In this document: piece after piece, positions 1-11,772 of the stretch
How the letters are laid out: the number at the start of each line of letters is the position of its first letter
How positions within the stretch are numbered: the first letter of the stretch is position 1
IMG/VR virus record: IMGVR_UViG_2671180637_000006
Coordinates: 1 to 11,772 of that record
Length of the DNA stretch: 11,772 bases
Strand: one strand, 5' to 3'
Source: a virus
Taxonomy: Duplodnaviria; Heunggongvirae; Uroviricota; Caudoviricetes
The notes under the pieces: model-generated
What the model saw: the letters and a program-made list of their open reading frames with translations, nothing else
What the model was told of the DNA's origin: nothing
Databases searched by the model: none
Program-made: the position numbers and the translations under genes

Positions 1-67
1 CACCGCCGTCGAACTGCCCGACGTTCAGACCGCGCCCGTGGCTGAAACTGTCAATCTGTGGGAGTAA
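1..67 (+). CDS. X: 3' end of tail protein X-like gene (partial, start outside window)
   Basis: Open frame from the window edge reads ...TAVELPDVQTAPVAETVNLWE, stop TAA at 65-67, immediately upstream of the holin gene as in P2 (X-Y order). Identification is from synteny and memory of the P2 gpX C-terminus. Confidence 0.55.
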   Translation, partial: TAVELPDVQTAPVAETVNLWE

Positions 68-70
68 CGC

Positions 71-352
71 ATGACAGCAGAAGAAAAAAGCGTCCTGTCG
101 CTTTTCATGATTGGGGTGCTGATTGTTGTCGGCAAGGTGCTTGCCGGTGGTGAACCCATCACCCCGCGTCTGTTTATCGGGCGCATGTTGCTCGGTGGTT
201 TTGTCTCGATGGTTGCCGGTGTTGTTCTGGTGCAGTTTCCTGACCTGTCACTGCCTGCGGTGTGCGGCATCGGCTCCATGCTGGGTATCGCCGGTTATCA
301 GGTGATTGAGATTGCCATTCAGCGCCGCTTTAAGGGCAGGGGGAAACCGTAA
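71..352 (+). CDS. Y: Phage holin (P2 gpY-like), 93 aa
   Basis: ATG at 71 with GGAG at 61-64. Small protein with hydrophobic helices (LSLFMIGVLIVVGKVLAG, LGGFVSMVAGVVLVQF) and a charged C-terminus. Sits directly upstream of the endolysin; its stop overlaps the K start (TAATG at 350-354). Confidence 0.85.
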   Translation: MTAEEKSVLSLFMIGVLIVVGKVLAGGEPITPRLFIGRMLLGGFVSMVAGVVLVQFPDLSLPAVCGIGSMLGIAGYQVIEIAIQRRFKGRGKP

Positions 353-849
353 TGCCGGTAATTAACACGCATCAGAATATCGCCGCCTTTCTCGACATGC
401 TGGCCGTGTCCGAAGGGACGGCGAATCATCCGCTGACGAAAAACCGGGGCTATGACGTGATAGTCACCGGACTGGACGGGAAGCCGGAAATTTTCACCGA
501 CTACAGTGACCACCCGTTCGCACATGGCCGACCGGCGAAGGTGTTTAACCGTCGCGGTGAAAAATCCACGGCCTCCGGTCGCTATCAGCAGCTTTACCTG
601 TTCTGGCCGCACTACCGCAAACAGCTTGCCCTGCCGGATTTCAGTCCGTTGTCACAGGACAGACTTGCCATTCAGTTGATCCGTGAACGCAGTGCACTGG
701 ATGACATCCGGGCGGGACGCATTGAGCGCGCCATTTCACGCTGTCGCAATATCTGGGCGTCCCTGCCGGGAGCCGGTTACGGTCAGCGTGAGCATTCACT
801 GGAAAAACTGGTCACCGTCTGGCGTACCGCTGGCGGCGTACCGGCTTAA
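352..849 (+). CDS. K: Endolysin / phage lysozyme (P2 gpK-like), 165 aa
   Basis: ATG at 352 with RBS AGGGGGAAA at 336-346. Sequence MPVINTHQNIAAFLDMLAVSEGT... matches what I recall of P2 K lysozyme; position after the holin. Confidence 0.9.
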   Translation: MPVINTHQNIAAFLDMLAVSEGTANHPLTKNRGYDVIVTGLDGKPEIFTDYSDHPFAHGRPAKVFNRRGEKSTASGRYQQLYLFWPHYRKQLALPDFSPLSQDRLAIQLIRERSALDDIRAGRIERAISRCRNIWASLPGAGYGQREHSLEKLVTVWRTAGGVPA

Positions 850-863
850 ACGGAGTAAACACC

Positions 864-1289
864 ATGAAGAAATTATCCCTTTCACTGATGCTGAACGTGT
901 CGCTGGCGCTGATGCTGGCACTGTCCCTGATTTACCCGCAGAGCGTGGCCGTCAGTTTTGTCGCCACCTGGGCGATTCTGGCGACGGTTATCTGTGTGGT
1001 TGCCGGTGGTGTCGGTGTGTATGCCACTGAGTATGTACTGGAACGCTACGAACGGGAGCTGCCGCCGGAATCGCTGGCCGTGAAGATTGTCACGTCGCTG
1101 TTTTTGCAGCCGGTGCCGTGGCGCAGACGGGCAGTAGCTCTGGTGGTGATGGTGGCGACATTTATCTCGCTGGTCGCTGCCGGGTGGATTTTTACCGCGC
1201 TGATTTATCTCGTGGCATCGGTGTTCTTCTGGCTGATACGTACGGCCTGCCGTCAGCGTTTTGAGGGGCGGGAACCATGTCAAGGCTGA
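864..1289 (+). CDS. lysA: LysA-like lysis-timing membrane protein, 141 aa
   Basis: ATG at 864 with GGAG at 852-855. Multi-pass hydrophobic protein. Same size and position as P2 lysA between K and lysB. Confidence 0.8.
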   Translation: MKKLSLSLMLNVSLALMLALSLIYPQSVAVSFVATWAILATVICVVAGGVGVYATEYVLERYERELPPESLAVKIVTSLFLQPVPWRRRAVALVVMVATFISLVAAGWIFTALIYLVASVFFWLIRTACRQRFEGREPCQG

Positions 1290-1702
1290 TGATTGTGCTG
1301 GTCGTGTTGTTATCGCTGGCGGTGGCGGGTCTGTTTCTGGCGAAGCATAAAAACGCCAGCCTGCGCACCTCACTGGACAGGGCAAACAACGTAGCCAGCG
1401 AGCAGCAGGCGACCATCACCATGCTGAAAAATCAGCTTCATGTTGCGCTCACCAGGGCAGACAAAAACGAGCTGGCGCAGGTGGCACTGCGTCAGGAGCT
1501 GGAGAACGCCGCGAAGCGTGAAGCACAGCGCGAGAAAACCATCACGAGGTTACTCAATGAAAACGAAGATTTCCGCCGCTGGTACGGTGCTGACCTGCCT
1601 GATGCTGTGCGCCGGTTGCACCAGCGCCCGGCCTGCGCAGACGCCAGTGATTGTCCACAACGCCTGCCCGAAAGTGAGTCTTTGCCCGATGCCGGGCAGT
1701 GA
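1277..1702 (+). CDS. lysB: LysB, Rz-like inner-membrane spanin, 141 aa
   Basis: ATG at 1277 with RBS GAGGGGCGGGAA, overlapping the lysA 3' end by 13 nt. N-terminal TM helix (MIVLVVLLSLAVAGLFLA) followed by a charged coiled-coil-like region. Same size as P2 LysB. Confidence 0.8.
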   Translation: MSRLMIVLVVLLSLAVAGLFLAKHKNASLRTSLDRANNVASEQQATITMLKNQLHVALTRADKNELAQVALRQELENAAKREAQREKTITRLLNENEDFRRWYGADLPDAVRRLHQRPACADASDCPQRLPESESLPDAGQ

Positions 1703-1847
1703 CCCGGAGACGAACGGCGATTTAAGTGCCGATATCCGGCAGCTTGAGAACGCGCTGGCACGCTGTGCCAGCCAGGTAAAAATGATTAAACACTGTCAGG
1801 ACGAAAACGATGCTCAAACCCGACAGCCTGCGCAGGGCGCTGACTGA
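1557..1847 (+). CDS. lysC: LysC, Rz1-like outer-membrane lipoprotein spanin, 96 aa, nested in the +1 frame of lysB
   Basis: Internal ATG at 1557 with GAGG at 1546-1549. Signal peptide plus Cys-containing lipobox-like segment (MKTKISAAGTVLTCLMLCAGCTS) and a Pro/Cys-rich mature part. Starts inside lysB and extends past its stop. The track ORF 1440-1847 is the unrestricted upstream extension of this frame. Confidence 0.7.
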   Translation: MKTKISAAGTVLTCLMLCAGCTSARPAQTPVIVHNACPKVSLCPMPGSDPETNGDLSADIRQLENALARCASQVKMIKHCQDENDAQTRQPAQGAD

Positions 1848-2277
1848 TGCCGTCACGGTGCTGAAAACCAGTCCCGAGATGCTGCGGATATTCGTGGATA
1901 GCGGGAGTATTGCCTCCACGCTGGCGACGTCGCTGTCATTCGAAAAGCGTTACACGCTCAATGTGATTGTGACCGACTTTACCGGTGATTTTGACCTGCT
2001 CATCGTGCCGGTGCTGGCGTGGCTGCGGGAAAATCAGCCCGACATCATGACCACCGACGCAGGCCAGAAAAAGGGCTTCACGTTTTATGCAGACATCAAC
2101 AATGACAGCAGCTTTGATATCAGTATCAGCCTGATGCTGACCGAGCGCACGCTGGTCAGTGAGGTTGACGGTGCGCTGCATGTGAAGAATATCCCGGAAC
2201 CCCCGCCGCCGGAGCCGGTCACCCGCCCGATGGAGCTTTATATCAATGGCGAACTGGTGAGCAAGTGGGATGAATGA
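1810..2277 (+). CDS. R: Tail completion protein R (P2 gpR-like), 155 aa
   Basis: ATG at 1810. Sequence MLKPDSLRRALTDAVTVLKTSPEML... and synteny after the lysis cassette. Confidence 0.85.
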   Translation: MLKPDSLRRALTDAVTVLKTSPEMLRIFVDSGSIASTLATSLSFEKRYTLNVIVTDFTGDFDLLIVPVLAWLRENQPDIMTTDAGQKKGFTFYADINNDSSFDISISLMLTERTLVSEVDGALHVKNIPEPPPPEPVTRPMELYINGELVSKWDE

Positions 2278-2722
2278 GTTTAAGCGTTTTGAAGACCGAC
2301 TGGCCGGACTGACTGAATCGCTGTCACCGTCAGGGCGTCGGCGACTGAGTGCCGAACTGGCGAAACGTCTGCGGCAGAGTCAGCAGCGCCGGGTGATGGC
2401 TCAGAAAGCCCCGGACGGCACACCCTACGCGCCACGTCAGCAGCAGAGCGCCAGAAAAAAGACCGGTCGCGTTAAGCGAAAAATGTTTGCGAAACTTATC
2501 ACCAGTCGTTTTTTGCATATCCGCGCCAGCCCTGAACAGGCATCAATGGAATTTTACGGCGGGAAGTCACCGAAAATCGCCAGCGTGCATCAGTTCGGTC
2601 TGTCGGAAGAAACCCGGAAAGACGGTAAGAAAATTGATTATCCGGCGCGTCCTCTGCTCGGCTTTACCGGTGAGGATGTGCAGATGATTGAAGAGATTAT
2701 CCTGGCTCACCTGAATCGTTAG
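2270..2722 (+). CDS. S: Tail completion / virion morphogenesis protein S (P2 gpS-like), 150 aa
   Basis: ATG at 2270 overlapping the R stop (2275-2277). Sequence MNEFKRFEDRLAGLTESLSPSGRRRLSAELAKRLRQ... Same size as P2 gpS. Confidence 0.85.
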   Translation: MNEFKRFEDRLAGLTESLSPSGRRRLSAELAKRLRQSQQRRVMAQKAPDGTPYAPRQQQSARKKTGRVKRKMFAKLITSRFLHIRASPEQASMEFYGGKSPKIASVHQFGLSEETRKDGKKIDYPARPLLGFTGEDVQMIEEIILAHLNR

Positions 2723-2797
2723 CTTTAATCATCTGAGAATATAAGATAGAAATCAATTGATTAGCATAATTCATTTTGAATTTTCATGTTAATAAAT

Positions 2798-2820
2798 AAA
2801 AGGCCAGTTATTGGCCTTTT
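2798..2820. terminator. Bidirectional rho-independent terminator at the convergent S / cargo-gene junction
   Basis: Perfect 9-bp stem AAAAGGCCA (2798-2806) / TGGCCTTTT (2812-2820) with loop GTTAT. The A-run on one side and T-run on the other give a U-tract on either strand. Confidence 0.6.
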
Positions 2821-2824
2821 ATCA

Positions 2825-3898
2825 TTACTTGCCATTTTTTAATGAATTGATTAACGATGCTATTTGCTCTATGCCATCAAATGTAGATGGTATCTTATCA
2901 TCGGATAGCATGATGTTCGAAAATACGACATCTTCAAATTTTGAAAGCGCTTCCGGATTGTTTTTCCTTATCTCTGAGGAATAGTCGCTATAACTCTGAA
3001 TAAACTGACAAAGGCTCTTTCTGAGTTCTATTTGCATAATCTGAGTTCGTAACGATATGTGATTTATCAGTACAACTCTAAAGTAATAAATGAAAATCAA
3101 TGTGACTGATGCAAAAGGTAGTGCTGACATGAAATATGTGGCAGCATTTGTCGTTTCGAGAGTTGGTAATTTATGCACTCCATAGTATATCAGCGGGGAT
3201 GGGATGATTATAGCTAAGATGACAAGGATTATTCTTGATAGTAAAATTTCACGATCTTTCTTTTTGCCAAGTGAATTAAAGCCTTCAAACAATCCAACAA
3301 AATTAAATGCGACCTCATACCCTTTCAATGATTCTTTAATTGACTCTATTTTGGTATGTTGTTCTTTTAAAAAGGACTCGCATTTTTCGAAAAATTGACG
3401 ACCTTCGCTTAAACTATCAATATATTTTTTATATGTGTCCACATTGCCTGAGCTTAAAACTTCTTTAACCATTGCTAATGGTAGTTCTCTAAGAGAAAAG
3501 TCTATCTGTGCTCTGCTTTGTTCATCGAATTCATTATAGTTATACAGCGCGAAATCCTTGATGGTTTTTAGTGGTGAAAAGAAAGTATCTGTCTCAGGAG
3601 AGAGAATACTTGGCTCAATAATAAATCTAAAAAAACAAGTGAATATAAAATTGATGCTGTTGTTATCCTCTCCCTTTTCTTTTAATAAGCTTGTAAAGGT
3701 ATTACCAATCCTGACAATGTTGTACTGGGATTTTTTGTCCCAATCTTCTGGGTTTTCAGAAATGAAGTCTATTGCTTGAGCAATTATTTTGTTTCTGTTT
3801 GATTCAAAGGTTGTGCTGGGTGTCAGCGTGTTCAAAAAGACCAGATAATCTTTGAACAATTCTTTCATTGTTTTTGATGAGAAAAAGTAAGTGTTCAT
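2825..3898 (-). CDS. Hypothetical membrane protein, no recognised domain (about 357 aa from ATG at 3898; 389 aa if started at the GTG at 3994); candidate anti-phage / abortive-infection effector
   Basis: Long minus-strand ORF filling the AT-rich island; stop TAA at 2825-2827. Two adjacent hydrophobic helices near the C-terminus (ILLSRIILVILAIIIPSPLIYYGV and ATYFMSALPFASVTLIFIYYFRVVLI) followed by a roughly 75 aa tail. Start is uncertain: the track start at 3994 is a GTG that overlaps the V start codon, and the in-frame ATGs at 3898 and 3868 both lack a good SD. Confidence 0.6.
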   Translation of the reverse strand: MNTYFFSSKTMKELFKDYLVFLNTLTPSTTFESNRNKIIAQAIDFISENPEDWDKKSQYNIVRIGNTFTSLLKEKGEDNNSINFIFTCFFRFIIEPSILSPETDTFFSPLKTIKDFALYNYNEFDEQSRAQIDFSLRELPLAMVKEVLSSGNVDTYKKYIDSLSEGRQFFEKCESFLKEQHTKIESIKESLKGYEVAFNFVGLFEGFNSLGKKKDREILLSRIILVILAIIIPSPLIYYGVHKLPTLETTNAATYFMSALPFASVTLIFIYYFRVVLINHISLRTQIMQIELRKSLCQFIQSYSDYSSEIRKNNPEALSKFEDVVFSNIMLSDDKIPSTFDGIEQIASLINSLKNGK

Positions 3899-3984
3899 TA
3901 TGGATTTTGTTGTCCCTTGTTGTTCTGTGCACCAGAAATCGTTGCGTGATTTACTTTGGGATTGTACAGAATCATTATTCTCGA
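3899..3984. promoter_or_regulatory. Divergent intergenic region expected to contain the late promoter for the V operon (P2 P_V equivalent)
   Basis: By synteny, P2 has a late promoter upstream of V. The region contains TGTTGTT at 3918-3924 followed by ACCAG, a motif also present upstream of FI. I could not find an exact TGT-N12-ACA dyad. Confidence 0.3.
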
Positions 3985-4614
3985 ATGAATACACAATACA
4001 ATGAAATACTTCGCTTTATACGCAATATGATTCGCACCGGCATTATCGTCGAAACCGACCTTAACGCCGGTCGCTGCCGTGTGCAGACCGGCGGCATGTG
4101 TACCGACTGGCTTCAGTGGCTGACCCATCGCGCCGGACGTTCGCGCACGTGGTGGGCACCTTCCGTGGGGGAACAGGTGCTGATTCTGGCCGTGGGCGGT
4201 GAACTCGACACGGCGTTCGTTCTGCCGGGGATTTATTCCGGCGATAACCCCGCGCCGTCTGCGTCGGCGGATGCCCTGCATATCCGTTTCCCTGACGGGG
4301 CGGTGATTGAGTATGAACCTGAAACCAGTGCACTCACGGTAAGCGGAATTAAAACGGCCAGCGTGACGGCTTCTGATTCTGTTACTGCCACGGTGCCCGT
4401 GGTCACGGTGAAAGCATCAACCCGTGTCACTCTGGACACGCCGGAGGTGGTCTGCACAAACAGGCTGATTACCGGCACGCTGGAAGTGCAGAAGGGCGGG
4501 ACGATGCGCGGCAACATTGAACACACCGGCGGTGAACTCTCATCAAACGGTAAGGTACTGCATACCCATAAACACCCCGGCGACAGCGGCGGCACAACCG
4601 GGAGTCCTCTATGA
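3985..4614 (+). CDS. V: Baseplate spike protein V (P2 gpV-like), 209 aa
   Basis: ATG at 3985 (MNTQYNEILRFIRNMIRTGIIVETDLNAGRCRVQTGG...). C-terminus ...HTHKHPGDSGGTTGSPL is typical of the gpV spike. The track ORF starting at 3868 is an upstream extension. Confidence 0.9.
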   Translation: MNTQYNEILRFIRNMIRTGIIVETDLNAGRCRVQTGGMCTDWLQWLTHRAGRSRTWWAPSVGEQVLILAVGGELDTAFVLPGIYSGDNPAPSASADALHIRFPDGAVIEYEPETSALTVSGIKTASVTASDSVTATVPVVTVKASTRVTLDTPEVVCTNRLITGTLEVQKGGTMRGNIEHTGGELSSNGKVLHTHKHPGDSGGTTGSPL

Positions 4615-4958
4615 CAGCGCGTTATCTCGGAATGAATCGCAGTGATGGCCTGACTGTCACTGACCTTGAGCATATCAGCCAGAGTATCGGCGATATCCTG
4701 CGCACACCGGTCGGCTCACGGGTGATGCGTCGTGATTACGGCTCGTTGCTGGCGTCAATGATTGACCAGCCGCAGACTCCGGCGCTTGAGTTGCAGATTA
4801 AGGTCGCCTGTTACATGGCTGTGCTGAAATGGGAACCCCGCGTCACCCTGTCATCTGTCACCACGGCGCGCAGCTTTGACGGGCGAATGACAGTTACGTT
4901 AACCGGCCAGCACAACGACACCGGCCAGCCACTTTCGTTAACCATCCCTGTGAGTTGA
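4611..4958 (+). CDS. W: Baseplate assembly protein W (P2 gpW-like, gp25-type), 115 aa
   Basis: ATG at 4611 overlapping the V stop (ATGA), GGAG at 4601-4604. Sequence and size match P2 gpW. Confidence 0.9.
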   Translation: MTARYLGMNRSDGLTVTDLEHISQSIGDILRTPVGSRVMRRDYGSLLASMIDQPQTPALELQIKVACYMAVLKWEPRVTLSSVTTARSFDGRMTVTLTGQHNDTGQPLSLTIPVS

Positions 4959-4962
4959 AACC

Positions 4963-5871
4963 ATGCCGATTATCGACCTGAACCAGCTACCCGCACCGGA
5001 TGTGGTCGAGGAGCTGGATTTTGAAACCATTCTTGCTGAACGCAAGGCGACACTGATTTCCCTTTACCCGGAAGACCAGCAGGAGGCGGTCGCCCGTACC
5101 CTGACGCTGGAATCTGAGCCTCTCGTCAAACTGCTGGAGGAAAATGCTTATCGTGAGCTTATCTGGCGTCAGCGTGTGAATGAGGCCGCACGGGCGGTGA
5201 TGCTGGCCTGTGCCGCCGGTAATGACCTTGATGTGATTGGTGCCAATTACAACACCACGCGCCTGATTATCACTCCGGCAGATGATTCGACCCTCCCGCC
5301 GACACCGGCCGTGATGGAATCTGACACCGATTATCGTCTGCGTATTCAGCAGGCCTTTGAAGGTTTAAGCGTCGCCGGGTCGGTGGGTGCCTATCAGTAT
5401 CATGGTCGCAGTGCTGACGGGCGTGTCGCGGATATCTCTGTCACCAGTCCGTCTCCGGCCTGCGTCACCATCTCCGTGCTGTCACGTGAAAATAACGGTG
5501 TCGCATCCGAAGACCTGCTGGCCGTGGTGCGTAACGCCCTTAATGGTGAGGACGTCAGGCCGGTGGCCGACCGCGTGACCGTGCAGTCTGCCGCCATTGT
5601 TGAATATCAGATAAACGCCACGCTTTACCTTTACCCAGGCCCCGAAAGCGAACCCATCCGCGCTGCCGCCGTGAAAAAACTGGAAGCGTATATCACAGCA
5701 CAGCACCGGCTGGGGCGTGACATCCGTCTGTCTGCCATTTATGCCGCTTTGCATGTGGAAGGTGTGCAGCGTGTCGAACTGGCTGCACCACTGGCCGACA
5801 TCGTGCTCAACAGTACGCAGGCGTCTTTCTGTACCGAATACCGCGTCGTGACCGGAGGCTCGGATGAGTGA
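4963..5871 (+). CDS. J: Baseplate protein J (P2 gpJ-like), 302 aa
   Basis: ATG at 4963, 4 nt after the W stop. Sequence MPIIDLNQLPAPDVVEELDFETILAERKA... Same size as P2 gpJ. Confidence 0.9.
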   Translation: MPIIDLNQLPAPDVVEELDFETILAERKATLISLYPEDQQEAVARTLTLESEPLVKLLEENAYRELIWRQRVNEAARAVMLACAAGNDLDVIGANYNTTRLIITPADDSTLPPTPAVMESDTDYRLRIQQAFEGLSVAGSVGAYQYHGRSADGRVADISVTSPSPACVTISVLSRENNGVASEDLLAVVRNALNGEDVRPVADRVTVQSAAIVEYQINATLYLYPGPESEPIRAAAVKKLEAYITAQHRLGRDIRLSAIYAALHVEGVQRVELAAPLADIVLNSTQASFCTEYRVVTGGSDE

Positions 5872-6394
5872 TTCGCGACTGCTGCCGACCGGCTCATCAC
5901 CGCTTGAAGTTGCCGCCGCAAAAGCCTGTGCGGAAATTGAAAAAACGCCGGTCAGGATTCGTGAGCTGTGGAACCCGGACACCTGCCCGGCAAATCTGCT
6001 GCCGTGGCTGGCGTGGGCGTTTTCGGTCGACAGATGGGATGAAAAGTGGCCGGAAGCGACAAAACGCGCCGTTATCCGCGATGCGTATTTCATCCACTGT
6101 CATAAAGGCACTATAGGTGCAATCCGGCGTGTGGTGGAGCCGCTCGGCTATCTCATCAACGTGACGGAGTGGTGGGAAAACAGTGACCCGCCCGGCACCT
6201 TCCGGCTTGATATTGGTGTACTGGAAAGTGGCATCACAGAGGCAATGTATCAGGAAATGGAACGGCTGATTGCTGATGCCAAACCTGCAAGCCGTCACCT
6301 TATTGGCCTGAACATTACCCGGGACATTCCCGGCTACCTGTTCGCCGGTGGTGTGGCTTACGACGGCGATGTAATTACGGTTTACCCCGGATAA
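5864..6394 (+). CDS. I: Baseplate / tail formation protein I (P2 gpI-like), 176 aa
   Basis: ATG at 5864 overlapping the J stop (5869-5871). Sequence MSDSRLLPTGSSPLEVAAAKACAEIEKTPVRIRELW... Same size as P2 gpI. Confidence 0.9.
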   Translation: MSDSRLLPTGSSPLEVAAAKACAEIEKTPVRIRELWNPDTCPANLLPWLAWAFSVDRWDEKWPEATKRAVIRDAYFIHCHKGTIGAIRRVVEPLGYLINVTEWWENSDPPGTFRLDIGVLESGITEAMYQEMERLIADAKPASRHLIGLNITRDIPGYLFAGGVAYDGDVITVYPG

Positions 6395-6404
6395 GTGAGG
6401 AATA

Positions 6405-8723
6405 ATGAGCACAAAATTCAAAACCGTTATCACCACTGCCGGTGCAGCAAAGCTGGCAGCGGCAACCGCACCGGGAGGGCGGAAGGTCAACATTACCACG
6501 ATGGCCGTCGGGGATGGCGGTGGTAAATTGCCTGTCCCGGATGCCGGACAGACCGGGCTTATCCACGAAGTCTGGCGACATGCGCTGAACAAAATCAGTC
6601 AGGACAAACGAAACAGTAATTATATTATCGCAGAGCTGGTTATTCCGCCGGAGGTGGGCGGTTTCTGGATGCGTGAGCTTGGCCTGTACGATGATGCGGG
6701 AACGCTAATTGCCGTGGCAAACATGGCCGAAAGTTATAAACCAGCTCTTGCCGAAGGCTCAGGGCGTTCGCAGACCTGCCGCATGGTCATCATCGTCAGC
6801 AGTGTGGCCTCAGTGGAGCTGACCATTGACACCACAACGGTGATGGCGACGCAGGATTACGTTGATGACAAAATTGCAGAGCACGAACAGTCACGACGTC
6901 ACCCGGACGCTTCGCTGACCGCAAAAGGTTTTACTCAGTTAAGCAGTGCGACCAACAGCACGTCTGAAACACTGGCTGCAACGCCGAAAGCGGTAAAGGC
7001 CGCGTATGACCTTGCTAACGGGAAATATACCGCGCAGGATGCCACCACCGCGCGAAAAGGCCTTGTTCAGCTCAGTAGTGCGACTAACAGCACGTCTGAA
7101 ACGATCGCCGCAACGCCAAAGGCGGTTAAGACAGCGTATGACCTTGCTAACGGGAAATACACTGCACAGGACGCCACTACAGCGCGAAAAGGTCTTGTCC
7201 AGCTCAGTAGCGCCACCAACAGCGATTCTGAAACGCTTGCGGCAACACCAAAGGCGGTTAAGACAGCGTATGACCTTGCTAACGGGAAATACACTGCACA
7301 GGATGCCACCACGGCGCGAAAAGGGCTTGTCCAGCTCAGTAGCGCCACCAACAGTGATTCTGAAACCCTCGCGGCAACGCCAAAAGCAGTGAAGTCTGCC
7401 TATGACAATGCTGAAAAACGTCTTCAGAAAGATCAGAACGGTGCGGATATTCCGGGAAAGGATACCTTCACGAAAAATATCGGTGCCTGTCGTGCTTATA
7501 GCGGCGCTTTGAGCACTGAAGCCGGAAACTGGACAACCGCTCAGTTTATTGACTGGCTAGAGTCTCAGGGAGCCTTTAATCATCCCTACTGGATGTGCAA
7601 AGGCTCCTGGTCATATGCAAATAACAAAATCATTACGGATACCGGATGTGGTGATATCCACCTGGCTGGTTGTGTCGTCGAGGTCATGGGAACTAAATCT
7701 GCAATCACTATCCGAGTGACCACGCCGACAACATCAAGTGGTGGCGGTACAACCAGCGCGCAATTCACTTACATTAATCATGGGGACGGCTACTCCCCCG
7801 GCTGGCGTCGTGACTGGAATCGTCAGGGCGACGCAATGACCGGAACGATTAATCAGGACGGTGGAAGCCAGAATGCCTATATGTCTACGGCCTTATGTTC
7901 AGGCACCAGAGGCGGCAAAAAATATCTCAGAAAGTTTCGTGGTGGAGAAGGAGATACTATCTGGCATGAAACAGTACAGGGCGGGGTAATTCGCTGGGCG
8001 ACAGGAAACTATGACACTCAGGAAGAATTATCACTCAGCTCCGCTTATGGTCTCCGTTCAAGAGGTGAAATTACATCACTCAGTGCTAATGGTCTGCGCA
8101 TTGCTTATGGCAATTATGGATTCTTTATCAGGAATGATGGCGGCAGCACATATTTAATGCTGACGGCCTCTGGCGATAAATTTGGGACATGGAACGGTTT
8201 AAGACCGCTGACTATCAATAACGCTAATGGCGGAGTGTCAATGGGGCATGGCCTGAGTGTTACAGGTGATATTGTCTCAAGTACCAAAGTACGTGCCGGT
8301 AGCGGGAAAAAGTTCACGGTCAGCAGCAGCAATACATCCACGAAGGAAGCCGCATTCAATTTGTGGGGAAACTCAAGTCGTCCTGTGGTGGCTGAATTAG
8401 GTGATGATGCAGGCTGGCATTTTTACAGTCAGAGAAATACAGATAACAGCATCACTTTTGCTGTTAACGGGCAGGTATCACCATCTAACTATAGTAATTT
8501 TGATTCACGCTATGTCCGGGATATCCGGCTTGGTGGTGCTGCCACATACAAACCTGCGAACAATGGCATGACATGGACACATCAGGCACCGTCCGGGTGT
8601 GTATATTCCGGCATTATTGTTCAGGATACCGGCTCAAACTCTGCCGATAACATTGGTGGCATATATTACAGACCGGTGCAGAAATACATTAACGGGACAT
8701 GGTATAACGTAGCGCAGGTATAA
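6405..8723 (+). CDS. H: Tail fiber protein H (P2 gpH-like N-terminus, repeat-expanded shaft, divergent distal domain), 772 aa
   Basis: ATG at 6405 with GTGAGG at 6395-6400. N-terminal roughly 150 aa (MSTKFKTVITTAGAAKLAAATAPGG...) is P2 H-like. Then 44-aa phage-tail-fiber-type repeats, then a Gly/Ser/Thr/Asn-rich distal domain encoded by AT-richer DNA. Confidence 0.9.
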   Translation: MSTKFKTVITTAGAAKLAAATAPGGRKVNITTMAVGDGGGKLPVPDAGQTGLIHEVWRHALNKISQDKRNSNYIIAELVIPPEVGGFWMRELGLYDDAGTLIAVANMAESYKPALAEGSGRSQTCRMVIIVSSVASVELTIDTTTVMATQDYVDDKIAEHEQSRRHPDASLTAKGFTQLSSATNSTSETLAATPKAVKAAYDLANGKYTAQDATTARKGLVQLSSATNSTSETIAATPKAVKTAYDLANGKYTAQDATTARKGLVQLSSATNSDSETLAATPKAVKTAYDLANGKYTAQDATTARKGLVQLSSATNSDSETLAATPKAVKSAYDNAEKRLQKDQNGADIPGKDTFTKNIGACRAYSGALSTEAGNWTTAQFIDWLESQGAFNHPYWMCKGSWSYANNKIITDTGCGDIHLAGCVVEVMGTKSAITIRVTTPTTSSGGGTTSAQFTYINHGDGYSPGWRRDWNRQGDAMTGTINQDGGSQNAYMSTALCSGTRGGKKYLRKFRGGEGDTIWHETVQGGVIRWATGNYDTQEELSLSSAYGLRSRGEITSLSANGLRIAYGNYGFFIRNDGGSTYLMLTASGDKFGTWNGLRPLTINNANGGVSMGHGLSVTGDIVSSTKVRAGSGKKFTVSSSNTSTKEAAFNLWGNSSRPVVAELGDDAGWHFYSQRNTDNSITFAVNGQVSPSNYSNFDSRYVRDIRLGGAATYKPANNGMTWTHQAPSGCVYSGIIVQDTGSNSADNIGGIYYRPVQKYINGTWYNVAQV
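6924..7406 (+). repeat. In-frame tandem repeat array, about 3.7 copies of a 132-bp (44-codon) unit, inside H
   Basis: Unit K-G-[FL]-[TV]-QLSSATNS[TD]SET[LI]AATPKAVK[AT]AYDLANGKYTAQDATTAR starts at 6924, 7056, 7188 and 7320 (partial). Copies differ at a minority of nucleotides, so they are diverged, not identical. Confidence 0.85.
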
Positions 8724-8726
8724 TTT

Positions 8727-9254
8727 ATGCAGCATTTGATAAATATAACGGCGGGTAATCCAAAAACAGTTGAACAATATCAATTGACAAAGGACTTTGA
8801 TGTTGTCTGGTTTTTTACAGAAGATGGTAAGAACTGGTACGAAGAACAAAAGTATTTTGCTGATGACACGATAAAAATAGCGTACGACAAAGATAATATC
8901 ATCCGCTATGTGGAAAAGGATGTGACAGCTATCAGACCGGATGGATTAAGTGTTGTTGAAGTGCCGGATATTACTGCTAACCGACGGGCGGACATTTCAG
9001 GGAACTGGATGTTTAAGGACGGTACAGTGATTAAACGAATTTATACGGCAGAGGAATTGCAGCAGCAGGCAGAAAATCGGAAAGCCAGACTTCTTGCAGA
9101 TGCTGAATCCGTGATTTTGCCGCTGGAGCGCGCTGTCAGGCTGAATATGGCAACAGATGAGGAGCGCAGTCGACTGGAGGCATGGGAACGCTACAGTGTT
9201 CTGGTCAGTCGTGTGGATCCTGCAAATCCTGAATGGCCGGAAATGCCGCAATAA
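8727..9254 (+). CDS. G: Tail fiber assembly chaperone G (Tfa family), 175 aa
   Basis: ATG at 8727, 3 nt after the H stop. AT-rich N-terminal two-thirds and a GC-richer conserved C-terminus (...[29 protein letters not shown]), as expected for a chaperone co-varying with the fiber tip. Confidence 0.85.
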
Positions 9255-9289
9255 GTTGTATGAGCTCTGGTGTGAGCTTACATATCTAT

Positions 9290-9339
9290 GGCACAGAGTA
9301 AAGCCTAATCTGAGAGTCCGCTCTGTGCCAGGAGCGGAC
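9290..9339 (+). other. Two overlapping, mutually exclusive hairpins just downstream of G
   Basis: GGCACAGAG (9290-9298) pairs with CTCTGTGCC (9321-9329); GTCCGCTC (9316-9323) pairs with GAGCGGAC (9332-9339). The stems share nt 9321-9323. No clean U-tract follows. Confidence 0.3.
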
Positions 9340-9467
9340 GTTCGTATGCTTGGCAACTTTGGTTTTCCTGAGTTCAACTTAACCACCTATGTATCATCGT
9401 AGCCTCTATAGAATAATCATTTTAAAACCTTTTAATATTTGGTAATATGTATTCTATAGTGATCATT

Positions 9468-9510
9468 ATTTCCTATCTCCACGACAGTTATGAGATAGGA
9501 AATTTAATAT
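9468..9510 (+). promoter_or_regulatory. Perfect 12-bp inverted repeat (candidate operator) overlapping a possible sigma70 promoter for the TIR-like gene
   Basis: ATTTCCTATCTC (9468-9479), 12-nt spacer, GAGATAGGAAAT (9492-9503). A -10-like TAATAT at 9505-9510 and a weak -35-like ACGACA at 9481-9486 lie about 40 nt upstream of the ATG at 9547. Confidence 0.35.
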
Positions 9511-9546
9511 AGATGTCGTAATGATGACGATAAAAGTTGAGATGTC

Positions 9547-10512
9547 ATGACCAGTATATTTATATCCTATGCCAGAGAAGACTTTTTAATTGCAAAAAAA
9601 CTAACCGAAGAACTAAATCGACATGAGTACAAGGTATTTTTGGATCAACAATCGATTCAGCTTGGGGCTCATTGGCAAGAAGATATACTGAAGCATTTAA
9701 AAAATGCGGATGTATTTATCGCACTTGTTACTGAACATAGCGATAAGTCTTATTATTTTAATGCAGAGGTTACTGGCGCTATATCCTATGTAGCTCATAG
9801 CAATCGGGATAAACTTATTTTGCCAGTGGTGCTGGATAAAGAAGTGCTTAATGATAGCGATCTTGGGGCCTTCCAAGCATTATTCGCACGCTCTGATGAT
9901 ATGACATACCTCGTACATGAAATTGTGAATGCTATCAGCCGCTTCGAAGGTGCCCGACTAGCTCAGGAAGAGATAAAAGAAATTCGAGCACAAGTTCTTA
10001 AAGATGAATCAGCCGATTACATAAGCGAAACAATTGAGGATCTTAAGGCGCGCGAAAAAGCTGGTCGCCAATTATCGTCAAGATGGCATTTTGCTGGATA
10101 TGCGGCATTAATACTTTCTGTCATTTTCGTATTTATTCTTTGGTATTTGGCTGAGCGTTCATTTGTACAATCACCTCTTGATACCACTAGACTGGTTTTC
10201 GATGCCATTAAGGGCGTAACGGTTGTTGCGTTACTTTTGGGCTTGGCAAGATATTCATTTTTAATGGCGAAAACTCATCAATTAGAAGCTTTGAAGAACG
10301 CCGATCGTCTGCACGCCATTTCTTTTGGGAAATTTTATATGCGCGTTTTCTCTACGCAAATATCTCAATCTGAATTAAAAGAAGTATTTCAACATTGGAA
10401 TACTTCAGGGGCGTCAGATTTGTCGCATCTTGATGTAGATAAAATTGACTCGCGATTTATTGAACTCTTTGGGAAAATCGCATCAAGATTTGATGGCAAA
10501 AATAAATCTTAA
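9547..10512 (+). CDS. TIR-like domain protein fused to a C-terminal two-helix membrane hairpin, 321 aa; candidate anti-phage effector
   Basis: ATG at 9547. N-terminus fits the TIR pattern: IFISYAREDF (betaA), KVFLD (betaB), ADVFIALVTEHSDKSYYFNAEV (betaC/alphaC with Glu74 at the position of the conserved TIR glutamate). Residues about 130-180 are charged and helical. Hydrophobic helices FAGYAALILSVIFVFILWYLA and GVTVVALLLGLARYSFLMA, then an 80-aa tail. Confidence 0.6.
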   Translation: MTSIFISYAREDFLIAKKLTEELNRHEYKVFLDQQSIQLGAHWQEDILKHLKNADVFIALVTEHSDKSYYFNAEVTGAISYVAHSNRDKLILPVVLDKEVLNDSDLGAFQALFARSDDMTYLVHEIVNAISRFEGARLAQEEIKEIRAQVLKDESADYISETIEDLKAREKAGRQLSSRWHFAGYAALILSVIFVFILWYLAERSFVQSPLDTTRLVFDAIKGVTVVALLLGLARYSFLMAKTHQLEALKNADRLHAISFGKFYMRVFSTQISQSELKEVFQHWNTSGASDLSHLDVDKIDSRFIELFGKIASRFDGKNKS

Positions 10513-10642
10513 CTAAGGATTCTTCTTGTCAGGGCTGGCAATCAATTTAAGCCCGCTATTCGCTCAAAGCAGACTATCAGATTTGATAGCGTTTGGGCTA
10601 TGTAAATTGTCAGTCGGAAAATGAGCGTGTACAAATCATGAC

Positions 10643-10670
10643 AGGCGGGCTGATTGCCCGCCTTTTCTTT
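10643..10670 (+). terminator. Rho-independent terminator downstream of the TIR-like gene
   Basis: GC stem AGGCGGGC (10643-10650), loop TGATT, GCCCGCC (10656-10662), then TTTTCTTT (10663-10670). Confidence 0.7.
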
Positions 10671-10765
10671 ATCTGTTGTTTCATCCACTGACCAGCCAGG
10701 TCAAATAGCATCTCATGCTCTGCACAACAGAAAATAGTTGCACCCATTAACCACGGAGTTAAACG
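10671..10765 (+). promoter_or_regulatory. Region expected to contain the late promoter for the FI operon (P2 P_F equivalent)
   Basis: By synteny, P2 has a late promoter upstream of FI. Contains TGTTGTT at 10674-10680 followed by ACCAG at 10691-10695, and the inverted pair TCTGTTGT (10672-10679) / ACAACAGA (10724-10731). GGAG at 10755-10758 is the RBS for FI. Confidence 0.3.
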
Positions 10766-11772
10766 GATGAGTGACTATCATCACGGCGTGCAGGTGCTGG
10801 AGATTAACGACGGCACCCGCGTCATTTCCACCGTATCCACTGCCATTGTCGGCATGGTCTGTACGGCCAGCGATGCGGATGCGGAATCCTTCCCCCTCAA
10901 TAAACCGGTGCTGATTACCAATGTGCAGAGTGCAATTGCAAAGGCCGGTAAAAAAGGCACGCTGGCGGCATCGTTGCAGGCCATCGCCGACCAGTCAAAA
11001 CCGGTCACCGTTGTTGTGCGCGTGGAGGACGGCACCGGCGACGACGAAGAAACGAAACTTGCGCAGACCGTTTCCAATATCATCGGCACCACCGACGAAA
11101 ACGGTCAGTACACCGGACTGAAAGCCCTGCTGGCGGCAGAGTCGGTAACCGGTGTTAAACCGCGCATTCTCGGTGTGCCGGGACTGGACACCAAAGAGGT
11201 GGCTGTTGCACTGGCATCCGTCTGTCAGAAGCTGCGCGCTTTCGGATATATCAGCGCATGGGGCTGTAAGACCATTTCCGAGGTGAAAGCCTACCGCCAG
11301 AATTTCAGCCAGCGTGAGCTGATGGTCATCTGGCCGGATTTCCTCGCATGGGATACGGTCACCAGTACCACCGCCACCGCGTATGCCACCGCCCGTGCGC
11401 TGGGGCTGCGCGCTAAAATCGACCAGGAGCAGGGCTGGCATAAAACGCTGTCCAACGTCGGGGTAAACGGTGTTACCGGCATCAGCGCATCTGTATTCTG
11501 GGATTTGCAGGAGTCCGGCACCGATGCTGACCTGCTTAACGAGTCAGGCGTCACTACGCTGATTCGCCGCGACGGTTTCCGATTCTGGGGTAACCGTACC
11601 TGCTCTGATGACCCGCTGTTCCTCTTTGAAAACTACACCCGCACCGCGCAGGTGATGGCCGACACGATGGCTGAGGCGCACATGTGGGCGGTGGACAAGC
11701 CCATCACCGCAACGCTGATTCGCGACATCGTTGACGGCATCAATGCCAAATTCCGTGAGCTGAAAACAAACG
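10766..11772 (+). CDS. FI: Tail sheath protein FI (P2 gpFI-like), 5' partial (runs off the window end)
   Basis: ATG at 10766 with GGAG at 10755-10758. Open frame to the window end reads MSDYHHGVQVLEINDGTRVISTVSTAIVGMVCTASDADAESFPLNKPVLITN..., which I recognise as the P2 tail sheath N-terminus. Confidence 0.9.

Follow-up and report, generated by a model that had tools for sequence, protein, structure and literature searches.

The window analysed here (the whole stretch of DNA, 11,772 nucleotides) carries, between the late genes S and V, a cargo gene whose composition and context mark it as a horizontally acquired, self-contained moron gene in the S-V (orf30) slot of a P2-like E. coli prophage. 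As its candidate function we propose, with a probability of roughly 0.45, a stand-alone membrane effector acting against superinfecting phages by exclusion or abortive infection. The locus comprises the following features:

2270 to 2722, plus strand: gene S (tail completion), the left conserved flank, 100% identical to RefSeq S of strain 730V1.
2728 to 4020, no strand assigned: AT-rich cargo cassette, defined by blastn against P2 and by composition, which stands in for the P2 orf30 region and takes in the first 12 V codons and the S-V intergenic control region.
2796 to 2822, no strand assigned: hairpin (RNAfold) with an 11-bp stem and a 5-nt loop, bordered on either strand by A/T runs.
2825 to 3898, minus strand: CDS of the 357-aa two-TM protein, a member of phrog_9373 (stop codon 2825–2827).
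3899 to 3984, no strand assigned: divergent control region of 86 bp, from allele alignments and the P2 annotation.
3985 to 4614, plus strand: gene V (baseplate spike), the right conserved flank.

A single minus-strand ORF of 357–389 aa, as described in an earlier sequence-only reading of this DNA, is borne out: it runs from 2825 to 3898 when begun at an ATG (357 aa) and from 2825 to 3994 when begun at a GTG (389 aa). The 357-aa form is the one annotated by RefSeq in an E. coli locus with 99.9% identity, the N-termini of homologues coincide with its Met, and F6 is invariant. From base composition, the probability of a 357-codon open frame arising by chance is ∼1e-12. Homology to P2 (blastn) stops at 2727 and resumes at 4021, leaving a non-P2 island of 1,293 bp with a G+C content of 0.331 (2728–4020) between flanks of 0.57 and 0.53–0.58; the same 1,293-bp distance between flanks is repeated in other E. 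coli genomes. The AT-rich island of the sequence-only reading is therefore present, but the flank value of 65% given there is too high (about 57% found). The same reading had placed the ORF antisense within a same-strand late operon, and indeed the neighbouring late genes R, S, V, W, J, I, H, and G all lie on the plus strand. The N-terminus of V (∼17 residues) is of the Citrobacter/Yersinia type, not the P2 type, and a search with Rfam returned no RNA families in the window.

Hairpin 2796–2822 begins 3 nt beyond the stop codon of the cargo gene, has a folding energy of −14.3 kcal/mol on the plus strand and −16.2 kcal/mol on the minus strand (RNAfold), and occupies the position equivalent to the annotated terminator of P2. 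It is probably a bidirectional terminator serving both the late O operon (after S) and the cargo gene. Convergence on S at such a terminator had been claimed before; folding on both strands agrees with the claim, but a consensus terminator scanner made no call here. At its other end the cargo gene diverges from V, as also described, with the two start codons 86 bp apart on opposite strands. Both the late pV promoter and some or all of the cargo promoter or 5′ UTR must lie in the intervening region (3899–3984), if our putative promoter assignments are correct. A TGTTGT box at ∼3908–3925 is kept across alleles in the alignments, and the activator-binding site annotated in P2 lies 42–69 bp upstream of V; the exact TGT-N10-14-ACA late-promoter dyad was not found upstream of V. 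By eye, a candidate −10 element of the cargo gene, TACAAT, can be read at 3966–3961 on the minus strand. A promoter scan gave no good sigma-70 site upstream of the cargo gene, and its Shine-Dalgarno sequence is weak, both of which cast doubt on a defence function.

The protein can be divided into six parts, all encoded on the minus strand:

3443 to 3898, minus strand: residues 1–152, a compact cytoplasmic seven-helix domain with invariant F6, W53, and E95.
3308 to 3442, minus strand: residues 153–197, one long helix joining the N-domain to the membrane part (AF2).
3260 to 3307, minus strand: residues 198–213, the motif AFNFVGLxxGFxxLG just N-terminal of TM1 (column identity 0.70).
3179 to 3247, minus strand: TM helix 1, residues 218–240 (Kyte-Doolittle window up to 2.48).
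3065 to 3136, minus strand: TM helix 2, residues 255–278 (column identity 0.65).
2828 to 3064, minus strand: residues 279–357, a 79-aa tail, the most conserved part of the family (column identity 0.74–0.78).

This arrangement confirms the soluble N-terminal region, two-helix hairpin (helices at ∼218–240 and 255–278), and tail (79 aa, where 75 had been given) recognised in the sequence-only reading. K and R residues flank the hairpin on both cytoplasmic sides, including KKKDR on the N-terminal side of TM1, and the positive-inside rule places both ends of the protein in the cytoplasm; the predicted product is thus a two-helix inner-membrane protein with both ends cytoplasmic. Residues 198–213, of which N199, F200, L203, and G206 are invariant, probably form a membrane-interface helix. 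P261, Y271, F273, and L277 are invariant in TM2, and R274 is nearly so. The tail contains, in order, a cytoplasmic helix (QxxQIELRKSLCxFIQxY), the segment KFEDVIFSNIM, and a KIPSTFDG motif; AF2 confidence is low at residues 330–344. The N-domain is comparatively variable (mean column identity 0.43), and so is the linker (0.40). The combination of a variable N-domain and linker (0.40–0.43) with a conserved TM2 and C-terminus (0.65–0.78) fits, at the level of sequence, the coupling of a variable sensor to a conserved effector.

The protein matches the phrog_9373 HMM with an E-value of 2.1e-126 (423 bits), residues 20–356 aligning to positions 32–387 of the 388 in the profile. It also has matches in 352 clusters formed at 90% identity and in 928 formed at 50% identity. 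The earlier description of an orphan without similarity to any family hence fails (phrog_9373, E 2e-126), and “novel” was an overstatement for a family that is large, widespread, and already represented by a PHROG cluster. Among the top 150 of the 928 clusters, length is uniform (∼355 aa) and there are no domain fusions. The clusters carry no functional annotation, and neither does phrog_9373. Although the match to phrog_9373 is near full-length, the family is much wider than phages, extending to Proteobacteria, Nitrospirales, Bacteroidota, and others. The sequence-only reading was correct in finding no recognisable domain, as no Pfam, NCBIfam, or PADLOC family is matched. Scans with these three collections gave matches at chance level only (DUF3810, E 0.024; TrbE, E 0.027), both over the TM region, and PADLOC-DB v2.0.0 (2023) returned none of its 5,027 models at E up to 1. 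When 50 aligned members were compared with Pfam at E up to 1, no consistent weak family emerged, the scattered matches occurring in at most four members each. A profile search of PDB sequences gave nothing below E 0.5, Foldseek gave no match to viral structures at E ≤0.001, and no convincing fold match was obtained. No transporter-like or enzyme-like signature appeared in the Pfam and PDB-sequence searches, including those with the 50 members. In the literature we found no mention of the PHROG identifier or of six accession numbers, and the family accessions are absent from the DefensePredictor supplements. The lack of any PADLOC, Pfam, or NCBIfam match and of a literature link casts further doubt on the defence reading.

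In the cargo protein, as in SLATT-type 2TM proteins and the TM effectors of CBASS, Pycsar, and retron systems, a soluble cytoplasmic domain leads into a 2TM hairpin that is followed by a conserved cytoplasmic helix, and the presumed effector is the membrane part. Those effectors, however, need a signal-making partner, whereas the cargo gene has no conserved partner. Membership in SLATT or other Pfam 2TM effector families was rejected at the level of Pfam models (0 of 50 members match, E up to 1). Lactococcal AbiC/putAbiC (PF16872) and Tmn, a transmembrane NTPase (PMC13001434), are likewise stand-alone membrane proteins on mobile elements, but no NTPase or other enzymatic domain was found in the cargo protein, unlike Tmn. 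Membership in putAbiC was rejected (no Pfam match; hhalign probability 0.1% against a putAbiC protein). One family member lies one gene from a putAbiC gene on an integrative element.

In E. coli, the gene is present in 60 of 5,426 complete genomes, in the S-V slot and always antisense; the allele of strain NCTC9041 is 98% identical. The same antisense S-V residence is seen in Citrobacter, Pantoea, Enterobacter, Erwinia, Pectobacterium, Rouxiella, and an isolated Yersinia phage, with Enterobacterales alleles in this common slot of P2-like phages being just 35–50% identical. The replication genes of ∼223 Klebsiella plasmids of ∼110 kb include, in antisense orientation, a more remote relative (hhalign probability 99.6%), and Klebsiella phage records of the same size as these plasmids also carry it (phage-plasmids). 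Outside Enterobacterales, neighbours are mostly housekeeping or regulatory genes (two-component systems, ABC transporters, tRNA synthetases), and integrases and defence-like matches are only scattered near members. Many carrier genomes have no phage genes near the family member. All-against-all clustering of 888 neighbouring ORFs did not turn up a conserved partner, and the clusters that recur consist of generic paralogues (ABC transporters, histidine kinases, LysR, GGDEF-EAL, SPFH). Defence-model matches among 125 immediate neighbours at ∼70 non-P2 loci are few (mad3 and mad8 with four each, PDC-S20, PDC-S35, HEC-06, KAP NTPase, and a type I S subunit; raw counts), most of the neighbours being ordinary genes. 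All 58 of the 58 loci compared, which span many phyla, have a member that is AT-rich against its own flanks (median difference −15 points). This bias, together with the G+C content of the island (0.33 versus 0.57), the absence of a conserved neighbour, and the uniform length, points to a foreign, mobile, single-gene unit, whereas the ordinary neighbours outside Enterobacterales and the low diversity of the S-V slot weigh against a defence function.

The protein could instead be a non-lethal superinfection exclusion factor comparable to T4 Imm, P22 SieA, or HK97 gp15, which would block DNA entry or a receptor/inner-membrane step of incoming, particularly P2-like, phages while the cell survives. 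An inner-membrane protein with both ends cytoplasmic would suit this role; within Enterobacterales its carriers are almost exclusively P2-like phages, its long residence in a single slot with strongly diverged alleles is expected from co-evolution with competing relatives, and the gene is kept in a prophage remnant. We nonetheless regard this explanation as distinctly unlikely: known exclusion proteins like Imm, SieA, and gp15 are far smaller, members of the family are also found in distant phyla in many chromosomal settings outside phages, the large, well-folded cytoplasmic domain suggests sensing or signalling over passive blocking, and no homology to such proteins was found with Pfam, PADLOC, or PHROG.

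Several comparisons indicate that the ORF is a real, conserved gene under selection for retention. Against a 93%-identical E. coli allele dN/dS is 0.13, and the Enterobacter alleles give values of 0.07–0.10. In E. ludwigii and E. roggenkampii, it lies at a fixed chromosomal site between a V pseudogene and an S fragment, where no other ORF is intact, and the two remnant copies differ with a dS of 0.20 and a dN/dS of 0.10. A gene that stays intact under purifying selection in a decayed P2 remnant suggests a host benefit independent of phage production. Such a benefit might come from a membrane protein that serves lysogenic conversion or host fitness and is unrelated to phages, acting for instance in stress tolerance, ion homeostasis, or envelope signalling, and purifying selection inside a dead prophage, the wide occurrence of the family as single genes amid ordinary chromosomal genes, and the lack of a match in PADLOC would all be in keeping with it. 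We consider this possible but unlikely, given the uniform AT-rich, recently acquired signature at 58 of 58 loci, the patchy distribution (60 of 5,426 E. coli genomes), the location in phage accessory slots beside defence-type cargo, and the absence of a transporter-like or enzyme-like signature.

[quoted passage not shown] In the literature on P2 accessory slots we found no experimental study of the S-V slot. The cargo gene is AT-rich like the cargos of the P2 variable regions (old/tin at gpA-gpQ, Z/fun after G, and orf30 at S-V). With P2 orf30 it has in common the slot and an antisense single-gene layout flanked by the terminator and the pV promoter region. The earlier assignment to the orf30 locus thus holds for the slot but not for homology: relatedness to P2 Orf30 (AAD03281, 261 aa) was rejected (best BLASTP E 1.6; hhalign probability 0.2%), and position alone is common to the two. 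That this reference cargo of the slot has no known function is a further reason for doubting the defence reading, and, unlike any S-V cargo, Old, tin, and fun are proven exclusion genes.

P2-like prophages occur in 1,644 of the 5,426 complete E. coli genomes (roughly 30%). The comparison of S-V content among them that the sequence-only reading had proposed, run on a spread sample, showed the E. coli slot to be empty in about two-thirds of cases and of the orf30 type in ∼30%; the diversity of the S-V slot is far below that of the validated hotspots. An alternative S-V cargo in E. coli GB089 is an AAA ATPase matching the PADLOC candidate PDC-S59 (E 1.5e-31), and the second accessory slot of the window (Z/fun) holds a TIR protein (TIR_2, E 6e-21). 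The PDC-S59 match and the TIR protein, along with the two validated hotspots, suggest that P2 slots carry cargo of the defence type. A host-protective role of the cargo gene accordingly has circumstantial support from the GB089 cargo, the TIR protein, and the Enterobacter remnant.

That alleles of 35–50% identity reside in a single slot across genera might instead stem from a role in P2 biology. The gene would then be an accessory of the P2-like phage life cycle, modulating for example lysogeny, the timing of lysis, or how tail or baseplate assemble at the membrane, and would be kept for the benefit of the phage; this would account for a position conserved across genera between the lysis/tail-completion and baseplate genes, and for a 5′ end adjoining the late pV control region. 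Yet about two-thirds of E. coli P2-like prophages have no S-V cargo, P2 orf30 is annotated as non-essential, the cargo gene is antisense to the late operon and stays intact while the surrounding V and S decay, and many carrier genomes lack phage genes nearby, all of which makes this role very unlikely.

In the preferred reading of a membrane effector directed against superinfecting phages, the cargo gene would be driven by its own promoter, antisense to the late operon, and in the lysogen the protein may be expressed and sit inactive in the membrane. A cue from an infecting phage would elicit a response by the variable cytoplasmic domain, upon which the conserved hairpin and C-terminal region, probably oligomeric, would compromise the membrane or, alternatively, block a step of infection that depends on the membrane. 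The outcome in both cases would be failure of the superinfecting phage, through abortive infection or exclusion. A broader proposal, which we hold to be quite improbable, is that the family constitutes a hitherto unrecognised, very widespread class of single-protein membrane immune effectors, in which the helical-bundle N-domain senses infection, possibly with a fold like that of the CC/MLKL/HeLo cell-death bundles, and the 2TM-plus-C-terminal module permeabilises the inner membrane, S-V then being a third P2 defence hotspot. A comparison of the N-domain profile with the N-terminus of human MLKL showed no sequence-profile similarity (hhalign probability 0.2%). It is also very unlikely that the gene is a selfish membrane toxin or addiction-type element, which would persist because its loss or de-repression is harmful and would bring no anti-phage benefit.

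Two accessory slots of P2-like phages have already yielded many new anti-phage systems. If the cargo gene encodes a defence protein, these would be joined by a compact membrane effector that comes from a single gene and brings its own sensor, and mining could extend to S-V as a third slot. Otherwise, phrog_9373 would still represent a large, conserved membrane-protein family spread by temperate phages.

The window corresponds to the late region of an E. coli prophage of the P2-like (Peduovirus) type, in which the genes are arranged as follows:

within the window, + strand: lysis genes
1810-2277, + strand: R
2270-2722, + strand: S
2825-3898, - strand: the cargo gene, encoding a 357-aa protein with two TM helices
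3985-4614, + strand: V, a baseplate gene
between V and H, + strand: W, J and I
6405-8723, + strand: H
8727-9254, + strand: G
after G, + strand: FI (start only)

Two AT-rich islands, at 2728-4020 (G+C 0.331) and about 9255-10780 (0.393), break DNA of about 57% G+C, a background that the sequence-only reading had overestimated at 65%. Comparison with P2 places the islands in the orf30 slot between S and V and in the Z/fun slot between G and FI (PMC3091744). Homology to P2 stops at 2727, 5 bp past the S stop codon, and restarts at 4021, within V.

The first island contains a single long minus-strand ORF, spanning 2825-3994 from a GTG codon or 2825-3898 from an ATG. We prefer the 357-aa form because of the RefSeq annotation at a 99.9%-identical locus, the starts and lengths of homologues (nearly all 353-358 aa, with the same starting Met) and an invariant Phe6; residues 1-11 are conserved among family members, which favors this as the probable start. 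Public records vary: most RefSeq entries give 357 aa and some GenBank entries 388-389 aa, and for strain 7/2 the length is 347 aa (window 2825-3994; comparison locus L087, 1546-2589). At 33% G+C, stops make up about 7.5% of random codons, and by our arithmetic a 357-codon open frame would arise by chance with a probability near 1e-12. Compared with an E. coli allele of 93% identity, dN/dS is 0.13, and this is therefore a real, selected coding gene. Open frame, dN/dS and annotation together bear out the proposal of one minus-strand ORF filling the island. The proposed two-TM hairpin is likewise recovered by hydropathy, which puts the helices near residues 218-240 and 255-278; given the basic residues ahead of the first and behind the second, both ends of the protein should be cytoplasmic.

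The cassette extends past the gene. In cargo-bearing E. coli alleles, V residues 1 to about 17 read MNTQYNEILRFIRNMIR, which resembles V of Citrobacter and Yersinia phages and is unlike V of P2 or of empty alleles. The 86 bp separating the oppositely oriented start codons of the cargo gene and V are also cassette-specific. A TGTTGT box near the cargo start codon is kept across alleles and, because it resembles the beginning of the annotated P2 pV activator site, the cargo 5' end and the late promoter overlap and may interfere with one another. At the other end, a hairpin (2796-2822) starts 3 nt beyond the cargo stop codon, at the site of the annotated P2 O-operon terminator; it can form on either strand (-14.3 and -16.2 kcal/mol) and was not called by a simple terminator scanner. 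In empty alleles (E. coli S7, L092, 1497-1562) the S-V spacer is just 66 bp of GC-rich DNA with a GCCGCCGG...CCGGCGGC hairpin. Empty, orf30-type and cargo-bearing phages therefore each have an entirely different control region ahead of V.

We searched E. coli genomes with 1.5 kb of each flank, joined, and assessed slot composition from a 60-row sample spread over the ranking. P2-like S..V regions were found in 1,644 genomes. About two-thirds of the sample had 103 bp between the flanks (empty) and ~30% had 977 bp (orf30 type); cargo-bearing alleles have 1,293 bp, and a few others carry different cargos. One of these, in strain GB089 (L093, 1594-2838, - strand), is an ATPase of AAA type, antisense and 414 aa long, that matches the PADLOC candidate model PDC-S59 (E 1.5e-31). 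Its V N-terminus (MNINHSLQELARAL...) is unlike that of P2, and each cargo therefore brings its own V 5' end. The S-V slot thus holds a few alternative single-gene antisense cargos, far less diverse than those of the gpA-gpQ hotspot (PMC9122126).

The second island carries a 321-aa ORF (9547-10512, + strand) whose N-terminal part is a TIR domain (Pfam TIR_2, E 6e-21). The ORF matches the PDC-S66, ThsB-like and SAVED-TIR models of PADLOC (E 4e-11 to 4e-9); its C-terminal 200 residues gave no match. This is likely a defense gene in a validated P2 hotspot. In E. coli 730V1 (L001) the S-V cargo is 99.9% identical to that of the window, whereas the Z/fun slot (15598-18425) carries a 604-aa protein matching PDC-S71 (E 1e-218) and an HNH fragment. 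The two slots therefore shuffle independently between otherwise near-identical prophages.

The cargo protein, which had been taken for an orphan, matches phrog_9373 (function not assigned; E 2e-126) and 352 clusters in a 90%-identity collection. When the profile was searched exhaustively against 1.84 billion representatives, 928 clusters matched at E <=0.001, 668 of them at <=1e-30; the best 150 of the 928 are all ~355 aa, with no extra domains. Members are named hypothetical in every source. Neither the query nor any of 50 members scanned individually matched Pfam, NCBIfam or PADLOC, and the family profile matched no PDB sequence. Homology to P2 Orf30 was rejected, the two being unrelated by sequence. 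The family is unnamed, large and unlike any characterised defense protein tested against here.

An AlphaFold2 model built from a 50-sequence alignment is all-helical (pLDDT 77.8), with the following parts:

N-terminal: compact N-domain
residues 153-197: long single helix
TM hairpin: second helix running on into the cytoplasm
residues 330-344: low-confidence stretch

The N-domain alone (1-152) reached a pLDDT of 92.5 and a pTM of 0.88. Conservation and model confidence go in opposite directions. Mean column identity is 0.43 in the N-domain and 0.40 in the linker, both variable, against 0.70 in the FNFVGL motif preceding TM1, 0.65 in TM2, 0.74 in the post-membrane helix and 0.78 in a KIPSTFDG motif, which are the conserved parts. 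The periplasmic loop is least conserved (0.22). Foldseek against viral models found nothing significant, and comparison of the N-terminal profile with the MLKL N-terminus was negative; resemblance to a cell-death bundle is a lead only.

The gene occurs in 60 of 5,426 complete E. coli genomes, adjoining V every time. Alleles of 35-50% identity lie antisense in the same slot in P2-like prophages of Citrobacter (two very different alleles), Pantoea, E. cloacae, Erwinia, Pectobacterium and Rouxiella. Two isolated Yersinia phages, vB_YenM_31.17 and 06.16-2, carry such alleles there too. A distant member of the family (28% identity; hhalign probability 99.6%) is present on about 223 Klebsiella plasmids of ~110 kb, pKPHS1 among them, as well as in Klebsiella phage records of that size, where it is antisense and surrounded by replication genes; these non-mobilizable plasmids, listed also as "Klebsiella phage," look like phage-plasmids. 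In pKPHS1 (K. pneumoniae HS11286) it is the 400-aa KPHS_p100440 (L090, 4623-5825, + strand), antisense between ligase-side and helicase-side genes. Outside Enterobacterales, 70 or so loci in Gamma-, Beta-, Delta- and Epsilonproteobacteria, Nitrospirales and Bacteroidota have neither P2 genes nearby nor a conserved neighbor; the adjacent genes are ordinary, mixed with a few integrases and defense-like proteins, and at one integrative-element locus the family gene is one gene from a putAbiC gene. The only recurrent non-phage context seen, probably reflecting shared ancestry of three genomes, is that of the related, Beggiatoa-like sulfur bacteria Halobeggiatoa, Marithrix and Thioploca, where an ABC transporter gene lies upstream and genes for a hybrid histidine kinase/response regulator and an SPFH/Band-7 protein follow downstream. 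At all 58 scorable loci the gene is richer in A+T than the DNA around it (median difference in G+C -15 points), and its own G+C is 0.21-0.48 irrespective of the host; the family therefore moves horizontally, as a unit of one gene.

In E. ludwigii (L096/L097) and E. roggenkampii (L100/L101) the gene occupies a fixed chromosomal site, with a DsbD/sigma-70 cluster on one side and MCP, LacI and sucrose-PTS genes on the other. P2 remains flank it: V is broken, either split into two pieces (residues 1-29 and 39-189) or present as a truncated 194-aa ORF, S is reduced to a fragment (residues 102-145), and there are further P2 scraps. The gene is the sole intact phage-derived ORF. The remnant copies have a dS of 0.20 and a dN/dS of 0.10, and the E. 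cloacae allele from an intact prophage gives 0.07-0.08 against them. Purifying selection amid phage decay means, most simply, that the gene benefits the bacterium, and its retention argues against a purely phage-life-cycle role. The remnants are in differing decay states in the two species; one still has scraps of Ogr/Delta and tail X, and in another a DEAD/ResIII helicase gene has been inserted downstream. The culture-collection strain E. coli NCTC9041 (L088, 1-1434) has another defective prophage retaining the cargo (98% identical), this one rearranged; a Cox-family gene lies immediately upstream of a shortened S, a junction from which the capsid and lysis genes appear deleted.

We place somewhat under even odds (about 0.45) on a membrane-acting effector of abortive-infection type, which would have its own promoter, be expressed in the lysogen and act against incoming phages. 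An anti-phage role is supported by the TIR protein in the window's other slot, the PADLOC candidate in the S-V slot and the validation of the other two P2 slots as defense hotspots (PMC9122126, PMC9519451), and fits a variable domain joined to a conserved membrane module. It is weakened by the low diversity of the S-V slot, by the unremarkable chromosomal neighborhoods in distant taxa and by databases and literature, in which no link of the family to defense was found. Exclusion that spares the cell is an unlikely form of such a role; a non-phage host function, a part in the phage life cycle and a selfish toxin jointly take up the remaining probability. As accessory cargo of a P2 variable slot that was already known, and as a candidate defense protein of the membrane, it is of a familiar kind: uncharacterised cargo is common in P2 slots and, absent a phenotype, would not surprise a specialist. 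The cargo itself is a real, conserved, mobile, single-gene membrane protein in a temperate-phage accessory slot, retained by its hosts.

Follow-up and report, generated by a model that had tools for sequence, protein, structure and literature searches.

The P2-type tail fibre gene H of the prophage studied here carries an in-frame tandem array with a period of 132 nt (44 codons), located at approximately 6921-7415 and consisting of three full units followed by a 28-residue fourth head. This four-unit array is correct but ordinary, and its repeat family is already known. We call it ordinary because the family, Pfam PF03406 (Phage_fiber_2, phage tail fibre repeat), has been catalogued and because four is the commonest unit count among the related phages that we sampled. 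An ordinary PF03406 array in a P2-like gpH, probably acting as a shaft segment and as a site of recombination, is very probably all that is needed to explain it. The window, meaning the whole stretch of DNA that was analysed (11,772 nt), contained the following features.

3868-4614: gene V, matching its Pfam family
4611-4958: ORF assigned to gene W from its position
4963-5871: gene J, matching its Pfam family
5864-6394: gene I, matching its Pfam family
6405-8723, plus strand: gene H, P2-type tail fibre, 772 aa plus stop (from the ORF list and translation)
6405-6857, plus strand: N-terminal tail-collar/baseplate-attachment domain of H, aa 1-151 (Pfam PF12571)
6930-7061, plus strand: repeat unit 1, aa 176-219, sequence FTQLSSATNSTSETLAATPKAVKAAYDLANGKYTAQDATTARKG
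7062-7193, plus strand: repeat unit 2, aa 220-263; 83% nt identity to unit 1, with 40 of 44 aa identical
7194-7325, plus strand: repeat unit 3, aa 264-307; 89% nt identity to unit 2, with 42 of 44 aa identical
7326-7409, plus strand: repeat unit 4, head only, aa 308-335, sequence LVQLSSATNSDSETLAATPKAVKSAYDN; the fourth PF03406 stretch
7006-7392, plus strand: spurious ORF of 128 aa, in the +1 frame relative to H
7067-7351, minus strand: spurious antisense ORF of 94 aa
7410-8720, plus strand: distal receptor-binding half of H (PDB sequence matches, PF21446)
8727-9254, plus strand: gene G, tail-fibre assembly chaperone paired with the tip (PF02413, PHROG 136)

Gene H matched the tail fibre family PHROG 381 (E-value of 1.6e-266) and is embedded in the gene order V-W-J-I-H-G, which matches that of P2 (NC_001895). 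Its N-terminus aligned to PF12571 over the full length of the profile (positions 1-150 of 150, E-value of 1.4e-58), and this domain is at least 98% identical across 80 IMG/VR loci. The PF12571 domain, the colinearity with P2 gpH and the gene order together identify H as a P2-type tail fibre gpH; a search of NCBIfam returned no model naming the H protein. From nt 1 to an end point between nt 728 and 1376, H shares 94-97% identity with P2-type phages, namely Wphi and an entry titled Peduovirus P2. As judged from sequence, the host prophage is a Peduovirus (P2-like) residing in E. coli. The distal half of H is a mosaic, with aa 333-487 resembling Mu Sv' and aa 519-771 resembling the Mu Sv tip. 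Its sequence matches in the PDB were 8ju3 (E-value of 9.7e-92) and 5yvq (E-value of 5.4e-61), and a Pfam search placed PF21446 at aa 541-604. The downstream gene G matched PF02413 (E-value of 1.2e-34) and PHROG 136 (E-value of 2.9e-79). GC content drops to 0.43-0.47 across 8000-9200.

An earlier note on this DNA had proposed an in-frame 132-bp (44-residue) repeat of about 3.7 copies, situated between the N-terminal and distal domains of H. Self-comparison of the array gave a clear signal at a lag of 132 nt: within 6924-7406, base identity was 0.86 at lag 132 and 0.80 at lag 264, against a mean of 0.257 (sd 0.039) at other lags and a maximum of 0.33 in 1000 shuffles. Tandem Repeats Finder reported a period of 132 with 3.5 copies, 87% matches and zero indels at 6951-7406 (score 639), and a repeat search found three 226-nt copies, spaced by exactly 132 nt, at 6923-7412. 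The remainder of the H gene was scanned for in-frame periodicity, and none was found besides the array. Periodicity and frame are thus established, and the placement stands as well, with PF12571 (aa 1-151) before the array and the distal half after it.

Each unit begins with a head of 28 conserved residues (G-x-V-Q-L-S-S-A-T-N-S-x-S-E-T-x-A-A-T-P-K-A-V-K-x-A-Y-D), in agreement with the consensus that had been read from units 1-3, and continues with a 16-residue linker (LANGKYTAQDATTARK). Unit 4 retains 28 residues of this pattern, beyond which it diverges, and the end of the array is the start of the distal module. PF03406 matched the array in four stretches (E-value of 1.7e-77) and scored 255.2 bits, against a gathering cut-off of 22. 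The best stretch covered aa 170-210 and profile positions 1-41 of 42, and the period of 44 aa agrees with the tandem repeats of about 40 residues in tail-fibre proteins by which the family is defined. A global search recovered 990 cluster representatives with the unit, at 2-17 stretches per protein, and a second profile round found one protein with 18. Highly diverse fibre proteins of great length also contain the head motif.

The units have diverged substantially at the DNA level. Units 1-3 share 80-89% DNA identity, with a dS of 0.47-1.03 and a dN/dS of about 0.08, and they differ mostly at third codon positions. In comparisons with 39 other four-copy genes, the mean identity of units 1 to 4 to same-numbered units was 0.96, 0.89, 0.96 and 0.93, against 0.72-0.87 to differently numbered units. 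The first 84 nt of unit 1 were on average 96% identical to unit 1 of those genes, and units 2 and 3 were on average nearest to unit 2 (0.886) and unit 3 (0.957) elsewhere. The units are therefore old paralogues under strong purifying selection that are positionally orthologous between phages, and the dS values and positional orthology bear out the suggestion of an old duplication.

The two ORFs that overlap the array, at 7006-7392 and 7067-7351, had been suspected of being artefacts of the repeat, and both are periodic read-throughs without a Pfam match; the translation of the former contains MTLLTGN... three times. Across 40 four-copy arrays, 13, 18 and 87 columns were variable at H codon positions 1, 2 and 3, respectively, which indicates that selection acts on the H frame. 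The lack of a family match, the periodic translations and this substitution pattern led us to reject both ORFs as genes. Two of the three antisense frames were largely open over the arrays of 50 related genes (mean fractions of 0.90 and 0.69), likely because H, in its own frame, seldom uses codons whose reverse complement is a stop. Outside protein coding, the complete window had no match in Rfam, a promoter and terminator scan revealed nothing notable in the array, and no inverted repeats were found in 6700-7600.

How typical four units are was determined in 78 IMG/VR genes, chosen as complete and having the same N-terminal domain as H. These contained one (3 genes), two (25), three (2), four (40) or five (8) units, and the unit-to-unit spacing was exactly 44 aa in all 181 cases. 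One of them, with five units and the same junction type, encodes 816 aa and is thus exactly 44 aa longer than the 772-aa form. Forms with five and six units were also present among NCBI proteins, so that P2-type H genes overall have one to six units, always in exact 44-residue steps. Repeat number had been proposed as a source of fibre-length polymorphism, and the range of one to five units in the IMG/VR genes, and of up to six in NCBI proteins, confirms this. The description of the array as an expansion of the shaft holds relative to P2 itself, but not otherwise, since four is the most frequent unit count (40 of the 78 genes).

Recombination has left its mark at the unit heads. Alignments of H with its counterparts in other phages break off at query nt 728, 854 and 990, in every case no more than a few codons from a unit's AATPKAVK core (unit 2, 3 or 4). 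Several phage H matches stop at nt 990 (position 7394), and another group stops at nt 1049, just beyond the array. The 78 IMG/VR genes display 54 head/linker-type architectures. In the four-gamete test, the proportion of incompatible site pairs was 0.49 for the array, 0.29 for the N-terminal domain and 0.26 for the part downstream, with Rm values per kb of 51, 19 and 34, respectively; as recurrent synonymous mutation and conversion between paralogous units can both raise such counts, 'hotspot' is to be read in a relative sense. Within the first 1.4 kb of H, recombination signals were densest in the array. Both the breakpoints at unit heads and the highest four-gamete incompatibility agree with the recombination hotspot that the earlier note had anticipated.

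We suggest that the three full units and the terminal head link the baseplate anchor to a horizontally acquired, Mu-S-like receptor-binding half. Tail fibres are typically trimers, and the H fibre is presumably trimeric likewise; in such a fibre the units may form a proximal shaft segment, to which each unit would add a fixed increment of length. The conserved DNA of the heads could allow unequal homologous crossing-over, resulting in the gain or loss of units. The same DNA could also support homologous exchange, through which one baseplate anchor would receive different distal modules along with their chaperones.

Unit count follows tip type. P2-type tips occur with one or two units and Mu-type tips with three to six; the GKDTFTKNIGACRAY tip type has mostly four units, and the DKRLFLRNIG type mostly five or three. 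This association could reflect linkage rather than function. It is possible, if rather unlikely, that copy-number differences are neutral by-products of tip-swapping recombination that hitch-hike with the distal module. Beyond the association with tip type, this would fit the observation that Y. pestis EV76 strains were the isolation hosts of both a three-unit and a four-unit phage with nearly identical tips. Such neutrality is compatible with the ordinary array that we favour, save for the adaptive gloss of the latter.

We infer a shaft or spacer role for the array. An AlphaFold2 monomer prediction of aa 151-360, made with a shallow alignment of 10 sequences, was all-helical and of low confidence (mean pLDDT of 44, pTM of 0.26). 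PDB searches with the repeat region and with a profile built from 54 sequences of diverse heads retrieved the motif from Mu S chains only (5yvq, 8ju3 and 9ki1), and the main text of the Mu cryo-EM paper contains no statement of which N-terminal residues were built (PMC11915804). The fibres of Mu, which have one head, lie docked along the sheath (PMC11915804). Together with the very strong protein conservation of the head (dN/dS of about 0.08) and its recurrence in long and diverse fibre proteins, this would be consistent with a binding module, whether for sheath docking of a folded-back fibre or for weak glycan binding, with copy number setting avidity. We find this reading improbable, as a tightly packed trimeric repeat would predict equally strong conservation, and receptor specificity in such fibres has been assigned to the C-terminal part (PMC7460101).

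We searched 5,426 complete E. coli genomes and found at least 80% of the H allele in 173 of them. The best 40 of these 173 aligned without gaps, had an identical length of 2,319 nt and came from diverse isolation sources. A recent, unstable expansion of the VNTR type, in which a hypermutable locus would frequently change fibre length within lineages, is very unlikely in view of this constant length, of units 1-3 being only 80-89% identical (dS of 0.47-1.03) and of each unit being nearest to same-numbered units in other phages. Copy number does vary between close relatives that share the N-terminal domain, and some genes have neighbouring units of one head and linker type (such as 'Cb Cb' and 'Eb Eb'), which resembles a recent single-unit duplication. 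Still, the concerted, near-identical units of a hypermutable VNTR or contingency repeat were not found in the array, and high-frequency switching of copy number is already unlikely on present data.

Draft assemblies often fragment tail-fibre genes, and the names of more than half of the best 120 protein matches at NCBI include 'partial'. Of these 120, 87 were without a recognised complete C-terminus, and 86 of the 87 extend past the array. The array had also been put forward as a hotspot for mis-assembly, a proposal that we rejected, as the incomplete proteins continue beyond the array with the sole exception of P0011, which stops inside a unit. Despite the many incomplete matches, a collapsed or inflated copy number can be dismissed: the units differ by 11-20% in DNA, so ordinary reads place them uniquely; 10 further 772-aa, four-unit genes were found among the IMG/VR loci; and the same ungapped 2,319-nt gene in the best 40 complete genomes supports the earlier judgement that the array does not result from assembly collapse.

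Annotations of nearly identical fibres with four units already exist, both for isolated phages and for many of the complete E. coli genomes. For annotation, ORFs 7006-7392 and 7067-7351 should be discarded. For engineering, the conserved heads are natural sites at which receptor-binding tips could be joined in register to the anchor of P2 or of a tailocin; natural variants have one to six units, and isolated infective phages have two, three or four. More speculatively, and in our view doubtfully, the synonymous divergence between units, whose protein sequence is nearly constant, may be kept because it suppresses deletion through homologous recombination; selection would then match unit number to the distal module, so that the reach of the fibre suits the depth of the receptor in the LPS layer. 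If this were true, Peduoviruses would have in their unit number a host-range parameter that is heritable and can be tuned.

The ordinary array that we favour is best appreciated next to P2 itself, whose gpH has the same gene position, PF12571 domain, repeat family and 44-residue register. H is colinear with P2 gpH across the N-terminal domain and first unit with few substitutions, and the first 84 nt of unit 1 are 98% identical between the two. P2 gpH has one full unit and a terminal head (two heads), whereas this prophage has three and a head. The length of about 669 aa given for P2 gpH in the earlier note proved correct, at exactly 669 aa (NC_001895 12734-14743, NP_046775), and of the 103 additional residues in H, 88 correspond to two extra units and 15 to a longer distal part. 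The distal part of P2 gpH is a different module that begins ...AVKTVMDETNKKAPL. The original description of H/G mosaicism in P2 is reportedly that of Haggård-Ljungquist et al. in 1992.

Closer counterparts exist among other phages and prophages. The fibre of the E. coli O19:H7 730V1 prophage is of equal length (772 aa) and 97.7% identical; the RefSeq label of this 2,319-nt counterpart is tail fiber protein. Yersinia phage vB_YpM_46 shares 96% DNA identity with H over nt 1-2129 and has a fibre of 764 aa with four units, while that of Yersinia phage P37 has 720 aa and three units, exactly one fewer; both are annotated as tail fiber protein. These two fibres carry a distal part of 435 residues that is 94-100% identical over the first 360; there each is 93-100% identical to H, and their tips differ from H in the last ~80 residues. 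Both are isolated, plaque-forming phages with near-identical fibre genes.

The likeness to the repeats of P2 H and lambda Stf-type fibres that had been noticed reflects a shared family, as all belong to PF03406, with two copies in P2 H. Lambda Stf is where this repeat ('Pf2') was originally recognised, and prophage tail-fibre proteins consistently contain it (Ghosh et al. 2012, PMC3368898). Lambda Stf-type side tail fibres and the collagen-like fibre proteins of EHEC prophages also have PF03406 repeats. There the repeats belong to side fibres of siphoviruses, whose N-terminal domains are of another kind (PF08400), and are sometimes found between collagen segments, whereas the repeats of this prophage follow a myovirus PF12571 anchor. 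The tail-fibre gene of Enterococcus phage EfV12-phi1 is said to have gained tandem duplications during coevolution. This is an analogy only, as phage and repeat are unrelated and the duplications there are recent laboratory events, in contrast to the old units described here. Finally, the distal half of H resembles Mu Sv' and Mu Sv (PDB 5yvq, 8ju3 and 9ki1), and Mu S contains, at aa 117-149, one head of the same motif (KGLVQLTSATDSPSETLAATAKAVKIAMDNANA) that leads into the same ...RL.KD.NGADIP junction. Mu differs in that its head is single and forms no array, in its N-terminal anchor, and in switching tips by means of an invertible G segment, which this prophage lacks.

The window comes from a P2-like (Peduovirus) prophage, of which it is the late-gene region. 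Its ORFs are ordered as in P2 (lysis genes, R, S, a cargo slot, V, W, J, I, H, G, a second cargo slot and the sheath gene), and some match to the window is present in roughly half of the 5,426 complete E. coli genomes. The tail-fibre gene H matches tail-fibre PHROGs (E-value of 1e-266). It shares 94–97% identity with P2-type phages over its first 728–1376 nt and 96% identity with Yersinia phage vB_YpM_46 over its first 2,129 nt, and the RefSeq annotation of strain 730V1 includes the same 2,319-nt gene. An earlier note had placed a 132-nt in-frame tandem repeat in H, which we confirmed with Tandem Repeats Finder (period 132, 3.5 copies, 87% matches, no indels, score 639), a repeat search (226-nt copies at exact 132-nt spacing) and lag-132 identity (0.86 in the array versus a background of 0.257 ± 0.039; maximum of 1000 shuffles 0.33). 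The periodic stretch spans 6921–7415, and a lag-identity scan of the gene found no periodicity in the rest of H. In Pfam, the array corresponds to four copies of PF03406 (Phage_fiber_2, 'phage tail fibre repeat'; 255 bits versus a cut-off of 22), flanked N-terminally by PF12571 at residues 1–151 and followed further downstream by a gp34-trimer-like segment. Each 44-residue unit consists of a conserved 28-residue head and a 16-residue linker:

6405–8723, + strand: H, tail fibre, 772 aa
H residues 176–219: unit 1, full 44 residues
H residues 220–263: unit 2, full 44 residues
H residues 264–307: unit 3, full 44 residues
Following unit 3: unit 4, first 28 residues only, after which the sequence becomes ...SAYDNAEKRLQKDQNGADIP

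Units 1–3 share 80–89% of their DNA sequence, yet 40–42 of their 44 residues are identical. Most differences fall at third codon positions (Nei-Gojobori dS 0.47–1.03, dN/dS ~0.08), and purifying selection on the units is strong. When compared by position with the units of 39 other four-unit genes, same-numbered units were closest on average (mean identities 0.96, 0.89, 0.96 and 0.93; off-diagonal 0.72–0.87). Because each unit is closest to its same-numbered counterpart, the units are positional orthologues older than the divergence of these phages, and a recent concerted expansion is rejected. Assembly collapse or inflation is excluded for practical purposes, as the gene has the same length in the best-matching complete genomes: at least 80% of the window's H allele is found in 173 complete E. 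coli genomes, the 40 best of which give a single ungapped alignment over 1–2319, and 730V1 carries the same-length gene. The copies thus reflect an old duplication, as the earlier note had proposed. Its suggestion of a mis-assembly hotspot was not supported: 87 of the 120 best protein matches lack a recognised complete C-terminus, but only one (P0011) stops within a repeat unit, while the remaining incomplete proteins continue beyond the array. Two ORFs overlapping the repeat, 7006–7392 (+) and 7067–7351 (−), give translations that are periodic, low in complexity and without a Pfam match. Across 40 arrays, variation is distributed 13:18:87 over the first, second and third codon positions of the H frame. 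Both ORFs are by-products of the repeat, as the earlier note had stated.

Repeat number was likewise borne out as a source of length polymorphism. Among 78 complete IMG/VR H genes with N-terminal domains at least 98% identical, we counted one head in 3 genes, two in 25, three in 2, four in 40 and five in 8, with a head-to-head spacing of exactly 44 aa in 181 of 181 cases. The commonest single class was the 772-aa four-unit form (n = 11 with the window counted). One gene of 816 aa shares its junction type and carries five units, a difference in length of exactly one unit (44 aa). Proteins with five and six units were found in E. coli. Two Yersinia phages that were both obtained on Y. pestis EV76 strains, P37 (720 aa, three units) and vB_YpM_46 (764 aa, four units), have equally long distal parts. 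Each of these parts is 93–100% identical to its counterpart in the window across the first 360 residues and differs from it only in the last ~80 residues. Copy number tracks the distal module, with 1–2 heads before P2-type tips and 3–6 before Mu-type tips, which may reflect linkage or functional matching. Among sampled loci L003–L082 and protein matches P0001–P0120, GKDTFTKNIGACRAY-type tips mostly follow four units and DKRLFLRNIG-type tips three or five.

Matches to the H genes of other phages stop at query nt 728, 854 and 990, positions that each fall a few codons at most from the AATPKAVK core in unit 2, 3 or 4; a further set stops at 1049, just beyond the array. Three distal continuations follow the terminal head in the sample (TVMDETNKK..., SAYDNAEKRLQKDQNGADIP... 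and AANDNANRRVP...), and clustering heads and linkers separately yielded 54 architectures in the 78 genes. Across 28 four-unit genes sharing the same junction, the fraction of informative site pairs failing the four-gamete test was 0.49 for the array, 0.29 for the N-terminal domain and 0.26 for the downstream part, and Rm per kb was 51, 19 and 34, respectively. Together with the breakpoints at heads, the higher values in the array support the proposed recombination hotspot, although such counts are also raised by recurrent mutation and by conversion between units. The distal half of H (7400–8720) is itself a hybrid, similar to the G(−) fibre Sv' of phage Mu (8ju3) at residues 333–487 and to the G(+) tip Sv of Mu (5yvq) at residues 519–771. 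GC content drops from 0.55 to 0.43–0.47 over 8000–9200, within this half and G (8727–9254).

The array combines PF03406 membership and a position between anchor and tip with a strict 44-residue register and stepwise copy-number variation. The units probably make up a trimeric segment of the shaft to which every unit adds the same rise; unequal crossing-over between heads would alter unit number, and homologous exchange at heads could swap tips. An AF2 monomer model of the repeat region was uninformative (pLDDT 44), and earlier modelling of the family was likewise unconvincing (PMC8078820). PDB searches by sequence and by profile recovered the motif only from phage Mu S chains.

Both cargo slots are occupied:

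2825–3994, − strand: cargo ORF, 389 aa, in a 33% GC island in the P2 orf30 slot between S and V
9547–10512, + strand: TIR-domain ORF, 321 aa, in a low-GC island (9200–10800)

The 389-aa ORF, whose counterpart in 730V1 is annotated as 357 aa by RefSeq, matches PHROG 9373 of unknown function (E-value of 2.7e-126) and had no match in Pfam, PADLOC or NCBIfam. The TIR gene fills the P2 Z/fun slot, with G on one side and the sheath gene on the other; in related prophages, this slot holds Shedu, SIR2+ATPase or DUF5677 genes. The protein pairs an N-terminal TIR domain (PF13676, E-value of 6e-21) with a hydrophobic C-terminal half that probably spans the membrane, and matched ThsB, Thoeris type III ThcB4, TIR-TM and retron-TIR models only below threshold. 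It is probably a candidate single-gene TIR-TM anti-phage system.

Ghosh et al. 2012, who refer to the repeat domain as Pf2, trace its first identification to lambda Stf and describe its structure and function as little known (PMC3368898). A one-unit query against 1.84 billion cluster representatives (E-value ≤ 0.001) identified 990 proteins with a PF03406-type unit, with 2–17 stretches each and including fibres of over 3,000 aa; a second profile round found 18 units in one of them. Certain PF03406 arrays in other proteins (P0121, P0122 and P0159) comprise 6–12 units and alternate between two linker types, one with a conserved ...SHTHPW / SHTHAW motif. The array is a textbook-type element, already known, catalogued and annotated, and the earlier observation and its interpretation were essentially right, including the P2 gpH length of 669 aa. 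Compared with that protein, which has two heads of the same repeat, the 772-aa H of the window has four, and 88 of its 103 extra residues are the two extra units.

Follow-up and report, generated by a model that had tools for sequence, protein, structure and literature searches.

We conclude with high confidence that nucleotides ~7389 to 9254 of the window, i.e., the whole stretch of 11,772 nucleotides analysed here, form the host-range region of the tail fibre of a P2-like (Peduovirus) prophage, and that this region is a mosaic of at least three modules shuffled genus-wide, not one newly gained cassette. Base composition, breakpoints, co-variation and sharing across lineages were each observed directly. 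The region consists of a chain of variable modules, A (7389–7862, Mu-S'/P7-Sv type), B (7863–8495, a Mu-S/gp34 shaft) and C (8535–9110, tip plus Tfa N-domain), which are separated by short conserved linkers: by the fibre repeats with their ‘QNGADIP’ motif, by NFDSRYVRDIRLG, by an island at the end of H and the start of G, and by the Tfa C-domain. Judging from the breakpoint positions, homologous recombination at these linkers would reshuffle the modules among P2-like phages, and rarer module exchange may occur with Mu-like, P1-like and other myoviruses. Such a mosaic organisation of fibre and chaperone is already known; the P2-like fibre host-range region as a patchwork of shuffled modules has been textbook biology since 1992.

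Genes H and G and their domains

The tail fibre gene H (6405–8723, 772 aa; like all features described here on the + strand) was identified by its open reading frame, its Pfam domains and a V-W-J-I-H-G synteny as in P2. Within this operon, it lies after the baseplate genes and before FI, and P2, fiAA91-ss, P37 and Wphi all align colinearly to the window with 94–96% nucleotide identity. The collar or baseplate-attachment domain (6405–6857, aa 1–151; Pfam Phage_tail_fib, PF12571, E 1.4e-58) has a backbone-type composition and occurs in two allele classes among peduoviruses, with 97–100% amino acid identity to P2 (97%), fiAA91-ss, YpM115, 12474II, Wphi and pro147, and 84–85% to P37, P22H1, YpM22 and 569R9. 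Further downstream lies a tandem array of 132-nt (44-aa) fibre repeats (6951–7406; 3.5 copies according to TRF), in which four Phage_fiber_2 repeats were recognised from aa 170 onward (PF03406, four stretches, E 1.7e-77). Copy number varies among aligned relatives with the same repeat unit: P2, P37 and fiAA91-ss have one unit fewer than H here. Collar, Phage_fiber_2 repeats and operon position all match gpH of Peduovirus. By homology, collar and 44-aa repeats would anchor and lengthen the fibre, and distal H would recognise the receptor; in P2, it is the C-terminal region of gpH that binds the receptor, the LPS core.

The left junction falls on a linker, AYDNAEKRLQKDQNGADIPGKDTF (7389–7460, aa 329–352), where G+C changes and Mu Sv'-type homology sets in; in P22H1, whose H departs from the repeat array after the first unit, this linker comes straight after that first repeat. 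Homology to P2 stops at ~7394. Nucleotide homology to P2 is then missing from ~7400 until ~8280, and over module B, P2 matches at 72–79% only from ~8330 onward. Homology to Mu Sv' begins at H aa 329 (tblastn), 5 nt from the annotated boundary of the Mu G segment, nucleotide homology to phage vB_YpM_44 begins at 7425, ~25 nt past the gix-like site of that phage, and phrog_21834 covers H aa 329–460 end to end. A junction near 7400, as put forward in the original prediction, is thus borne out by the changepoint (7382), by the end of P2 homology and by the start of homology to Mu Sv' and vB_YpM_44 (7389–7425). The coincidence with a crossover site holds only for Mu and vB_YpM_44; equating the junction with the cix site of P7 was rejected, as the match to P7 Sv starts 646 nt inside that gene.

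Module A (7389–7862, aa 329–486) makes up the proximal portion of the distal fibre and is of Mu S'/P7 Sv type, as seen from structure, amino acid and nucleotide matches. It matches residues 179–332 of PDB 8JU3 (Mu S/S'; E of the stretch 3e-70) and is 69% identical to Mu Sv' and 74% identical to P7 Sv on the amino acid level. Module B, the distal shaft (7863–8495, aa 487–697), includes a Gp34_trimer-like/Mu Sv-like segment, matching Mu S (5YVQ_A, residues 227–343) and T4 gp34 structures, with the Gp34_trimer-like Pfam domain at aa 541–604. Next come the conserved linker NFDSRYVRDIRLG (8496–8534, aa 698–710), whose columns are invariant in a five-way alignment and whose motif recurs in Mu S, and the variable fibre tip (8535–8669, aa 711–755). 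The tip exists in two allele classes, tip alleles being distinguished as ‘GSNSADNIGG’ and ‘IVGEVDGDD’, and has 97–99% amino acid identity to fiAA91-ss and P22H1, and 44–45% to P2 and P37. Assigned by position, without alignment to P88 H, the tip probably corresponds to HR2, the host-range-determining region of phage P88; swapping HR2 in P88 alters the host range of this P2-like phage (PMC5285337).

An island with 78–98% nucleotide identity in all peduoviruses checked (8670–8760) spans the H end, RPVQKYINGTWYNVAQV with the stop, and the G start, MQHLxNIxxGNPKT. Gene G (8727–9254) lies immediately downstream of the fibre gene, the H stop ending at 8723, and encodes a tail-fibre assembly protein (Tfa) of 175 aa (Pfam Caudo_TAP, PF02413, E 1.2e-34; phrog_136). 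G matches Mu Tfa gpU over its full length (PDB 5YVQ_B, residues 1–175, E 1e-83) and has the two-domain build of Tfa/Caudo_TAP, a variable N-domain and a conserved C-domain; phrog_24494 covers aa 1–92 and phrog_3792 aa 101–175. The variable part (8761–9110, aa ~12–128), comprising the fibre-binding N-domain and the start of the C-domain, has 95–96% amino acid identity to fiAA91-ss, P22H1 and P22H4, and 65–70% to other alleles. The C-terminal (trimerisation) domain (9111–9254) has 80–100% identity to all peduoviruses, and the C-terminal 47 aa of G are 89–100% identical among them (94% to G of P2, likewise of 175 aa), in agreement with the conserved Tfa C-terminus anticipated from the sequence alone.

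Tfa proteins have a conserved C-domain and attach to the fibre through their N-domain (PMC9608196). Citing North 2019, the same source describes the N-domain of Mu Tfa as binding the fibre tip. By homology, the variable N-domain of G would dock on the fibre tip, and the conserved C-domain would trimerise. P2-P1(S') chimeras were functional with the cognate chaperone co-supplied, the need for the chaperone being an expectation of the authors, who did not try its omission (PMC9942202). Downstream of G, alignment to relatives revealed conserved P2-type sequence (9255–9342). Colinearity stops at 9342, the start of the variable Z/fun-slot cargo; the order after G is a TIR-domain ORF, then FI. The GTDB species representatives do not contain an exact 36-mer of the TIR ORF. 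The whole window gave zero Rfam matches for structured RNAs at gathering thresholds.

Base composition of the fibre region

The backbone has a G+C of 0.573 (1–2600), 0.571 (4050–7399) and 0.578 (10750–11772), and its 200-nt windows average 0.573 (sd 0.024, minimum 0.505). In contrast, G+C from 7400 to 9150 is 0.466 (mean over its 200-nt windows 0.464). Maximum-likelihood binary segmentation over 4050–9342 placed a changepoint at 7382, where G+C falls from 0.572 to 0.471 (2LLR 50.1, compared with a shuffle 99th percentile of 15.0); when the segmentation was refined, a further candidate changepoint in the area of the G N-domain stayed below the conservative threshold of 15. Hence, the composition drop claimed originally is real, and so is its detail of 32% G+C on the 60-nt line at 8761–8820 (measured 0.317). 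The lowest values of the region, 0.32–0.33, lie in the first third of G. Two further statements stood in part. The composition was said to stay low, which does not strictly hold, as nt 7740–7919 climb to 0.56–0.575. Likewise, a return to backbone-like values at the G end is seen in total G+C (0.55–0.62 over the final ~130 nt and 0.54–0.62 over 9111–9254; 0.617 at 9121–9180 and 0.550 at 9181–9240), but is due to codon positions 1+2 (0.583), with GC3 still at 0.444.

GC3 is 0.59–0.73 in backbone genes, but amounts to 0.43–0.49 for the H codons past the repeat array and to 0.40 for codons 1–100 of G, where total G+C is likewise 0.40. Since GC3 falls too, the drop is not solely an amino acid effect. 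However, G+C at codon positions 1+2 also decreases: starting from 0.54, it drops to 0.47–0.51 in H, and the G N-domain has only 0.40; amino acid composition therefore contributes, and composition by itself is no proof of foreign origin. One could even explain the drop without any horizontal transfer, by fast vertical divergence of fibre tips and chaperones that are constrained on the protein or expression level, for instance by translation kinetics or by beta structures rich in Asn, Lys, Ile and Tyr. This explanation is favoured by the decrease at positions 1+2 and predicts an identical pattern in all carriers, which was indeed found. Nevertheless, we consider it very unlikely, as the drop in GC3 equals that of positions 1+2 and as the breakpoints described below do not conform to it.

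The identical G+C staircase was present in 7/7 peduoviruses checked, P2 included, whatever distal allele they carry (J 0.58–0.59; H start 0.54–0.56; last 1300 nt of H 0.47–0.49; G nt 1–300 0.38–0.40; G end 0.53–0.56). Mu has a similar series (baseplate 0.54; Sv 0.45; U nt 1–300 0.38; U end 0.55), and so has vB_YpM_44 next to J/I-like baseplate genes of only 0.38 (Sv' 0.44; U' nt 1–300 0.41; U' end 0.56). The shared pool of S/U-type fibre modules has low G+C as a signature of its own, intrinsic to the modules. Since every carrier shows this signature regardless of backbone composition, it points to ancient and ongoing horizontal flux genus-wide, not to a recent acquisition by this prophage. The right edge of the exchanged unit, originally set at ~9150, did not hold either: homology with foreign lineages reaches the G stop at 9254, and the high-G+C end is intrinsic to the Tfa C-domain, being found in Mu U and vB_YpM_44 U' as well (0.55–0.56).

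Breakpoints and module combinations among P2-like phages

The closest relatives of the window change along the region. Over module A, the Yersinia phages P37 and vB_YpM_115 (YpM115) have 97–100% nucleotide identity; fiAA91-ss and 12474II reach 97–100% as well, but only to ~7600, continue at 70–78% and lose the match at 7815; further breaks thus lie near 7600 and at 7815–7862. Over module B, P37 remains at 97–100% and YpM115 mostly at 86–100%, dipping to 67% and 85% in two patches at 8161–8280; fiAA91-ss and P22H1 have zero nucleotide homology there. At the linker NFDSRYVRDIRLG, the breakpoint between shaft and tip alleles, the situation reverses: within 8481–8511, P37 and YpM115 fall from 100% to 40–60%, where they stay over 8511–8670, and fiAA91-ss and P22H1 rise from 15–50% to 98–100%. 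Since the nearest relatives switch from 100% to 40–60% inside 30 nt, this is recombination, not rate variation, which speaks against vertical divergence. Thus, P37 and vB_YpM_115 share modules A and B with the window but differ in the tip region, and fiAA91-ss and P22H1 share the tip and the G N-domain at 95–100% but are without module B. P2 has the V-W-J-I-H-G order, the collar, the fibre repeats and the G+C staircase in common with the window, but amino acid identity to P2 is only 28% in the distal shaft, 45% in the tip and 68% in the N-domain of G.

Co-variation of these parts was assessed in 13 peduoviruses, which are non-independent and, in essence, represent two or three alleles of the tip. 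The 73 C-terminal residues of H and G aa 1–128 vary together (rho 0.79, Mantel p 0.0004), which lends indirect support to the predicted chaperone activity of G and its binding to the tip. The shaft is uncoupled both from the tip (rho 0.06) and from the G N-domain (rho 0.12). Further, 4/4 combinations of collar type and tip type, and also 4/4 of shaft type and tip type, occur among the 13 phages, again at odds with vertical divergence. Of the modules, only C, i.e., the ~73 C-terminal residues of H and G aa 1–128, behaves as a co-inherited pair, for which plain physical linkage could be sufficient without functional coupling. The distal part of H and the N-terminal part of G had been proposed to be swapped as a unit; the internal breakpoint at 8481–8511 and a shaft uncoupled from tip and G contradict this.

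Every segment has its best matches in Peduovirus (92–100% nucleotide identity), and other lineages reach only 67–82%. Best matches in P2-like phages, which the original prediction had itself named as a refuting outcome, were thus obtained for every part of 7400–9150. None of the phage records in the compared panel contains the whole H-G combination. It is present in E. coli prophages, e.g., in strain 730V1 at 98%, and at least 80% of H-G was found in 143 complete E. coli genomes (best match 98%, 6405–9340). One E. coli prophage, L008, is colinear with positions 1–9342 of the window at 98% and gap-free which, together with the staircase in 7/7 peduoviruses, contradicts an acquisition by this particular prophage. 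A single cassette at 7400–9150, recently gained from an unrelated lineage through junctions at ~7400 and ~100 nt before the G end, would agree with the changepoint at 7382, the missing P2 nucleotide homology from ~7400 to ~8280 and the related segments in Mu, P7 and vB_YpM_44. However, we regard it as extremely unlikely in view of the breakpoints at 8481–8511, near 7600 and at 7815–7862, the uncoupled shaft, the Peduovirus matches of every segment, the staircase in all peduoviruses checked and the same H-G in a 98% colinear relative, and also because module A and the chaperone resemble different Mu types, as set out below. A mosaic shuffled within the genus remains our preferred reading.

Relation to Mu-type invertible fibres

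That fibre and chaperone modules are common to unrelated phages, as had been assumed, is illustrated best by vB_YpM_44, an unclassified Yersinia phage of 49 kb with a phase-variable, Hin-type invertible fibre. Its backbone is unrelated, its J and I being only 29–31% identical to those of the window on the amino acid level, whereas a silent Sv'-like ORF is 82% identical to H aa 329–623 and U' is 72% identical to G. Vertical divergence does not explain such fibre similarity between phages with so different baseplate proteins. P7, P1, D108, SfMu and D6 also match the H-G region.

In Mu, Sv' is matched by H aa 329–486 from the G-segment boundary onward, Mu S by H aa 519–630 and the tip motifs, and U by full-length G, with 73% amino acid identity compared with 56% to U'. 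Module A is therefore of Mu Sv' (G-) type, whereas the chaperone and, more weakly, the tip are of Sv-U (G+) type, which are alternative phases in Mu. In contrast to Mu, the window has neither an invertase, nor gix sites, nor an inverted second gene set. A search with the Mu gix 26-mer gave no match in the window, whether 3 or as many as 6 mismatches were allowed, the gix core palindrome occurs at chance level only, no long inverted repeats above chance were found in 6300–10800, and neither an invertase gene nor an inverted second Sv'/U' fibre set was found beside G. A phase-variable segment of the Din-invertase kind (Mu G, P1/P7 C) was consequently rejected. P2 H retains a relic of a gix-like 26-mer (3 mismatches to Mu gix), which is absent from the window, as is the 32-aa gix-bearing segment that Mu S' has between two NGADIP motifs. 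Recombination between these two motifs would delete the crossover site, and the H allele might then be a ‘frozen’ hybrid of both phases of a Mu-type invertible fibre, with an Sv' (G-) module fused to the repeats and joined to a chaperone and, more weakly, a tip of Sv/U (G+) type. We consider such an origin unlikely. If it were true, the conserved linkers would be dedicated shuffling joints, and in case module A and the tip contact different surface structures, the specificity of the fibre would be dual or hybrid, beyond that of any Mu phase.

As a caution, low G+C in this region is of no use for dating or attributing an acquisition. The practical value of the module boundaries is modest; aa 329 (left junction), ~aa 486 (A/B), aa 698–710 (pre-tip linker) and G aa 128 (end of the variable part) could guide fibre engineering of P2/P4 delivery particles. 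For the biology of these phages, the classical picture is confirmed at this locus: P2-like phages change their host range by shuffling modules of fibre tip and chaperone, drawn from a pool common to Mu-, P1- and T-even-like phages.

A chain of modules within a P2-like late region

Its ORFs, and colinear nucleotide matches of 94-96% to P2, fiAA91-ss, P37, Wphi and many other peduoviruses, identify the window as late genes of a P2-like (Peduovirus) prophage. They run in the order Y, K (352-849), lysA, lysB/C, R, S (ending at 2722), V, W, J, I (5864-6394), the tail fibre gene H (6405-8723, 772 aa), the Tfa chaperone gene G (8727-9254, 175 aa) and FI, with an AT-rich insert after S in the orf30 slot and an AT-rich cargo after G in the Z/fun slot. 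Pfam recognized in H a tail-collar domain (aa 1-151), four Phage_fiber_2 repeats and a gp34-trimerisation-like segment (aa 541-604), and Caudo_TAP in G; the locus belongs to the Peduovirus gpH family and the Tfa family.

The orf30-slot insert between S and V (2723-3990, 30-37% G+C) carries a minus-strand ORF (2825-3994) for a 389-aa protein with two hydrophobic stretches close to its C-terminus. It had no Pfam or PADLOC match, its sole match being phrog_9373 (unknown function, E 3e-126), and it is 100% identical in the prophage of E. coli O19:H7 730V1. The Z/fun cargo between G and FI (9343-10552, 28-43% G+C) contains a plus-strand ORF (9547-10512) whose 321-aa product has an N-terminal TIR domain (Pfam TIR_2, E 6e-21; PADLOC PDC-S66/ThsB-like TIR) and, judged by eye, hydrophobic, transmembrane-like C-terminal stretches, making it a candidate single-gene anti-phage defence. 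A megablast search of 5,426 complete E. coli genomes gave no match to this cargo. Among species representatives, the nearest homologue, in Rheinheimera pacifica, is 74% identical at the aa level, and the remaining ones are 30-35% identical and scattered over phyla. A terminator-like hairpin lies at 10643-10663.

When nucleotide identity of the window to a phage panel was traced in 40-60-nt steps, the closest relatives switched several times along H-G. Up to about 7020, P2, fiAA91-ss, vB_YpM_115 and 12474II are 95-100% identical and P37 and P22H1 only 65-90%. P2 homology stops at about 7394, within a repeat array, and from 7381 to about 7600 P37, vB_YpM_115, fiAA91-ss and 12474II all reach 97-100%. 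Thereafter fiAA91-ss and 12474II fall to 70-78%, their homology being gone at 7815, and 7815-8480 matches only P37 (97-100%) and vB_YpM_115 (mostly 86-100%, with short lower patches). Within 8481-8511, P37 and vB_YpM_115 drop from 100% to 40-60%, and fiAA91-ss and P22H1 rise from 15-50% to 98-100%, which they keep as far as about 9110. Over the stretch from about 9111 up to 9342, every peduovirus in the panel converges to 80-100%. Protein alignment located the breakpoints in short conserved motifs, namely 'AYDNAEKRLQKDQNGADIPGKDTF' (H aa 329-352), NFDSRYVRDIRLG (H aa 698-710) and RPVQKYINGTWYNVAQV (H aa 756-772) together with the first G residues. The segment of approximately 45 aa enclosed by the second and third of these motifs (aa 711-755, nt 8535-8669) occurs in two allele classes and, by its position in H, is probably the counterpart of HR2, whose exchange altered the host range of the P2-like phage P88 (PMC5285337). 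The region therefore reads as a chain of modules, not as a single cassette.

The repeat array in H (6951-7406) comprises 3.5 tandem copies of a 132-nt (44-aa) unit with 87% identity. Aligned at the protein level, P2, P37 and fiAA91-ss have one unit fewer and P22H1 exits the array after the first; this differing unit number implies fibre-length variation through unequal crossing-over.

Base composition of the H-G region

The original prediction, that an AT-rich host-range cassette at 7400-9150 was acquired horizontally by this prophage with a junction near 7400, proved correct in its observation and was partly supported in its interpretation. G+C is 0.466 across 7400-9150, compared with 0.57-0.58 in the backbone (200-nt windows: mean 0.573, sd 0.024). 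Unbiased likelihood segmentation of 4050-9342 placed the strongest single changepoint at nt 7382 (2LLR 50.1; 99th percentile of shuffles 15.0), so composition is not uniform, and the 32% quoted for 8761-8820 was computed as 0.317. GC3, 0.59-0.73 in backbone genes, drops to 0.43-0.49 for distal H and to 0.40 for G codons 1-100; however, the stretch is not low throughout, as G+C climbs to 0.56-0.575 at 7740-7919. The noted return to backbone-like values at the end of G holds for total G+C (up to 0.617 and 0.550 in 9121-9240), but only because codon positions 1+2 are high (0.583), GC3 there being still 0.444. The conserved Tfa C-domain has this composition intrinsically.

Each of the seven peduoviruses that were checked, among them P2, whose distal allele is unrelated, shows the same staircase: 0.58-0.59 in J, 0.54-0.56 in the first 516 nt of H, 0.47-0.49 in its last 1300 nt, 0.38-0.40 in G nt 1-300 and 0.53-0.56 in the last 108 nt of G. 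It also recurs on unrelated backbones, in Mu (baseplate gene 0.54, Sv 0.45, U nt 1-300 0.38, U end 0.55) and in vB_YpM_44 (Sv' 0.44, U' nt 1-300 0.41, U' end 0.56). In the latter phage, the J/I-like baseplate genes have only 0.38 G+C, so that the fibre is richer in G+C than its neighbouring genes. This composition therefore belongs to the S/U-type module family as such, which takes it unchanged into backbones that differ in G+C. It is consistent with a horizontally circulating module pool, with which protein-level constraints probably combined in shaping it, and carries no information on a recent event in this prophage. Speaking against a recent acquisition by this prophage, the 730V1 prophage is colinear with window 1-9342 (98%, gapless, H-G included), the Z/fun cargo being the sole difference, and 143 complete E. 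coli genomes contain 80% or more of H-G.

Co-variation of fibre tip and chaperone

For 13 peduoviruses, H and G were divided into five parts, whose pairwise-identity matrices were compared. Variation in the last 73 aa of H (the tip) is strongly correlated with that in aa 1-128 of G (the N-domain; Spearman rho 0.79, Mantel p 0.0004), in a panel that is small, with non-independent members, and where plain physical linkage could add to the signal. Neither is coupled to the distal shaft (aa -440 to -75; rho 0.06 for the tip, 0.12 for the G N-domain), and the collar domain is uncoupled from all other parts. All four combinations of collar and tip types occur among the 13 phages, likewise of shaft and tip types, which requires recombination between those parts. 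Based on these correlations and allele combinations, we conclude that tip and matching chaperone part travel together, as predicted, but for about 8500-9110 only and not for the whole of 7400-9150.

G aa 1-92 and aa 101-175 match separate PHROG families, corresponding to two Tfa domains. In P7 (L015, 3424-3957) the corresponding functions are annotated as two genes, Ua and Ub, underlining a domain boundary near G aa 93-101.

Kinship with other lineages and proposed mode of exchange

G matches the solved Tfa of Mu (gpU, 5YVQ_B) over its full length (E 1e-83), with 73% identity to U versus 56% to U'. H aa 336-488 match residues 179-332 of the S/S' chain 8JU3, aa 519-630 and the tip motifs match S (5YVQ_A), and the gp34-like segment matches T4 gp34 structures. 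In tblastn against the Mu genome, H aa 329 (nt 7389) is where Sv' homology begins, and the annotated G-segment boundary lies 5 nt away. The phage vB_YpM_44 (49 kb, unclassified), whose J and I homologues are only 29-31% identical to those of the window, has a Hin-type invertase and a fibre segment bounded by 55-nt inverted repeats with gix-like sites. H aa 329-623 are nevertheless 82% identical to its silent Sv'-like ORF and G is 72% identical to its U', homology starting about 25 nt past the gix-like site. Sv of P7 is 74% identical to H aa 340-486, but this match sits 646 nt inside Sv. Tip and G region are 67-73% identical at the nucleotide level in Mu, D108, SfMu, P1, P7 and D6, and foreign homology extends to the G stop codon (9254). 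These matches demonstrate sharing of fibre/chaperone segments across lineages, although the best matches of every segment are peduoviruses (92-100%).

Mu S' is colinear with H from the last fibre repeat on, except for 32 residues, 'NKPLFIQNLGLQETVNQASGALQQNQNGADIP', which carry gix between two NGADIP motifs and are missing from H (window 7389-7460; Mu, L016, 2380-2470 and 5440-5526). The motifs are direct copies, and lack of the segment is consistent with recombination between them. A 26-nt relic of Mu gix with 3-4 mismatches, encoding '...YLGLQET...', persists in H of P2 (L002, 7712-7737), Wphi, pro147 and OU784549 (comparison records L009 and L010, 6338-6363; L012, 2636-2661) and is absent from H of the window, P37, fiAA91-ss, vB_YpM_115 and P22H1. 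An invertible-segment system was rejected for the window locus, since gix sites, an invertase and an inverted gene set were looked for there and none was found.

H-G mosaicism as such is already known, the same phenomenon having reportedly been described for P2 H/G by Haggard-Ljungquist et al. in 1992, and the window's allele is already in databases. The only mildly new points are the precise module map, the junction in this allele of an Sv'-type module with a chaperone and, more weakly, a tip of Sv/U type, and its lack of the gix relic kept by P2-type alleles.

From this anatomy and established knowledge we infer a mechanism in which the collar domain would be the attachment point of H trimers, the repeats and modules A (7389-7862) and B (7863-8495) would form the shaft, and the tip (aa 711-755 with flanks) would be the main specificity determinant. 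The G N-domain would dock on the tip and the conserved C-domain would trimerise, as stated for Tfa in a passage of PMC9608196 citing North et al. (2019). Engineered P2 fibres joined to P1 S' close to this position were functional; the cognate chaperone U' was co-supplied because the authors considered that folding might require it (PMC9942202). New specificities would arise when co-resident or co-infecting phages undergo homologous recombination at the conserved linkers.

Follow-up and report, generated by a model that had tools for sequence, protein, structure and literature searches.

The question raised by this locus is what a perfect 12-bp palindrome does in front of a single TIR gene carried by a prophage. 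The stretch of DNA that was analysed, hereafter called the window, is 11,772 nucleotides long and represents the late region of a P2-like prophage, which holds a single-gene TIR-plus-transmembrane cassette at approximately 9320-10566. A preliminary description of this DNA placed the palindrome across promoter hexamers and read it as an operator for a dimeric regulator. The palindrome consists of three parts:

9468-9479, + strand: left arm, ATTTCCTATCTC, found by an inverted-repeat scan
9480-9491, + strand: spacer, or loop, of 12 nt, CACGACAGTTAT
9492-9503, + strand: right arm, GAGATAGGAAAT, found by the same scan and containing a Shine-Dalgarno-like AGGA at 9497-9500

The arms ATTTCCTATCTC and GAGATAGGAAAT are complementary at 12 of 12 positions with 12 nt between them, which confirms the perfect inverted repeat with an N12 spacer that had been described at 9468-9503. 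The ATG of the TIR_2 gene is located at 9547, with the palindrome 44-79 nt ahead of it, in agreement with the earlier estimate of about 45-80 nt. In 300 dinucleotide shuffles of the whole window, perfect 12-bp inverted repeats with a gap of ≤30 nt occurred at a mean of 0.02 per shuffled window, and 1.7% of the shuffles had one. For the 207-nt leader, which has a G+C content of 32%, the mean for the same repeat class was 0.0024 (5000 shuffles). The palindrome is the sole repeat of this class within the window. The shuffles and the position support the proposal that the promoter-proximal leader of the TIR gene contains a cis element that is not random; the palindrome is real and a chance match is ruled out.

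Three overlapping sigma-70-like promoter candidates are found immediately upstream:

9420-9448, + strand: P-a, with −35 TTTTAA at 9420-9425, TG at 9440-9441 and −10 TAATAT at 9443-9448; predicted start ~9455
9432-9460, + strand: P-b, TTAATA-17-TATAGT, from the promoter scan; predicted start ~9467
9439-9466, + strand: P-c, with −35 TTGGTA at 9439-9444 and −10 GATCAT at 9461-9466; predicted start ~9473, within the left arm

The key bases of P-a, a site recognised by consensus match only, are all invariant in five lineages of the cassette. The site that the scanner calls in a 75%-identical homologue, L049, is TTTAAA-16-TATTAT, and its −10 aligns on TAATAT at 9443-9448 (A2 alignment). P-b is the only one of the three that the scanner calls in the window; the final T of its −10 is not conserved and the other lineages feature GATAGC, TATAGC or TATACC. 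P-c is called in L040 (TTGGTA-16-TATAAT, 10/12) and in L122 (TATCAT), and its −35 is invariant. The three alternative starts would place the palindrome between about −5 and +48, and a start from P-c would leave the outer 4-5 nt of the left arm untranscribed. The dyad symmetry is confirmed, and the overlap with a promoter is judged from consensus matches that give these three alternative starts. The overlap with −35/−10-like hexamers that had been claimed is not borne out, since P-b ends 8 nt before the palindrome and the −10 (9461-9466) of P-c, a candidate conserved across lineages, abuts it, so the palindrome is at or just downstream of the likely start and not across the hexamers. A scanner-called antisense promoter on the minus strand, ATGACA-16-CATCAT, was rejected. 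Its −35 is not conserved, and neither is its spacing because a 27-nt indel falls between the hexamers.

A second inverted repeat lies just upstream of the palindrome:

9406-9459, no strand assigned: inverted pair CTATAGAATA (9406-9415) and TATTCTATAG (9450-9459), which encloses promoter-like hexamers

The two halves, CTATAGAATA and TATTCTATAG, are complementary at 10 of 10 positions and are separated by 34 nt. This pair is perfect in the window and in the aligned cassette copies that encode the identical protein. It is at best 6-8/10 complementary in L040, L045 and L122, and a gap interrupts it in L044. The second pair therefore exists where the preliminary description had placed it, but as part of an operator region it is not kept in the four diverged lineages. 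An invertible promoter bounded by this pair was considered as well and was rejected, since 34 bp between the arms is much too little for synapsis by a recombinase, and since the pair lacks conservation.

The palindrome is surrounded by the following genes and sites:

6405-8723: tail fibre gene H of the P2-like late region
8727-9254, + strand: P2 gene G-like tail fibre assembly protein, the backbone gene upstream (Pfam Caudo_TAP, E 1e-34)
9307-9337 or 9307-9339, + strand: left cassette boundary site, GTCCGCT-N10-AGCGGAC (7-10-7 dyad), where the homology among TIR cassettes begins
9547-10512, + strand: cargo gene of 321 aa with an N-terminal TIR_2 domain (Pfam TIR_2, E 6e-21) and a hydrophobic C-terminal half
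10551-10583 or 10553-10583, − strand: right cassette boundary site, an inverted copy of the left one, found by the inverted-repeat scan
10767-11772, + strand: P2 FI-like sheath gene, the backbone gene downstream, which runs off the window and is placed as the sheath gene in L008 and L010

Located between G and FI, the TIR cassette occupies the P2 Z/fun hotspot and has an inverted repeat at either end. These boundary sites match the 'left' and 'right inverted repeat' annotated in GenBank AJ512683, and a review (PMC8987985) credits site-specific exchange at the Z/fun inverted repeats to Nilsson et al. (2004). The DNA shared among cassettes starts at ~9318-9323 inside the left dyad, continues unbroken through the palindrome to the gene and ends ~54 nt past the stop codon, near 10566. 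Within the cassette, the palindrome is found ~150 bp from the edge, and the leader that contains it is ~225 nt long. The cassette-flanking DNA matches >1000 complete E. coli genomes and 68 phage records with ~91-95% identity. These matches cover only ~15-17% of the query 9255-10700, and the matching records have other genes at the cassette spot, such as DUF4145, Lit, DUF6615 and a 'lysogenic conversion protein'. The cargo DNA (9340-10550) has no match in 5,426 complete E. coli genomes, in PLSDB (72,556 plasmids) or in INPHARED (50,697 phage records), sensitive mode included. The cargo matches known defence families at the level of the TIR domain only, and no literature on this TIR-plus-transmembrane cargo was found.

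The identical TIR protein is listed in 180 assembly-collection blocks, and one source names it E. coli. Ten contexts of the identical gene place it after the tail fibre assembly genes of other phages, a terminase, lambdoid replication genes and chromosomal BCCT/DUF2254 genes. Across Escherichia, Salmonella, Klebsiella and Serratia, at least nine distinct left junctions precede the cassette and its leader. Diverged copies with the same leader occur in other contexts at 93% (under a Serratia name, after nrdDG), 90% (Klebsiella), 87% (Salmonella) and 84% (metagenomic) identity. Judged from these sequence comparisons, the palindrome belongs to the mobile TIR cassette and not to P2.

Several observations concern the mobility of the cassette. 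The boundary dyad was compared among the window, L003-L012, L040, L045, L122, L123, L131 and L134. It is ~24 bp in length (GTCYGCT-N10-AGCGGAC) and is present as two inverted copies. The inner half moves together with the cargo, and the outer half remains in the backbone. The left boundary dyad is overlapped by another perfect 10-bp inverted repeat, TGGCACAGAG (9289-9298) and CTCTGTGCCA (9321-9330); this repeat is also found in E. coli A23 (L002), which carries other cargo, so it is a feature of the backbone or the site and not of the cassette. L045, L122 and L134, the last from the same Salmonella locus as L045, have a further site 15-30 nt on, before the next gene, which results in cassette arrays. 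A 200-aa tyrosine recombinase and putAbiC follow the right site in 8 of the 10 contexts of the identical TIR gene. This recombinase has weak matches to XerC/XerA and to a 'tyrosine-type DNA invertase', and a TIR gene with 75% identity (L126/L127) is also followed by a recombinase, of 207 aa. The recombinase link and the cassette arrays may be undescribed so far. IS elements (rve transposases) truncate the TIR copies of Salmonella enterica (L131-L136) at the 3' end, and an HNH-plus-IS segment beside the Salmonella copies is inverted between L045/L134 and L131.

The conservation of the palindrome was assessed in five lineages (the window, L040, L044, L045 and L122), and pairs were counted on seven distinct sequences. 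Invariant positions make up 11/12 of the left arm, 9/12 of the right arm and 6/12 of the spacer, and the 10-bp core arms are kept in all five lineages. TATCTCC and TGAGATAGGA are unchanged in all lineages, while right-arm positions 9501-9503 vary. The left arm changes in L122 (C9473A) and in L011 (C9479T). L040-L043 have a spacer of 11 nt, compared with 12 nt in the others, and the arms are intact in L040. The invariant fraction is 0.83 for the arms (20/24), 0.65 for the rest of the leader and 0.67 for the 4-fold degenerate sites of the TIR gene (64/96). Conservation of the arms is thus only modestly above the neutral proxy, and the overall rate of change in the leader is close to neutral. Among the 12 pairs in the seven sequences, 7 never vary and 2 change on one side to G-U on the sense strand (C9479T in L011 and A9502G in L040). 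The remaining 3 have unpaired cells, from the loss of the terminal A-U in four rows and from C9473A and A9501T, which are both in L122. None of the 12 pairs changes on both sides, in a covariation test whose power is low because only seven distinct sequences are available.

The palindrome is missing from homologues at 69-78% identity, whose leaders are unrelated or, in L049, partly homologous. In L137, which is 90% identical, the promoter and the palindrome are replaced (1785-2015) by the 5' part of a small recombinase gene. The gene that donated this part normally lies downstream of the TIR cassette, and the junction in L137 is near a short similarity, ATATCTCAC versus CTATCTCCAC. No comparable near-perfect palindrome was found in two other Z-region cargo leaders (L001 and L002) or in the distant TIR homologues.

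Such a pattern could be left by a palindrome that has been inherited but has little or no function today, and that arose once in the ancestor of the enterobacterial cassette, possibly by template switching that perfected a quasi-palindrome, and is still visible since the lineages are young. The leader is as variable as the 4-fold sites with the arms weakly above them, the arms decay without compensation in L122, L137 retains the TIR gene with other DNA in place of the promoter and palindrome, and the more distant homologues do without it; all of this is consistent with such a relic. However, chance would very rarely produce a 12/12 repeat (0.002 per leader), and the inner 6-7 bp of each arm show no change in any of the seven distinct sequences, in contrast to the spacer, half of whose positions vary. 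We consider a functionless relic unlikely.

A functional palindrome could be an operator, and the regulator that would bind it was looked for in several ways. Between the cassette ends, all ORFs of ≥25 aa except the TIR gene itself are nested within that gene, out of frame or on the opposite strand; the island has no candidate regulator ORF outside the TIR gene, as had been noted before. No regulator gene is consistently adjacent to the cassette across its other contexts. The exact 12-N12-12 palindrome is absent from 185,579 species-representative genomes (one per species). The 10-bp core with a gap of 6-18 nt has 3 matches in IMG/VR, all of which are the TIR cassette. In metagenomes the core has 66 matches, of which only L069 and L110 are the TIR cassette; the others are unrelated longer or isolated palindromes of other organisms, many of them in recurring repeat families. 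In metagenome contigs L056-L121 the 10-bp arms, TTCCTATCTC and GAGATAGGAA, occur in unrelated repeat families, with 8-nt loops in Ga01263xx and 18-nt loops in Ga0187833. These families share no flanks with the TIR cassette, so the likeness is coincidental. Half-sites with ≤2 mismatches are about as frequent as expected by chance, both in the window and in the ±3 kb around eleven related loci. The recurrence elsewhere that the preliminary description had proposed as a check was not found, with no copy beyond the TIR cassette in the window, the related loci, IMG/VR or the metagenomes. The palindrome thus appears to be solitary and not part of a regulon.

The leader was compared by eye with known operator consensus sequences, which included LexA (CTGT-N8-ACAG), the Fur box, CRP, OxyR, the NarL heptamers, the RcsAB box, HipB and lambda. 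The matches are partial and none is conserved, and the best likeness, 11/19 to the Fur box at 9406-9424, lies outside the palindrome. With 22-24 bp between their centres, the half-sites are spaced unusually for a simple dimer. A nearby regulator or known consensus, a recurring site and a fixed half-site spacing, by which an operator would be recognised, were not found.

An operator would be bound at its arms, at about −5 to +48, by a dimeric or tetrameric DNA-binding protein from the host core genome or another element, and RNA polymerase would be blocked so that the TIR effector stays low until a signal relieves the block. Operators with 12-bp ends and a long centre exist, such as bioO for BirA. 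A repressor classically binds where the perfect dyad is found, at or just past the likely start, and the arms are kept in sequence, beyond what mere pairing would require, while the spacer drifts. The DNA palindrome also extends 4-5 bp beyond the part that P-c would transcribe, which is easier to reconcile with a function at the DNA level. On the other side, the regulator is absent from the island and from the consistent neighbours of the cassette in other contexts, and a second site or enrichment of half-sites is lacking in the window, the flanks of the 11 related loci, IMG/VR and the metagenomes, as is the exact palindrome in the 185,579 genomes. L040 has an 11-nt spacer with intact arms, and by eye the palindrome lacks a match to LexA, Fur, CRP, OxyR, NarL, RcsB or lambda-type operators. 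With the cassette spread across four genera, only a conserved core protein could serve as the factor. An operator bound by an unlinked factor is possible but doubtful. The preliminary description thus stands for a non-random cis element and for an island that holds no regulator, but not for an operator of a dimeric regulator, for which nothing positive was found in a solitary site with wide half-sites in a regulator-free mobile cassette with an 11-nt spacer lineage. Its fallback, that the element could be structural, fits the solitary site, the mobile cassette and the 11-nt spacer at least as well.

At the RNA level, the hairpin formed by the palindrome has a predicted stability of −15.4 kcal/mol. 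The predicted fold of the 95-nt leader has a z-score of −3.25 relative to shuffles, which qualifies it as stable. In 6 of the 7 distinct sequences the hairpin has a predicted −13.3 to −15.9 kcal/mol; in L122, weakened by two uncompensated arm changes, it has −4.9 kcal/mol. A search of Rfam gave no match at E ≤1, save a chance snoRNA match elsewhere. A longer helix that encloses the hairpin, formed by ATCATTA with TAATGAT or by CTATC with GATAG, was rejected because its register shifts between lineages and it shows no covariation.

The cassette lies directly after the late operon and is bounded by recombination-type dyads, and the palindrome might therefore be a transcription stop or insulator against read-through from the late operon V-G, or else a recombination site of the cassette mobility system. 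However, the stem has only 4 G-C pairs out of 12, the loop is 12 nt and there is no U-run (tail UUAAUAUAG), so the terminator scan does not call it. The cassette junctions are 130-150 bp upstream at another dyad, and the arms are dissimilar to the boundary sites. Both functions are the least probable of the explanations considered.

The leader downstream of the palindrome features two elements:

9512-9528, + strand: invariant 17-mer GATGTCGTAATGATGAC, which holds ATG-TCG-TAA (9513-9521) overlapping ATG-ATG
9521-9550, + strand: short upstream reading frame MMTIKVEMS-stop, read from the sequence; its stop TGA overlaps the TIR ATG (ATGA)

The 17-mer GATGTCGTAATGATGAC is the longest invariant run in the leader and is unchanged in every leader that bears the palindrome. 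L137, which is without the promoter and palindrome, departs from it by two changed bases and one extra base. Searches of IMG/VR with the 17-mer and with a promoter-block pattern returned only the TIR cassette or chance coding matches, with no reuse of the leader ahead of other genes. The upstream frame is 27 nt longer in L044, L045 and L122, and in the window lineage 27 nt of it are deleted in frame. It ends in ATGA on the TIR start in the window, L044, L045 and L122. In L040 a 2-nt deletion shifts the frame, which stops 8 nt before the TIR start. The peptide is not conserved, as all 6 differences between L044 and L122 alter an amino acid. In L040, L044, L069 and L122 an ATG located 8 nt after AGGA is in frame with the upstream reading frame. 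This ATG is lost in the window and in L045, where ATG-TCG-TAA (9513-9521) overlaps the ATG at 9521. If the upstream frames matter, they would probably do so by being translated and not via their peptide product.

The palindrome is probably an ordinary, cassette-specific control element that would act either as an RNA hairpin or as a protein-binding site. Our tentative preference is for a cis-acting stem-loop in the 5'-leader RNA of the TIR cassette mRNA. This reading is ranked first because it requires no trans factor, allows a change in loop length, suits a solitary site on a mobile cassette and puts AGGA inside the stem. The operator for an unlinked factor is ranked second and the functionless inherited palindrome third, and the first two are both compatible with present data. 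For a cassette that crosses genera without a regulator and has no second site, a self-contained cis mechanism needs no extra assumption. The palindrome lies between conserved promoter-like hexamers and the start codon, and the arms persist while the loop changes at 6/12 positions and shrinks to 11 nt in L040, which also speaks for a stem-loop. Further points in its favour are the predicted stability of the hairpin, the two arm substitutions that yield G-U pairs, and the AGGA of the 3' arm with an in-frame ATG after it in L040, L044, L069 and L122. The lack of compensatory change, the weakened hairpin in L122, the modest conservation of the arms and the lack of an Rfam match speak against it, as do the unconserved peptide, the window lineage without an ATG after AGGA and the truncation of the left arm that a P-c start would cause.

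In a leader RNA stem-loop, transcription would begin from the conserved promoter-like site just upstream (~9455, 9467 or 9473) and would include the palindrome, whose arms would fold in vivo at or near the 5' end of the transcript. The stem would have 12 bp with a start at 9455-9467 and 6-8 bp with a start at ~9473. The hairpin could set the level of the TIR protein without a dedicated regulator, through the stability of the mRNA or through its translation. By the first route the 5' end of the transcript would be shielded from decay. By the second route the AGGA of the 3' arm would be locked up, which would let fewer ribosomes enter the short frames that terminate at the TIR start codon. A far more speculative and very unlikely extension combines the hairpin, the hidden AGGA, the invariant ATG-TCG-TAATG-ATG block and the upstream frame into a regulator-free translational gate of the hok/mok style in a portable phage-defence cassette. 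Were this long shot true, a membrane-targeted NAD-degrading effector would be left untranslated in the lysogen, and the gate would open only when infection changes mRNA processing or ribosome availability.

The palindrome can be compared with several known systems. The hairpin of the ompA 5' UTR stabilises the transcript, and the mRNAs of hok/mok and other type I toxins have leader hairpins that sequester the Shine-Dalgarno sequence. The predicted stem-loop would resemble these systems in being stable and within a few nt of the likely 5' end, in the AGGA of its 3' arm, in a short frame that ends on the main start and in a potentially toxic cargo. Unlike these leaders, it has a candidate start only, no covariation, no antisense RNA that was found and a peptide that is not conserved. 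The palindrome also resembles lacO1 and bioO, the latter with 12-bp ends, in being a perfect dyad, at or just after the predicted +1, with arms conserved in sequence. It differs from them in having no cognate regulator, no second site, a 12-nt centre of variable length and no match to the operator consensus sequences compared. The cassette is like the Z/fun morons of P2 (AJ512683; Nilsson et al. 2004, as reviewed in PMC8987985) in its location between G and FI, its inverted repeats and its single gene with its own promoter-like region; unlike the AJ512683-type cassettes, its cargo is a TIR-plus-transmembrane protein. The Z/fun cassette is the only known system for which membership was tested and found, and the palindrome itself, still uncharacterised, falls into a familiar class, that of promoter-proximal or leader elements.

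At present the finding concerns one leader element in one cassette family, with no wider regulon seen in the searches. If the palindrome controls expression, a single-gene and potentially toxic TIR cassette would carry its own regulator-free control between the prophages and chromosomes of different genera. This would be useful for cloning and testing such cassettes 'under the native promoter'.
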